A stretch of 64,000 nt of DNA from Vitrella brassicaformis CCMP3155 (GCA_001179505.1 CDMY01000467.1:1-64000), one strand, 5' to 3'. Positions 1 to 64,000 are shown, counted from the stretch's first letter. A program made the numbers and translations. The notes: generated from the sequence alone by a model not told the origin.

Positions 1-1
1 C

Positions 2-628
2 CATCAGCAACTGGTAGGCCGTACAGGTCGCCAAGGGGATCCAGGGAAATTCAGGTTCGTCCTTAGCTTAGAAGATAAAATTCTTAAACAAGCGGGTCTA
101 TACGGACTACCTATACTCTCTTCTCCATCTGAATCGAGCAACAGCAGAGTGCTCGCTAATTTGTTTTCGCAAGCTCAAGATAGAGTAGAATCTTTATTCT
201 CCAGCGTGAGACAGCAAACCTTCAAAGACCAGACCATTCTCAATTATTATAAATCTCAAATGCTGTCCGATCGACAGTCTGTAGTCTGGCATAGGTTGGC
301 AGCTAAATGGACGCTTTTGGTTTACGCCGAAAATAAGGCTGACATAATACCAGAGCGTACCTGGCTTTTACACGACTCTAGACGAACCATTACTTATCAA
401 TGGTACAGTCAAGACATGTGTGATTACCTAGAGAAGACATTGCTTTTGAACCTGCTGGATGCTTCTTGGCGTAGTTTCCAAGAAATCTTCTTATCACTCA
501 AGAAAGGACTGGTGTGGAAGACTTGGGGTAGAAAAGACTTACTGACGAGCTACATCGAAGCTTCTCAGCAATATTTGTCTTACCAAGCTAATCAGTACAA
601 GAAGGACGTGTCGCTGTGTCTGGACTAG
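2..628 (+). CDS. secA: Preprotein translocase SecA, 3' portion (gene runs in from outside the window)
   Basis: Frame 2 is open from base 2: HQQLVGRTGRQGDPGKFRFVLSLED matches SecA motif VI ([23 protein letters not shown]). It continues into track ORF 149..628 (AQDRVESLFSSVRQQ, like the SecA scaffold helix). Confidence 0.85.
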   Translation, partial: HQQLVGRTGRQGDPGKFRFVLSLEDKILKQAGLYGLPILSSPSESSNSRVLANLFSQAQDRVESLFSSVRQQTFKDQTILNYYKSQMLSDRQSVVWHRLAAKWTLLVYAENKADIIPERTWLLHDSRRTITYQWYSQDMCDYLEKTLLLNLLDASWRSFQEIFLSLKKGLVWKTWGRKDLLTSYIEASQQYLSYQANQYKKDVSLCLD

Positions 629-634
629 AAGTCT

Positions 635-707
635 TCCTCAGTAGCTCAGGGGTTAGAGCACTCGGCTGTTAACCGAGGTGTCGTTGGTTCAAATCCAGCC
701 TGGGGAG
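635..707 (+). tRNA. trnN: tRNA-Asn(GUU)
   Basis: Cloverleaf TCCTCAG...CTGGGGAG; anticodon arm CTCGG-CT GTT AA-CCGAG; TTCAAAT T-loop. Confidence 0.95.
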
Positions 708-723
708 CGTTCGGTTGCTTCAA

Positions 724-795
724 GGGCCGCTAGCTCAGCGGTAGAGCGCACCCCTGATAAGGGTAAGGTCCCTGGTTCAAACCCAGGGCGGCCCA
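724..795 (+). tRNA. trnI: tRNA-Ile(GAU)
   Basis: GGGCCGC...GCGGCCC A acceptor; anticodon loop CT GAT AA. Confidence 0.95.
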
Positions 796-806
796 ACAAG
801 AAACAA

Positions 807-880
807 GAGCCCGTAGCTCAGTGGACTAGAGCAGGTGGCTACGGACCACAAGGTCGGGGGTTCGACTCCCTCCGGGCTTA
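807..880 (+). tRNA. trnR: tRNA-Arg(ACG)
   Basis: GAGCCCG...CGGGCTT A acceptor; anticodon loop CT ACG GA. Confidence 0.95.
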
Positions 881-933
881 ATCACAAACAACGGGGATGA
901 ACCTTGTCCGTGATGAATTTTTCAGACCGGCCT

Positions 934-1659
934 CTATAAAGGCCCAGAGATACCCTGTTTACGGATCATTAAGAAGTGCGCTAGCATGAACACTGCGGCC
1001 AACAACGGTAACACAAAAGTGTGCAGGCTGTAGAACCTAGTGAGCGTCCCTTGGCCAACAGAGGCTCCCCCTCTTAGCAGCTGTACGATGAAACCGCCGA
1101 CCACAGGCAGCGCTTCCGGCACCCCTGTTACAATTTTACAGGCCCAATACCCCACTTGATCCCAAGGGAGCGAGTAACCGGTTACACCAAAGGATACCGT
1201 AATCACAGACATGATCACACCGGTGACCCAAGTCAACTCCCGCGGCTTTTTAAACCCTCCAGTTAAGTACACCCTGTACACGTGCACATTTACCATCAAT
1301 ACCATCATACTCCCAGACCAGCGATGGAGAGATCGGATTAGCCAACCAAAGTTAGCCTCATTCATAATATACTCTACTGAGCTGAACGCTTCGGTCACCG
1401 AAGGCCTGTAGTAGAAAGTCATAGCAAACCCTGTGGCCACTTGGAACAAAAACGTGGTCAGGACGATGCCTCCGAAACAGTAAAAGATGTTTACGTGAGG
1501 GGGCACGTACTTTCCAGCAATGTCGTCCACGATGGCATCGAGGTCTAGGCGATAATTAACCCACTGGTAAGGGCCCATGGGTGCCGTAGGTTTGGCGAGA
1601 CTACTAGGGTTTGTTTCTCTTAGGACGGTGAATTGAGACTTCTGAGGCTTTGATTCCAT
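934..1659 (-). CDS. petB: Cytochrome b6; canonical-length start may be the internal MGPYQW ATG near 1578
   Basis: [42 protein letters not shown]-terminus. Confidence 0.98.
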
Positions 1660-1668
1660 TTTGAAGTA

Positions 1669-1697
1669 TCTATAGCGACTGTTCGTATATTTAGCAA
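1669..1697 (-). promoter_or_regulatory. Putative sigma70-type promoter for petB
   Basis: Minus strand TTGCTA (1697-1692), 17-nt spacer, TATAGA (1674-1669). Read from sequence only, no TSS data. Confidence 0.4.
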
Positions 1698-1747
1698 TAC
1701 GCTTAGCGCCACACCTCTATCTAGTTCTTTTTCGACCTGAAGAAGCA

Positions 1748-2905
1748 TTAAAGTGCATTTCCACGTGGTAAAACCTCCTCTGGGAAGATGAAGTTCTCGT
1801 GCGGCTGGTCTTGTGCAGCCATCCAGGCACGGATTCCTTCATTTAACAGAATATTTTTCGTGTAGAAAGTCTCAAACTCTGGGTCCTCGGCCGCACGAAG
1901 CTCCTGAGACACAAAGTCGTAGGCACGCAAGTTGAGAGCTAGGCCGACCATCCCGAAAGCACTTGTCCACAGCCCCGTTACTGGAACAAACAGCATAAAG
2001 AAATGAAGCCAACGCTTATTAGAAAAAGCTACGCCGAAAATTTGCGACCAAAAACGGTTTGCGGTCACCATCGAATAGGTTTCCTCGGATTGAGTTGGTG
2101 TGAACGCGCGGAAAGTATCTGCCGCATCACCATCCTGGAACAAGGTGTTCTCCACGGTAGCGCCATGGATAGCGCACAGCAGGGCCCCGCCTAAAATCCC
2201 AGCCACGCCCATCATATGGAAAGGATTAAGGGTCCAGTTGTGGAACCCTTGAAGGAAAAGTAGAAAACGGAAGATCGCTGCGACGCCAAAACTAGGAGCA
2301 AAAAACCAACTTGCTTGGCCCAAAGGATAAATTAAGAAGACGGACACGAAGATAGAGATAGGGCCTGAGAAAGCAATAGCATTGTATGGTCGGATCCCCA
2401 CCAGCCTAGCGATTTCAAACTGTCGTAAGCAGAAACCAATCAATGCAAAAGATCCGTGGAAAGCAACGAACGTCCAAAGCCCACCCAACTGGCACCAGCG
2501 CGCAAAATCACCCTGAGCCTCTGGTCCCCACAACAGCAACAGCGAGTGGCCCATGCTGTTAGCTGGGCTCGACACTGCCGCAGTCAGGAAGTTACATCCT
2601 TCTAGATAACTGCTGGCCAGGCCGTGGCTATACCAAGAGCTAACAAACGTGGTACCTGTGAACCACCCACCTAAGGCTAGATAGGCCGTTGGGAAGAGCA
2701 GTAGCCCAGACCACCCTACAAACACAAAACGGTCACGTTTTAGCCAGTCGTCAAGTAACCCGAAAGCCCCTAGCTCAGTGGACAGGCCTGCGCTGTAGCT
2801 ATAGGGGTATGACTGAGCGTAGGCGCCCGTAAACACATTATCTCCCAATCTAGATAAACCAAAAGAATTAGAATTAATAGCCATTCTGCTAACTTTTGAC
2901 CACAT
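1748..2905 (-). CDS. psbD: Photosystem II D2 protein, N-terminally extended (likely start ATG 2884 or later)
   Basis: [44 protein letters not shown]-terminus. Confidence 0.98.
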
Positions 2906-2928
2906 TCGTATGGTAGCAATACAGTCCG

Positions 2929-3046
2929 ACCGGCGCCCAGCTGATCTCCCCCCAGCCTGCGCTTGGAGTACCCTGGCCGCTCTGTCCTTTCACAGCCGAG
3001 GTCGGAATGGAGTCGGAGTGTTTCGAACAGGCTAATGGCTGCCGGT
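2929..3046 (-). rRNA. rrf: 5S rRNA
   Basis: About 118 nt downstream of 23S with terminal helix ACCGGC/GCCGGT and 5S-like internal CCGACTCCATTCCGACCTCGG. Confidence 0.8.
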
Positions 3047-3092
3047 GAAAACCAGTTGACTAAACCTACTTAACCCTGCCATCACATTCCCG

Positions 3093-3464
3093 ATCCAAGT
3101 CCTCGATCTGTTAGTTCCTTTCGGCTGAACGCATTGCTGCGCTTACACCTCAGGACCATCTATCAGGTCGTCTACCTGTGACCTTACCCGCTTGCATGCG
3201 GTGAGAGCTCTCATCTTAGGGGGAACTTCCCACTTAGATGCTTTCAGCGGTTATTTCCTCCGCACATAGCTACCCAGCGCCTACCCCTGGCGGGATAACT
3301 GGCACACCAGAGGTGCGGCTCTTTCGATCCTCTCGTACTAGAAAGAGACCCTTCAGTGCTCTAACGCCCACACCGGATACGGACCGAACTGTCTCGCGAC
3401 GTTCTGAACCCAGCTCACGTGCCGCTTTCATGGGCGAACAGACCAACCCTTGGGACGTGCTACC

Positions 3465-3514
<50 letters not shown>

Positions 3515-3708
3515 AGGAACTCTAGGGGGAGATCAGCCTGTTATCCCTAGAGTAACTTTTATCCGTTGAGCGACGGCCCTACCACTCGGTACCGTCGGAT
3601 CACTAAGACCGACTTTCGTCCCTGCTCGACTCGTTAGTCTTGCAGTCAAGCCCCCTTGTGCCTTTGCACGCCCTAACCGGTTTCTGACCGGCCTGAGGAG
3701 ACCTTTGT

Positions 3709-3755
<47 letters not shown>

Positions 3756-4009
3756 ACCTGAGAGGGTACGAGGACTGGCTAACAGTGTCTTCGTGAGGGC
3801 GCCAATACCAGAAGGGTGGTATCTCAAGGTCGACTCCCCCCCTTCCGCAAAAGGGGCTTCCACATCTCCCACCTATCCTGCGCAGCTGGAACCAGCGCCC
3901 ACTCTCAAGCTGCAGTCAAGCTTCATAGGGTCTTTCTGTCCAGGTGCAGGTTGTCCGCATCTTCACAGACACTTTTATTTCACCGAGTCTCCCTCCGAGA
4001 CAGCGCCCA

Positions 4010-4107
<98 letters not shown>

Positions 4108-4140
4108 AAGAGAGCCGTGCCCGCAAGGGCGCACACCCCT

Positions 4141-4174
<34 letters not shown>

Positions 4175-4775
4175 CCATACGTCGTCTTTCAACTTAGCGG
4201 AGACCTGTGTTTTTGGTAAACAGTCGCTCGGGCCTGGTTATTTCAACCCTTTAGGCACCCCTTCTCCCGAAGTTACGGGGCCAATTTGCCGAGTTCCTTA
4301 GAGGGAGTTCTCTCGAGCCCCTTAGTATGCTCTACCCACCTACCTGTGTCGGTTTACGGTACGGGCACCAAACGTTTTGACTCACACAGGCTTTTCTTGC
4401 GGAGCAACCGAACATACCAGCTACACCACAGACTGGCTGTCCTAGTTGCTCCGGTCACCTGCGGTCACAGCAAGGTGGTGAAAGAATGTTGACTTTCTGC
4501 CCATCGACTACACCCTTGGTCTCGTCTTAGGCCCCGACTAACCCTACGTGGATGAGCCGTAGCGTAGGAAACCTTAGGTTTACGGGGCGCTGGATTCTCA
4601 CCAGCGTTTTCGCTACTCAAGCCGATATTCTCACTTCTGCCTTGTCCACTGTAAGGCTTTCGCCTCAGCTTCTACCTAACACAGAACGCTCCCCTACCGG
4701 TAGTTGTGTCAGTGCCCAACTTCCCCACAGCTTCGGCAGACCGCTTGAGTCCCCTACATTTTCGGCACAGGGATG

Positions 4776-4809
<34 letters not shown>

Positions 4810-5406
4810 ATGGCTGCTTCTAAGCCAACCTTCTGGCTGTCCTTGCGTCCCCACCACCTTTTACACTGAGCGATCATTTAGGGGCCTTAGCTGGTGGTCT
4901 GGGCTGTTGCCCTCTCGGCACTGGAGCTTATCCCCCAACGCCTGACTCATCCCATGCTTGAAAAGACTGGTATTCAGAGTTTGCCTCGATTTGGTACCGG
5001 CTAGGCCGGCCCGCACCGAAACAGTGCTTTACCCCCAGCTTCTTCATGGGTGGCTGTGCCTCAACACATTTCGGGGAGAACCAGCTAGCTCCGGATTCGT
5101 TTGGCATTTCACCCCTAACCACACCTCGTCCGATGATTTTGCCGCATCAACCGGTTCGGGCCTCCGCCTAATATTACTTAAGCTTCACCCTGGGCATGGT
5201 TAGATCATCCGGGTTCGGGTTCATGGTGGCTGACCAAATCGCCAGCAAGGCTCGCTTACACTCCGGCTCCGACTTTTATGCCTTAACCTTAGCCAGGCAC
5301 CATGACTCACCGGCTCATTCTTCAACAGGCACGCAGTCAGGCCACACATCACGGCCCTTCTACTCACTGTAGGCACAGGGTTTCATGTTCTTTTCACTCC
5401 CCTCTC

Positions 5407-5440
<34 letters not shown>

Positions 5441-5858
5441 GCACTATCGGTCACCCACGAGTATTTAGCCTGGCAAGGTGGTCCTCGCTGATTCAAACGG
5501 GCTTTCCCATGCTCCATCCTACTCGAGCAGTCACAAGCTCTGACCACTCTCATCACCCCCGCTTCTATGGAAGGTTTGTTGGCAGGCAACGCATTGTCTT
5601 TGTCGCCTTGGTCCCACCGTTTCGCTCGCCACTACTCAGGGGATCGTTGTTACTTTCTGTTCCTCTGGGTACTAAGATGGTTCAGTTCCCCAGGTTCGCT
5701 CTAGCCCCCTCTACAGGGGGTAGTTAAAGGGTTTCCCCATTCGGATACCTCCGTCTCACTGCCTCTAACCGGCTCTACGGAGCGTTTCGTCGGCTGGCAC
5801 GTCCTTCTTCGCCTGTGGGCGCCCAGGCCTCCACCCTGAGCCTCTAAGACCTTGGATC
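3093..5858 (-). rRNA. rrl: 23S rRNA
   Basis: Universal LSU motifs (sarcin-ricin loop AGTACGAGAGGA, peptidyl-transferase segments); terminal helix GATCCAAG/CTTGGATC defines the ends. Confidence 0.97.
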
Positions 5859-5906
5859 AAGATCAACCTCTAAAGGTTCGGGCTAAGTCTTCCGTACATC
5901 TGTGAT

Positions 5907-6855
5907 TCAATCCAACAAGTTAATTTGGACGACACTGGATAGCATTCTATACCTGCAGGAAGTCCATAAAAGCATCGCGACCCGAGCCACGGTTGCAACT
6001 GTGCCCAGATGCATCAGCATGGCACCATCTCCATCGATGCAGAACACTTGTCGGCTGGGCTGGCCAGTAGCGATGCCAAGAGCGATTGCGCTGGCGTGTC
6101 CCATTGACCCAACCGTGAGGAAGTCGCTGGAGTGGTCCTGCCCACGGCTTTCACGAAGTTCAAACAGTTCTCGAGAGGCCATACCAGTAGAACACACAAC
6201 CGCATCCTGCTTCTCCGTGTGCCGAGCGATCAAATCCAAGGCACTCTCGCGTGTCATGTTGTACGCGAACGGGTTGTCATCTACGATCGATTTCAAGGTG
6301 GGGGACTGGTATGGCTCGAAACACTGCCTTTTGATCAAGAACGCGTAGGGCGACGGACGGACCTTCATCGAGCGCAAGGCGCCATCCAGAGCGTGACGAG
6401 CACCTTCAATGGAGTTTGGCAAGACTTCAAACGGGACACCAACTTCGGTGAGAAGACTGGTCATTTTCTTGCCTTGCACAAGATGCTGCGGTTCGTCTTG
6501 CTTGCCCGGCTCTCCTCGCCACCCAATCATCAACAGCATGGGCAGCTCGTAGACTTCTGGGTCACACAAGGACAGCAGCGGATTGATGGCATTCCCAAAA
6601 CCAGAGTTCTGCATGTAAACCACTGGGATCTTGCGCGTGCCCAAGTAGTAGCCGGCCGCGATACCAATGGCAGCTCCTTCGTTTGCCGCCAACGTATGGT
6701 TGCCAGGAGCGGCGTGATCGTGCACAGAAGTCCTTCAGTAGCGAATCAGGCACTCCCGTGAAGAAGTCGAGACGACGTTCTGTCAGCATGTTGAAGTATT
6801 CCTTTGGCGAAAGGCCGCCGCGACTTGTCTGGTTCATTTTCTTTATTTCTTCCAT
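5907..6855 (-). pseudogene. ppd: Phosphonopyruvate decarboxylase (AepY/Ppd-like, ThDP-dependent) homologue, frameshifted near 6720 and C-terminally truncated, inside the 16S-23S spacer
   Basis: ORF 6562..6855 gives FFTGVPDSLLKDFCA. ORF 5907..6725 continues in another frame with AANEGAAIGIAAGYYL, VYMQNSGFGNAINPLLSL, IGWRGEPGKQDEPQH, DFLTVGSMGHASAIALG, FCIDGDGAMLMHLG. Homology stops after ATVA, and the NN end of the ThDP motif is absent. Confidence 0.85.
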
Positions 6856-6972
6856 TTTCCACAGATATTCTTTTTCAATCTAATCTACCATACGCAATGG
6901 CAGACACCTGAGGCCAGTCCAAAACAGATACAGGAGCTGGGTAAAGCTCCGCCTGCCCCACTACCTTCCAAT

Positions 6973-7007
6973 GATACATGTGATCCAGCAGCACCTTCCA
7001 GTACAGC

Positions 7008-7038
<31 letters not shown>

Positions 7039-7400
7039 CCCTTCCTTCACCTTCTCAACGAAAGCTTCGGGAAAGGCCAACTCCCGTGGCGTGACGGGCG
7101 GTGTGTACAAGGCTCGGGAACGTATTCACCGCCGTATTGCTGACCGGCGATTACTAGCGATTCCGGCTTCACGTGGGCGAGTTGCAGCCCACGATCCGAA
7201 GTGGGGCCGGGTTTAGGGAAACCTTCCCTCGCGGAAAGGCACAGGTGACGTGTTTCCTGCCAACCATTGACCCGACCATTGTAGCACGTGTGTAGCCCAG
7301 GGCATAAGGGGCATGATGACTTGACGTCATCCCCACCTTCCTCCAGCTCCGAACCGAAGTTCGGTATTTGGCAGTCTCTGCAGCCTAGCGGCTCCAGATG

Positions 7401-7433
<33 letters not shown>

Positions 7434-7526
7434 CCTCACGACACGAGCTGACGACAGCCGTGCACCACCTGTGTGTGCCCGTAGTGCGGAACCCCGTTAG
7501 GAGCGCGCAGGCACCATGTCAAGCCC

Positions 7527-7581
<55 letters not shown>

Positions 7582-8123
7582 AGCCCCCGTCAATTCCTTT
7601 GAGTTTCACCCTTGCAAGCGTACTCCTCAGGCGGGGCACTTATCGCGTTAGCTGGGATACTGCGCGTCCCACGCGCAGCATCGAGTGCCCATCGTTTACG
7701 GCTAGGACTACTGGGGTCTCTAATCCCATTCGCTCCCCTAGCTTTCGTCTCTCAGTGTCAGGCGCGGCCCAGTGGGGAGCTTTCGCCTCCGGCCTTCTCC
7801 CACGTATCTAAGCATTTCACTGCTCCTCGAGGGATTCCCCCCACCTCTACCGGCCTCCAGTCTGATAGTCTCCACATGCCCCACAGAGTTAAGCCCTGCG
7901 TTTGGACAGCAGACACACCAAACCACCTACAGACGCTTTACGCCCAATAAATCCGGATAACGCTTGCATCCCCCGTCTTACCGCGGCTGCTGGCACGGAG
8001 TTAGCCGATACTTGCTTCCCGGGCGGTCAGTCTTCCTGTGCCCGTGCAAAGAAGTTTACGACCGAAAGTGGCCTTCTTCCTTCACGCGGCGTCGCACTGT
8101 CAGGCTTGCGCCCATTGCAGAAG

Positions 8124-8172
<49 letters not shown>

Positions 8173-8476
8173 ATGTGGCCGGCCGCCCTCTCAGGCCAGC
8201 TACTGATCCTCGCCTTGGTAGGCCATTACCCGCACCAACTAGCTAATCAGCCGCAGGCCCATCCCCAGACACTCTAGCTAGCAGCTAGAACTTTCCAAAG
8301 CACTTCCTGCGCCTATAGGGGATTACCGAAGGTTTCCCTCCATTATACCCGTATCTGGGGGCAGGTGCCCACGTGTTACTCACCCGTACGCCATGGGGCC
8401 GAAGCCCCATACGACTTGCATGTGTTAGGCACGCCGACTCGCGTTCATCCTGAGCCAGGATCAAACTCGCACTAAA
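6973..8476 (-). rRNA. rrs: 16S rRNA
   Basis: GAGTTTGATCCTGGCTCAG near the 5' end, GTGCCAGCAGCCGCGG, GTCGTAACAAGG, GGATCA near the 3' end. Confidence 0.97.
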
Positions 8477-8572
8477 ACTTTCCCGAAACAGGCTAGAACC
8501 GTCTGAAGCCGGAACTTCTCTTTTCATCTCTACCATCTATACGCTGTAGCAATACGTCGTCGTGTTGTTTTT

Positions 8573-8648
8573 GAGCGGGGAGTGGGGTCGAACCACTGAC
8601 CTCCGGGTCATGAGCCCGATGAGCTGTACCGCGCTGCTCTACCCCGCC
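8573..8648 (-). tRNA. trnfM: tRNA-fMet(CAU), initiator type
   Basis: Anticodon arm TCGGG-CT CAT GA-CCCGG with three consecutive G-C pairs; weak G1.U72 pair. Confidence 0.88.
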
Positions 8649-8662
8649 GGAAAGCCGCGAGG

Positions 8663-8881
8663 GGGCACTACTAACCTGCGTTAGTTTGTCCCTTTACCCT
8701 AATCTGGGACAGGTAGGGCGAGAGGGAGGGTTGGGCCCCAGGTGGGATTTCAACCCCAACTGCAACTATAGAAACCATGGGCTCTAACCTCATGGCTGTT
8801 CTTCTTACACCCTCCTTCACCATGCAGAACTTTTTCCATCGTTTGGCTAGCAAGCTAACGGCCTTTGAGGCAACTAGACCC
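8663..8881 (-). ncRNA. Candidate highly reduced RNase P RNA
   Basis: Manual fold on the minus strand gives P1, P2, P3, a P4 pseudoknot with bulged U, P5 and P7 in canonical order, plus motifs resembling CR-I, CR-IV and CR-V. No covariance-model search was possible. Confidence 0.5.
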
Positions 8882-8884
8882 GAA

Positions 8885-8957
8885 GGGGGCATAGCTCAGT
8901 TGGTAGAGCGCGGCCTTTGCAAGGCTGAGGTCAGGGGTTCGAATCCCCTTGCCTCCA
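8885..8957 (+). tRNA. trnA: tRNA-Ala(UGC)
   Basis: GGGGGCA...TGCCTCC A with G3.U70; anticodon loop TT TGC AA. Confidence 0.95.
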
Positions 8958-8966
8958 CACTTACAG

Positions 8967-9038
8967 GGGTTGGTAACTCAACGGCAGAGTACTCGGCTTT
9001 TAACCGAACGGTTCTGGGTTCGAATCCCAGCCAACTCA
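8967..9038 (+). tRNA. trnK: tRNA-Lys(UUU)
   Basis: GGGTTGG...CCAACTC A; anticodon loop CT TTT AA. Confidence 0.95.
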
Positions 9039-9128
9039 AACCCAACACTTAAACACTTAGGGGCACCGAAGACAAAACGGAGGGCAAGGGGGTTTGGTTT
9101 AGCAAGGTTCTATTCTAGCCTCTAGCCA

Positions 9129-9422
9129 ATGGCGCATAAAAAAGGTGCAGGAAGCACTAAGAACGGCCGCGACTCCAACCCCAAGAGACTGGGAGTGAAG
9201 CGCTTCGCTGGGCAGTGGGTTTTTCCAGGCCAAGTTTTGGTTCGACAGCGAGGCGCCGTGTTTAAGCCTAGCCTGCCGCAAACCCAGCGGGGGCGCGACT
9301 TTACTATTTACTCTAACAGGCCCGGCTTTCTTTCCTTTAAGGGCCGAAGACTGGAGGTGAGTTGTGCCCCAAGACCGTCTCTCTTGGTGTGTAAGTTCGC
9401 CCATCTGTGGGCTATGGAGTAA
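9129..9422 (+). CDS. rpl27: 50S ribosomal protein L27
   Basis: MAHKKGAGSTKNGRDSNPKRLGVK signature. Confidence 0.97.
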   Translation: MAHKKGAGSTKNGRDSNPKRLGVKRFAGQWVFPGQVLVRQRGAVFKPSLPQTQRGRDFTIYSNRPGFLSFKGRRLEVSCAPRPSLLVCKFAHLWAME

Positions 9423-9467
9423 ACTAACTAGCTAGGCTACATTACTGATCAGAAGCCACACAAGCAC

Positions 9468-10301
9468 ATGAAACTAGCTGTCTACGGGAAAGGGGGCATT
9501 GGGAAGTCTACGACCAGCTGCAATATCTCAGTAGCTCTGGCCCGACGAGGCAAGCGAGTGCTTCAGATTGGGTGTGACCCAAAACACGACAGCACCTTTA
9601 CCCTCACTGGATTCCTAATCCCCACTATTATAGACACACTGCAGGCCAAAGACTACCATTATGAGGATGTATGGCCAGAGGATGTCATACACCGCGGATA
9701 CGGCGGGGTAGACTGCGTGGAGGCGGGAGGACCCCCAGCGGGAGCCGGTTGCGGAGGCTATGTGGTGGGAGAAACGGTTAAACTCCTGAAGGAGCTCAAT
9801 GCTTTTGACGAGTACGACGTTATTCTGTTCGATGTGTTGGGTGATGTGGTCTGCGGGGGATTCGCTGCTCCCCTTAACTACGCAGACTATTGCCTCATTG
9901 TCACGGACAACGGGTTTGATGCTCTATTTGCGGCCAATCGTATTGTGGCCTCTGTCCGGGAAAAAGCACGTACCCACGCTCTGCGCCTGGCCGGGCTTAT
10001 AGGAAACCGGACTGCTAAACGGGACTTGATTGACAAGTACCTTGAGACTGTTCCGGTGCCCGTTTTAGAAGTCCTACCTCTCATAGAAGATATCAGAATC
10101 TCTAGGGTCAAAGGAAAAACCATCTTCGAGATCTGCGAGCAAGAGCCAGCCCTGGTTTCGGTCTGCGGCTACTACCTTAATATAGCCGACCAGCTTCTAG
10201 CCCAGCCTGAGGGGGTAGTGCCGCGCGAAGCGGCAGACCGCGACCTTTTCAGTTTACTGTCCGATTTTTACCTAGCCCCTTCCTCTGTTTCTCGTCCATA
10301 G
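9468..10301 (+). CDS. chlL: Dark-operative protochlorophyllide reductase iron protein
   Basis: [45 protein letters not shown]. Confidence 0.98.
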
Positions 10302-10324
10302 CCTGGGGCAGAGGGTGTCGATGA

Positions 10325-11656
<1,332 letters not shown>

Positions 11657-11672
11657 ATAATTAAAAAGGGAT

Positions 11673-11745
11673 GGGCAGTTAGCTCAGGTGGTAGAGCACC
11701 TGCCTTACAAGCAGGGGGCCACTGGTTCGAATCCGGTACTGCCCA
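11673..11745 (+). tRNA. trnV: tRNA-Val(UAC)
   Basis: GGGCAGT...ACTGCCC A; loop CT TAC AA. Confidence 0.95.
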
Positions 11746-11749
11746 CCTC

Positions 11750-11822
11750 GGGCCCATCGTCTAAGGGAAGAAGACAGAAACCTTCTAAGTTTCCAATGTA
11801 GGTTCGAGTCCTACTGGGCCCA
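11750..11822 (+). tRNA. trnR: tRNA-Arg(UCU)
   Basis: GGGCCCA...TGGGCCC A; loop CT TCT AA. Confidence 0.93.
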
Positions 11823-11824
11823 AG

Positions 11825-11906
11825 ACGGACGTGGCGGAATTGGTAGACGCGCCAGATTTAGGTCCTGGTAGGGATCCCTGTGAGAGTTCGAGTCTCTCCG
11901 TCCGTA
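11825..11906 (+). tRNA. trnL: tRNA-Leu(UAG)
   Basis: ACGGACG...CGTCCGT A; long variable arm; loop TT TAG GT. Confidence 0.92.
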
Positions 11907-11954
11907 TGCCCTCCCGCCATCGTGCAGGGGTTGAGGTCAAAGAGGGGGGCCTTG

Positions 11955-12027
11955 GCTGGTGTAGCTCAACCGGTAGAGCGACTGATTTGTAATCAGTCGG
12001 TTGGGGGTTCAAGTCCCTTCACCAGCT
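11955..12027 (+). tRNA. trnT: tRNA-Thr(UGU)
   Basis: GCTGGTG...CACCAGC T; loop TT TGT AA. Confidence 0.95.
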
Positions 12028-12124
12028 CGGCTTCCACATGGAAAGCTGCCTGTACTTTCTCCGCGCTGCTCTGGTTGTTAGTGCATACGGTAGCGGGGAA
12101 TCAAAGAAGTGTTTGCTAGCTCAG

Positions 12125-12244
12125 ATGGTAGAAGGAGGTCGCGTGCCTTTATGGTTAATTGCTTGTATAGGGGGTATGGCCGTTTTAACGCTTTTGGGCT
12201 TGTTTATCTATGGTTCTTACTCGGGGCTAGGGTCATCGATCTAA
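12125..12244 (+). CDS. psbJ: Photosystem II protein J
   Basis: [39 protein letters not shown] matches PsbJ (GRIPLW...[13 protein letters not shown]). Confidence 0.95.
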
Positions 12245-12360
12245 CCTGGAGAACCACAGCGGGTCCAAAAAAAGATTTTACCAAAAAATAGAAAAAGATA
12301 GACCGACATTAGGGGTCCGGTGAGAAGCCAAGCTCGATACACTTAGACAAATAAACACAG

Positions 12361-12459
12361 ATGGAGGCTGCAGTCTATAGCTTGTTACTACTGAGCACCC
12401 TTCTGGTGCTTTTCTTAGCCGTGTTCTTCAGAGAGCCGCCACGCATCTTAGGTCAATAA
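12361..12459 (+). CDS. psbT: Photosystem II protein T
   Basis: Hand translation MEAAVYSLLLLSTLLVLFLAVFFREPPRILGQ (FFREPPRI signature). Confidence 0.95.
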   Translation: MEAAVYSLLLLSTLLVLFLAVFFREPPRILGQ

Positions 12460-12479
12460 AGTGAAGCACGGCAGTAAAC

Positions 12480-13028
12480 ATGATTACTAGAAATAACTTT
12501 TACACGCCTTCCCGGGTGTCCATAAAGATTCGTGGTTCTCGTGAGTGGGCAACTCTTCTTTGGGCCCTTGGGCTGTGTGCGGGGGGAATCTTCTTTTTTA
12601 ACAAGGGCTTAGCCTCTTATTTCGGCGACGAATATCTAGTTTACGTTCCTCAAGGTATTTTTCTTGTTTTTTACGGAACTCTGGCGTTGATTCTGTCCGG
12701 ATTCTTTCTGGCGAGCGTTCTGTGGGACGTAGGATCAGGAACTTGCACGATGGACAGAAACCGTGACTTGTGTAGATTGTTGCGATTAAACTTTCCTGGC
12801 AAATATCGCTTTTTCGAGATGACATTTCTTCCTTCCGGAGTCCAAAGCGTTAACTTGGATGTACAATCAGGACTTTTCCCGAGGCGAGTCTTGGCTTTGA
12901 CTATAAGCTCTAACAGCATTCCCCTTAACTCAAATCAAGAGCTAGTGAAGATAACCACCATGGAGACACTAGCGCTAGCTTTAGCAAAATGGTTAGACGT
13001 GGGTTTTGAATGGCGAGAGTCAGGCTAG
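12480..13028 (+). CDS. ycf4: Photosystem I assembly protein Ycf4
   Basis: IRGSRE..., GLASYFG, YVPQGIFLVFYG, WDVGSG, RLNFPGKYR pattern. Confidence 0.9.
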   Translation: MITRNNFYTPSRVSIKIRGSREWATLLWALGLCAGGIFFFNKGLASYFGDEYLVYVPQGIFLVFYGTLALILSGFFLASVLWDVGSGTCTMDRNRDLCRLLRLNFPGKYRFFEMTFLPSGVQSVNLDVQSGLFPRRVLALTISSNSIPLNSNQELVKITTMETLALALAKWLDVGFEWRESG

Positions 13029-13210
13029 TTTCACTGAACAAAGAGATTCCAAAATGTGGACAGAAGTCTCCCGTCTTGCGTTTGTCCCAAAGCAACGACC
13101 TCACTAAAATTAAGAAGTGACCGGTTTTAACTATGTTAAAATGATGAACGTAGTCCATTCAAGCTCTGGAGCTAAGTTTGGTGTGAGGCCCTAGACGATT
13201 CCATAACGTT

Positions 13211-13465
13211 ATGTCAGGAGGATCCACAGGAGAGCGACCATTCTCAGAAATCATCACTAGTACTAGATACTGGATTATTCACAGTGTCACTATTCCATCG
13301 CTATTTTTGTCTGGCTGGATTTTTATCAGAACGGGACTGGCGTACGACTTGTTCGGCACCCCTCGCTCCACTGACTATTTCTTACCAGAAAGACAACAAG
13401 TTCCCCTAGTAAACGATAGATTTAGTGCAAAACAGGAACTAGAGGATTTAACTAGAGATCTTTAG
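13211..13465 (+). CDS. psbE: Cytochrome b559 alpha
   Basis: [32 protein letters not shown]. Confidence 0.98.
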
Positions 13466-13552
13466 AAGATCCCCAGTCGACTCATAGAAAACCACTAATA
13501 GTGCAAGAGCTTTCTACCTGTGTGGGTTATTACATTTAAGCGATACATCTCA

Positions 13553-13699
13553 ATGGTTAACGGATCTACCACTCCAGCTAAAAATCTTCCTATCTCTTAT
13601 CCAATCATAACGGTCCGATGGCTGGCAGTACACGCTTTAGCTATTCCTACCGTATTCTTTTTTGGTGCTCTCACCGCCATGCAGTTTATTCAGAGATAG
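13553..13699 (+). CDS. psbF: Cytochrome b559 beta
   Basis: Hand translation [48 protein letters not shown]. Confidence 0.96.
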
Positions 13700-13772
13700 T
13701 CAAGTAGCCGTCCATATAGAAGGTGACAGTAGTGTTTTATTTGTTATTGTACTGAAAAGTTCTATTTAACCT

Positions 13773-13922
13773 ATGAAAGAGAGCATTTTGTTTGGTATTG
13801 TAATTGGCATGTCTAGCGTTTCGTTAGCTGGGCTATTAGCTACAGCTTTAGCTCAGTACGTTCGTGGGAAACAACTGCAGACAGCATACGAGCAACCAGA
13901 AAGGCCCAATGCTTCCCCCTAG
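13773..13922 (+). CDS. petG: Cytochrome b6f subunit V, short C-terminal extension
   Basis: Hand translation MKESILFGIVIGMSSVSLAGLLATALAQYVRGKQL..., matching the PetG GIVLG...LAGL...AYLQYRRG pattern. Confidence 0.85.
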   Translation: MKESILFGIVIGMSSVSLAGLLATALAQYVRGKQLQTAYEQPERPNASP

Positions 13923-13979
13923 TACGCGAACGTAAGGTGTATCTTTGCATATCTTGTTTATCTAGCAGCTATCTTTCAT

Positions 13980-14111
13980 TTAATCCTCGTGTTCCTCAAA
14001 CGGATCTTTTAAATATGCCGAACCTGGTCCAAAAGCGGCGTAGCCGGCATATAAAACAACCCCTAAAAGAGTTCCACAGGTAAAACACACTAAGATTTTA
14101 GTTGTATCCAT
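13980..14111 (-). CDS. psbN: PsbN
   Basis: Hand translation MDTTKILVCFTCGTLLGVVLYAGYAAFGPGSAYLKDPFEEHED; divergent from psbH as usual. Confidence 0.95.
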   Translation of the reverse strand: MDTTKILVCFTCGTLLGVVLYAGYAAFGPGSAYLKDPFEEHED

Positions 14112-14208
14112 CCTCCAATTTTCAGGCATTGAAGCGACGATTCATATCTTAACTCAGAGTGTAGTGCTGTAAATAGACCAGCTTCTTCCTTAACGACCTC
14201 ATTTATAT

Positions 14209-14412
14209 ATGGCCAAGAGCACGCGTCTAACGGAAATTTTAAAATCCTTCAATTTTAATCAGGCCGCGGGAGAAGTAGAGCCTGGATGGGGGCCTGCCCC
14301 TTTAATGCTAGTACTGATTTTGTTGTTTGTGGTGTTTTTGTTTATTCTGCTGCAAATCTACAACTCAACTCTATTGCTAGACGGTGTGGAAGTAGAGTGG
14401 AAAACCATTTAG
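14209..14412 (+). CDS. psbH: Photosystem II protein H
   Basis: GEVEPGWGPAPLMLVLI...LLQIYNSTLLLDGV. Confidence 0.95.
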   Translation: MAKSTRLTEILKSFNFNQAAGEVEPGWGPAPLMLVLILLFVVFLFILLQIYNSTLLLDGVEVEWKTI

Positions 14413-14512
14413 TTCTAGTTTCCTTAGGATTTAGCATGAGACTGTAAAGGGCAATGGAGAGCCGACCAAAGAAAAGGGTGAGAAGGACATAGAAATCGAT
14501 CTTTGTTGATAT

Positions 14513-16018
14513 ATGGCAACAACAAAATCTAGACGAAGAAGACTTCGTTTCGGCGGGGGAGAAGTCGAAACTTTGGGAGACGGAATCGCTCGCGTAAAAG
14601 GCATCAAAAACGTTCAGGCTGGGGAAATAGTCATTTTTCAAGATGGGACCAGAGGCCTGGCCTTAAATCTTGAAGAAAACAATGTAGGAGTGGTTCTTCT
14701 AGGAACTTCTTATAGGTTATCCCAAGGCAGCAAAGTCTTTTGCACCGCGGAGATTGCTCGAGTACCGGTAGGAGAAGACCTTCTTGGTCGAGTCGTCAAC
14801 CCTCTCGGCAAACCTATAGATGGTCAAGCTGACTATAGAAGTGCGGGCATGAGTGAAAAAAGACTACTACTAAGACGCATCGAGTCGTCTGCGCCTGGAA
14901 TTGTAGTTAGAAGATCGGTCGAGCAACCGATGCAAACTGGCGTAATCGCAATAGACTCCATGATACCTGTAGGTAGGGGGCAGAGAGAATTAATTATTGG
15001 TGACAGACAAACCGGAAAAACGTCGATAGCCCTGGACGCCATTATTAATCAAGTTGGCTCGAAAGTGATTTGTGTGTATGTAGCGGTAGGTCAAAGAGCA
15101 TACACAGTGGGGCAAATTAAAGAAGCTCTAGAAACTACCGGAGCGCTTGCTCAAACAGTCATTGTAGCAGCGTGCGCCAACGAGTCTGCGGCTCTGCAGT
15201 ACATCTCACCTTACGTTGGAGCTACTGTAGCAGAGCATTTTATGTATGAGGGTTGTGATACACTAGTTATTTACGATGATTTATCAAAGCAAGCCCAGGC
15301 CTATAGAGAGATATCTTTAATATTGCGTCGTCCGCCGGGACGAGAGGCCTACCCTGGGGACGTTTTCTATTTACATTCTCGCTTGTTAGAAAGAGCTGCG
15401 AAACTTGGAGCAGCGGCTGGAGGAGGCAGCATGACGGCATTGCCTATTGTCGAAACTCAGGCCGGAGACGTCTCAGCTTATATTCCAACTAATGTGATCA
15501 GCATTACGGATGGTCAAATCTTCTTGTCCAAAGACTTATTTAACGCGGGTGTCCGTCCAGCTATTGACGTTGGCCTGTCTGTCTCTCGCGTAGGGTCAGC
15601 AGCACAAATCAAAGCCTTGAAACAGGTAGCAGGAAAATTAAAGCTAGAATTAGCGCAGTTTGCTGAGCTGCAAGCCTTTTCGAAATTTGCCTCTGAACTA
15701 GACAATGTAACGAAGTTTCGACTGGACCGTGGAATGCGGCTTCGCGAAATGTTGAAACAGCCAAGGACAGCTCCTATACCTGTCGAAGAGCAGATAGCTA
15801 TTATCTATGCAGGCACTAATGGCTATTTGGACGATTTATCTCTCGATCAAGTCGGTCCTTATCTAAAAGATTACAGAGAACGGGTTAGGCAAGCCTCTAC
15901 ATCTGATAAACGTCCGTACATCGACACGGTTCGAACTACCAAGGTCTTAGATGATGGCCTTCAAAGACTTTTGGCCGAGACGGCGCAAGAGGTATTGAAA
16001 AATTACGTGCGTAAATAA
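14513..16018 (+). CDS. atpA: ATP synthase CF1 alpha, N-terminally shortened
   Basis: [52 protein letters not shown]. Confidence 0.98.
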
Positions 16019-16094
16019 AAAATGAATGACTAACGAATAAAAAGCTTTTATATTGGAGACAGTAAGCGCGAAGCCATGGCGCTATCTTTCCGAG

Positions 16095-16619
16095 CTAGTT
16101 CCTAATCATTCCGTTCCGGTGCTGCTTCAGCCAATTCTCGGCTTTTGTGTAGTTTCCTGGAACTAGTTTTATAGCTCTTTTCCAAAAAACAGACGCTAAT
16201 TCAAACCATTCGTTGGCTAATAGATAATGTCCCCGATCGCTGCACTCTGTGCCCAAATAGTGACATAACACAGCCACATTATTCCATGCCTGGGGTAAAA
16301 GGCCATTAATGGCAAGAGCTGCCTTGAAGTATTTCATGGCTTTTTTGTAGGCACCATTATTTTGCAAAATAAGTCCTATGTTGTACCATATGTAACTCCT
16401 TTGAATAGGGTCTTCCTCTTCGCAAATAGCGTTATAATAGTTCTGAAGCGCCTCCAAGTAAGAGCCTCGAGTTTGGGCTTCCATGGCAGTCCTATAGTAA
16501 AAGAAAGATTTTTTGGCCTCGCTACTCGTTGGCAGGGAACCCAGCAAAACATCTGCTAAAGACACGAAAGTCTTGTCTATAAAATTGTCACTCCCAAGCA
16601 TCAGTTCGCCTTTTTCCAA
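16095..16619 (-). CDS. ycf3: Photosystem I assembly protein Ycf3 (TPR)
   Basis: DNFIDKTF..LAD, EALQNYY, RSYIWYNIGLI, LPQAWNNVAV, PGNYTKAENWLK. Confidence 0.95.
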   Translation of the reverse strand: MEKGELMLGSDNFIDKTFVSLADVLLGSLPTSSEAKKSFFYYRTAMEAQTRGSYLEALQNYYNAICEEEDPIQRSYIWYNIGLILQNNGAYKKAMKYFKAALAINGLLPQAWNNVAVLCHYLGTECSDRGHYLLANEWFELASVFWKRAIKLVPGNYTKAENWLKQHRNGMIRN

Positions 16620-16669
16620 ACACCTTGCCTAAACATCCATTACATTGTTGCACCTGATAGAAGTTATTG

Positions 16670-16933
<264 letters not shown>

Positions 16934-16995
16934 TTAGTGCTTGAACATTAGAATACTGGGTCTCAATAAACCACCACTTAAGCAATGAACCGGTT

Positions 16996-17712
16996 TTATT
17001 CCTGGGCTTCTTCTATGTAGCCGGCAGCCAGAGTGGTAAAGATTACTGCCTGCACGCTTCCGGCGAATACTCCCAGTGCAATGATCGGCAAAGGAATGAT
17101 CAGAGGCACCAACAGTGAAAAGACTGCCACAGTCAAGTCATCTGCCAACACGTTCCCAAAAAGTCGGAAACTTAAGGAAAGTGGCTTGGCAAAATCCTCG
17201 AGCAAATTAATAGGTAACAAAATAGGTGTCGGCTTAATGTAACGTCTAAATGCCCCTAGACCTTTGCGTCGTATTCCAGCGTAGAAGTAAGCAATCGACA
17301 CCATCAAGGCCAGCGCAACGGTTACATTGATGTCCGTACTAGGAGAAACAAACTCAGCACCCGGCAAAGTAATTAATTTTAAAGGCAAAATAATGTTCCA
17401 GTTCCAGAGAAGAATTTGAATGTAGACAATGATGAAAAACGGTCTCCAGGGGCGTACATATTTTCTTCCCAAACAAGAGACCAAAATATTGTTAACAGTT
17501 TTGAAAGAAATTTGAAAAGGTGACCACAGAGTTTCCAGAGCATTCAAAAAGCCTTTTCCTCCAACCCTGGCCAATCCAGTCAAAACAAGCAAAGGAGCTA
17601 TGGTAATTAAAATCGACAAAATTACCGTTCCGTGCAATTTGAGCCCTGAAATGAACCAGTAGTACTGACCCCCCACTGCTATCCCTTCAGATATAAGTTG
17701 GTTCAAAAGCAT
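16996..17712 (-). CDS. atpI: ATP synthase CF0 subunit IV (a)
   Basis: GGQYYW, SPSTDINVTVALAL, PINLLEDFAKPLSLSFRLFGNVLAD. Confidence 0.97.
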   Translation of the reverse strand: MLLNQLISEGIAVGGQYYWFISGLKLHGTVILSILITIAPLLVLTGLARVGGKGFLNALETLWSPFQISFKTVNNILVSCLGRKYVRPWRPFFIIVYIQILLWNWNIILPLKLITLPGAEFVSPSTDINVTVALALMVSIAYFYAGIRRKGLGAFRRYIKPTPILLPINLLEDFAKPLSLSFRLFGNVLADDLTVAVFSLLVPLIIPLPIIALGVFAGSVQAVIFTTLAAGYIEEAQE

Positions 17713-17767
17713 ATCTTTTATAAGCGCGTGTTTAGCTTACGAATTAACCACTATAGTGACTTTAAAC

Positions 17768-18484
17768 TTAGAGAGAACCGACGTAATAGCGAACTAATTT
17801 GCCTCGAAGAATAGCAGTACTAAGAATTTGAAGCACTGTTTTCACCGAAAGACTACTGTCGTCGTTGGCAGGCACCGGCATGTGTATGGAGTTCACATGG
17901 CTCGCGGAATCTGTTATACCCACGAGAATTCGTCTCAGTTTGATACTTTCTAGGATAGCCTGCTTTTCGTGTTCCGGATCCACAATAATAATTATGTTGG
18001 GGACAGAGTGCAGCCCAACCAGACCGCTCATCTCTAAACTCAGTTTTGTGTATCTCCTTTCTAAAGAAAGAACGAGTCCCTTTGGTAAAGCCTTGAGAGA
18101 ATCCCGCTTTTGCAGCCAGAGAAACACCCGGTTAAACCATGATAGAAGCCTGACTCGCCCGCGCAAAAACGTCCAGTTGGTCAATAAACCGCTTCTCCAA
18201 ACTTGATTCACATAAAAGGAGCCACAGCAGACAGCTGCTCTTTTAGTCCAGGGAGAGGCAACTGCCTTTGTCCCAACAAACAGAAACTTGTGGCCTCTCT
18301 TGGCCATTTTGAACAAATAAGTATATGCCGTTGACAACAGTTTAGCTGTTTGGACAAGGTCGATTAAGTAATGGCTTCTCACTACAGCGCGCGTGAAGAA
18401 TGCAATGCGTGGGTGCCACTTTGATTTACTGTGCCCCAAATACACCTTGTTTTTTATTAAAGACTCTAAACTGACTAAAGACAT
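17768..18484 (-). CDS. rps2: 30S ribosomal protein S2
   Basis: VYLGHSKSKWHP, LFVGTK, WRSGLLTNW, PVPANDDS; follows rpoC2. Confidence 0.95.
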   Translation of the reverse strand: MSLVSLESLIKNKVYLGHSKSKWHPRIAFFTRAVVRSHYLIDLVQTAKLLSTAYTYLFKMAKRGHKFLFVGTKAVASPWTKRAAVCCGSFYVNQVWRSGLLTNWTFLRGRVRLLSWFNRVFLWLQKRDSLKALPKGLVLSLERRYTKLSLEMSGLVGLHSVPNIIIIVDPEHEKQAILESIKLRRILVGITDSASHVNSIHMPVPANDDSSLSVKTVLQILSTAILRGKLVRYYVGSL

Positions 18485-21400
18485 CTTTAAAATGAAAAGA
18501 AGACTTCCAACCTTCTCTACGCACGCTTGTTTCTGGACTCACTCGCGACCCAGTCCCCACAGGAATTAGCTGGCCCAAGATAACTCTCGCTTTTAAGTCA
18601 GTGCACCAGTCGGCACTAGATCGAACGGATGTTTGTGCCAGAACTCTGACTGTCTCTTGGAAACTTGAAGCTGACAAAAATCCAGTATTTAAAAGAATGC
18701 ATTTGGAGATACCTAGAACTAATGGCTTGTAAAAACAATGCTGATAACCATGATTAATGGCCGCCGTGTTCATAATATGAGCTAATCCCAAGGGAAGAAT
18801 ATCCCCTACATTACAATGAAGCTGTCCGGGCGCCCAGACTCGAACACATGAAGCCATGCGCCTAGCAATTAACTCAAAGTGAACGGTAGGTAAACTAATG
18901 CCTTGGAATCTATACTGCTCAAATAAAGACCTTGAAACAAGTTGTTGAGCCACTAATAGAGCTAGTTTACTAGCAATGAAAACGCCGTGGAAGACAAAGT
19001 GATGATCGTAAATTCGACGGATAAAAGCATTGGTTGAAACAACACCTGTGTGTGCCGGTTGACCTCCGTAGCACACGGTAAAGATTTTCGAGCGCCTCGC
19101 AGTCTGGTTGGATATATACAGAGTCCTCGGCTGCCAGCCTACTGACAAGAACCGTGGCGCGGGAGCTGAAAGCAGGTACGTCTGGCCACAGGAACGCGTC
19201 TTTACGTGCTCCACGGATTGCAAGGCTTGGGACTGTCTAGATAGCACGCTTTCGTCGTGCCCATGCCAGTAAGAGCCAATTAACCCGCTAGTGTCAGCCA
19301 AGCACATGTTGTCCCCAGGCTCTCGAATTTCTAAAATGCCTTCTATAGTCTGAATACCCAAAATAATGTCGCGGGCCGAGCCAAGGCTCTGTTTAGTCAT
19401 ATATTGAAACATCTGCAAAGTTTGGGCCCAAGGAAGCCAATCAGGACAGGGAGGGTTGTTACCGTACAATAACTTGTTTTTTTGCAGCTCAATAAGAAAG
19501 TTCACATGTCCCCGCATTCGTGGAGCCCGACCTACTTTTCTAGGTTCCTTGTAAGATAGAGAACTCAAGGTGGTCACCGGCTCGCCTGGCCACCGAAACA
19601 CACTCGAGGCTCTGTCTAGCAAGAACCCAGTGACTTTCCTGACTTCTCTGGTCACACCGGATAAGACGCAACTTGACTTGTAGTGATTACTAACTGCAGC
19701 GCTCAGGATTTTAAAAGATTTATAAGATTGACATTTTAATTTTTTTAGTCGCCCGAGGAAGAGCAGCTGGGAAGGCAAGACGCTAACCACGCTTTGAGCA
19801 TCCTTAAGAAAGAGACTAGAAGTACGCTCATTTAGCCTCACAAAGTTTCTGTCATACGAGGTGAGACGCGTCAATACACGGCATCCCCAGGCTATCACGA
19901 CCCTGTCAGTGTAAAAATGGGAAAAAGTGTGCAATAAGTTACTTGCCAGCGCGTCCTCATGTTCTATAGCGCTGCTGCTAGCTTCTACTTTGGCGCGAGA
20001 GTTAGGAAGAAAAAAATAGTCAACATTTAATTTTGAACAGGCGTCGTCTTGAACAGAAGACATAGAAAACATGCAGCCCAACCACTGGTTAAATTGATGT
20101 CCCGCCAGCACGGGATTCCATAGTTGTGTGCGCACGCTGTTTAATTTAGAAGCTTTACTTAAATGGCTGGATTCGCAGATGGATAGATTTCCGGGATGAC
20201 CAAAAACCATTCGTCCAGAGAAAGTGAAGACCGAAGACGCATCTTTAGTTTTCCACGTCCAGCTCAAGTCATTTTGATCCGCACTTCTAATCGCCATTAA
20301 GTTGCGAAACGCTTCGAAAGAAAACATGCTGTTAAACCGAGGCCTTACGTTCAAAAAACTCAGAAACCATTTAATCCTATTCTGGCTTGTTGCAGAGCCT
20401 GAAAAAAGCAGACAACCAAGCCCGGGATCTGCATTAAGATATTGGTTACGGCGATGATCCGAATCTAATGCTGCCCATTCTCCTTTTACAGAGAGTAGGC
20501 CAGTAAAAAAATCTATAACAAACATCCTATAGCTTTTAACGTTTGACACTTGAGGTATAGCGTTAAAGGCTGTCGCGGACCTGAGTCCTTTCTCGAAGCT
20601 TTCTAGAGAAACTAGTTTCTGAAAAGCCAAGGAGCTGGGCCGACCAAAGCCACTAACGTGAGACTTAAGACATAAACCGAACGAGCCGGGGAAACTGGAA
20701 ACTAAACTGGTCTTAGTCTGTCCTAAACTAGGGTTAATTAAAAGAGGTTGCCAGCCTGTTTGTTTTCTGTGAGCTAGTGTAAAGTGCATTTCCGGAACCT
20801 TTAGCTCCCCCGCCGACGTTGAGAAGGCGCTTTCTATGTTAGCCCATTTTTTCCAGTCGCCGTGCCTTATAAAAGACCGAAGAGGCGGACTCGCGCAAAC
20901 CCACGCAGATGTCTGAAGAGATGTGTGTTCAGTGAAATGGCTGCTTAGGCCGGGTTGATACAAGATAGACAACAAAGCTTTCTCTGTAGATAACATTAAC
21001 TTAGAACTTAAGTCTTTCAGACCCACGTAGCTTGTGGCGGCTAATGAGTGACGAGTGGGTAGTCCGGATTGCCTTCCTATAGCCACCTGATCTAAAGTGT
21101 GCAGACAGTTTAAATGACTCAAGCGCGTTTTCTGCCGCACTCCGCGCATTCCATTCGGGCCCACCTGCACAAAACACATCATGCGATGCAACGTATTCTC
21201 CGGACGAAAAAGATGAGAAGAAACACTTGCCTGAGTTTTATGCTTTTGGGGCGTAAACAGGTCGTTGGAACTGCCGTAAGACTCGAATACTCCGCCCGTG
21301 TGAAATGTGCGTAACACGAGCTGCGTTCCAGGTTCCCCCACAGCCTGACCCGCTAAGGTCCCGACCGACTCTCCCAACCTAATTTTTTGCCCGGAACTTC

Positions 21401-22316
21401 GGTCTAAACCGTAGCATCTTTGACAGACTAGTCCGTCACACGAAAAAGGAGACAAAAACTTTAAACGATGAATCTTTTTCTGTATCAAGAACTGGAGCGC
21501 GTGGCTGTTGATAACTTCTCCCTTGGATACGACTACAGCTTGGGTTCCTGGTAAACACAAGTCTTCGCTAGTGTAGCGACCTTCTATAGACAGAGCATCA
21601 TACACTTGCAATTGGCCTGTTACGGATACATTGATACCCACAGGCTGTTCTATGGGCACGGGGCTAGTGCACTGGCGTTCTCTAATAGTTAATTTCTGTG
21701 TAGCCTCTACCATTTTTCGTGTCAAGTGTCCCGACTCGGCGGTTCTAAGAGCAGTGTCGATTATTCCTTTTCGAGCTCCATAACAAGACAAAAAATATTC
21801 ATGAACCCTTAAACCATAACCTAATCCCTCAGTAATGGGCAAACTGCAAAGCTGCCCCTGTGAATTGGATACGAAACCTCGAAAGCCTACCAGTTGTCGA
21901 ACCTGTGACCAATTTCCCCTTGCTCCAGTGCTGGCCAAAAGGTAAAGAGGATTGGGAACGGGGATTAGTGGAGAAAAACTTCTCATGAAAAAATTAAAGG
22001 AAGAGCAGGCACGATTTGTGGAAAGGCCCCCAGAGGAACTCCGCATTCCAGGCCCCGAGCTATATCCTTCCAAGCCGCCAGGCAACAGGTACCGAATATG
22101 TGACTGGCGTGTTTTCGTAAGCGGCAGAACGTAATTGAAGCCCTTAAAGTCTTCTAGATTTAAAGAGATGCCCAGTCGAGAGCCATAGTCGAACCCTAAG
22201 TTCATAAGTTCTTGCAAAAAATACGAAGCACTTTTAATCTTGGCGTGCCAAAAAAACTTTTTCACTGCCGCTGCACAGCGTGACTTATCCAAGGGCACAT
22301 TGATTAGTACCTGCAT
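18426..22316 (-). CDS. rpoC2: RNA polymerase beta'' subunit
   Basis: TGARGNWSQVRQLVGFRG, GARKGIIDTALRTAESGHLTRKM, GEPGTQLVLRTFHTGG, ASSFQETVRVL, GQLIPVGTG. Confidence 0.95.
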   Translation of the reverse strand: MQVLINVPLDKSRCAAAVKKFFWHAKIKSASYFLQELMNLGFDYGSRLGISLNLEDFKGFNYVLPLTKTRQSHIRYLLPGGLEGYSSGPGMRSSSGGLSTNRACSSFNFFMRSFSPLIPVPNPLYLLASTGARGNWSQVRQLVGFRGFVSNSQGQLCSLPITEGLGYGLRVHEYFLSCYGARKGIIDTALRTAESGHLTRKMVEATQKLTIRERQCTSPVPIEQPVGINVSVTGQLQVYDALSIEGRYTSEDLCLPGTQAVVVSKGEVINSHALQFLIQKKIHRLKFLSPFSCDGLVCQRCYGLDRSSGQKIRLGESVGTLAGQAVGEPGTQLVLRTFHTGGVFESYGSSNDLFTPQKHKTQASVSSHLFRPENTLHRMMCFVQVGPNGMRGVRQKTRLSHLNCLHTLDQVAIGRQSGLPTRHSLAATSYVGLKDLSSKLMLSTEKALLSILYQPGLSSHFTEHTSLQTSAWVCASPPLRSFIRHGDWKKWANIESAFSTSAGELKVPEMHFTLAHRKQTGWQPLLINPSLGQTKTSLVSSFPGSFGLCLKSHVSGFGRPSSLAFQKLVSLESFEKGLRSATAFNAIPQVSNVKSYRMFVIDFFTGLLSVKGEWAALDSDHRRNQYLNADPGLGCLLFSGSATSQNRIKWFLSFLNVRPRFNSMFSFEAFRNLMAIRSADQNDLSWTWKTKDASSVFTFSGRMVFGHPGNLSICESSHLSKASKLNSVRTQLWNPVLAGHQFNQWLGCMFSMSSVQDDACSKLNVDYFFLPNSRAKVEASSSAIEHEDALASNLLHTFSHFYTDRVVIAWGCRVLTRLTSYDRNFVRLNERTSSLFLKDAQSVVSVLPSQLLFLGRLKKLKCQSYKSFKILSAAVSNHYKSSCVLSGVTREVRKVTGFLLDRASSVFRWPGEPVTTLSSLSYKEPRKVGRAPRMRGHVNFLIELQKNKLLYGNNPPCPDWLPWAQTLQMFQYMTKQSLGSARDIILGIQTIEGILEIREPGDNMCLADTSGLIGSYWHGHDESVLSRQSQALQSVEHVKTRSCGQTYLLSAPAPRFLSVGWQPRTLYISNQTARRSKIFTVCYGGQPAHTGVVSTNAFIRRIYDHHFVFHGVFIASKLALLVAQQLVSRSLFEQYRFQGISLPTVHFELIARRMASCVRVWAPGQLHCNVGDILPLGLAHIMNTAAINHGYQHCFYKPLVLGISKCILLNTGFLSASSFQETVRVLAQTSVRSSADWCTDLKARVILGQLIPVGTGSRVSPETSVRREGWKSSFHFKDVFSQFRVFNKKQGVFGAQ

Positions 22317-22343
22317 GGTAACTCTTTTGAAAGAAAATCCTGG

Positions 22344-24167
22344 CTATATTTGCCTGAAAGGTCTATTTAATTCACTACCTTCCAATAGAGTTATCAGGCT
22401 TAACATTAATCTTCCTACTGTGGACACCACAAAGTGGAAGGAGGGGTTCTTTAGAGACAGGCTGTGTCTAAACCATACCATGGACTGTCTATTCAGAAGA
22501 TTAGCGTCCAAGCTAGTCCAGAGGTCATCCACAGAGGCGAAATAATGATGGTTAGAGGCATGAACGTAAGGGGCATCACTTCGAAGCACATGAAGCCCCG
22601 TTATCATGTCTTGGGACGGGCTAAGCACTAACTTTCCGTTAGAAATGGAGAAGGATTGATGGTAGGTGTAGAGACGGGACTTAGCTTCTCGTCTGGCTTG
22701 CTTACTTAAAGGAAGAAAAATGCCCATCTGGTCGCCATCAAAATCAGCGTTAAACCCGCTACAGGCCAAGGGGAAAAATTTTATCACTTGTCCCTCGTCC
22801 ACACGGGGAATAAACGCCTGAATATTCATTCTATGAAGAGTAGGAGCTCGATTAAGATAGATGTAAGAGGAGCTACAAAAATGCTGTAACCACTCACGAA
22901 AGTTTCGGGTATGCTGATATTTGCCTTGTGCACTGTCAAACTGTGCTGCATCGGACCATCGACTTTCTCTGCTGAGCCTGCTCGATACGAAAGGGTGAAA
23001 CATTTCAGCCACCACTTCAAAAGGCAGGCCACACGTACCGAAAGATAGATGAGGGGCCCCTACCACCACAGACCTCCCCGAAAAGTCTACTCTTTTGCCT
23101 AATAAATTTTGCCTAAACAAGCCACGTTTCCCTTGAAGGATTGTGACTAAAGAAGTTCGTTTCGGCGCGGGGCTGACGTTGACTAAACGCGCCATTTCTT
23201 CTAAATTTCCAGGGGTAGGAACATGAAGCAAGTTATCAATGCAGCACTGAGCATTGGCCGCTTGAACGGCGTACAAAATCTTAGCAGATTCAGGAAAAAG
23301 TGGTTTTACCACTTTTTCAGATTCAGAGTAATAAGTTCTATAGTGAAGCAATCGATTATTGCGCATGAGGACAGTTCGATAGAGATCATTTAGTTCGGAA
23401 AAGGTCCATTGGTTTTTAATTCTTAGGAATGGGCGTAGTCGTGGTGGTAGCACTGGTAACGTCTGCAAGATCATCCAAGATAACTGGGCGGAACCTACTA
23501 TGAAAAAGTGTAAATTTTTTACGCGACTTAAAGTAGTTTGGCGCTTGCTGGGCGTTTCTCTGGTGAGCAGGGCGTCTCGCAATTCTTTATAGTCATGAAT
23601 CAGATGGGACTGCCCTTCTTTTAGCAAAAAATATAAATGCCGGCCTCCGAAAAGACTCAGCTCTAGCTCTGTGGACTTAGTTCTATGTGTATAGCTAGTA
23701 AAGTCCGTAAAAAATATAAGCCGCTTCAGCTGCTGGGCAGTGAGATTCAGAACGGATCTAATGTAGGTTAAGTATAGTATGTTGGTGGCAGGCTCTACCA
23801 GACAAATGGCCCCCATACGGTACCTTCTAACCCAAGGAGAAGTTACTTCAACTCCGCATACGGAACATAAGGTTGCCTGTCTCGACATCTCAGCGAATTC
23901 TTCGTAGATAAAAACTTTTTCACCGCTCAAGCTCACGTCCCGAGGGGGGCTGCACATGCAACTGTAGGCAGAGACTGGGCCAAAAATACGTTGACAAAAG
24001 AGGCCTCCTAACACTGGCTGGCCCGAATCATCTAGAAGTTTCGGATTGGTTACTTCTCGTAGCCAAAAAGTATAATCTTTAAAACCATAAGAAGCCCAGG
24101 CTTCTACAGTTTTTGGAGAAGCCAGTCCAATTTTTAAGTGAGAACGGGCCTCCATAAGACCTGCCAT
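22344..24167 (-). CDS. rpoC1: RNA polymerase beta' subunit
   Basis: GGLFCQRIFGP, GKRGLFRQNLLGKRVDFSGRS, NRAPTLHR, catalytic NADFDGDQM. Confidence 0.97.
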   Translation of the reverse strand: MAGLMEARSHLKIGLASPKTVEAWASYGFKDYTFWLREVTNPKLLDDSGQPVLGGLFCQRIFGPVSAYSCMCSPPRDVSLSGEKVFIYEEFAEMSRQATLCSVCGVEVTSPWVRRYRMGAICLVEPATNILYLTYIRSVLNLTAQQLKRLIFFTDFTSYTHRTKSTELELSLFGGRHLYFLLKEGQSHLIHDYKELRDALLTRETPSKRQTTLSRVKNLHFFIVGSAQLSWMILQTLPVLPPRLRPFLRIKNQWTFSELNDLYRTVLMRNNRLLHYRTYYSESEKVVKPLFPESAKILYAVQAANAQCCIDNLLHVPTPGNLEEMARLVNVSPAPKRTSLVTILQGKRGLFRQNLLGKRVDFSGRSVVVGAPHLSFGTCGLPFEVVAEMFHPFVSSRLSRESRWSDAAQFDSAQGKYQHTRNFREWLQHFCSSSYIYLNRAPTLHRMNIQAFIPRVDEGQVIKFFPLACSGFNADFDGDQMGIFLPLSKQARREAKSRLYTYHQSFSISNGKLVLSPSQDMITGLHVLRSDAPYVHASNHHYFASVDDLWTSLDANLLNRQSMVWFRHSLSLKNPSFHFVVSTVGRLMLSLITLLEGSELNRPFRQI

Positions 24168-24207
24168 CTAATTCTTTTCCTGTTGACCCAGCTGTAACCT
24201 GAACAAA

Positions 24208-27200
24208 CTAGGTAGAAGTTTCGATGCCCAGAGAATTTAAATGTTTAACTAAAACGTGCCAGCACTCGGGAAACCCCATTTCGGAGGAACGAGGATTTAG
24301 TTGGTCGAAAAAGATGGTCTCGTAGGCAATGTCCCGATACCCAGTGGCATCGGATTTCAACGTTAGCAAATCTCTCAATTCGTAGGCTGCCCCAAACGCC
24401 TCCATAGCCCAAGCTTCCATCTCTCCAAACCTTTGGCCACCCAGTTTCCATTTTCCTCTAACCGGTTGCTGCGTGATCTCGGCATACACTCCTTGCGATC
24501 GAGCGGTAATTTTGTCCTGAACCATGTGAGTCAATTTAAAAATGTAGGATAGTCCCAGCACTGATCCTCCGAATACAGCCCTGCTTGTTCGGCCGTCTCG
24601 GAGCAGGACTTTCCCAGGCACAAAAGGATTAAAGAGGGTCTTATAGTTGCTATATTCCTGTACGCTGTTTAGCTTGTGATAAAGAACATTTCGTTTATGT
24701 CTGATCTCATAGTCGTTCTCCGCGGACACATTGACTTTACACCTAGAGTCTGAAAAAAATCCTGTGAGACCAAACAGAGTCTCCAGAATTTGTCCTACAT
24801 TCATCCTAGACGGCACACCTAAAGGACTCACCAAAATATCTGGAATAAGACCATCTGCCGTATAAGGAAAATCAGCCTGAGGCCAAATTGCAGAGACTAC
24901 CCCTTTATTTCCATGGCGCCCACAAAGCTTATCGCCAGCTTCAATATGCCTGAACTTACCTAAGACACATCGAAACACGGGAAGATCATCCAGACCTAAC
25001 TGCGCGTCCTTCACTAATAACAAAGCAAAATAGAGCAACGATCCGGAGAAAGACCGATCCCCTACAACAGAAGCATTAGAGAACATTAGTTTCGGGTCAT
25101 AACCTAATAAAACAGTCAATAAGGCAGTTAGTGGCTTGCTTAGGAGAGACGGTGTTTCATACTGTGCAATAGAGCGATAGTTGAACCCGACTTTACCAAT
25201 GATCGCCATTTCCCGTTCAACCAAAGATCCTAAAGGAGCTATTCCCACTTGATTCAACAAACAAAGATCTTTAAAATCCACACCAGGTAAAAAACTAGTT
25301 ATCTCTTCGTGCTCTTCAAGCATGACGTCTTTCTGCGCCATGCTCACAGACGTCAGAGTACGCTCATATACTAATCGCTCATTGAGTAATATAGCGTCTT
25401 CATAGGTGTAGCCATACCAAGAGGCATAAGCCACAAACAGATTTTGCCCCAAACAAAGCTCTCCTTCATGCACCCCTTGGTTCTGGGCCAGAAGTTGGCC
25501 AGGAAAAACTCTCTCGCCCTCCCAAACCACTGGATAGTAGTGGCGAATTTGCTTCTGGTTGCTGATAGTAAATGGAAACAAATACCGCAGCTCCCGATTG
25601 AAGCTGTCTCGCATGTAAATAGCATTCTGCGTCACACAAGTAACCACCCCTTCCGTTAAACTGTGTAAGCCATTTCCGTTTAAGCTAGAAAGAAGTGTGT
25701 CCATACCGGTACTAACCACACTTTTTTGAGCCGAAAGAAGTGATACGGCCTGGCGTTGCATGTTAGCTCCCATTAAACATCGTGTTGGATCATCGTGCCA
25801 CAAGAACGGAATAAGATTTACTTGTGGAGCCAGAAAACTAGTTGAGTCAGGACAAAAAAGGCTCACCTTGGTGATCTCCCGAGTTTTGAATTCGTTTCGC
25901 TCTTGCACCACAGCTCGTGGTAAAACTGAAACTTCCGAACGCCGCCATATTAGTGGATGAATAGAAACGGGAGTTTCTTCTAACTCTATCGTATTCACAA
26001 GAGCCACTCGGTCCGTATGACAAGAGCCGCGAGGAGCTAGCCTTACAATGGTTTTGAGCTCGCCTCCCTGACTTCCCCGCGCTAAGGACGCGTATTGGTT
26101 AACGGTGCCCGCGTTTTCGCCATCGATGGTATATAAAGAGCATAATTTCCCGAAGGAACTAGGAGCTACGTCTCTCAATAGGGCGGTTGGGCTAGACCCT
26201 CCGAGAGCTTTCGAGCTGAGCTTATGCAAGTGTACATACTCGGCCAAGACATTGGTTTGATCTAAATACTGTGATAAAGGGTTGACGGTAAGAATCTCAT
26301 AAATTCCATCCATTACCTTTTGGTTCATGGTTTTAAAGGCTTTAGTTAAACTTTCAGGAAGTTCCTCGTCTGTGTCGCAGGTGGTTCGGGAACCTGATGG
26401 ATCTGGTTCAGAGACTAGCAAGTCCCCCGTGCTGAAAACCTGGCTCAAGACAGACTGGATACACTCTAACAAAGCAAAGTTCCAAGTGGAAACGATTCGA
26501 TGGCCCATGTGGTCCGTATTGATGGAGGAACGGCCCCCCACTATGCTATCAAAAAAAACATCCAAAACATGTAGCAAGTCGTACTTGGAGCAGTAGAGTG
26601 CTGTACTATTTTTATCCGAGCTAAGTCGACTCTGGATTTGATTGGTAGGCTGAGCGGGTAAGGTGGCTTTAAGCGGAATGGCTTGACCTCTGACGCCTTT
26701 CGACCTTGAGCGGCTAGCCCGTGTGGTTAAGGAGCCCCGAAAAGGGTAAACAAAGCTATTAGGGCTGAAAATACAATGAACAAAGTAGTGCGCATATTTA
26801 GAGTGATAGGCGATTTGGTTTACATGGATGCCTTGCAGCCTTAGAAACTCCGAAAGGCCAAGCTGGCATCGTTGCAATTTTTGAGTGCTTTTATTCAAAC
26901 TGGTTAACGCAACTCCAGTCCAAACAGTTCCTAAAGTATCTAGCAAGTCATAAAAGAAAACCATCTCACCTAAGCCTGGAAATTTCAAGCGTAAACGATG
27001 ATTGTTCTCTAGATCTGTTTTATAGTCAAACCCCATTCGCTTCATAGACTTTAAAATAAAGGCTCTAGGAATATGGCTGTAGACGATAGACCCTGTCGAT
27101 AACGGAAGTGGGAAACTACCCACACAGTCAGTCAAAGTACGAGAATGTTCAGTGAGTTCGTCGACAACCCTGACAGGTACAAAGACAGAAGCTAGCTGGC

Positions 27201-27417
27201 TTCGAGTAAGCCCCGCTGACTGACTGGGGTCCCATACGCTAGATGATTCCCAACAAACGCGTACATGGAAATTAGCTGGCATAAAACAAATATTCAATTC
27301 GCCGAATTGAAGCTGTGAGGGAAAAACATTAGCGAAACATTCCGATAAAGAGTCTTTAAACCAAAGATTGGGAAGATTATCGGACGTCTCATTCACTCTA
27401 GCATGTTTATACCACAT
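24208..27417 (-). CDS. rpoB: RNA polymerase beta subunit (highly divergent)
   Basis: HDDPTRCLMGANMQRQA, GDKLCGRHGNKG, GVPSRMNVGQ, GGQRFGEMEAWA. Confidence 0.96.
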   Translation of the reverse strand: MWYKHARVNETSDNLPNLWFKDSLSECFANVFPSQLQFGELNICFMPANFHVRVCWESSSVWDPSQSAGLTRSQLASVFVPVRVVDELTEHSRTLTDCVGSFPLPLSTGSIVYSHIPRAFILKSMKRMGFDYKTDLENNHRLRLKFPGLGEMVFFYDLLDTLGTVWTGVALTSLNKSTQKLQRCQLGLSEFLRLQGIHVNQIAYHSKYAHYFVHCIFSPNSFVYPFRGSLTTRASRSRSKGVRGQAIPLKATLPAQPTNQIQSRLSSDKNSTALYCSKYDLLHVLDVFFDSIVGGRSSINTDHMGHRIVSTWNFALLECIQSVLSQVFSTGDLLVSEPDPSGSRTTCDTDEELPESLTKAFKTMNQKVMDGIYEILTVNPLSQYLDQTNVLAEYVHLHKLSSKALGGSSPTALLRDVAPSSFGKLCSLYTIDGENAGTVNQYASLARGSQGGELKTIVRLAPRGSCHTDRVALVNTIELEETPVSIHPLIWRRSEVSVLPRAVVQERNEFKTREITKVSLFCPDSTSFLAPQVNLIPFLWHDDPTRCLMGANMQRQAVSLLSAQKSVVSTGMDTLLSSLNGNGLHSLTEGVVTCVTQNAIYMRDSFNRELRYLFPFTISNQKQIRHYYPVVWEGERVFPGQLLAQNQGVHEGELCLGQNLFVAYASWYGYTYEDAILLNERLVYERTLTSVSMAQKDVMLEEHEEITSFLPGVDFKDLCLLNQVGIAPLGSLVEREMAIIGKVGFNYRSIAQYETPSLLSKPLTALLTVLLGYDPKLMFSNASVVGDRSFSGSLLYFALLLVKDAQLGLDDLPVFRCVLGKFRHIEAGDKLCGRHGNKGVVSAIWPQADFPYTADGLIPDILVSPLGVPSRMNVGQILETLFGLTGFFSDSRCKVNVSAENDYEIRHKRNVLYHKLNSVQEYSNYKTLFNPFVPGKVLLRDGRTSRAVFGGSVLGLSYIFKLTHMVQDKITARSQGVYAEITQQPVRGKWKLGGQRFGEMEAWAMEAFGAAYELRDLLTLKSDATGYRDIAYETIFFDQLNPRSSEMGFPECWHVLVKHLNSLGIETST

Positions 27418-27456
27418 TAGCTTGATGGTCCCACAGAGCTGGAAAGCAAGGAAAAG

Positions 27457-27720
27457 CTATGACTCCTCTTTTTTAGGCGCCTGAAATTCCCACATTTTTA
27501 AGGCTGTGGAAAAAACTTTCTCATAGCTCTGGCGTCTGTAAACGTTTATCTTCTGTCGTCTAGCTTCACGAGTAAAAGTTCTGTTGTTCGTGTGTTGTCT
27601 TAACGAGGAGTGTGTTAATGACTGGGTCCAGTCTGCTCCCATCCCGTGGGAATCGTTCAAGGATTGATAGTGACGTTTAATCATAGCCTTAATGTTTTTA
27701 GTATCCAATTTATTTTTCAT
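27457..27720 (-). CDS. Small basic ORF, possibly a very divergent ribosomal protein S20
   Basis: 87 aa; NIKAMIKRHYQS resembles the S20 N-terminus NIKSAIKR; lies directly upstream of rpoB, where red-lineage plastids carry rps20. Confidence 0.4.
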   Translation of the reverse strand: MKNKLDTKNIKAMIKRHYQSLNDSHGMGADWTQSLTHSSLRQHTNNRTFTREARRQKINVYRRQSYEKVFSTALKMWEFQAPKKEES

Positions 27721-27817
27721 GGACCAGAAAGCGAGCTCAGAGAAAGGTATGTGGTAAATACACTACTAGTTAACTTTTCTAGCTTTGTATCTTTAAGCCC
27801 AGACAGCCCGTAGCCAG

Positions 27818-28162
27818 CTATCTCCGCGAGCCCAGGGTTTTATAAATGTAAGAGTTAGCATGAAAATTCAAAACCATGTCTAAGACTGTTTGGTCATTAA
27901 GAGCGATCCCTTGCCTTTTCTGCTGGCTTTTGAATCGAGAGTAATAAATTCCTTTGGTGCGCAAAAACAAATTTAGAAGCTTAGTACGAGATTTCTTGGT
28001 AACGCGCTTTTTAAGCTTCAAAGCTACGTAAGCAGCCTGGCCTGCGTGGAGCCACTGCTGCCGGATGTTCCGACGCAGCCTGGACCTGGCCAAAACGAAT
28101 CCGCGAGCTGTAGCTAAACGTTTCTTGTGTTTTTCTAACCTTGGAGTAGGAGACTTAACCAT
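27818..28162 (-). CDS. rpl20: 50S ribosomal protein L20
   Basis: ARGFVLARSRL, GIYYSRF, GIALND..L pattern; 114 aa, basic. Confidence 0.85.
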   Translation of the reverse strand: MVKSPTPRLEKHKKRLATARGFVLARSRLRRNIRQQWLHAGQAAYVALKLKKRVTKKSRTKLLNLFLRTKGIYYSRFKSQQKRQGIALNDQTVLDMVLNFHANSYIYKTLGSRR

Positions 28163-28275
28163 GGCTTAGAGTTAAATTAAAGCAGTCCAGCGTCTTTTAG
28201 GGTAAACCCTTCTGTTGTGGCGTCTATCCTTGAACAAGCGCAGCCTATATAAAACAACATTGATGTAATCATGGT

Positions 28276-28363
28276 AGGAGAGAGTGGGATTCGAACCCAC
28301 GGAACCTGTTAAAGTTCTTCTGATTTCAAGTCAGACACGATCGACCACCTCCGCCATCTCTCC
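28276..28363 (-). tRNA. trnS: tRNA-Ser(UGA)
   Basis: GGAGAGA...TCTCTCC; long variable arm; loop CT TGA AA. Confidence 0.93.
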
Positions 28364-28391
28364 ACAACGCCCGCCACCAAGGAGACAGACC

Positions 28392-28649
28392 TTAGTTTTT
28401 CACCAGCTGGCTTTTAAATTTCAGGTATTGAAGTACGGGACGCAAGCTGTTTGAGCTAAACTGAGAGCCTAGTTTGAGATACTTAAGAGTTTGGTTCATG
28501 TGGACAGAAATAGTTGTGCCGTGCATGGGTTGATAATTACCCAGAAAGGCCCTCCCGGCCGAAGATCGAGGATATCTAGACGCTATAGCAACTAAACGAT
28601 AGGCTGGAGAATAGGTTCGGCCCAATCGTTGAAATCTGAGTTTGTGCAT
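28392..28649 (-). CDS. rps16: 30S ribosomal protein S16
   Basis: MHKLRFQRLGRTYSPAYRLVAIASRYPR..G..LGNYQP; start moved to the internal ATG of track ORF 28392..28715. Confidence 0.88.
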   Translation of the reverse strand: MHKLRFQRLGRTYSPAYRLVAIASRYPRSSAGRAFLGNYQPMHGTTISVHMNQTLKYLKLGSQFSSNSLRPVLQYLKFKSQLVKN

Positions 28650-28740
28650 GCTAGAAACAGACAGATTAATTGTACTCGAGATATAATTATACGACATCTT
28701 GAATGGGACAGACAAAAAAGCCTTCGAAAGTTAAATGACC

Positions 28741-28811
28741 AGCGGACAGCGGGAATCGAACCCGCACCATCAGCTTGGAAGGCTGAGGTTCTACCACTAA
28801 ACTACGCCCGC
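28741..28811 (-). tRNA. trnG: tRNA-Gly(UCC)
   Basis: GCGGGCG...TGTCCGC T; loop CT TCC AA. Confidence 0.94.
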
Positions 28812-28841
28812 GACTTCCTGTCACTTTACAGCCTAGAGGAT

Positions 28842-29324
28842 CTAAAGAATGCCTAAACTCAGCGCCTTGTCAATAGGCATCACAGCTCCCATAGCTAATA
28901 ACAGAGATAACCAGAACCCGAAAACAAAAGTCAAAAGACCAACGGGACGTCGCCAAGGGTTTTGACGACTGTTTGCTTCTAGGAACGGTACTAAAATTAG
29001 GCCGGCTGGCACAGCAGCCATAGCTAGAACCCCCAGTAGCTTGTCTGGCAGCACTCGAAGCAGATTAAATGTTGGGAAAAAGTACCACTCCGGAAGAATT
29101 TCTAGTGGAGTCGCGAAAGGATCCGCTCGTTCGCCAATTTCAGAAGGCTCTAAAACTGCTAAACATACACATACTCCTAACGTGCCTAAGATAACAACAG
29201 GGAACATATAAAGCAGGTCATTAGGCCACGCAGGCTCCCCAAAACTGCTATACCCCATGCCTTTAGAAAGTTTGCGCAGAAACTTTACATCCGTGAAATC
29301 TGGTTGCTTGTTAAGTTTTTTCAT
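28842..29324 (-). CDS. petD: Cytochrome b6f subunit IV
   Basis: KGMG...[35 protein letters not shown]. Confidence 0.98.
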
Positions 29325-29372
29325 AGACTCTTCGAGACATACTTCACTGAGTAGCAATCTGAACTTTCCGTG

Positions 29373-29783
29373 CTAACTATTTTTAACCTCTAGATCCACT
29401 GCAGAAGACAGAAATAGATGTGAACTGAAGCTCTGTTCGCCCAGTAGCCTAACGGCCTGGCTAGATAAAGAGGCATGCACTAAGATAGCCTTCAGACCAT
29501 ACCTAAACTTGCTAGCCACAAAAGCAGAAATCTCGTCCCACCCATCTTTAAGCGCCAACAAAGATCTGTTGTAAGGAGTAAACATCAAAGTTCGAACAAA
29601 AGACTGGTTTCTAGTGAAAGAGGCTTTGCTGATTAAAACCACTTTCCCATATATAAATTCTCCCAGCAACAAAGTTAGAGCAGTTCCTAGCAAGGTGCAA
29701 TCAAAATCGAACAGCCCCAAGGTCGAAGTGTCTAGAACAGCCAGAAAATGCCCCATGGCAAGCCGTTGCCTTGTGAAGACCAT
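29373..29783 (-). CDS. atpG: Probable divergent ATP synthase CF0 subunit II (b')
   Basis: LGLFDFDCTLLGTALTLLL matches the AtpG signature GLFDF[DN]ATLPLMA followed by one TM helix; the downstream coiled-coil region is degenerate. Confidence 0.6.
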   Translation of the reverse strand: MVFTRQRLAMGHFLAVLDTSTLGLFDFDCTLLGTALTLLLGEFIYGKVVLISKASFTRNQSFVRTLMFTPYNRSLLALKDGWDEISAFVASKFRYGLKAILVHASLSSQAVRLLGEQSFSSHLFLSSAVDLEVKNS

Positions 29784-29818
29784 GTTCTTCTCACCAAAAC
29801 AGGACTGTTATTCAGGAC

Positions 29819-30682
29819 TTACATGCTCCAAAGCTGAACGCGCTCGTACTGTTTTTTCTTCAAAACCAGAAAAATTTGGGCCAAGGTTATGCCCACACAA
29901 AATATGAACAGCCCCACTAAACGATTTTTCTTCTGGAGCACGATACCAGCTTCTGATTGCCCAAAGCCTCCTATATTCGGATCTAGTGTAAGAGGCTGGT
30001 CAACTTTCACTAGCTGTCCCTTAGACACTGCTAGATCGATGCCCCGAGGCACCTTTTGTGTCAACGTATCTCCACTGCCAGTTTTTAAGCTTATGACACA
30101 CTCACCGTTAGGCTTTCGCTGAACATCAGTAATCTCCCCATTGGCTGGAGCAGTAACCAAGTTGTTGTTGGTTTTGTCCCCGTTAGGATTCACTTGACCA
30201 CGACCGCGATTGGCTCCTACGTAAATGGTGTATTTTTGCCCCAGTGCGTCGTCTGAAGGCGACACAACAGGGAAGTAGAGTTCACGGTTGGCTTCTCCGT
30301 AGACCGGCCCCACAACTAAAATGTTATCCGCCTCTGGCCCATATGGAATGACAGAGTTTGAAAAACGTGCATCCTTTGGTGTACGGTCGGCGGGCGCCAG
30401 CTTAAAACCTTCCGGCAAAATAACCACGGCACCTACGCCTACAGGCCCTTTCGACCCATCGCCCAACAGCTGTTCTGCGTTTTGGGGATAAGGAACCGTA
30501 ACTTTCACTGCGAAGCTAGAGTCTGGAAAAACCGCCTGTACAGTCTCCACTTCTACGGGCTTGGCAGCTAGGTGACAGTTGGCGCACACGATTCGTCCAT
30601 TAGCTTCGCGTGGATTGGCGTAAGCTTGTTGTGCATAAATAGGAAATGACAAGTCAAAGTTCACACTCATGGTCATAGCCAA
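29819..30682 (-). CDS. petA: Apocytochrome f with only a 10-12 aa leader
   Basis: FPIYAQQAYANPREANGRIVCANCHLA, GNRGRGQ-like ANRGRGQ, NIGGFGQSE, C-terminal TM plus LKKKQYE. Confidence 0.97.
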   Translation of the reverse strand: MAMTMSVNFDLSFPIYAQQAYANPREANGRIVCANCHLAAKPVEVETVQAVFPDSSFAVKVTVPYPQNAEQLLGDGSKGPVGVGAVVILPEGFKLAPADRTPKDARFSNSVIPYGPEADNILVVGPVYGEANRELYFPVVSPSDDALGQKYTIYVGANRGRGQVNPNGDKTNNNLVTAPANGEITDVQRKPNGECVISLKTGSGDTLTQKVPRGIDLAVSKGQLVKVDQPLTLDPNIGGFGQSEAGIVLQKKNRLVGLFIFCVGITLAQIFLVLKKKQYERVQLWSM

Positions 30683-30756
30683 ACTGACATTTTCTTCTCG
30701 CCTTCAATCTAGTTTACAAAATGGTTGTCCGCTAACTAGTAAGCAAAAATTTAGAT

Positions 30757-32199
30757 TTAGTCGATGGGCTTCATAGATAAAACTGGTTCATTCGCTCTGT
30801 CAATTCCTTTTTCAAAGCCTGCAGCCTGAGCTCGAGCTCGGCCTGCGTGCCACCAGTGTCCTACTAGTAAGAAAAATCCTAGGAAGAAGTGAGCGCAAGT
30901 TAGCCATGAGCGAGGAGAAACATAGTTTACAGAATTTATTTCTGTAGCTACGCCTCCGACAGAATTTAGCGCCCCTAAAGGAGCATGTGTCATATACTCA
31001 GCGGCACGACGTTCCTGCCAAGGTTGGATATCAGAACGGATTTTATTGATATCTAAACCATTAGGTCCTCTTAGAGGCTCGATCCATGGCGCTCGAACAT
31101 CCCAGAAGCGCATGGTTTCGCCACCAAAAATAACCTCGCCGCTCGGAGAACGCATCAAGTATTTTCCTAGACCTGTGGGACCTTGTGCAGTAGCCACATT
31201 TTCGCCTAATTTTTGGTCACGAACCAAAAACGAAAAAGCTTGAGCTTGAGAAGCTTCCGCGCCTGTAGGACCATAGAATTCACTTGGGTAAGCCGTGTTA
31301 TTGAACCACACATAAATAGACGCAGTCAGTCCCATAACAGATAGGGCGCCCAAACTGTATGATAAGTATGCTTCACCAGACCAGATAAAGGCACGACGAA
31401 CCCATGGAGCCGGGTCACTAAAATAGTGGAAGAAGCCCCCTACTATACACAAAACGCCCACGTAGATATGACCACCAATAAGGTCCTCCATATTATTGAT
31501 AGAAATAATCCACCCATCCCCTCCAAAAGGAGCTTTTAGTGTGTACGCAAAGATGGTTGCGGGATCAAGCGTCGGCGTATCTATCACACGCACATCTCCG
31601 CCTCCTGGGGCCCACGTATCGTAAACGCCATGCGTTTGCGCCCAGAAAACTAAAGACAGTGATCCTAAGCCTAACAAAACCAGGTGGTAACCAAGAATAG
31701 TAGTCATCTTATCTTTGTCACGCCAGTCGTACTCAAAGATAGGAAACTTTTTCAAGCTAGCTGGTCCAAACAGAGAGTGAAACACTCCACCATAACCAAG
31801 CACAGCCGACGATATAAGATGCACCACTCCTACCACAAAATATGGGTAAGTGTCTACAATCTCTCCACCTGGACCTACTCCTAGGCCAAGCGTAGCTAAA
31901 TGAGGTAAGAGGATAGCTCCTTGTTCGTAGAGAGGCTTTTCAGGAATGTAATGTGACACCTCGAACAAAGTCATAGCCCCGGCCCAAAAGACAATCAAGC
32001 CAGCGTGGGCCACATGAGCACCCAGAAGTCTATTAGCGTACCTCTCATCAATTAAACGAGCATTGCCAGCCCACCAAGCAAAGCCGGTGCTTTCAATGTT
32101 TAGAGTTGCTGCATAAGGTAGGTTTTTAATGTAAGGAATGCGGGGTGACTTATATAGACCAGCGCTATTTTTAAATATATCCATGGGTGCAAGAGACAT
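30757..32199 (-). CDS. psbC: Photosystem II CP43
   Basis: [47 protein letters not shown]. Confidence 0.98.
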
Positions 32200-32259
32200 A
32201 TACTGAAAGCTGATTAAATTGAAAATTACTCATCACATGTTTATTTAGCAGCATATACG

Positions 32260-33801
32260 TTATGAACCAGTCCCAGTTAGTCGCCCCGCTGCGGAGAACG
32301 AAGGGGCTCGCTCTTTAGCTTCGTACATTAGTTCGAGGGTAATTTGGTTTTGGTTAACGCTTGAAGCATAAGCTTCAACTTGCTGCTTAATTTTAGATCG
32401 TACGAAGGCCGGAATCTTTTGTAAGTGTAGTTTAGCCGGTTCTGACCATTCATGCATGGAGTCTGAATTCTGCGGCGTTGCTGCGGCGGGTGAGTCGTGG
32501 CCCCCAAAAATATCTAGCAGATGATCCTCCATCCCCAAAACAAAAGAATTGTAGATTAGGTCAGCAATCTGGTTCACCCCCTCGTATCCAACAAAAGGCC
32601 TGTAGCCGATTGGAAAGTTTTGAATGTGAATAGGGGCTGAAATCACCGCACAAGGGATTCCAAGTTTTTTTCCAATGTGACGTTCCATTTGCGTTCCAAA
32701 GATGGCATCGGGCTGAGCTTTGACAATAAAATCAGACACCAGGCTCGAGTGGTCGGTTAAAAGGACTTGATCGCAAAAATTCTCTACAAAAGCCTTGAAC
32801 CATAAATGGTCGTGTTGGCAATATGTCCCACAAACTAGAACTCTTACGTCTAGTTCAGAGTGTAACACTCTAGCAAAAGCAGACGCGTGACTCGAGTCTG
32901 CAAACACGAACGCTTTTTTTCCCGTTAAATTTTGACAGTCAATGGAACGAGCAAACCAAGCGGCTTGAGACTGAAATTTGGTCTGTCTGCCAATATAGCC
33001 TTGGAAGTCAACGTCATAGTTCAGCTTTTTAAGCTGCTGCTCCAACTCAGCAACCCAATCGGTCAAATTGGAAATCCCAATAGGAGAAATTGAAATATAA
33101 GGAATTCCTGTCTCAGCCTGCAGCCATTCGGCTGCTAAAAGTCCAATTTCCCTGTACAAGACTATGTTCAGAGATGCATTAGACATCTTCGTTAAGTCGG
33201 TTACTGCAAGGTTTCCCGGAACAACAAGATTAATCTGTATCTGCAAGTCTTGCAGGAGCCGTTTGATTTCAATAATGTCGTGTTGGTTGTGAAAAGCTAG
33301 GCTAAATGATCCGATGATGTTAACTGTCGGGGCGTCTGGAACTCCTTGGAATTTTGGTTGGACATAGAGTTTAATAATTTGTTGAAGAGTCTTATCTGCC
33401 GCCTCCAACTCGTTCACACGATAGTGGTTGATGTCTGCCAGTAACACGTCACAATTGGTTTCTAGCGAGGCTCGGTGAACAAAGTTGTGCAAATCTTCTT
33501 GCAAAATGCTGGATGTGCAGGTGGGAGTCACCACAATTAAGTCAGATTTGTTTTCTCGACGCTGACGAGCTATGTTACTTACCACCTTATCTTTAGACCC
33601 TCTAGCCAGCACATGACGGTCCACCACACTAGCCGTGACTTTGGTAAAGTCCCTCTGTCGTTCCATCATGGACCTCATGACATTAAAATAATCGTCACCC
33701 AAGGGTGCGTGCATGATCGCATGAACCCCCTTGAACGAGGTAGCGATTCGAAGCGTGCCGATGTGAGCTGGTCCAGAATACATCCAGTACGCCAGTTTCA
33801 T
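32260..33801 (-). CDS. chlB: DPOR subunit B
   Basis: MKLAYWMYSGPAHIGTLR, HAPLGDDYFN, PTCTSSILQEDL, C-terminal PCP_red-like KIPAFVRSKIK. Confidence 0.98.
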   Translation of the reverse strand: MKLAYWMYSGPAHIGTLRIATSFKGVHAIMHAPLGDDYFNVMRSMMERQRDFTKVTASVVDRHVLARGSKDKVVSNIARQRRENKSDLIVVTPTCTSSILQEDLHNFVHRASLETNCDVLLADINHYRVNELEAADKTLQQIIKLYVQPKFQGVPDAPTVNIIGSFSLAFHNQHDIIEIKRLLQDLQIQINLVVPGNLAVTDLTKMSNASLNIVLYREIGLLAAEWLQAETGIPYISISPIGISNLTDWVAELEQQLKKLNYDVDFQGYIGRQTKFQSQAAWFARSIDCQNLTGKKAFVFADSSHASAFARVLHSELDVRVLVCGTYCQHDHLWFKAFVENFCDQVLLTDHSSLVSDFIVKAQPDAIFGTQMERHIGKKLGIPCAVISAPIHIQNFPIGYRPFVGYEGVNQIADLIYNSFVLGMEDHLLDIFGGHDSPAAATPQNSDSMHEWSEPAKLHLQKIPAFVRSKIKQQVEAYASSVNQNQITLELMYEAKERAPSFSAAGRLTGTGS

Positions 33802-33875
33802 TCGAGTGGGGATTGAGGACTGAAGAGACAATCTTAAATGTACAGTATCCTCGCAATATGTAGTGAAAAGTCAAA

Positions 33876-36437
33876 CTAAGCTTCCTGCGGGCTGAGGTTT
33901 AATGCACTCACAGTCAAGGTCAAGTCCTTGGTCAGTCTGTCTGTGGAAAACCTAGCTAATAGAGGCTGCTTGAGTGAATACTTGAACAACAAATTACTCA
34001 GTGGAATTTCCACCATCCGACTAAGAGCTCTGGCTAGAGGACGGGCTCCGTAACCTGGCTGATAGCCCGCTTTCACTATTAGTTCTTTGGCTTCGTTTGT
34101 AACATTAAGGACTACTGGTTGTTTCGCGGCATTAAGTTTCTGTCTCAGTTCATTGATGTATTTGTCCAAGATAGAGGTTAGTTCATTAAAAGACAGGTTG
34201 TTAAAAACTACCATTCTATCGATACGGTTAATAAACTCTGGCCTGAAGTATTTTTCCAAGGCAGCTTGAACACGTCCAGAAATATAACGATAGGTTTTTT
34301 CTTCATGAAGAGACTCTTCTTGAACGTCTTTTGGATAGCCTAGGTTCGATGTGAATATAAGAATAGTATTAGTAAAGTCAACTTTCTGACCAGTGGAATC
34401 CGTGAGTCGCCCGTCATCCAATATTTGCAGCATAACATTCGATACATCCTCATGCGCCTTCTCGATCTCATCGAATAAAACGACGCTATAGGGCTGTTTT
34501 TTTACTGCCTCGGTAAGCTGCCCTCCCTCCCCATAACCCACATATCCAGGGGGAGAGCCTATTAATCTGGATGTCGAGTGTTTCTCCATGAATTCGCTCA
34601 TGTCGAATCTAACCAGATTAGCATCCGAGCCAAAAAGACTTTCAGATAAAGCTTTGGCAAGCTCGGTTTTTCCTACTCCCGTCGGCCCTGCAAAGAAGAA
34701 GCTGGCCAAAGGTCGCCCTATATTTTGAAACCCTAGTCGAGCTCGCCGCACGGCATCAGCCACAATGGACACGGCTCTGTTTTGTCCTATGACGCGTTTT
34801 TGTAAGCTAGACTCTAACGTGGTCATTTTAGCCTCTTCATCACTAGAAATCTCAGCCGTGGGAACTCCACTCCACAGTGACAGAACGTTGGCTAAATGCG
34901 ATGCAGACACTGCGGGATACTGAAGGGCTGCCAGGTAATCTTTATCAGTTTGTTGACGCAGAAGGAATTGTTCAAATTTTTTCCACGGCAAGATTAATTC
35001 GTACTCTTCTCTTCTTAGATACGACTCAATGGCCTGTTTGCTGGTTTCTAGCAATTGTTCCACATAGCCATCACTTTGTGATAAGGGCAACTGGTATTTC
35101 TGCTCGTGCTCCAGTCTAGCCTCCAGGCACGCAAAATCAAGTAAATCAATAGCTTTGTCTGGGAATGGTCTGGCAGTCAGATAGCGCTGACTTAGCTCCA
35201 AGCACTTTTCAAGCATAGTATTAGGTATGATGACCTTGTGATACTTTTCAAAATCATCTCTAAAGCCGACTAGAATGTCTCTAGTCTGGTTAAGCGAAGG
35301 CTCTTGAATAAATATAACCTCGAACCATCGCACGAAAGCCTGGTCTTTCTCCAGCTGTTTTTTGTACTCAGCGTAAGTTGTTGTGCCTATTAACTTTAAT
35401 CTATTATTGGACAAGGCTTCTCTCAAAATGCTTCCAGCCGATAGCCCACCCTCTGATGCGCCCATGCCTACTAAAGCATGGATGTCTTCTATGCACAGAA
35501 CCACTTCCGGTTGCTTCTCTAGTTCTGCAATCAGAGAGTTTACTTTTTGCTCAAGGTCTCCTCTGAACTGGGCTTCGCTTACTAATGATGAAGTGTTCAA
35601 ATTCCACAAAACCGTTTGCTGAAGATCAGCCGGTACTTGTTTTGACTCAATTCTCTTGGCTAGAAGCTCTAGAATAGTGGTTTTTCCCACTCCAGGATCT
35701 CCTACTAAAATAGCGTTGCGTTTTTGCTTGCGCGATAACACCTTAACTAAACGTGTTACTTCTTCAGATCTTCCTATAATCCATTTGTCTTCGAGTACAC
35801 TTATTTGATTACCCCACAAGTCTAGTTTGCCCCGAGAAGGGGTCGGAACTGGAGCATAATTTAAACTAAAGTAAGAAAGAAGTTGATGTTTAGAAATATT
35901 AAGAAAAGGGAGAGCCTGTCGTACATCGGGATACTTTTCACTTTCCTTTAACAGTATCCCCATGAGATCGAAACAGTTCACGTACTGTGTTTTCGTGCCG
36001 TCTCTGTCCACTGCAAAGGTAGTTCGGCGCAACAAATCACTGGCTCCAGAGGATAGTCTCCATTCCAAATCAAAATATAAATTCCATCCAGTCATGTAAT
36101 CCTCACTCCTCCCATGCCTTGCCCTCTCCATTTCTTCGCTAATCACATGTCTCACTTCAGCAAAGAATGGGTTTGGCTCATAAACACGAAAAGGCACTTG
36201 GGCAAAGTACGACCGTTGAACTGCAAAAAGGACATCTTCTACACTGTTAACGTTTGATCGACGCAAAAGGTTGTCTTGGTTCCAAAGAGCAGCACCAAGG
36301 AGGTGTGAGGGATATATGAGATCTGCATATGTGTAGTCCGCAATGAGGCTAGCATCATAAATAAGCCACAATAATTCCTGACTAAATGGGGCGATGTGGT
36401 ATGTTAGGTCATCGTTTTGCTTCGCTTTTTGAGTCAT
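33876..36437 (-). CDS. clpC: ClpC AAA+ chaperone
   Basis: Two Walker A motifs (GDPGVGKT, GPTGVGKT), KLIGSPPGYVG-like RLIGSPPGYVG, YGARPL. Confidence 0.96.
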   Translation of the reverse strand: MTQKAKQNDDLTYHIAPFSQELLWLIYDASLIADYTYADLIYPSHLLGAALWNQDNLLRRSNVNSVEDVLFAVQRSYFAQVPFRVYEPNPFFAEVRHVISEEMERARHGRSEDYMTGWNLYFDLEWRLSSGASDLLRRTTFAVDRDGTKTQYVNCFDLMGILLKESEKYPDVRQALPFLNISKHQLLSYFSLNYAPVPTPSRGKLDLWGNQISVLEDKWIIGRSEEVTRLVKVLSRKQKRNAILVGDPGVGKTTILELLAKRIESKQVPADLQQTVLWNLNTSSLVSEAQFRGDLEQKVNSLIAELEKQPEVVLCIEDIHALVGMGASEGGLSAGSILREALSNNRLKLIGTTTYAEYKKQLEKDQAFVRWFEVIFIQEPSLNQTRDILVGFRDDFEKYHKVIIPNTMLEKCLELSQRYLTARPFPDKAIDLLDFACLEARLEHEQKYQLPLSQSDGYVEQLLETSKQAIESYLRREEYELILPWKKFEQFLLRQQTDKDYLAALQYPAVSASHLANVLSLWSGVPTAEISSDEEAKMTTLESSLQKRVIGQNRAVSIVADAVRRARLGFQNIGRPLASFFFAGPTGVGKTELAKALSESLFGSDANLVRFDMSEFMEKHSTSRLIGSPPGYVGYGEGGQLTEAVKKQPYSVVLFDEIEKAHEDVSNVMLQILDDGRLTDSTGQKVDFTNTILIFTSNLGYPKDVQEESLHEEKTYRYISGRVQAALEKYFRPEFINRIDRMVVFNNLSFNELTSILDKYINELRQKLNAAKQPVVLNVTNEAKELIVKAGYQPGYGARPLARALSRMVEIPLSNLLFKYSLKQPLLARFSTDRLTKDLTLTVSALNLSPQEA

Positions 36438-36478
36438 ATTGTTTAACGTTCTACTGTGCTTGAAAACACCTGGCCCTG

Positions 36479-36721
36479 CTAATAGGCCAATCCCATGCTT
36501 CGAGTAGTTTCATCACCTAAATAAACGCGTATACTAAGAAAATCCGTCGGACAGGCAGACTCGCACCTTTTACAGCCCACACAGTCCTCGAGCCTTGGAG
36601 CAGAGGCCATTTGTCCAGCCTTGCATCCCGGCCAAGGAGCCATTTCCAGCACATCTGTTGGGCACGCTCGGACACATTGAGTGCAGCCGATGCAGGTGTC
36701 GTAAATCAAAACCTGGTGCAT
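36479..36721 (-). CDS. psaC: Photosystem I iron-sulfur centre
   Basis: [15 protein letters not shown] and [14 protein letters not shown]; [10 protein letters not shown]. Confidence 0.99.
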
Positions 36722-36804
36722 AAACAACCCATAACGTTCCAAACCACACCTAGCTTAATATGTCTTTTCGGCTAATCAAACGCCCATTGAGATGCTTTCA
36801 CGCA

Positions 36805-37239
36805 CTAATCAGTGGCCGGCATAGCTGAAACCCCCATGTTGCGAGCAGTGCCTGAAACAATCTTTTTGGCTACTTCTAAATTTTCCGTGTTCAAATCTGG
36901 CAACTTTTGTCTAGCTATTTCCTCCAGTTGCTGTTGAGTTAAGCGTCCCGCTGGGCTTTGTTTCGGATTAGCAGACCCTTTCTTAATTGAAACGGCTTGA
37001 AGAATCAAAAGAGAGGTTGGAGGAGTCTTTAGCACAAAAGTGAAGCTGCGGTCATCATATATAGTGATCTCCGCAGGCACAATCGTGTTTGTCATAGAAC
37101 TAGTCTGATCGTTATATTGTTTACAAAAAGAAGCAAGATTAACTCCGAAAGACCCAAGAGCCGGCCCGACAGGGGGCGAAGGCGTGGCTTTCCCCGCCGA
37201 TAAAGCTAGTTTGACCTTACCTATGAGTTTTTTGGACAT
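36805..37239 (-). CDS. rpl11: 50S ribosomal protein L11
   Basis: AGKATPSPPVGPALG, FTFVLKTPP, KLPDLN, GTARNMG. Confidence 0.97.
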   Translation of the reverse strand: MSKKLIGKVKLALSAGKATPSPPVGPALGSFGVNLASFCKQYNDQTSSMTNTIVPAEITIYDDRSFTFVLKTPPTSLLILQAVSIKKGSANPKQSPAGRLTQQQLEEIARQKLPDLNTENLEVAKKIVSGTARNMGVSAMPATD

Positions 37240-37398
37240 GTTGTTTTTGACAGGTCGACACACTTAACCAAATGTGCTAGAAAGGAGAAGAAGAGACGAA
37301 ATGCACTAGACTTTAAACTTGCTCCAAAGCGGTTACTTCAGGCACAACTGATTAAAGGTGCTTAGACTGGTGTGAAGAATCAAAACTCTTCCTAAAAA

Positions 37399-38022
37399 AT
37401 GAAAATTCAGCTCAAAAAAAAGACTTTGCGGAAACTCCAACTTACTTCTCACCCACGCTTCCAAGAGAAGCCGCGGTCTCGGTCTCTAGACTTGACGAAG
37501 GACTCCAAAATATCGGTGCGTCGACTCATAGAGAAACAGCGCCTGCGCTATCATCACAGCCTGACACAGTCTCAGGTTAAACGTTATGTCGCGGAGACAC
37601 GCAAATACCCGGGACCGTCTGGCTTAGCTCTTCTCTGTGAGTTGGCCATGCGCTTGGATAGCTTTTTGTTTCAAGTAGGGTTTGCTGTATCTATAAGAAG
37701 TTCACGACAGTTAATTCGTCACGGCCACGTTTTTGTAAATGGACGTGTTGTCTCGTTACCTGGGTACCGGTGCAAGCAGGGTGACCTTATTTGTATTGCT
37801 CCTAGAGTGGAAAGTCGAAGATTGGTAAGCCGTCACGTCCTAGCAACTCGAACCAAACGAGCAGCCAACACTTTCAACAAAAGCTTCTCTGCTTTGACCC
37901 CAGTCTCGGAATATGCAAAAGTTTGTCCCCGAAATCTGAAAATCTTGGTGCTCCGAAACATCAAGCCGCGAGAATTGCTTCTCAAAGTAGACCCCATGCT
38001 GGTTCTGGAATCTTTTGCATAG
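37399..38022 (+). CDS. rps4: 30S ribosomal protein S4
   Basis: LIEKQRLRYHH, ELAMRLDS, SRQLIRHGHVFVNG...PGY. Confidence 0.93.
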   Translation: MKIQLKKKTLRKLQLTSHPRFQEKPRSRSLDLTKDSKISVRRLIEKQRLRYHHSLTQSQVKRYVAETRKYPGPSGLALLCELAMRLDSFLFQVGFAVSIRSSRQLIRHGHVFVNGRVVSLPGYRCKQGDLICIAPRVESRRLVSRHVLATRTKRAANTFNKSFSALTPVSEYAKVCPRNLKILVLRNIKPRELLLKVDPMLVLESFA

Positions 38023-38049
38023 CGATTTGCTCTGACCAAACAACAAAAA

Positions 38050-38123
38050 GGCGTTTGTAGCCAAGTGGTTAAGGCGCTGGTCTGTGGATCCAGTACTCGC
38101 GGGTTCGAATCCCGTCATTCGCC
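38050..38123 (+). tRNA. trnH: tRNA-His(GUG)
   Basis: Loop CT GTG GA; G-1 and C73; the acceptor stem has two U.U mismatches. Confidence 0.88.
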
Positions 38124-38158
38124 CTTCTCTCGCGCACATAGACAAATCCTGATGTTTC

Positions 38159-38230
38159 GGCGGCATAGCCAAGCGGTAAGGCAAAGGATTGCAAATCCTC
38201 TATTCCCCAGTTCGAGTCTGGGTGCCGCCT
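38159..38230 (+). tRNA. trnC: tRNA-Cys(GCA)
   Basis: GGCGGCA...TGCCGCC T; loop TT GCA AA. Confidence 0.95.
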
Positions 38231-38231
38231 G

Positions 38232-38483
38232 GGGGGTATGGTGAAATAGGTAAACACGACGGACTTTGAAGGGACCTTTAGGTCACCTCTGTAAATGCAC
38301 TGAATTCACACAGCTGGCCATAAAACAGTGCCTCCACGTTTTCGAGTTAAATGTTAAGTGGTGCAGAGACTTCTCCAGAGTATAGATTTGTAAATGGCGA
38401 GTCCTCATTTGCCCTCTTAATGACTATGTAGTGAAAATCCGTTGACTATTGCAGTCTTGAGGGTTCAAGTCCCTCTACCCCCA
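38232..38483 (+). tRNA. trnL: tRNA-Leu(UAA), intron-containing (exons 38232-38266 and 38434-38483)
   Basis: 5' exon ends GGACTT and 3' exon starts AAAATCC, the classic trnL(UAA) split; acceptor GGGGGTA/TACCCCC. Confidence 0.9.
38267..38433 (+). mobile_element. Short group I intron (167 nt) in trnL(UAA)
   Basis: Inserted after U34, ends in G; contains R-element GGTGCAGAGACT and S-like GCGAGTCC; no ORF. Confidence 0.85.
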
Positions 38484-38552
38484 GAATCTAGCAACTCTAC
38501 TTCTTTTCCAAGACCTATTCTTAGAAGCAGCTTCACAAACTTATTGGCTCTT

Positions 38553-38624
38553 CACGCCCTGAAGGATTTGAACCCTCGTCATCGGGTTTTGGAGACCCGC
38601 GTTCTACCCCTGAACTAAGGACGC
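38553..38624 (-). tRNA. trnW: tRNA-Trp(CCA)
   Basis: Anticodon arm CGGGT-CT CCA AA-ACCCG. Confidence 0.93.
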
Positions 38625-38651
38625 TCCTTTATTTGTCAGAGAGGGTGAAAC

Positions 38652-38795
38652 TTATCTGAAGGAGAAGGCTGCTTGCCAAAGAAAAGCCAGTAGTAGGAAC
38701 AAAACAGGGACCGCAGGCAAGACATCGATGACCGGAGCCATGAATTGGTAAGTTTCTGGAAGTTTGCACAAAACTTCAAAAAGGCTTGAATTCAT
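38652..38795 (-). CDS. psbK: Photosystem II protein K
   Basis: Hand translation [47 protein letters not shown]. Confidence 0.95.
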
Positions 38796-38897
38796 AAGAT
38801 CATGAAGGTGTTTAAAAATATGTCACAAATTTACATAACTTCTAATAAAGTCTAACTCCAGAAAGTGGTCAGCCTGACCATACCGAGAAAATCTATT

Positions 38898-38990
38898 TTA
38901 CAGCCCGTTGCGCCCCCATACGGTGAGAGCGATTGACATAGCGGTAACCGCACACAGCAAAGCCCACCCAAGCATAACTTCAGAAGGCAT
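38898..38990 (-). CDS. petN: Cytochrome b6f subunit VIII
   Basis: Hand translation MPSEVMLGWALLCAVTAMSIALTVWGRNGL. Confidence 0.92.
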   Translation of the reverse strand: MPSEVMLGWALLCAVTAMSIALTVWGRNGL

Positions 38991-39072
38991 TCCAAGATCC
39001 TCCATTTGCCTAAAATTAAAAGCCGTTAGAGGTTCTTCGCACCGAGACTAGTGGCGTCTGGACCTGTTACTG

Positions 39073-39645
39073 TTAGTTAAGAAAATTAAAAACTTTGGTC
39101 GATTCCGAAGAATTGGGCCTGGTTTTTAGAACATATCGAATGGCGTAGATTCCTCCTAGAACAGCGAGTGAGCCGGTGGTTAAAAAGGCGTAGCTTACAA
39201 TCATCATGCTCACATGGACACTTAGCCAAGGAGCTCGGAGACTTTGAGGAGGCCCATTTGACTGTTGCATAGCCACAGGAAGAGCCGAGTCTACGAACAG
39301 TAAAACTCCTCCTAACAAAATCGTGATTCCCAGAGCCAGCCAAGGGCTAATTCTTTTGAGGCGTGACGTCGGTCCTAACACTAGCAAGTTCAGCGCACAA
39401 ATAAGCAGAGCTAGTACACAAAACGATTCGTAGAGACTAGCCAGAGGGACAGTGTGGTACCACACGCACCTTAAAAGAAACCAAACCAAAAAACATTCCA
39501 AAAGAACCCACAGGCAAAAACGGCTAGTCACAGAAAAGACTTTAGAACATTTTAGCCAGGGCGCCAGGGTAAACCCGGCTAGTTGTGCCAGAAACGACAT
39601 GTTGGTAAAAGCTAGCCAAGACTGTGTCATCCAACTGTAGCCCAT
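39073..39645 (-). CDS. ccsA: CcsA N-terminal half only (cytochrome c biogenesis system II)
   Basis: PLASLYES and WLSVHVSMMIVSYA match CcsA (PLSNLYES, WLMMHVSMMILSYA). The 190-aa ORF stops before the WWD domain. Confidence 0.8.
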   Translation of the reverse strand: MGYSWMTQSWLAFTNMSFLAQLAGFTLAPWLKCSKVFSVTSRFCLWVLLECFLVWFLLRCVWYHTVPLASLYESFCVLALLICALNLLVLGPTSRLKRISPWLALGITILLGGVLLFVDSALPVAMQQSNGPPQSLRAPWLSVHVSMMIVSYAFLTTGSLAVLGGIYAIRYVLKTRPNSSESTKVFNFLN

Positions 39646-39718
39646 AAAAACTTGTTTAGCCCGTCATTCTATTCATGAATGCACTCAAAATCACAAACAA
39701 AAACAGAAGCAGCTTATC

Positions 39719-40192
39719 TTAATAATAAACCTTCCCCCCTCCCCACTTTTCTGAAACTAACTTCGGCTGTAACAAGATATGCCCGGCTATAGCAAACAAG
39801 TCGTCTTCTGTCAGATTACGCATTTTTGGAAATATATCAGCGTTCGTGACGTTGGGATGAAGTTCTGATAAAGATTCCACTCCATCATAGCTTTTAGGGT
39901 CCTTCATATAATTAATCAAGGCTTCAATATTGTCTCTACGTGGCTGAGCGCCTTTTAGAGCTGTGAGGTCTAGACCAACGTTTTGGTTGGTCTTCGTTAC
40001 GCCTCCGGTATGGCAAGTGCTGCAAGAAGCGTTAAATAAGCGCTTCCCCCGTTTGACCTGCTCTAGAGTAAGGGTAACGGAACGTCCCGCCTCATTTAAG
40101 GGTATGGTTAAAGCCTCGGAGTCAAGCTCTTTACTTAGTTTCCATTGATAGTCGAATACCTGGGGCCCGTTTAGTAAGACGTTCTCTAACAT
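39719..40192 (-). CDS. psbV: Cytochrome c550
   Basis: EQVKRGKRLFNASCSTCHTGG, SELHP, EKWGGGKVYY. Confidence 0.97.
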   Translation of the reverse strand: MLENVLLNGPQVFDYQWKLSKELDSEALTIPLNEAGRSVTLTLEQVKRGKRLFNASCSTCHTGGVTKTNQNVGLDLTALKGAQPRRDNIEALINYMKDPKSYDGVESLSELHPNVTNADIFPKMRNLTEDDLFAIAGHILLQPKLVSEKWGGGKVYY

Positions 40193-40251
40193 TGGAGGAG
40201 TCCGATGGATCTGTAGATGTTTCTCCTGATTAAACCTAAATGTATTATCTG

Positions 40252-40554
40252 CTACCAGGTAGCTTTGAAAAGACCCGGTATCAAGGATTGATGTCCCAGT
40301 TCTCGCAACTGGTGTCGTGAGAGGCCTGTCAAACGATTATACGATTTAGACGTGCCTGTAACACCACAGCGGTTAGACTGACGGACGGCACTGCTGTCCC
40401 GCGGCAAAGTATCGAAAGCCGTTAGGACTTCCAGCTGTTGAGAAAAACTGCACACTCTCGTCCGAGCGTTCAAGAGGTAGTTTCGCCTTTTGTTAAATGT
40501 GTCACGCGCGTTTTGTTTTTTTAATTCTCTTTGTCTCACGGATATTTTTGGCAT
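40252..40554 (-). CDS. rps14: 30S ribosomal protein S14
   Basis: LPRDSSAVRQSNRCGVTG...GLSRHQLRE...IPGLFKATW. Confidence 0.95.
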   Translation of the reverse strand: MPKISVRQRELKKQNARDTFNKRRNYLLNARTRVCSFSQQLEVLTAFDTLPRDSSAVRQSNRCGVTGTSKSYNRLTGLSRHQLRELGHQSLIPGLFKATW

Positions 40555-40599
40555 TTGAACATGCTAAATAACATGAGGTTCTTCCCGCCAAATGTCGAA

Positions 40600-42198
40600 T
40601 TATCGACTCAACTCTGTTGTTTCGTCACCAAGTTTTTGGAAAGCTCCAAACTCCACTTGTTTCACCACATCCGCTCCAATACCAGTTAAAACATCTCGGA
40701 ATAGTGTACGGCCGCCATGCCACAAATGTCCAAAATAGAACAATAAAGCCAGGTTCAGGTGCCCGAACGTGTACCACCCTCTAGGGCTGCTTCTAAACAC
40801 CCCGTCAGACTGTAAGGTCACGCGGTCAAACTGGAACATCTCTCCTAATTGAGCTTTACGTGCGAACTTTTTGACCGTTGTCGGATCATCAAATTTCTGT
40901 CCGTTTAGTTTTCCGCCTAAAAACTGCACCGAAACTCCTACTTGTTCGATACTGTACTTCGACTCAGCTCGTCTGAAGGGAATGTCAGCCTGGACTACAC
41001 CATCCTTGTCTACTAGGATGACTGGGAAGGTTTCAAAAAACGAAGGCATTCTTCTAACAGTAAGTTCATTGCCGTCTTTAGTACGGAAAATTGGGTGACC
41101 TAGCCAGGCTTGAGCGATTCCATCGCCCTTGTTCATAGGGCCTGCTCTAAACAGACCGCCCTTGGCTGGGTTATTTCCTACATAATCGTAAAAAGCCAGT
41201 TTGTCTGGGACCAACGACCACGCCTCCGTCAAAGAATAGCCTCTGCGAAGATTATTTTCAACTTGTCGTTCCACCTCTTGTTGGAAATAACCACTATCCC
41301 ATTGGTAACGGGTAGGGCCGAACAGGTCAACTGGCGTTGTCGCGCTACCATACCACATAGTTCCCGATGTGACGAAGGCCGCAAAGAATACGGCCGCTAT
41401 ACTGCTCGAAAGCACGGTCTCGATGTTTCCCATTCGTAGAAGTTTGAACAAACGTTCTGAAGGGCGCACGGACAGGTGGAATACCGAAGCAATGATCCCT
41501 AAAATTCCGGCGGCGATATGATGAGCAGCTACCCCACCCGGATTGAATGGGTTAAACCCATCGGGACCCCACTCCGGTTGGACAGGTTTTACAGCAGCGG
41601 ATAGACCGTACGCGTCGGACACCCAAATGCCCGGCCCAAAAAGACCCGCAACATGGAACCCACCAAATCCTAGACAAAGGAAACTTGCCAGTGCTAGATG
41701 GATACCAAAGACAAGAGGCAAGTCCAGCACTAACTGATTACTCTCGGGATCTCTGAAAATGTCTAGATCCCAAAAGGTCCAGTGCCATATGGCAGCCAAG
41801 AACAATAGGCCAGATAAAATGATATGAGACACTGCTACGCCTTCCACACTCCATATGCCGGGTCCTCGAGACACTAAGAATTGGAAAATTTGGTCGACGA
41901 CGCCAGTGGATTCATCCACAGCATAAATTGGAACGGCCTCGAGGTCCGTGTCCCCAAGTAAGCTCCATCCGTTCCAAGATTCTGTGACACCAAGTCTAGC
42001 CATAAAGGGTAACACAAACATTCCTTGTCGCCACATAGGATTAAGTACCGGGTCTGAAGGATCAAACACAGAGAGTTCGTAAAGTGCCATGGAACCAGCC
42101 CAACCCGCCACTAAAGCTGTATGCATGATGTGCACAGCGATTAAACGGCCCGGGTCGTTTAAGACAACAGTATGTACTCTATACCAGGGTAATGCCAT
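40600..42198 (-). CDS. psbB: Photosystem II CP47
   Basis: [48 protein letters not shown]. Confidence 0.98.
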
Positions 42199-42249
42199 AG
42201 TTTTGAGGGGAGTTAAGTGAAGCGGCATGAATACTGAAAAATCAATAAT

Positions 42250-43314
42250 TTAAGCATAACGAGCGCTGAAAGGCGTGCGCTTGCGGTGGCGTGGCTTTAA
42301 AAGGAATAGGCGCACAAACTGCCAAGCTATGTTGCATTGAAGAAAAGTCTTGTAAACACTTGCAGAAACAACTGGGGATGGCAGGATACTAGGAGGACTG
42401 ACTTTACCTGCCTCAATATCCATGAGTTTTTGATAATAGCTCGAGCACCTCTCCAAATGCTCGATAAAAAAAGGATTGTACAGATTTAAGGAAATGGGAA
42501 ATATCTTGGATGCTGTGTAGTTAGTTCGCTCCATGACATGAAGATCAAACGAAGCTGTGTTTAGGCCCAGCGCTTCATAGAAACCGGATCGCTGAGCGTC
42601 GTTTAAATACATGGTTACAAAAACTGACAGCAAGAAAAACCGCGACCATAGGCGCGCTAAAGGCCCTGACAACAGGTGGGGCTGCGCTCTTAGCACCGCC
42701 GCGAAAAAATCCCCGTGCCTATTTTCATCTTGGCACCAACCTTCAAAATATCTAAAAATAGGATAGATTCGATAGTGGGGATTAGCTTGCAAGTGCCTAT
42801 ATATAGTTATGTAGCGCCAATATCCAATTTTCTCAGATAAGTAAGTTGCATACAAGATAAACCGAGGGGAAAAATATGTGTACTTCCTTGCCTTGGTTAA
42901 AAAGCCTAAGTCCAAAACCACATTAAAGTCTCCCAAGCATTTGTTTAAGAACCCTGCGTGGCGCGCTTCGTCTCGAGCCAATAAGGCAAAGCCTTCTGCG
43001 AGCAACGAGTTTTTTGATTCCAATTTCCTGGACAGTTCCTTGTAGAGTAGAAATCCAGAAAACTCTGCTGTGCAAGAACGTTCAAGAAATTCCACCATAA
43101 GCTGCTTGGTCTCCTCGGGCATGGTTGACCAGGACTGTTTGAATTCATTATCTCGTATAAAATGAAAACGGTTGTAGTCGCCCCGCAACTCTTTGAGAAT
43201 ACTTTCAATTTCTAACAAGTTTCTGTTCACTTGGTAGTTAGCCATCGAATCAAAGTCTGTCGTGTAAAAGCGTGGAGTTAGCAGTGTTTCTTTAATGGCG
43301 GTCTGTTGCTTCAT
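42250..43314 (-). CDS. acsF: Mg-protoporphyrin IX monomethyl ester oxidative cyclase (Ycf59)
   Basis: [47 protein letters not shown] (di-iron motifs). Confidence 0.97.
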
Positions 43315-43411
43315 AAAATTTATCTAGTCCTGTAGGTTACTCTTCGTTGCCCTTGACTCACTCTGCAGCTTGGAACTGTACAAATTTGGAAGCCAGGCCA
43401 GCTGTTTGCGT

Positions 43412-43519
43412 TTAGGTGTTGTAAGGGTTGCGTGATGGATCAGAGGATAGTAGACCAAAAACAAATAAAGATATAAAGAAACTGATGGTTGCATACACCA
43501 CTAGCTTTAAAGCTGCCAT
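43412..43519 (-). CDS. psbI: Photosystem II protein I
   Basis: Hand translation [35 protein letters not shown]. Confidence 0.95.
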
Positions 43520-43596
43520 AAGTAGCAAAGGTCTTGTCTCATGAGCTTCCCGCCGAGCTGGTAATTAGAAAACTGCTGCTGACAAACTAATTAGTT

Positions 43597-45915
43597 TTAA
43601 GGGCGTTCTGTGGAAGCAATGACGAAGGCAGCGTAAGTGAGTATATACCCTACGGTAAAGTGCGCTAGCCCTACCAGACGCGCCTGAACGATCGATAACG
43701 CCACTGGCTTATCTCTCCAACGAATTAGATTAGCAATAGGGGTGCGCTCGTGCGCCCACACTAGCGTCTCTATTAACTCTTGCCAGTACCCTCGCCATGA
43801 AATCAAAAACATGAAGCCGGTTGCCCACACCAAGTGACCAAATAAGAACATCCATGCCCAGACTGCATTGCTGTTAACCCCAAGAGGGTTGTACCCATTG
43901 ATCAATTTAGATGAATTTAGCCACAAATAGTCTCTGAGCCATCCCATTAAGTAGTTGGACGATTCGTCGAAAAAGGCTGGGTTTCCTTGCCATACTGCTA
44001 AATGCTTCCAATGCCAATAAAAAGTCACCCAACCAATAGTATTTAACATCCAAAACATGGCTAGATAGAACGCATCCCATGCGGAAATGTCACAGGTACC
44101 TCCTCGTCCGGGCCCATCACACGGAAAACTATAGCCAAACTGATTCTTGTCAGGCATAAGTTTGGAACCCCGAGCATCTAATGCCCCTTTGACCAAAATT
44201 AAAGTCGTCGTATGGAGTCCTAATGCGATAGCATGATGCACTAAAAAATCACCAGGCCCTATCTCTAAGAATATGGAATTGGCGTTGCTGTTAACTTGTT
44301 TTAGCCAGCCATCTATCCAAGGAGCGCTAGAAATAGGAGTTAAAAGGCTGTCCCCGGCTGCAAGAGTAGGGTCTGACAACCACCACTGCAAATTATATAC
44401 TAACTTTCCAGAAGACGCCTGAATAAGTTGGGCAAATACAGGCTCTACAAGAATCTGCTTTTCCGCTTGGCCGAAAGCTACCACAACATCATTGTGAACA
44501 TACAGTCCCAGTGTGTGGAATCCCAAGAATAAAGAGACCCAACTCAAGTGAGAGATAATTGTCTCCTTATGAGCTAAGACGCGAGCAAGCACATTCCCCC
44601 GATTGGTTACTGGGTTGTAATCTTGAACTAAGAAAATGGCTCCATGCGCAAAAGCACCTACCATCAAAAATCCTGCAATATACTGATGATGCGTGTAGAG
44701 AGCTGATTGGGTCACTAAGTCCTTGTCCAAAAACGCGTAAGCTGGAAGAGCATAAATATGTTGGGCTGCTAGGGAAGTAGCTACTCCCAGGGCGGCCAAA
44801 GCAAAGCAGAGCTGCAAGTGAAGCGAATCAGTAATAGTTTCAAATAACCCCTTATGACCTTCTCCCAGCATTCCACTTGGGGGGACATGAGCTTCTAAAA
44901 TGGCCTTTAAACTATGCCCTTTTTGCCAGTTAGTGCGATACATGTGCCCGGCAACCACTAGCACGACTCCTAAAGCTAAGTGGTGGTGAGCTATGTCGCT
45001 TAACCACAAAGACTGAGTGTATGGGTCAAAGCCTCCCAAGAAGGTTAGGATGGCAGTGCCCGAGCCGATATCGCTGTTGAATATGTGGCCAGGGGCGTCT
45101 GGATTTAGAGCATATTGTGTCCAGGACAGGCCAAAGTTTCCCGGTACCGGTACAACACCACCACCACCATTAAAGCCAAAGACTTTAAATAAGGGACCTA
45201 AACCATCTGGGTGGGGCGGTGTAAATAAGAAATTGTCCCATCCTACGTGTTGACCACGAGATTCGGGAAGAGCCACATGTACTAGATGTCCGGCCCAGGC
45301 AATCGAACTAAAGCCGAATAGCCCTGCAATATGATGGTTAAGACGAGATTCATTATTTTCGAAAAAGCTTTGGGGCGGCCTAAACTTAGGCTGAAGCTTC
45401 AAGGTTCCTGCAAAAAGCATTAGTCCCGCCAATAACACTAAGCCTAATGCAGAGGCATACAGGTCTGTATCCGTACGTAGCCCAATCGTGTACCACCAGT
45501 TGTACACTCCCGAATAAGAAATGTTTACCGGATACGGAGCCCCCTGTGGAGTAAACGCTTTAGTAGCTGCCTCGCCAAAGTGGGGATCCCAAATACGATG
45601 AGCAATAGGGCGAGTGTTGGTGGGGTCAGCGACCCACGCCTCAAAATTACCCTGCCAAGCCACATGAAATAGGTTGCCTGAGGTCCACAAGAAAATTACT
45701 GCCAAGTGTCCAAAGTGCGAAGCGAAAATGGCTTGGTAAGTCTTTTCTTTTGTGGCCCCATCGTAAGACTCTAAGTCGTGAACTGTGGCAAGACCGTACC
45801 ATAATCGTCGTGTGGTAGGGTCTTTCGCTAGGCCCTCGCTAAAAGCAGGCCAACGTACGGATCTGGATGGAGAGAAAGAGGCAGTGTATGATGGTGTGGC
45901 CCTCTGCGCTACCAT
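43597..45915 (-). CDS. psaB: Photosystem I P700 apoprotein A2
   Basis: [37 protein letters not shown]. Confidence 0.98.
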
Positions 45916-46009
45916 TAAAAAGTTAAACTAACCCAAATCTGATCTTCACGCCCTGCTCAACAATGGTTATGTTTTTTCCAGACCGTTTGCAAAATATACT
46001 CGTCTAAGC

Positions 46010-48256
46010 TTAAAGCGACACAGACCTAGCTAAAAAGAAGGCCCAGGTGGTGCCAATACCACCCAGTAGATAATGAGCTAGTCCCACAGCTCGTCCTTGA
46101 GTGATACTAAGAGCTCGAGGTTGAATCACTGGCATAACACTGACTTTTTCGTGCGCCCATACAATGGATTCTATGAGCTCTTGCCAGTAGCCCCGACCAC
46201 TGAACAAGAACATCAAACTAAACGCCCAAACGAAATGAGCCCCTAAGAAAATCAATCCGTATGCAGAGCTCGCACTTCCATAAGACTGTACAACTTGAGC
46301 AGCCTGAGCCCATAAAAAGTCTCTTAGCCAGCCGTTGATAGTTATGGCACTCTGGGCAAAATTCCCTCCAGTAACATGAGAAACGACCCCGTCAGACGAT
46401 ACAGATCCCCACACATCAGATTGCATTTTCCAGAAGAAGTGGAAAATAACGATAGAGAGAGAATTATACATCCAAAAAGAACCTAAGAATACATGGTCCC
46501 AGCTGGAAACTTGACAAGTTCCCCCGCGCCCTGGCCCATCGCAAGGAAAGCGGAACCCCAAGCGAGCTTTATCAGGGATGAGTTTAGAGCTGCGAGCGTA
46601 CAAGACTCCTTTCAGTAGAATAAGTGCGGTCACATGAATTGTGAAGGCATGGATATGGTGGACCAAGAAATCGGCTGTGCCTAGTGTCATTGGCATGACA
46701 GCCACTTTTCCGGCCAAGGCAATTGTTTCTCCTCCAAAGATATAGCTAGGAGTTGACAGGGTGTTAGGAGCTGTGGCACTAGCCGCACTACTGTGCAAAT
46801 GCTGAACCCACTGTGCAAAAATAGGCTGAAGTGAGATAGCTGAGTCAGAAAACATGTCTCTAGAACGACCGAGCGCACGCATTGTATCGTTGTGAATATA
46901 TAAGCCAAAACTATGAAAGCCCAGGAAAATACATACCCAGTTTAAATGAGAAATAATGGTATCACGGTGCTTAAGCACACGATCCAACACGTTGTCATAG
47001 TTTTCAATAGAAATTGGATTAAAGTCGCGAATCAAGCAGATAGCAGCATGCGCCCCAGCACCAACTATACAGAAACCGCCAATCCAGACATGATGAGTAA
47101 ATAAAGAAAGCTGTGTGGCATAGTCTACCGCAATGTAAGGGTAAGGAGGCATAGCATACATATGGTGAGCCACAATTATGCTTAAAGACCCCAGCATAGC
47201 CAAATTAATCGCCAGTTGAGCGTGCCAAGACGTTGTCAACAGTTCGTACAGACCAGCGTGGCCTTTACCTGTTAATGGTCCCTTGTGGGCTTCTAGAATA
47301 TCCTTAATTTTGTGGCCGATTCCCCAACTGGTTTTATACATATGGCCGGCTACAATAAACAGAACCGCCAGGGCCAAGTGGTGATGAGCACAATCAGTTA
47401 GCCACAAAGCTCCTGTAGTTGGGTTTAGCCCTCCTTTAAAGGTTAAAAAATCAGCGTAGTCGCCCCACTGCAGGGTGAAGAACGGTAGCAGCCCTTTCTC
47501 AAAGCTAGGATAGAGCTGAGCCATCAGTGATCTATTAGTAATGAACTCGAAAGGATAGGGCAATTCTTTTCCAGTAAACCCTAGATCTAAGAGCATGTTG
47601 ATAGGTGCAGCAACATGAATTTGATGACCCGCCCAAGAAAGGCAGCCAAGTCCTAACAATCCGGCTAAATGGTGGTTTAACATTGACTCCACGTTCTGAA
47701 ACCAGCTTAAGCGAGGCGCAGAAATGTGGAAGTGGTACCATCCTGCTAGCACCATCAAAGCTGCCATATGAGCGGCTCCGAAAGATGTGAAGTAGAGCTC
47801 AAATTCATTAGTAATCCCTTCTGAGCGCCAGAGCTGAAAAAAGCCCGAGGTGATCTGGAGCCCAGTAGTATTACCTCCAAGGTCGGCATTCAAAATGTCT
47901 TGGCCCACTGAAGGCCAAACTACTTGCGCACTAGGCTTCACGCGAAGAGGATCGGCCATCCAGGCGCTGTAGTTAGAAAAATAAGCTCCATGAAAGTGCA
48001 TCCCACTCAACCACAAGAAAATGACTGCTAGTTGGCCGAAATGGGCTCCGAACACCTTGCGTGACACTTCTTCCAGATCACCAAATTGTGTGTCAAAGTC
48101 ATGTGCATCGGCGTGGAGATTCCAAATCCACGTGGTGGATTTGGGTCCCTTGGACAGGGTTCGAGAAAAATGTCCGGGTTGGGCCCAACGATCCAGAGTG
48201 GCTGGTGTGTGACGTTCAGTAAGAGACTTCATGTCTGGGAGTGGTGATTGACCCAT
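46010..48256 (-). CDS. psaA: Photosystem I P700 apoprotein A1
   Basis: [41 protein letters not shown]. Confidence 0.98.
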
Positions 48257-48293
48257 GACCTAAAGAGTGCACTGCTTTCTAGAGAGACATTGT

Positions 48294-48321
48294 ATAGTAT
48301 GCTCGGTTGCTTCCAGGTCAA
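48294..48321 (-). promoter_or_regulatory. Putative sigma70-type promoter for the psaA-headed cluster
   Basis: Minus strand TTGACC (48321-48316), 16-nt spacer, TACTAT (48299-48294), about 38 nt before the psaA start. Confidence 0.4.
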
Positions 48322-48495
48322 GACACAGCACCGCAAACATGTTAAGTATTTTTTACTCTATTTTTAGTCTAGCCAAAGATAGGGCAGGGGGATCACTGGC
48401 AAAAGCGTTCTGTCTTCCATATCGCTAATCTCATGGGTACAAAAAGTTAAGAGTGTAAGCGCTTAAAGCATATATCCTAGTATATCGATTATATA

Positions 48496-48568
48496 GCTCC
48501 CATCGTCTAGAGGCCTAGGACGTCTCTCTTTCACGGAGACAACAGGGGTTCGAACCCCCTTGGGAGCG
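48496..48568 (+). tRNA. trnE: tRNA-Glu(UUC)
   Basis: GCTCCCA...TGGGAGC G; loop CT TTC AC. Confidence 0.93.
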
Positions 48569-48596
48569 GTTATTTTTTTGCATTTCCTGATGAGGC

Positions 48597-48670
48597 CGGG
48601 GCGTAGCGCAGTTTGGTAGCGTATCTGCTTTGGGAGCAGAGGGTCACAGGTTCAAATCCTGTCGCTCCGA
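48597..48670 (+). tRNA. trnP: tRNA-Pro(UGG)
   Basis: CGGGGCG...CGCTCCG A; loop TT TGG GA. Confidence 0.95.
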
Positions 48671-48692
48671 TTAAGGTGTTACGGTTGGTCTG

Positions 48693-49433
48693 GTGTCTTC
48701 AAATATTATGCTGAGTAACCATATGTCTGCAGAAAAAGCCATTAGGAAACGAAAGCCCGCAAGTGTCTGGCAGATGAATTATTGTCAAAAATACCGATTT
48801 CCTCGAGGCACCATGATTTATTTCAAAATCTTATCTTCTGGCGGACGTGTGGAAACGAGCATGGTTAGGAAAGCTTTAAGCCAAGAAATTTCTCCCGCAG
48901 GGCAGCCCGGGCATACGTTAGGGCGATCGAGTATTTCTGGGTCCAAACGCAAGCTATGGCGGCAAAAAGGAACCGGAAGGGCCCGAGCCGGGTCCAAGAC
49001 AGGCCCTCTCTGGAAGGGAGGAGGAGTAGTGTTTGGGCCACGAGGTGAACGGACTTCCGGTACTCAAAAGCGTAATAAAAAGTTGTGGAAAGCCGCTTTA
49101 AACTACGTTCTCTATGATAAGCTCAAGCATGAGAACTTAGTGTTGATGCTTGCTCCTTGGGCTTGGGAGATTAACCCTAACCCTTTGCCTTCACGGAAAG
49201 TTTTACTAAAAGGTCTAAGACATATATTACAAGACAAAAGCTGGCTTTTTGTCGTCCCCAATGGAACTTGTTTAGATACCTATCGGAGAGCCTTTTTTGA
49301 AGACGACATGAAAGTAACTGTACGTTCTCGGTCTACTGTAAAATGTATAGACATCCTACGTGCAGAAAAAGTTGCATTAATAGTTGGCCCTCAACATTAT
49401 TTAAATGCCCTAAAGCTAAGAGGTAGTGTTTAG
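48693..49433 (+). CDS. rpl4: 50S ribosomal protein L4 (start uncertain)
   Basis: [16 protein letters not shown]...[12 protein letters not shown]. Confidence 0.93.
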
Positions 49434-49468
49434 ATTACAAGGCAAGCAAAACACTAAAAGCTAGCCCA

Positions 49469-49780
49469 ATGGTACATGACATCTATGTGACGTCTTTTCT
49501 CGAATCATTCAAGGGACTGAAGCTAACCTCTAAGTCGGTAATGCTAGCCACCAAAAATAGCTACACCTTCACTGTCGATCGCCACTTGGACAAACCTTTA
49601 ATAAAAGCTGTGTTGGAGTTTCTCATGGACACACCTGTGGAAAGCGTACAAACACGTTCACTGCTAAAAACTCAGCGCACGCGTGGTAATACCAGAAAGA
49701 TGGCTGCTAGAAGCAAACTAAAGATAGTTCAGGTGACATTTAAGAATAAGACGCGCTTAAAAGAGTGGGTATCATACTAG
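49469..49780 (+). CDS. rpl23: 50S ribosomal protein L23
   Basis: LTSKS...NSYTFTVD...KPLIKAVLE...VESVQT; position between rpl4 and rpl2. Confidence 0.8.
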   Translation: MVHDIYVTSFLESFKGLKLTSKSVMLATKNSYTFTVDRHLDKPLIKAVLEFLMDTPVESVQTRSLLKTQRTRGNTRKMAARSKLKIVQVTFKNKTRLKEWVSY

Positions 49781-49857
49781 GCCCTGCATCGGATCAGCTT
49801 TTTTGTGTTCAGTAGTGTTAACAGACAATTCGTTACTAATATTATTTATTACAGAAG

Positions 49858-50703
49858 ATGCGTTCTCACAAAGCAACTACTCCTTCTAAACGCCACTTAA
49901 AAAGCATCAAAATGGGATTCCTTAGCCCTGGAAAAACAGAGAAAGCTTTAATCCTTCCCAAAGTCTCAAAGCAGGGACGCTCTAATTCAGGTCGCATAAC
50001 CTCTAGGTTCCGTGGAGGCAGGGGCAAACTGCTGTGCAGGAACATCGACTTTTGGTTCGCCAAGCGTGGCACGTTAGCTACTCGCGGAGCCGTTGTCGAG
50101 TTAGAGTATGACCCCGCCCGAACAGCTTATTTAGCTGTCATTTTGTTTTTAGACGGCAAACTTTCCACCGAGAGGCGTTACATGATTCCAACGGACAACC
50201 TTCAGGTTGGGGATGTAGTCGAAATCGGGGACAGCGCAAGCCTCAAGCCTGGTAACATCTTACCCCTATGGAAAATCTCCCCGGGGTCAGAAATTTGCTG
50301 CATCGAGCTCATGCCCGGAAGAGGCGCTCAGTTGGTTCGAGCTGCCGGGACGAAGGCTCAACTGCTTTTGGTAGATGAAAAACATGCGGCTATCCGACTT
50401 CCCTCACAGGAAGTGCGGTTAGTCCCTAAGGAGTGCTACGCAGTTATAGGCTGTATTAACACACCCTCGCACAATAAAACAACTAAGGGTAAAGCGGGGC
50501 GTAACCGCTGGCTGGGTCGAAGACCCAGAGTTCGAGGCTCAGCTATGAATCCGACCGATCACCCACATGGAGGTGGAGAAGGGCGGTGTCCGGTTGGTCG
50601 AAAGGTCCCTTCGACGCCATGGGGTAAATCAGCTTTCGGAGGGAGAACTCGAAAAACTAGCCGGCCTGCTAGTAAACTCATTTTAAAACCGCGTTATCGA
50701 TAA
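49858..50703 (+). CDS. rpl2: 50S ribosomal protein L2
   Basis: GRSNSGRIT, EYDPARTA, RPRVRGSAMNPTDHPHGGGEG. Confidence 0.98.
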   Translation: MRSHKATTPSKRHLKSIKMGFLSPGKTEKALILPKVSKQGRSNSGRITSRFRGGRGKLLCRNIDFWFAKRGTLATRGAVVELEYDPARTAYLAVILFLDGKLSTERRYMIPTDNLQVGDVVEIGDSASLKPGNILPLWKISPGSEICCIELMPGRGAQLVRAAGTKAQLLLVDEKHAAIRLPSQEVRLVPKECYAVIGCINTPSHNKTTKGKAGRNRWLGRRPRVRGSAMNPTDHPHGGGEGRCPVGRKVPSTPWGKSAFGGRTRKTSRPASKLILKPRYR

Positions 50704-50757
50704 ACGCCTTGACCGGTATCCACATAATCATGAGGTTAAAACCATCACAGATGTATC

Positions 50758-51039
50758 ATGGCCAGATCACGTTGGAAAGCCACTCATTTAAGTTTGGGTT
50801 CGATACGAACTCTAGCGCACCTGCAATTCAGCAGAAAAAAGCAGAGCTCAGTATTAGTGTGGTCCAGACAGGCAATTGTTACTCCCGGGATGCTGGGCTT
50901 AACCATTGAGGTGCACGATGGACAGAAGCATGTTCCAGTCTATATAACGGACAATAAAGTCGGATATAGACTGGGTCAATTTGTGCCTACAAGAACGTTT
51001 CGCTCTCATCTGAAAAAAGACAAACGCGGGAAGCGTTAA
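50758..51039 (+). CDS. rps19: 30S ribosomal protein S19
   Basis: VWSRQA.VTP.M.GLTI.VHDG..HVPVYIT...VGYRLGQFVPTR. Confidence 0.95.
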   Translation: MARSRWKATHLSLGSIRTLAHLQFSRKKQSSVLVWSRQAIVTPGMLGLTIEVHDGQKHVPVYITDNKVGYRLGQFVPTRTFRSHLKKDKRGKR

Positions 51040-51106
51040 TAGTTAATACCAACAGTTTTGCTCTGTGTAGTGTTCGATGTCCAAGAATCGCCTTGTTGAT
51101 ATAAAC

Positions 51107-51850
51107 ATGGGACAAAAAATTAATCCTGTTGGCCTGAGAGCCAAGCTAGTAAACCGGTCAGGTGGATGGTATGCTCCACTTTCGTCAAAATTTAAACTTA
51201 GCTCCGATTATGCTAACAAACTCCATACAGACTTTGCTCTTCGCCAGGCTGTTCAGTCTTTGGCAACCTCATTGGATTTGGTCCAGGTCAAAGTGTTCTT
51301 AACACAGTCTAACAGACTCATTCTTACGCTGTTTCTTCCTTATCCGGACTATTTATACATGAATTTGAGTCCGCGCGTACACCCCACTATTACTCAGACA
51401 TTCAAGATAAGTCATGCCAGCAATTTGAAAGAGTCCTTAAAGACCTTGCTGGATTGGCCACGAAACCTACAAGTAAGGCTGCGGGCTCGAAAAATCTTTC
51501 TTTCGCAGCCTGTTAGTGTACAGATAAAACTTGTAAAAGCATCTTATCACCGTCCGGATTTTTTAGCTACCGCTATTCAGGCCAGCCTTCAGAAACGCGT
51601 TGCTATTCGCAGAGCCGTCAAGCTGTGGGCTCAGACTGCTTTAAATCAAAAGGTAGGTAGTTTTCGCGTTCAGGGAGTCCGAGTCCGGCTGTCGGGAAGA
51701 TTAAATAACGCCGAAATGGCTAGCAGTGAGCAGTTAAGTTTTGGTAAGGTCTCTTTACATACTATTTCGGCTCCAGTTGACTATTGTTGCCGTCATTACC
51801 GCACTTCGTCTGGTGTTCTGGGGATAAAGGTTTGGGTAGCTCGATACTAA
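51107..51850 (+). CDS. rps3: 30S ribosomal protein S3
   Basis: MGQKINPVGLR, GVRVRLSGRLNNAE, SLHTISAPVDY, GVLGIKVWV. Confidence 0.95.
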   Translation: MGQKINPVGLRAKLVNRSGGWYAPLSSKFKLSSDYANKLHTDFALRQAVQSLATSLDLVQVKVFLTQSNRLILTLFLPYPDYLYMNLSPRVHPTITQTFKISHASNLKESLKTLLDWPRNLQVRLRARKIFLSQPVSVQIKLVKASYHRPDFLATAIQASLQKRVAIRRAVKLWAQTALNQKVGSFRVQGVRVRLSGRLNNAEMASSEQLSFGKVSLHTISAPVDYCCRHYRTSSGVLGIKVWVARY

Positions 51851-51917
51851 AAGAAACAAAATATTTCAGAATTGGCGTAGTGTTTAATGTGGGAAAGCTC
51901 AAAATAAAACTAAGAAA

Positions 51918-52328
51918 ATGCTGCAACCCAAAAACGCGAAGTTTCCAAAACAACAAAGAGGTAGGTTGAGAGGTAAGGCTTCTTCGGGCCAGTTTTTAGA
52001 ATTCGGTGTCTGGGGGCTACAAGCTAGAGAATCGGGGCACCTAACTGCCAAACAAATAGAATCTGCTCGACGAGTAATAGTCAGGAGAACTCGTCGTGTA
52101 GGAAAGCTGTGGATCAGAGTTTTTCCCGACAAGCCTATCACTGCTCGAGTAGCCGAGTCCAGGATGGGCTCAGGAAAAGGCGCGGTGGACCACTGGGCGG
52201 CTGTGGTCAAAAAAAATGACGTCCTGTTTGAGTTGACCGACGTAGGCTTTGATTTGGCCTTGGAAGCGTTTCGTGCTGCGGCATTCAAGTTCGGAATCTC
52301 AACAAAAATTATCTATCGTTCTCTTTGA
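51918..52328 (+). CDS. rpl16: 50S ribosomal protein L16
   Basis: MLQPKNAKFPKQQRGR, LWIRVFPDKPIT, RMGSGKG. Confidence 0.98.
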   Translation: MLQPKNAKFPKQQRGRLRGKASSGQFLEFGVWGLQARESGHLTAKQIESARRVIVRRTRRVGKLWIRVFPDKPITARVAESRMGSGKGAVDHWAAVVKKNDVLFELTDVGFDLALEAFRAAAFKFGISTKIIYRSL

Positions 52329-52417
52329 GGACCCCGATCCTGTGTGAAAACAAAGTATACCGTAGTGTGTTTTGAAATGAGCAACAATTTTACTGTGGGT
52401 ATCATTTCGGCCCAAAC

Positions 52418-52669
52418 ATGGTTAGCGAGTTAGTAGGTTTTGTGACCAGTGTGTCAATGAATAAGACTATTACGGTCCTTATACCGATTAAGGCTAAGGA
52501 CCCAGAATATGAAAACGAAACATTGAGAAGCAAAAGTGTTTTAGTGCATGACGAACGTCAAGAGGCTGAATTAGGGGACTGTGTGTTGGTTGAAGTGACT
52601 CGCCCTCAAAGTCGAAGGAAAAACTGGAAATTAATAAGATTGTTACCCCGAACCTCACTTAAAACATAG
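52418..52669 (+). CDS. rps17: 30S ribosomal protein S17
   Basis: GFVTSVSMNKTITV, VHDE..EAELGDCV, TRPQSRRKNW. Confidence 0.93.
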   Translation: MVSELVGFVTSVSMNKTITVLIPIKAKDPEYENETLRSKSVLVHDERQEAELGDCVLVEVTRPQSRRKNWKLIRLLPRTSLKT

Positions 52670-52738
52670 TAGTGTTTGACGCAACCTCGAGTGGAGTTGA
52701 ATCCAGAACGGTGAAGTTACATAAAAGCTAAGATTGAA

Positions 52739-53104
52739 ATGGTCCAAAAACAAACTAGGCTCCTAGTGACAGATAATAGCGGCGCAAAGCAAATACTTTG
52801 CATCGGTATTATAAGCAGCAAAGGGAAGACAGCCACTGTTGGAGACGTAATTCTGGGTGTCGTAAAAAATTCTTATCCTGATATGCCAGTTAAGAAGTCA
52901 GACCTTGTTAAAGCCGTAGTGGTGCGAACCAAAAAGCCCATTAACAGACCAGATGGATCCCAGCTCTACTTCAGTGACAACGCCGCTGTAGTGGTGAACA
53001 ACAATTATGATCCCGTAGGGTCACGTATTTTCGGGCCTGTGGCACGAGAGGTGAGAGACAAAAAAATGCTGAAGTTAATTTCTCTGGCTGAGGAAGTTCT
53101 GTGA
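52739..53104 (+). CDS. rpl14: 50S ribosomal protein L14
   Basis: DNSGAKQILCI, AVVVRTKK, DNAAVVV, GSRIFGPVARE. Confidence 0.98.
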   Translation: MVQKQTRLLVTDNSGAKQILCIGIISSKGKTATVGDVILGVVKNSYPDMPVKKSDLVKAVVVRTKKPINRPDGSQLYFSDNAAVVVNNNYDPVGSRIFGPVAREVRDKKMLKLISLAEEVL

Positions 53105-53155
53105 AGGTAAATTTTACCGACTTTTTAGTTAGAAAACCGCTGCTTTTCATACTCG

Positions 53156-53695
53156 ATGCTTACCCAATCTATAAGAGACATACAAAAACCACGTATCCAG
53201 GGAAAGGGCTCCTTCAGGGAACGTGTGTGCACACCCAAGCTCACGAAAGTAATTGTGCACAGAAGTCTAGGAATAAAAGCTCAAGATAGTAAAGTGTTAA
53301 AACAAAGCATAGAGGAATTCCGATCAATTACGGGACAGCAACCAGTTTTAACCCGGGCAAAAAAGTCCATAGCCGCCTTCAAAGTGAGAAAAAATATGGT
53401 CACAGGTATGAAAGTCACCCTGCGCGGACAAAAAATGTATGCCTTCGTCGATAAACTAATTCACCTGGTTCTTCCTCAAGTTAAAGATTTCCAAGGATTG
53501 AACTTACGGCAATTCGATGAATTTGGCAACTATCATTTAGGATTCACAGACCAAGGTGTGTTCCCCGAGCTAGAGGTTGATTTTCAAGAACTCAAGCTTG
53601 GCTTGGAAGTCAGTTTTATAACCAGTGTTGTAAATAGCGACAAAGCGCGTCAATTGTTTACCGATATGGGCTTTGTTTTCCAGACAAAAAGATAA
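53156..53695 (+). CDS. rpl5: 50S ribosomal protein L5
   Basis: ITGQQPVLTRAKKSIAAFKVR, GMKVTLRG, FDEFGNYHLG. Confidence 0.97.
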   Translation: MLTQSIRDIQKPRIQGKGSFRERVCTPKLTKVIVHRSLGIKAQDSKVLKQSIEEFRSITGQQPVLTRAKKSIAAFKVRKNMVTGMKVTLRGQKMYAFVDKLIHLVLPQVKDFQGLNLRQFDEFGNYHLGFTDQGVFPELEVDFQELKLGLEVSFITSVVNSDKARQLFTDMGFVFQTKR

Positions 53696-53744
53696 GTCCT
53701 TGTTGTTGTTTCGAAAGGAATTCGGGTCATCTAAAAAAGCCTAG

Positions 53745-54146
53745 ATGGATCTTGTCTCAGACGCTTTGTGCCGAATAAAAAACGCTTATCGAGCTAAACA
53801 TACTTTGACGTTACTGCCTGCCTCTTTAGTGGTTTTTAGAATCTGTACAGTGATGGCGGCCAGAGGGTTTGTAGACTCGGTGCGATGGCTTTCGTTACGC
53901 TCTACGGGAATGCAAGATAAAATAGTGGTAACTTTTAAATACTCGGGAGTGCGCCGCGTCTCTGCTATAAAGGGCCTCAAGCGCATAAGTAAACCTGGAG
54001 CAAGGTTATATTTACCCAGCCGCCGGCTCCCTCGGCTTTTAGGCGGTTTGGGCTTAGTGATAGTCTCCACTAGTTCGGGAATAATGTCGGTTTCCAGAGC
54101 CAAAAGCTTAGGCATAGGGGGTGAAGTGGTCTGTTATGTTTGGTAG
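53745..54146 (+). CDS. rps8: 30S ribosomal protein S8
   Basis: DLVSDALCRIKNA, RISKPGARLY, GLGLVIVSTSSGIM, GGEVVCYVW. Confidence 0.97.
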   Translation: MDLVSDALCRIKNAYRAKHTLTLLPASLVVFRICTVMAARGFVDSVRWLSLRSTGMQDKIVVTFKYSGVRRVSAIKGLKRISKPGARLYLPSRRLPRLLGGLGLVIVSTSSGIMSVSRAKSLGIGGEVVCYVW

Positions 54147-54188
54147 ACGAGTGGGATATTAAGATAGTGCTTAAAGAATTTCATTGAC

Positions 54189-54764
54189 ATGCCCAGAAAA
54201 GCCAATATTATTAATCGCCGTAGCCTTAATTTGGTTTCTAAAGCGGAGGCTGTGTCGTGCGCTTGGATATTAGATCGGTACGCAGGACGGGCTCGGGTAA
54301 AAATAGAAAACCAAGTCCATGCTTTGCAGCGAGATATCCCGGATCTAGTGACCTGCTGCAACGGTAGGTGTTTTATATACTTTTCTAAAAAAGATGAGTC
54401 GAAAAAAGCCCGACAACTTCAAGGTACTTTGTCTAAAGTGCTAGCGAATATAATACAAGGTATAGCTGTAGGTGCAGAAGTTAAGCTCCGATTAAATGGC
54501 GTCGGCTATAAGGCGAAAGTTGAACAGCAAAAACTAATTTTAGATGTGGGCTTTAGTCACTCTGTAAACATACCGATTCCACCGGACATAACAGCTTCTT
54601 TGCCAGACACTACCAGTATTACTTTGTCGGCTACAAATAAAGAAAAGTTGGGTGCGTTTGCAGCCAAGTTAAGGCAAGTACGTCCTCCCGAACCATATAA
54701 AGGTAAGGGAATTCAGTATGTTACGGAAAGTGTTAGTCTGAAGTCCGGTAAATCGAAGCGTTAG
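54189..54764 (+). CDS. rpl6: 50S ribosomal protein L6
   Basis: LNGVGYKA, LDVGFSH, RQVRPPEPYKGKGI. Confidence 0.95.
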   Translation: MPRKANIINRRSLNLVSKAEAVSCAWILDRYAGRARVKIENQVHALQRDIPDLVTCCNGRCFIYFSKKDESKKARQLQGTLSKVLANIIQGIAVGAEVKLRLNGVGYKAKVEQQKLILDVGFSHSVNIPIPPDITASLPDTTSITLSATNKEKLGAFAAKLRQVRPPEPYKGKGIQYVTESVSLKSGKSKR

Positions 54765-54802
54765 ATTATTAAGTTAGTTCCCTGCACAGTTCTCATAGGT
54801 AA

Positions 54803-55990
54803 GTGAGAAACTATTCGTTGTCGGTTGATCAGAGGCTAGCCGATCGTTTTTTTTACTTGGGGTTAATACTATTTTTTTATAAGTGGTTGTCCCAAGTCCC
54901 GATTCCTTTTTTTTCCTTGAACTTACTTTTAGACCAGCTCGGCTCTTTGCCACAATTGAATTCAACTCAGTTGAGTCCGGTGTTATCGGTGAGCGCAGCG
55001 GGAATTGCACCTTACCTGTACGCCTCCAGCATTTTAGAGTTTGCAACATTGAGTATTCCCAGTCTAAAAAAAAACAGGGAGCTCGGCGGCTCTGCTTGGG
55101 TCAAGCAATTAAATTTGTGGAAGCGTTATCTAGCCACAGGATTCATAGTAGCTAGCTCTTGGCAAAAATGTTATGGGTTGAGCTACGGTCTATTTAGCAT
55201 TAACACGTTGGATTTTATGATCTTGATGTCGGTTTTTGTATCGGGCGGGTTATTCGTCATATGGATGGCAGAAACGTTGAGCATTTACACGCTGAGCATC
55301 GGGTCTAATATATTGATTATGTTTGATATTTTAAGTGATTTAGGCAGGCTATCTCTATCGCAGTTATTTAGTTTCAAAGCCGGAATTTTATTATTTGTTG
55401 TTCTCTGGGGAAGTCTTGTGCTAACCGAAGCCCAGCGAAAACTACCTTTGGTAGTCTCTCGTCTGACCGGAGAGAGCTCAAGCGAGTTACCTAGAGCCAG
55501 GGAGGACCGGCCTGCAATTGATGATTATCTATCAATTTCCATTGTTCCGGGAGGCTCGACTCTGTCCATTCTGACCTTAGCTCTGTGCTTGTTTGTGGTA
55601 GGTTTTTTAAAGTCGTCTTCATCGCTAGTGCTACAACTAGCTGCGACTGCGGCCACTTTGCTCGTTTACTACCTAGTATCAAAAGCTTTCGTTGACTTTG
55701 CCTTGAATACGGAAGAAATAACAAAATCTCTAAGAAAAATGTCTGTCAGTCTTTACGGGATCAAGTCAGGTCCCTCAACTCTCAAGTATCTTAATGATGT
55801 CAAAGCAGTACTATTTTTGATCCCATTCCTAAGCACGGCCTTTTTTATTTTGGCTCCGTTTTTAAGTAGCATCTACATAAAAAATTCGGAAAATCCCGTC
55901 TTTTCGTTTGTCCCTTCCCTGTTTCTGATTTACAGTATTTACAATGACCTTTTTTATAAAGTATCCGCTTATCTAAAACTAGACGATTGA
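54803..55990 (+). CDS. secY: Preprotein translocase SecY (divergent)
   Basis: Multi-TM protein; SVSAAGIAPYLYASSI (cf. IFALGIMPYISASII), QLNLWKRYLA, GIKSGPSTLKYL (cf. GIRPG..T..YL). Confidence 0.85.
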   Translation: MRNYSLSVDQRLADRFFYLGLILFFYKWLSQVPIPFFSLNLLLDQLGSLPQLNSTQLSPVLSVSAAGIAPYLYASSILEFATLSIPSLKKNRELGGSAWVKQLNLWKRYLATGFIVASSWQKCYGLSYGLFSINTLDFMILMSVFVSGGLFVIWMAETLSIYTLSIGSNILIMFDILSDLGRLSLSQLFSFKAGILLFVVLWGSLVLTEAQRKLPLVVSRLTGESSSELPRAREDRPAIDDYLSISIVPGGSTLSILTLALCLFVVGFLKSSSSLVLQLAATAATLLVYYLVSKAFVDFALNTEEITKSLRKMSVSLYGIKSGPSTLKYLNDVKAVLFLIPFLSTAFFILAPFLSSIYIKNSENPVFSFVPSLFLIYSIYNDLFYKVSAYLKLDD

Positions 55991-56071
55991 TCCTACAAAA
56001 GCCTGTAGTGTTGGAAGTTTATTGGAACACATAGAAAAGGCTCCTCAGAGCAAAAGTTAACCTCCGACTAC

Positions 56072-57766
56072 ATGACAGTGAGATTCACAAAGAAACCCAA
56101 GACAGGCCTTAGATTTTCAGCTGTTTTGTCTAGAAAACTTTCGCGTTACAAAACTCCTACTCTCAATCCTGAGGCGAGGCCGACGAGTGGCCCTGCTCGG
56201 CCTTTACCAAGTCATTCTAGAAGCCCTTCGACCTCGACAAGCTACTGCACTTTTACACGCACGAAAAGGATTTTAAGGCATCTGTCCCAGCCTTCTGCAA
56301 ACATCGAAAACAAGGCCCTGCTGCACGATTATATTCAGATGCTCTCGGGGACGAACATGTGTTACTCCGTTCCTGATTCGAGCCGAGAGCTCTTTGGCGT
56401 AAAACGTTTGTCTATGTGCCGATTGAAGGAAGCTAAGTTGCACAGAAAGCTTACCGCAAAGTTGAGCTACGCTTTATCCGGTGACTCTGGTCTTTCGCGG
56501 GATGCTTTACAGTATAAGAAGCTATTTGAGCATCGTCTATATTCTAAGCTTATGGATAAGCTTCGTACACGAGGAGCTGCCTTCTCTGCAATTACTGAGT
56601 CTCACTTAGACGACACCGTTCAAAGAACGGATCTCAGAGAACAGTATTTGTTTTCAGGACTTACTTACCTGAGCGCCACTGGCCGTAGATCGGAGTTTGT
56701 GACAAATCTTCCGCGTCTTAAAGAACTGATTCGTCAAAGCAGAGAGAACATCCAATTTATTTTACTCGAACTTGGCCTCACTCAAGCTGCACGGACACGA
56801 AAGCTTTATCCGTCTACCTCTGCTGTGACATCGGACAGACGAATAAGAGCCTTGCGAAAAGTTCTGCGTATCCTTAAAAAAGTGGGCCGCTCCGAGTCGC
56901 CTCTGACCGCTTTAATTGCTAACGCATCTGGAGTGAGAGTGTCCCGACTGTCTGAACTTTTGGCAAACAGAATGTTTTCTTTGGCTGCTTTATCTACTAT
57001 ATCAACCAAGCCTGGCAAGACGTCAGAAAAACCGCACAAATCACTCTTTAAACTCCTTAGTCCGATGAGTCTGCAGCCGCTCACAGCGGCCCAGTCGTCA
57101 TCCACGGAAAAGGAAAGAAGCTTAATAAATTCTTTAACATTCAAAGATATTACTAGACGCGGCGAGTTGGAAGTACGTCAAGGTGACTTGGCGAGCACAT
57201 CCTTTGGTCAGCAAAGGGCCCAGCGAGAGCTGCCACAAAAGCATCCTATTCTGCAGGAAGTTCTGGAATACCGGGGAGTCTCACGAACGAGGGCTGGAGG
57301 GCGGTCTAGGAGATTTAGGGTCTTACTGGTCATAGGTCGGAAGACGGGCTGGGTAGGTGTGGGCTTGGGAAAACATAAATACATTCCCGAGGCCATACAG
57401 AAAGCCAAGCGAGACGCCGCTAGAAACATATCTTTTCTAAGACGAACTGCAGTAGGAAGTATTTCTAATACAGTGAAAGGCAAATTCAAGAAGGCCCACG
57501 TCCTCTTGAAGCCCCTGCCCGTAGGATCAGGGATGATGACTGGTTCTTGTTTAAAGAACGTCCTCGTCTTAGCAGGATATAGTAACGTTTGGGGACTCCA
57601 GATGGGCACGCCCAATAAAATATGCAATGTGAAAGCAGTTTTAGACGCATTAGGTCAATTGCGTTCAGATGTGGAGATTATAGGTGCGCGACAGAGTAAG
57701 CGTGACGACACGAAACCACAGGAGAGTCTTGTGTGCGCCCTAAAATTATATGCGGAAACCCGGTAG
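56072..57766 (+). CDS. rps5: 30S ribosomal protein S5 with a ~390-aa N-terminal extension
   Basis: C-terminal ~170 aa: RGVSRTRAGGRSRRFRVLLVIG...VGVGLGK...AIQKA, LKPLPVGSG, LAGYSNV. Confidence 0.9.
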   Translation: MTVRFTKKPKTGLRFSAVLSRKLSRYKTPTLNPEARPTSGPARPLPSHSRSPSTSTSYCTFTRTKRILRHLSQPSANIENKALLHDYIQMLSGTNMCYSVPDSSRELFGVKRLSMCRLKEAKLHRKLTAKLSYALSGDSGLSRDALQYKKLFEHRLYSKLMDKLRTRGAAFSAITESHLDDTVQRTDLREQYLFSGLTYLSATGRRSEFVTNLPRLKELIRQSRENIQFILLELGLTQAARTRKLYPSTSAVTSDRRIRALRKVLRILKKVGRSESPLTALIANASGVRVSRLSELLANRMFSLAALSTISTKPGKTSEKPHKSLFKLLSPMSLQPLTAAQSSSTEKERSLINSLTFKDITRRGELEVRQGDLASTSFGQQRAQRELPQKHPILQEVLEYRGVSRTRAGGRSRRFRVLLVIGRKTGWVGVGLGKHKYIPEAIQKAKRDAARNISFLRRTAVGSISNTVKGKFKKAHVLLKPLPVGSGMMTGSCLKNVLVLAGYSNVWGLQMGTPNKICNVKAVLDALGQLRSDVEIIGARQSKRDDTKPQESLVCALKLYAETR

Positions 57767-57795
57767 CGTTAAGTTAGAATTTAAGGTATATTCCG

Positions 57796-58206
57796 GTGAT
57801 ACTATTTAATCTCATGCGTTTTATGGCCAGCCCTAAGGGAGCTCTGACAATTACGTCTTCTCGATTACGATTGGAAGGAGTCCTGCTTCCTTCTAGTCAA
57901 CATATTAAACACGCGCTCACAAACCTCAAAGGGATACAGCACGGCAGGGCTTCCATATTGTTATTACGAGCCAGGCTAAATCCTAAGAGGCGTGTAGGAT
58001 TGTTGACGAACGAGCAAGTAAAGCAGCTGCGAACTTCTTTTTCTAACGCCAGTTTTTCCACTGAAAACGTACTTATGCGAAGCTTTTTTCTGTCAAAACA
58101 AAGGCTATACGAGGCGCGTTTAATTCGAGGGGTGCGGCTTCGAAGACGACTTACTAATAGAGGACAAAGAACTAAAAACAACAACAAAACTATAAAAAGA
58201 TTTTAA
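57796..58206 (+). CDS. rps13: 30S ribosomal protein S13 (start uncertain)
   Basis: RLEGVLLP...[25 protein letters not shown]. Confidence 0.88.
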
Positions 58207-58271
58207 AGTATCAAAGTGGCCTCTGTTCCTTGTCTTTGCACATAATAGGAAGCGTTAAATTGAAGACAATG

Positions 58272-58385
58272 ATGAAAGTACGATCTTCGTTAAAGCTGAG
58301 ATGCGCCAAGTGTAAAGTCGTTCGCCGTTCGAACAAGATATATGTCTTGTGTCAAAACCCGAAACACAAGCAAAGGCAAGGATAG
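58272..58385 (+). CDS. rpl36: 50S ribosomal protein L36
   Basis: Hand translation [37 protein letters not shown]. Confidence 0.96.
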
Positions 58386-58429
58386 CTCTTGTGGTATTTT
58401 ACCATATAAAAAAGAACGCTTTATGTGAA

Positions 58430-58939
58430 ATGAGACGTTACCCAATGCTGCGTGACAAGGGAGGAGCTTCTAAACCCTTTGTGCCCCAACCGTTTAAGTC
58501 TAACCTGATGGCCCGTTTCGGAAAAACAACTAGCAAGATAGCAGTTGTATATGTTTACGTCACCCGTCAAAATGTGATTCTGACGTTAGTGGATTTGAAA
58601 AGTCGAAAAGGATGGCTAGACACTATTGATCGAAAACGCAGTTTTCTTGTTCGAACTGTAGCGTGTGTTTCTTCGGGACAATGTGGATTTCGAGGAAAGA
58701 GAAAAACGGCACCCTTTGCCATAAATTTGACTACCAAAAAACTGTTGAAATCGGCCTCGGATCTGGGCTATACGCACTTACGCTTGGTTCTTAGGGGGAA
58801 TGGGTATAATCGAGAAACCATTTTGAAGACATTTCTGCGCGCAAAAACCAAACAACATAGAATTCCCATTTTGTCTGTGACAGACGTGACTTTAGCTCCG
58901 CACAATGGGTGCCGGCCTAAGAATAGAAAAAGAAGGTAG
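58430..58939 (+). CDS. rps11: 30S ribosomal protein S11 (start uncertain)
   Basis: NVILTLVD, SSGQCGFRGKRKTAPFA, DVTLAPHNGCRPKNRKR. Confidence 0.93.
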   Translation: MRRYPMLRDKGGASKPFVPQPFKSNLMARFGKTTSKIAVVYVYVTRQNVILTLVDLKSRKGWLDTIDRKRSFLVRTVACVSSGQCGFRGKRKTAPFAINLTTKKLLKSASDLGYTHLRLVLRGNGYNRETILKTFLRAKTKQHRIPILSVTDVTLAPHNGCRPKNRKRR

Positions 58940-58990
58940 TTGAAACGAATGCAAGCTAGCTTTAAAAAACAAACCTTTAGATAGCTTACT

Positions 58991-59200
58991 GTGGCAAAAC
59001 GAAATCTTCACCCCCAATGGTTTCCTCAAACGCAAGTATTTTGCGATGGCGTGCTGGTTATGGTGACTGCAGCAACCAAGGAAAGGCTAACTGTAGACAC
59101 CTGGTCTGGCAACCATCCCGCATACAAAAGTCAGGATGGTATTAGTGTGCAAAAAAATCCTAACGTTCAGAGCTTTTTGAATCGGAGAGCCGGATACTAA
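58991..59200 (+). CDS. rpl31: 50S ribosomal protein L31
   Basis: MAKRNLHPQWFP...FCDG...VDTWSGNHP. Confidence 0.93.
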   Translation: MAKRNLHPQWFPQTQVFCDGVLVMVTAATKERLTVDTWSGNHPAYKSQDGISVQKNPNVQSFLNRRAGY

Positions 59201-59206
59201 TGGTTA

Positions 59207-59956
59207 TTGTGTCTAAAGGACTTCCACTTAGCGCTTCTACTTGGCCCAGCACACATGTTGCGTATCCACCCGCAGGCCGTCACGTCCCACCACCAGGGAG
59301 GCTGTCTTTCTGTTCTCTATTGTCACGCTCCTGAAATTAGTTTTGTCCCTCTCTGCCTAAATGCTGTTCGTCGAACTCTGCTGAGCTTTTCAACACAATT
59401 AAAACTTGTTGGGGTAAAAATAAATAGCTCTAGAAACACTTACCCCTGGTGCATGTTCTCGGGGTGCCGGGATAGTTATTTAGATTTAATAAGCCGACTT
59501 CAACGACTATCGGTCCGCATTCGAGAAACTTCTCTGTGCTACGTTCTTCAGTTAAAAAGTTCAGGGCCTCTAGTGGTGGTAGCCGGTCATATGATCACGC
59601 CCCCCACTCTGGAAATCCTTACACCTAACAAATACCTGACTAGTTTGGCTGCTAAGTGCGCGCTAGACATGGAGCTAATTTTTTCTAGCTACGTTTTAGC
59701 TGTCCCGGTCTCTTATTGGGAAAAAACTACAGATTCCCACGCGTCACCTTGTGGGCCTTTTTCTAGTTCTCACGTAACTTGCTCTTTTTACGGGTTTCGT
59801 CTAAATCTGCTGCCACGAAAAGAGTCTCACGAGCTGGCTATATTTGAAGTTCTTGGCCCTGCCGCTTATGGATCCTGGAGTGTATTAGCAACTATTTGTT
59901 TAAAGCTTTTTCGTAACTTTAAAGGGATATCCAGAGTAGTGTTGACTGACACTTAG
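59207..59956 (+). CDS. rpoA: RNA polymerase alpha subunit, N-terminal domain only, very divergent
   Basis: LNAVRRTLLS, GCRDSYLDLISRL (cf. GVREDVLEILLNL), GPLVVVAG...EILTPNKYLTSL; position after rps11. Confidence 0.75.
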   Translation: MCLKDFHLALLLGPAHMLRIHPQAVTSHHQGGCLSVLYCHAPEISFVPLCLNAVRRTLLSFSTQLKLVGVKINSSRNTYPWCMFSGCRDSYLDLISRLQRLSVRIRETSLCYVLQLKSSGPLVVVAGHMITPPTLEILTPNKYLTSLAAKCALDMELIFSSYVLAVPVSYWEKTTDSHASPCGPFSSSHVTCSFYGFRLNLLPRKESHELAIFEVLGPAAYGSWSVLATICLKLFRNFKGISRVVLTDT

Positions 59957-59964
59957 GTATAGTA

Positions 59965-60378
59965 TTGAGTTCGCTAATTATTTTGAAAATTTATCACATA
60001 GATGCGGAAGGGATGAAATTAGGCCGCTTAGCTAGCGTAATAAAAAAAACTGTTCTCTTTCATATAACGACTGCGACCGACCGCCCCTACAAATCTGTTC
60101 CCAACTACTTGATAGTTGTAAGCAACTGTTCGAAGATTTTGACTTCTCCAAACAGAATACGAAATAAGAAGTATTTTTTCCATTCCGGCTGCCCTGGGGG
60201 ACTCAGAACTTTATCGTGGGGAGCGCTTAACTTGACCAACCCAGAAAAAGTAGTAGAACTAGCTTTGCGCCGAATGTTGCCTAGCACAGTTCACTCTAAG
60301 AACATTTTGAGAAAGGTCCGCTTTCATCGCCATGAGTACATGGAAAGAGAATCTTTGCGTATTATCAGACTACGCTAA
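59965..60378 (+). CDS. rpl13: 50S ribosomal protein L13
   Basis: IDAEGMKLGRLAS, KKYFFHSGCPGGL, PEKVVELALRRMLP. Confidence 0.93.
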   Translation: MSSLIILKIYHIDAEGMKLGRLASVIKKTVLFHITTATDRPYKSVPNYLIVVSNCSKILTSPNRIRNKKYFFHSGCPGGLRTLSWGALNLTNPEKVVELALRRMLPSTVHSKNILRKVRFHRHEYMERESLRIIRLR

Positions 60379-60459
60379 GTTTTCGTACTCTGGTTGTGGG
60401 CCAAGAGAAATACTTGTGATTTTGTGGTATTTTACTTGTTTCCGGAGACGTCAGAATGT

Positions 60460-60831
60460 ATGCCCACTCTACGACAAATCATTAGGAACGGGCGAGTCAA
60501 AATTCCTAAGCGACGACGCACCTTAGCCTTAGTTGAATCTCCTCAAAGGCAAGGAGTTTGCTTCAAAGTTTATACTATGACTCCTAAGAAACCTAACTCC
60601 GCTTTAAGAAAAGTGGTGCGCGTCCGATTATCCTCGAGATACGATGTTATTGCTCACATACCAGGGGAGGGCTACGCTGTACAGGACCACAATCTAGTCT
60701 TAGTCCGAGGGGGTCGAGTAAAGGATCTGCCTGGAGTAAGATTCAAAATTGTCAGGGGAGCACGAGAGGCTGTAGGAGTGACGAATAGAAAAAATGGCAG
60801 ATCAAAGTACGGTGTGAAGAAATCTTTTTAG
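60460..60831 (+). CDS. rps12: 30S ribosomal protein S12
   Basis: [41 protein letters not shown]. Confidence 0.98.
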
Positions 60832-60840
60832 CATATACAA

Positions 60841-61491
60841 ATGACTCGAGTCTCTAAACCAAAACAGCACCCTATTTTCAAAAGTGCGCTGGTGGCTATG
60901 CTGGTGGCACGCATACAAAAATCAGGGAAAAGAAGCGTAGCAGAGGGCTTAATCCTACGTACTATGAATTACGTCGAACAGAAAGCAAACAAGCCGGCTC
61001 TGATGGTTCTGGAGCTAGCTGTAAAGAAGCTCATGCCGGAAGTGTCTTTAGTTTCGCAGCGGGTCGGTGCCTCAGTGTATCAAATTCCGCGTTCTATTCT
61101 GACTAGTGCGTCCATTCCACAGGCCATAAAATGGCTAGTCGACTCGGCGAAGGCTAAGAAAACGAACCGAATCTCCGAGGCCTTGGCATTAGAGATTCTA
61201 GACGCTTTTAATGGCCAGGGAACGGCCGTTGCTAAGCTTCAGCAAAATAAACGTATGGCTGCAGCCAATTTGGTTTATGCACATTTAGACAGAGGTCAGC
61301 AAAAACGCACCAGCCGTGTGGGACGGAAAATATTTCGATCACGCGCCGAGTCTAAGAAAAAACGGGCGATGAACGCTTTGTCTAGATTACAGAGACACTA
61401 CCGACAAGTAGATCGGTCAGTAAACAAGAGCCATGCCTTCCAAGCTGAATACCAAAGTCACCTATGGTATGCCAATCCAGAACGCTTATAA
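60841..61491 (+). CDS. rps7: 30S ribosomal protein S7 with a ~60-aa C-terminal extension
   Basis: GKRSVAE, PEVSLVSQRVGASVYQIP, AIKWL, EILDA..G.G.AV. Confidence 0.93.
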   Translation: MTRVSKPKQHPIFKSALVAMLVARIQKSGKRSVAEGLILRTMNYVEQKANKPALMVLELAVKKLMPEVSLVSQRVGASVYQIPRSILTSASIPQAIKWLVDSAKAKKTNRISEALALEILDAFNGQGTAVAKLQQNKRMAAANLVYAHLDRGQQKRTSRVGRKIFRSRAESKKKRAMNALSRLQRHYRQVDRSVNKSHAFQAEYQSHLWYANPERL

Positions 61492-61541
61492 GGCTAGCTT
61501 TCTAGGTAAAAAGTATCTGATATCAATTAACTAACACTTTC

Positions 61542-62783
61542 ATGGCGAGAGAAATTTTTGAAAGAGGCAAGCCTCACGTGAACGTGGGAACTATTGGCCA
61601 TGTAGACCATGGTAAAACCACACTAACTGCGGCTATCACATCTGTACTGGCGGTCACCTCAGGCGGAAAAGCTAAAAAGTACGACGAGATTGATGCGGCG
61701 CCGGAAGAAAAGGCCCGAGGAATTACCATTAATAGTGCCCACGTCGAGTACGAGACATCTAAGAGACATTATGCTCATGTAGACTGTCCTGGTCACGCTG
61801 ATTATGTCAAAAACATGATTACGGGCGCAGCTCAAATGGATGGAGCGATCTTGGTAGTTTCGGCGGCAGACGGCCCGATGCCCCAGACCAGAGAGCATAT
61901 TCTACTCTCTCGTCAGGTCGGTGTTCCCAATATTGTTGTTTTCTTAAACAAAGAGGATCAAGTAGATGATCCTGAGCTTTTAGAATTAGTGGAATTAGAG
62001 GTTAGAGAGATGCTAAGTAGCTATGGATTTCCAGGCGATGATATACCGTGTATTTCAGGATCTGCGCTTCAGGCTTTAGAGACGGTCCAAAAGAACCCCG
62101 GCATTAAACGAGGGGACAATGACTGGGTGGATAAGATTTTAGCTTTGATGGACGCTGTAGATGATTATATTCCAACACCAGAAAGAGAGGTAGACAAACC
62201 GTTCTTGATGGCCGTGGAAGATGTTTTCTCTATTACAGGTCGAGGAACGGTCGCTACGGGTCGAGTAGAACGAGGCAAAGTGAAGGTTGGTGAAACGATT
62301 GAAATTGTCGGGTTGAAACCTACACGCTCTTCAACTGTAACGGGTATAGAGATGTTTCAGAAAACTTTAGAAGAAGGAGTGGCAGGTGATAATATTGGCG
62401 TCCTTCTTCGGGGAATTCAAAAGACTGACATCTTAAGGGGAATGGTGCTAGCAGCGCCAGGGAGCATTACTCCTCATACAGAGTTTCAGGCGGAAGTTTA
62501 CATTTTAACACCAGATGAAGGTGGGCGCCACAAGCCTTTTTTTGCAGGATACCGACCACAGTTCTACGTAAGAACTACAGACGTTACTGGTTCTATCACT
62601 GCCATTAAAAATGTTTCTGAAGACGGGACGGAGGAAGATATTTCTATGGTTATGCCAGGAGACAAAGTGACCATTGAAGCTAGCTTAATTTATCCAATCG
62701 CGGTAGAAGAAGGTATGAGATTTGCCATCCGTGAAGGCGGGAGGACCGTTGGAGCTGGATTGGTAGTCAAAATAGTTAAGTAG
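61542..62783 (+). CDS. tufA: Elongation factor Tu
   Basis: [43 protein letters not shown]. Confidence 0.99.
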
Positions 62784-62812
62784 TTGAAAAATCGGCTAAG
62801 AGGTGGTATAAA
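62784..62812 (+). promoter_or_regulatory. Putative sigma70-type promoter for psaD
   Basis: TTGAAA (62784-62789), 17-nt spacer ending TGG (extended -10), TATAAA (62807-62812). Confidence 0.5.
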
Positions 62813-62860
62813 AGAGGTTGTGTCTCAAGACGGAACGAATAGGAGACGGCTCCCAAACTT

Positions 62861-63226
62861 ATGAAAGAAACCATTATTAAAACTCAGGGAACTGGAGGAT
62901 GGCTGAGGACAGGGGGTGAAGAAGAGCGCTACGTCATAACTTGGGCTAGCCCGAGGACGCAACTTTTCGAGTTGCCCACGGGAGGATGTGAATTTATGCG
63001 ACAGGGCAAAAATCTTATTACATTTGCCCGAAAAGAACAGTGCATTTCTATAGGAAAACAGTTAAGGACTAATTTTAAGATAAATGACTACAAGATTTTT
63101 CGGGTGCTTCCCAACGGTCAGGTTGTTCTGCTTCATCCAAAAGACGGGGTCTTCCCGGAAAAGGTTAACACTGGGCGAGTTTTAGTTGGTGCCATGGAAG
63201 CAAACATAGGCAAATTTAAGGACTAA
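62861..63226 (+). CDS. psaD: Photosystem I subunit II
   Basis: [40 protein letters not shown]. Confidence 0.95.
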
Positions 63227-63240
63227 TAAAAATGCAAATT

Positions 63241-63322
63241 GGGCAGGTGGCGAAACGGTAAACGCACCACATTCAAAATGTGGCGAGCAACGCTCTTAAG
63301 GGTTCGATTCCCTTCCTGCCTA
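63241..63322 (+). tRNA. trnL: tRNA-Leu(CAA)
   Basis: GGGCAGG...CCTGCCT A; arm CCACA-TT CAA AA-TGTGG; long variable arm. Confidence 0.92.
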
Positions 63323-63344
63323 GTTGGTTTAGATTTAATGTCAA

Positions 63345-63417
63345 CCTGGGGCGGAAGGGATCGAACCTTCGCATAACGGAGTCAAAGTCCGTTGCCTTAC
63401 CACTTGGCTACGCCCCA
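63345..63417 (-). tRNA. trnQ: tRNA-Gln(UUG)
   Basis: TGGGGCG...CGCCCCA G; loop CT TTG AC. Confidence 0.95.
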
Positions 63418-63483
63418 TATCCTGTTACATATCCCGTCTATTCTATAACTAGTGTTTTCTGCTGGTCTGGCAACTGCAAGCGC

Positions 63484-63556
63484 GCCGAGATAGCTCAGTT
63501 GGTAGAGCAGTGGATTGAAGATCCTCGAGTCACCAGTTCAAGTCTGGTTCTCGGCA
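63484..63556 (+). tRNA. trnF: tRNA-Phe(GAA)
   Basis: GCCGAGA...TCTCGGC A; loop TT GAA GA. Confidence 0.95.
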
Positions 63557-63566
63557 AAAAGTACAT

Positions 63567-64000
63567 TTAAACAGGGCTTATTTGTATAATGTTTCCTGTC
63601 TTACCGGGGACGCTACCTTGTAGCCACAATAGACTATGACGCACATCTAGCTTAAGTGGTCGCACTCTATTGTATTTTCGTCGAGAGGTTTTCCACCTTC
63701 CGGGCATCTTCTTTCTTGGATAGACACGAGACGGGAAGGTTCCTGCCCCTGCCGATCCAGGTGCTCGGTGGTGTTTAGATCCTCTAGTCATAGGTCCTCT
63801 ACTAAATCCATAGCGGGATACTACACCTGCAAATCCGTGGCCTTTGCCTACTCCTCGTATACACACTAGGCGAGGTCCTGTGGGAAGCAGAGCAGATTCC
63901 GAAGAAGGTGTCCAGACGGGTACTTGCTCGCTTGACCGCAGAGGCTCCTGACGAGAGGCTCCCTCTCTGGGAACTTGAAAGACAGGGCCAGACTCTTGAA
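63567..64000 (-). CDS. rpl3: 50S ribosomal protein L3, 3' portion (frame open to the window edge)
   Basis: GKGHGFAGVVSRYGFSRGPMTRGSKHHRAPGS, VYPRKKMPG, LQGSVPGK. Confidence 0.93.
   Translation of the reverse strand, partial: QESGPVFQVPREGASRQEPLRSSEQVPVWTPSSESALLPTGPRLVCIRGVGKGHGFAGVVSRYGFSRGPMTRGSKHHRAPGSAGAGTFPSRVYPRKKMPGRWKTSRRKYNRVRPLKLDVRHSLLWLQGSVPGKTGNIIQISPV

Follow-up and report, generated by a model that had tools for sequence, protein, structure and literature searches.

A phosphonopyruvate decarboxylase pseudogene in the 16S-23S spacer of the Vitrella brassicaformis plastid rRNA operon, and intact alleles of it in closely related plastid contigs

The spacer between the 16S and 23S rRNA genes in the plastid of Vitrella brassicaformis CCMP3155 raises the question of how a gene of phosphonate metabolism came to lie in an rRNA operon, and whether it encodes a working enzyme there. 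Phosphonopyruvate decarboxylase (Ppd) produces phosphonoacetaldehyde from phosphonopyruvate and in doing so draws the PEP mutase reaction forward. A first-pass annotation of the 64,000-nucleotide stretch of DNA analyzed here (CDMY01000467.1:1-64000, hereafter the window) had placed a Ppd-like sequence between rrs and rrl, in the same orientation as both, and this is borne out by a match at E = 4.6e-92 to TIGR03297, the NCBIfam equivalog model for phosphonopyruvate decarboxylase (curated cut-off, 312.5 bits). In typical plastids and cyanobacteria, the 16S-23S spacer contains trnI-GAU and trnA-UGC, and whatever occupies this position in the operon is expected to be co-transcribed with the rRNAs and cut out at rRNA maturation. 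The Vitrella spacer occupies the same position but differs in having protein-coding sequence instead: no tRNA gene and no tRNA remnant was found in it, and a search of the spacer against Rfam families gave zero matches even at a permissive threshold. Both tRNA genes are found outside the rRNA operon, trnI-GAU at 724-795 and trnA-UGC at 8885-8958, where the latter adjoins the 16S gene upstream on the opposite strand.

The first-pass annotation had taken positions 5907-6855 as a single coding region for Ppd. The similarity stands, but the intact gene does not, since the sequence carries both a frameshift and an internal deletion (Table 1). The interval is 949 nt long, which is not a multiple of 3, and it is not a single coding region. 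One frame (6855..6562) encodes 97 aa and is Ppd-like only in its first 43 to 45 codons, while another (6725..5910; 272 aa) holds the rest of the Ppd similarity. DNA alignment against the intact allele of plastid contig L081 shows that a loss of 8 nt shifts the frame after codon 43, and the 746 nt between the two lesions, 99% identical to the intact protein P0001, are out of frame from the ATG. Because the two deletions together remove 276 nt (8 + 268), the final 10 codons and the stop return to the original frame; the ancestral stop is the TAG at 5949..5947 and not at 5907.

Table 1. Features of the rRNA operon and of the ppd locus in the window, and ppd alleles among the 11 haplotypes
Feature	Position or contigs	Strand	Basis or remark
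16S rRNA gene	6973..8476	-	Rfam RF00177, 1250 bits; upstream gene of operon
23S rRNA gene	3091..5857	-	Rfam RF02541, 2366 bits; downstream in operon
5S rRNA gene	2928..3046	-	Rfam RF00001, 52.9 bits; operon end
16S-23S spacer	5858-6972		1115 nt; mostly Ppd-like sequence, same orientation as rrs and rrl
Spacer leader, 16S 3' end to ppd start codon	6856..6972	-	11-haplotype alignment
ppd pseudogene, 5' segment: ATG and codons 1-43, original frame	6727..6855	-	Corresponds to L081 cds 1-129; TIGR03297 positions 2-18
8-nt deletion junction	6722..6727	-	TGTGCTTA lost between two TGTGC direct repeats
ppd pseudogene, middle segment	5981..6726	-	Corresponds to intact cds 138-883, residues 47-294; TIGR03297 positions 21-262
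268-nt deletion junction	5975..5981	-	Between two TCGCGA direct repeats
ppd pseudogene, 3' remnant	5947..5980	-	Last 10 codons, RDAFMDFLQV, then stop; compared with P0001 C-terminus
Spacer trailer, ancestral stop to 23S 5' end	5858..5946	-	Haplotype alignment
Intact ppd, 394 codons	L081, L084, L088, L089		Haplotype alignment
In-frame 18-nt ppd deletion	L082, L083		Haplotype alignment
10-nt ppd deletion at the same TGTG site as the window's 8 nt, and 11-nt leader duplication	L090
Same 10-nt deletion, and 690-nt deletion extending beyond the stop codon	L085, L086, L087
8-nt and 268-nt ppd deletions	Window

The larger deletion takes out residues 295-384 and with them N306-N307 from the GDG...NN ThDP-Mg motif; it begins 14 residues beyond the GDG, which the window keeps. 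Eighteen of the 84 family-conserved positions (columns at least 95% conserved among 101 relatives) fall in the lost part, H310 among them as well as N306-N307. The N61-E62-G63 triplet (the ANEG motif, with the conserved Glu of the N-terminal pyrimidine-binding domain) is present in both the window and P0001. Against TIGR03297, the window copy scores 308.8 bits over positions 21-262 of 360, which is below the cut-off; model positions 263-360 are missing from it, and a separate 17-residue piece matches positions 2-18. Neither an uninterrupted frame of ~360 to 430 codons nor the full ThDP-Mg motif, GDG-X(24-27)-NN, is found in the window copy, which has a frameshift and has lost ~90 codons. Judged by its sequence, the window copy is a pseudogene with no capacity to give an active Ppd.

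Could the lesions, or the insertion itself, be artefacts of assembly or cloning, for instance a chimera of plastid rDNA with nuclear or contaminant sequence? We regard this as next to inconceivable. Sequencing runs of the cultured organism were examined as contigs, and single contigs from three other, separate studies of it show 0 differences from the window over both deletion junctions. One of these (2035 nt) covers all of 5700-7130, and the others cover 5700-7036 and 5785-6962; the X5 contig runs into both rRNA genes, and the X6 contig runs into the 16S gene and part of the 23S gene. The same aberrant C-terminal tail is present in an MMETSP transcriptome peptide (P0121) and in a JGI protein (P0134). 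Furthermore, ten independent contigs have the 16S-ppd-23S arrangement; nine of them come from NCBI assemblies and the tenth from an ENA metagenome assembly. A chimera of this kind, which the first-pass annotation had named as one threat to its reading, is thus ruled out by the junction-crossing contigs together with the aberrant-tail peptides, and the same evidence rules out editing that restores the frame.

It also appears highly improbable that the window copy still makes a working enzyme through recoding, whether by ribosomal frameshifting, RNA editing, or a protein in two pieces. The summed length of the deletions, being a multiple of 3 and returning the last codons and the stop to the original frame, would suit such a reading, as would the occurrence of the region in RNA-derived assemblies; yet the RNA-derived contigs and the MMETSP peptide carry the identical deletions, with no restoring edit, and the frame between the lesions is shifted while the original frame has stops there. 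Moreover, the conserved residues lost with the 268 nt would be missing from any recoded product. Programmed frameshifting and editing were therefore rejected as candidates, since the same deletions are present in RNA-derived sequences and essential residues are lost.

A protein search recovered P0001, a 394-aa protein that is 99% identical to the window; plastid contig L081, in which the gene order is chlN-chlL-16S-ppd-23S, encodes it intact at the corresponding position. P0001 belongs to a 90%-identity cluster of 23 members, and ten contigs were compared with the window, for a total of 11 haplotypes. Outside ppd, these ten contigs are ~99 to 100% identical to the window (chlL, 99.0 to 100%), and their 16S and 23S genes are mostly about 99.9% identical to it; by these identities, the ten contigs and the window represent one species or a tight species complex. 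Alleles of the gene range from intact to heavily deleted (Table 1). The sequences on either side of it vary little: across the 11 haplotypes, the leader is nearly invariant, with 3 substituted columns and a single 11-nt duplication (in L090), and the trailer has two substituted columns and is identical between the window and L081 in pairwise alignment, although its first 26 nt are gone in L085 to L087 through the 690-nt deletion. The intact form was also seen in RNA from the environment, as a sediment metatranscriptome (X15) shows it at both sites, with 8 nt inserted at 6721 and, at 5980, a loose end continuing into the segment missing from the window.

The lesions themselves have features in common. 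The 18-nt deletion (cds 1089-1106; region L082/L083:5089-5106) removes six residues, VRIRAG, between TGGAG repeats, and the 11-nt duplication in the L090 leader (at -77) is in tandem, TGTATCTGTTT. Slippage at short repeats appears to be the predominant way in which the ppd locus mutates. The 8-nt and 10-nt lesions are one TG unit apart and may represent either a single ancestral knock-out followed by slippage or two events, while the large deletions clearly arose independently of one another.

The intact alleles encode Ppd. P0001 matches TIGR03297 at 452.1 bits over positions 2-360 of 360, above the cut-off, and keeps 81 of the 84 family-conserved residues, the three exceptions being conservative (A to G, T to S, and K to R). 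In the intact alleles the motif is complete (G278-D279-G280 ... N306-N307). Membership in another ThDP family, a possibility that had been raised for this gene, was not supported, as models for sulfopyruvate decarboxylase, benzoylformate decarboxylase, and acetolactate synthase all scored far below their cut-offs; the intact allele reached 81 bits against a 148-bit cut-off for the ComD model and 110 against 221 bits for ComE. By sequence, the closest structures that have been solved are those of the alpha and beta subunits of a putative Ppd (PDB 9iz3/9iz4). This split-subunit Ppd and the ComDE sulfopyruvate decarboxylase share a ThDP fold family with Vitrella Ppd, which, unlike either, is a fused single chain. 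To the eukaryotic and bacterial Ppd described by TIGR03297, the likeness of the intact Vitrella allele lies in the end-to-end model match and the ThDP motif. It differs from them in that its gene is plastid encoded, lies within an rRNA operon, and has no adjacent pepM, and the plastid protein does not have the presequence-like N-terminal extension seen in eukaryotic relatives.

We asked whether variation among haplotypes bears the mark of selection on a protein. Among the 38 variable coding columns, 23 are at third codon positions (P = 5e-4), and the variants comprise 21 synonymous and 17 nonsynonymous changes, giving an omega (dN/dS) of ~0.25 (P = 2e-5 versus neutrality). This ratio across haplotypes indicates that the gene has been selected as a protein. 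Pairs inside the broken lineages gave higher ratios, 0.4 to 0.9, from very few changes. An alternative is that the intact alleles are functionless passengers, their open frame surviving only because the insertion is young, with no contribution ever made by the gene to plastid metabolism. Disruption of ppd in 5 of 11 haplotypes, the in-frame 18-nt deletion in two further ones, a cultured strain that evidently lives without the gene, and the lack of pepM in the plastid window all fit with a passenger. However, both the low omega and the excess of third-position changes run counter to the neutral expectation, and the retention of nearly all conserved residues over a stem of ~0.85 substitutions per site is hard to square with neutrality, so we consider the passenger explanation unlikely.

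With respect to the source of the gene, base composition offers a first indication. The GC3 of ppd is 0.62 to 0.64, compared with 0.454 ± 0.053 in 34 plastid frames (z = 3.1), which agrees with the earlier remark that its codons are more C/G-ending than those of neighboring plastid genes and makes it the highest of the 35 frames. Nevertheless, the flanking chlN and chlL genes are GC3 rich as well (0.61 and 0.56; 9468-11656), and for this reason composition alone is a weak argument for foreignness. Two further reading frames, at 934-2905, have GC3 values of 0.59 and 0.53, where the mean of the other plastid genes is 0.45. These values point to a regional compositional effect around the rRNA operon.

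Sequence comparisons speak more directly to the donor. The best matches overall outside the 90% cluster were at 57 to 63% identity, and those with a name were all eukaryotes, namely, Paramecium, Plasmodiophora, Mataza, Cantina, Ploeotia, and several animals. Four unlabelled matches were examined, and all lie in eukaryotic gene contexts, with neighbors such as TTI1, bZIP, and a retroelement capsid; E2F, calpain, and WD40 proteins; and a ubiquitin-conjugating enzyme. Among bacteria and archaea (one genome per species), the best matches were at 50 to 52% identity and came from Spirochaetota, Patescibacteria, and Bacteroidales. A quick tree of 103 rows placed the Vitrella gene inside eukaryotic Ppd clades with starred support of 98 and then 97. 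In a more careful tree of 60 rows, a clade of all eukaryotes and Vitrella had support of 98/94 (96/88 without the euglenid), and none of 200 bootstrap trees grouped the eukaryotes to the exclusion of Vitrella. At positions with residues that are signatures of eukaryotes versus bacteria, three of four in Vitrella are eukaryote-like and none is bacteria-like, and Vitrella Ppd shares extra N-terminal residues with eukaryotes. Based on these comparisons, the donor was probably of eukaryotic nuclear type. The first-pass annotation had suggested horizontal or nucleus-to-plastid acquisition, and clade support and identities favor the foreign origin and a placement among nucleus-type genes.

The competing account is an ordinary transfer from a bacterium to the plastid, in which long branches or sampling would have produced the eukaryote-like placement as an artefact. 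In an AU test, the best tree in which the 34 eukaryotic sequences exclude Vitrella is not rejected (p = 0.142; log-likelihood difference, 27.8), Vitrella has a long stem, and in the larger, quick tree one CPR bacterium (L025) falls within the clade as well; documented foreign plastid genes are, moreover, mostly bacterial. Such a donor still strikes us as improbable in view of the lower identity to bacteria, the supported clades of Vitrella with eukaryotes that no bootstrap tree breaks, the three-to-zero count of signature residues, and the absence from the window of any other gene from 30 bacterial phosphonate clusters. A sister pairing with Paramecium, which might have hinted at vertical alveolate ancestry, was set aside, as its support is just 33/73 and says nothing on an alveolate origin. 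A nuclear ppd of Vitrella, as a possible donor, was not found among the best 120 protein-search matches.

The search for cluster partners used tblastn with 261 reading frames from 30 bacterial ppd neighborhoods, verified PepM genes included, as queries against the window. Only the ppd region was matched, in keeping with the first-pass statement that no pepM occurs in the window, and no other phosphonate-cluster gene was found there. In bacterial relatives, a PEP mutase-nucleotidyltransferase fusion lies directly before ppd (L005:4182-5804, L009:4579-5883, and L014:4578-5873), and in L009 and L001 an iron-type alcohol dehydrogenase follows it. This is the usual layout of a bacterial phosphonate cluster, and no cluster partner came with ppd into the plastid.

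The explanation that we consider likely overall is that a foreign, eukaryote-type ppd was gained in the spacer, was kept as a protein gene, and is now decaying in a sub-lineage. An ancestor of the sampled Vitrella-type plastids would have acquired an intron-less ppd of eukaryote type, without a targeting presequence, at the site in the 16S-23S spacer where many plastids have trnI and trnA. The gene would then have remained protein coding while most of the divergence among the sampled haplotypes took place, and 394-aa alleles presumably persist intact in wild populations. In the sub-lineage that includes the window genome, it may have been knocked out by a short deletion at the TGTGC..TGTGC slippage site and then eroded by larger deletions, two of which are flanked by short direct repeats, such that the window copy would now be a transcribed pseudogene.

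How would a gene in this position be expressed? No sigma-70-like promoter sites were found in the spacer, leader included, and because the spacer has no promoter-like site of its own, ppd is most likely transcribed as part of the rRNA precursor. Its RNA would be freed by the cleavages that produce the mature 16S 3' and 23S 5' ends. The folds of the leader (z = -0.84) and of the trailer are ordinary, and no unusually stable RNA structure was found in the spacer. In bacteria and most plastids, the 16S rRNA ends in GGATCAC-CTCCTTA. The plastid 16S 3' end in the window (6973-6990, minus strand) reads GGATCAC-ATGTATC and is without the CCUCC anti-Shine-Dalgarno sequence, which would make initiation at ppd independent of anti-Shine-Dalgarno pairing. 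Going further, and more tentatively, the intact allele might be a working plastid-encoded enzyme of nuclear origin, possibly from the alga's own nucleus, whose mRNA derives from the rRNA precursor and which completes a 2-aminoethylphosphonate-type pathway together with a nucleus-encoded PEP mutase; we see this as a possibility with somewhat less than even chances.

To our knowledge, gains of foreign genes by plastid genomes are rare, and the donors that we know of are bacterial, plasmid-like, or mitochondrial. Examples include a bacterial rpl36 in cryptophytes and haptophytes, dnaX in Rhodomonas, the ebo operon in eustigmatophytes, int/dpoB in Oedogonium, and mitochondrial DNA in some angiosperm plastomes. 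Vitrella ppd resembles these in being a gene without plastid history and with atypical composition in an otherwise conserved plastid genome. It differs from them in that its best-supported donor type is eukaryotic nuclear rather than a bacterium, plasmid, or mitochondrion, in that its product is a metabolic enzyme from a pathway that plastids are not known to have, in its site within the 16S-23S spacer, and in the coexistence in nature of functional-looking and decayed alleles. We found no mention of ppd in Vitrella or in any plastid genome in the literature searched, and an earlier mention in the original plastome paper is possible. Beyond the bare insertion, what appears to be new, as far as could be found, is that the reference copy is a pseudogene, that selected intact alleles exist in nature, and that the gene groups with eukaryotic nuclear Ppd.

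A metabolic gene of eukaryotic nuclear type, maintained by purifying selection in the operon that plastids transcribe most heavily, would stand as a rare exception to the one-way flow of genes from organelle to nucleus. If the more tentative reading above is correct, the gene would have made a functional transfer from nucleus to plastid, in a direction considered to be almost non-existent, and a natural knock-out series (intact, frameshift only, and frameshift plus large deletion) would be segregating in wild Vitrella, with strains differing in their capacity to make phosphonates. The coexistence of intact, freshly frameshifted, and heavily deleted alleles amounts to a natural experiment on how a plastid gene is gained and then discarded. 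Since the reference strain has a dead allele, studying only that strain would miss the function, and the locus allows a direct test of whether phosphonates are made in the plastid of a photosynthetic apicomplexan relative.

Two minor observations concern other parts of the window and of the sequencing runs. A match to the Rfam family IsrR (the antisense RNA of isiA) lies at 31542-31725 on the plus strand (108 bits), opposite a 480-codon minus-strand reading frame at 30757-32199; it most likely reflects conserved coding sequence of CP43/IsiA type and not a genuine antisense RNA gene. In addition, a 38-nt piece of the ppd remnant (6620-6657), which occurs only once in the window, was found with one mismatch inside separate contigs from three runs of the cultured organism, including contigs of 615 and 796 nt in X5 and X6, with unrelated sequence on either side. 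The depth of these contigs relative to the plastid contig differs greatly between runs, and the piece may represent either a very small insert of plastid origin within a nuclear transcript or part of the plastid genome beyond the window.
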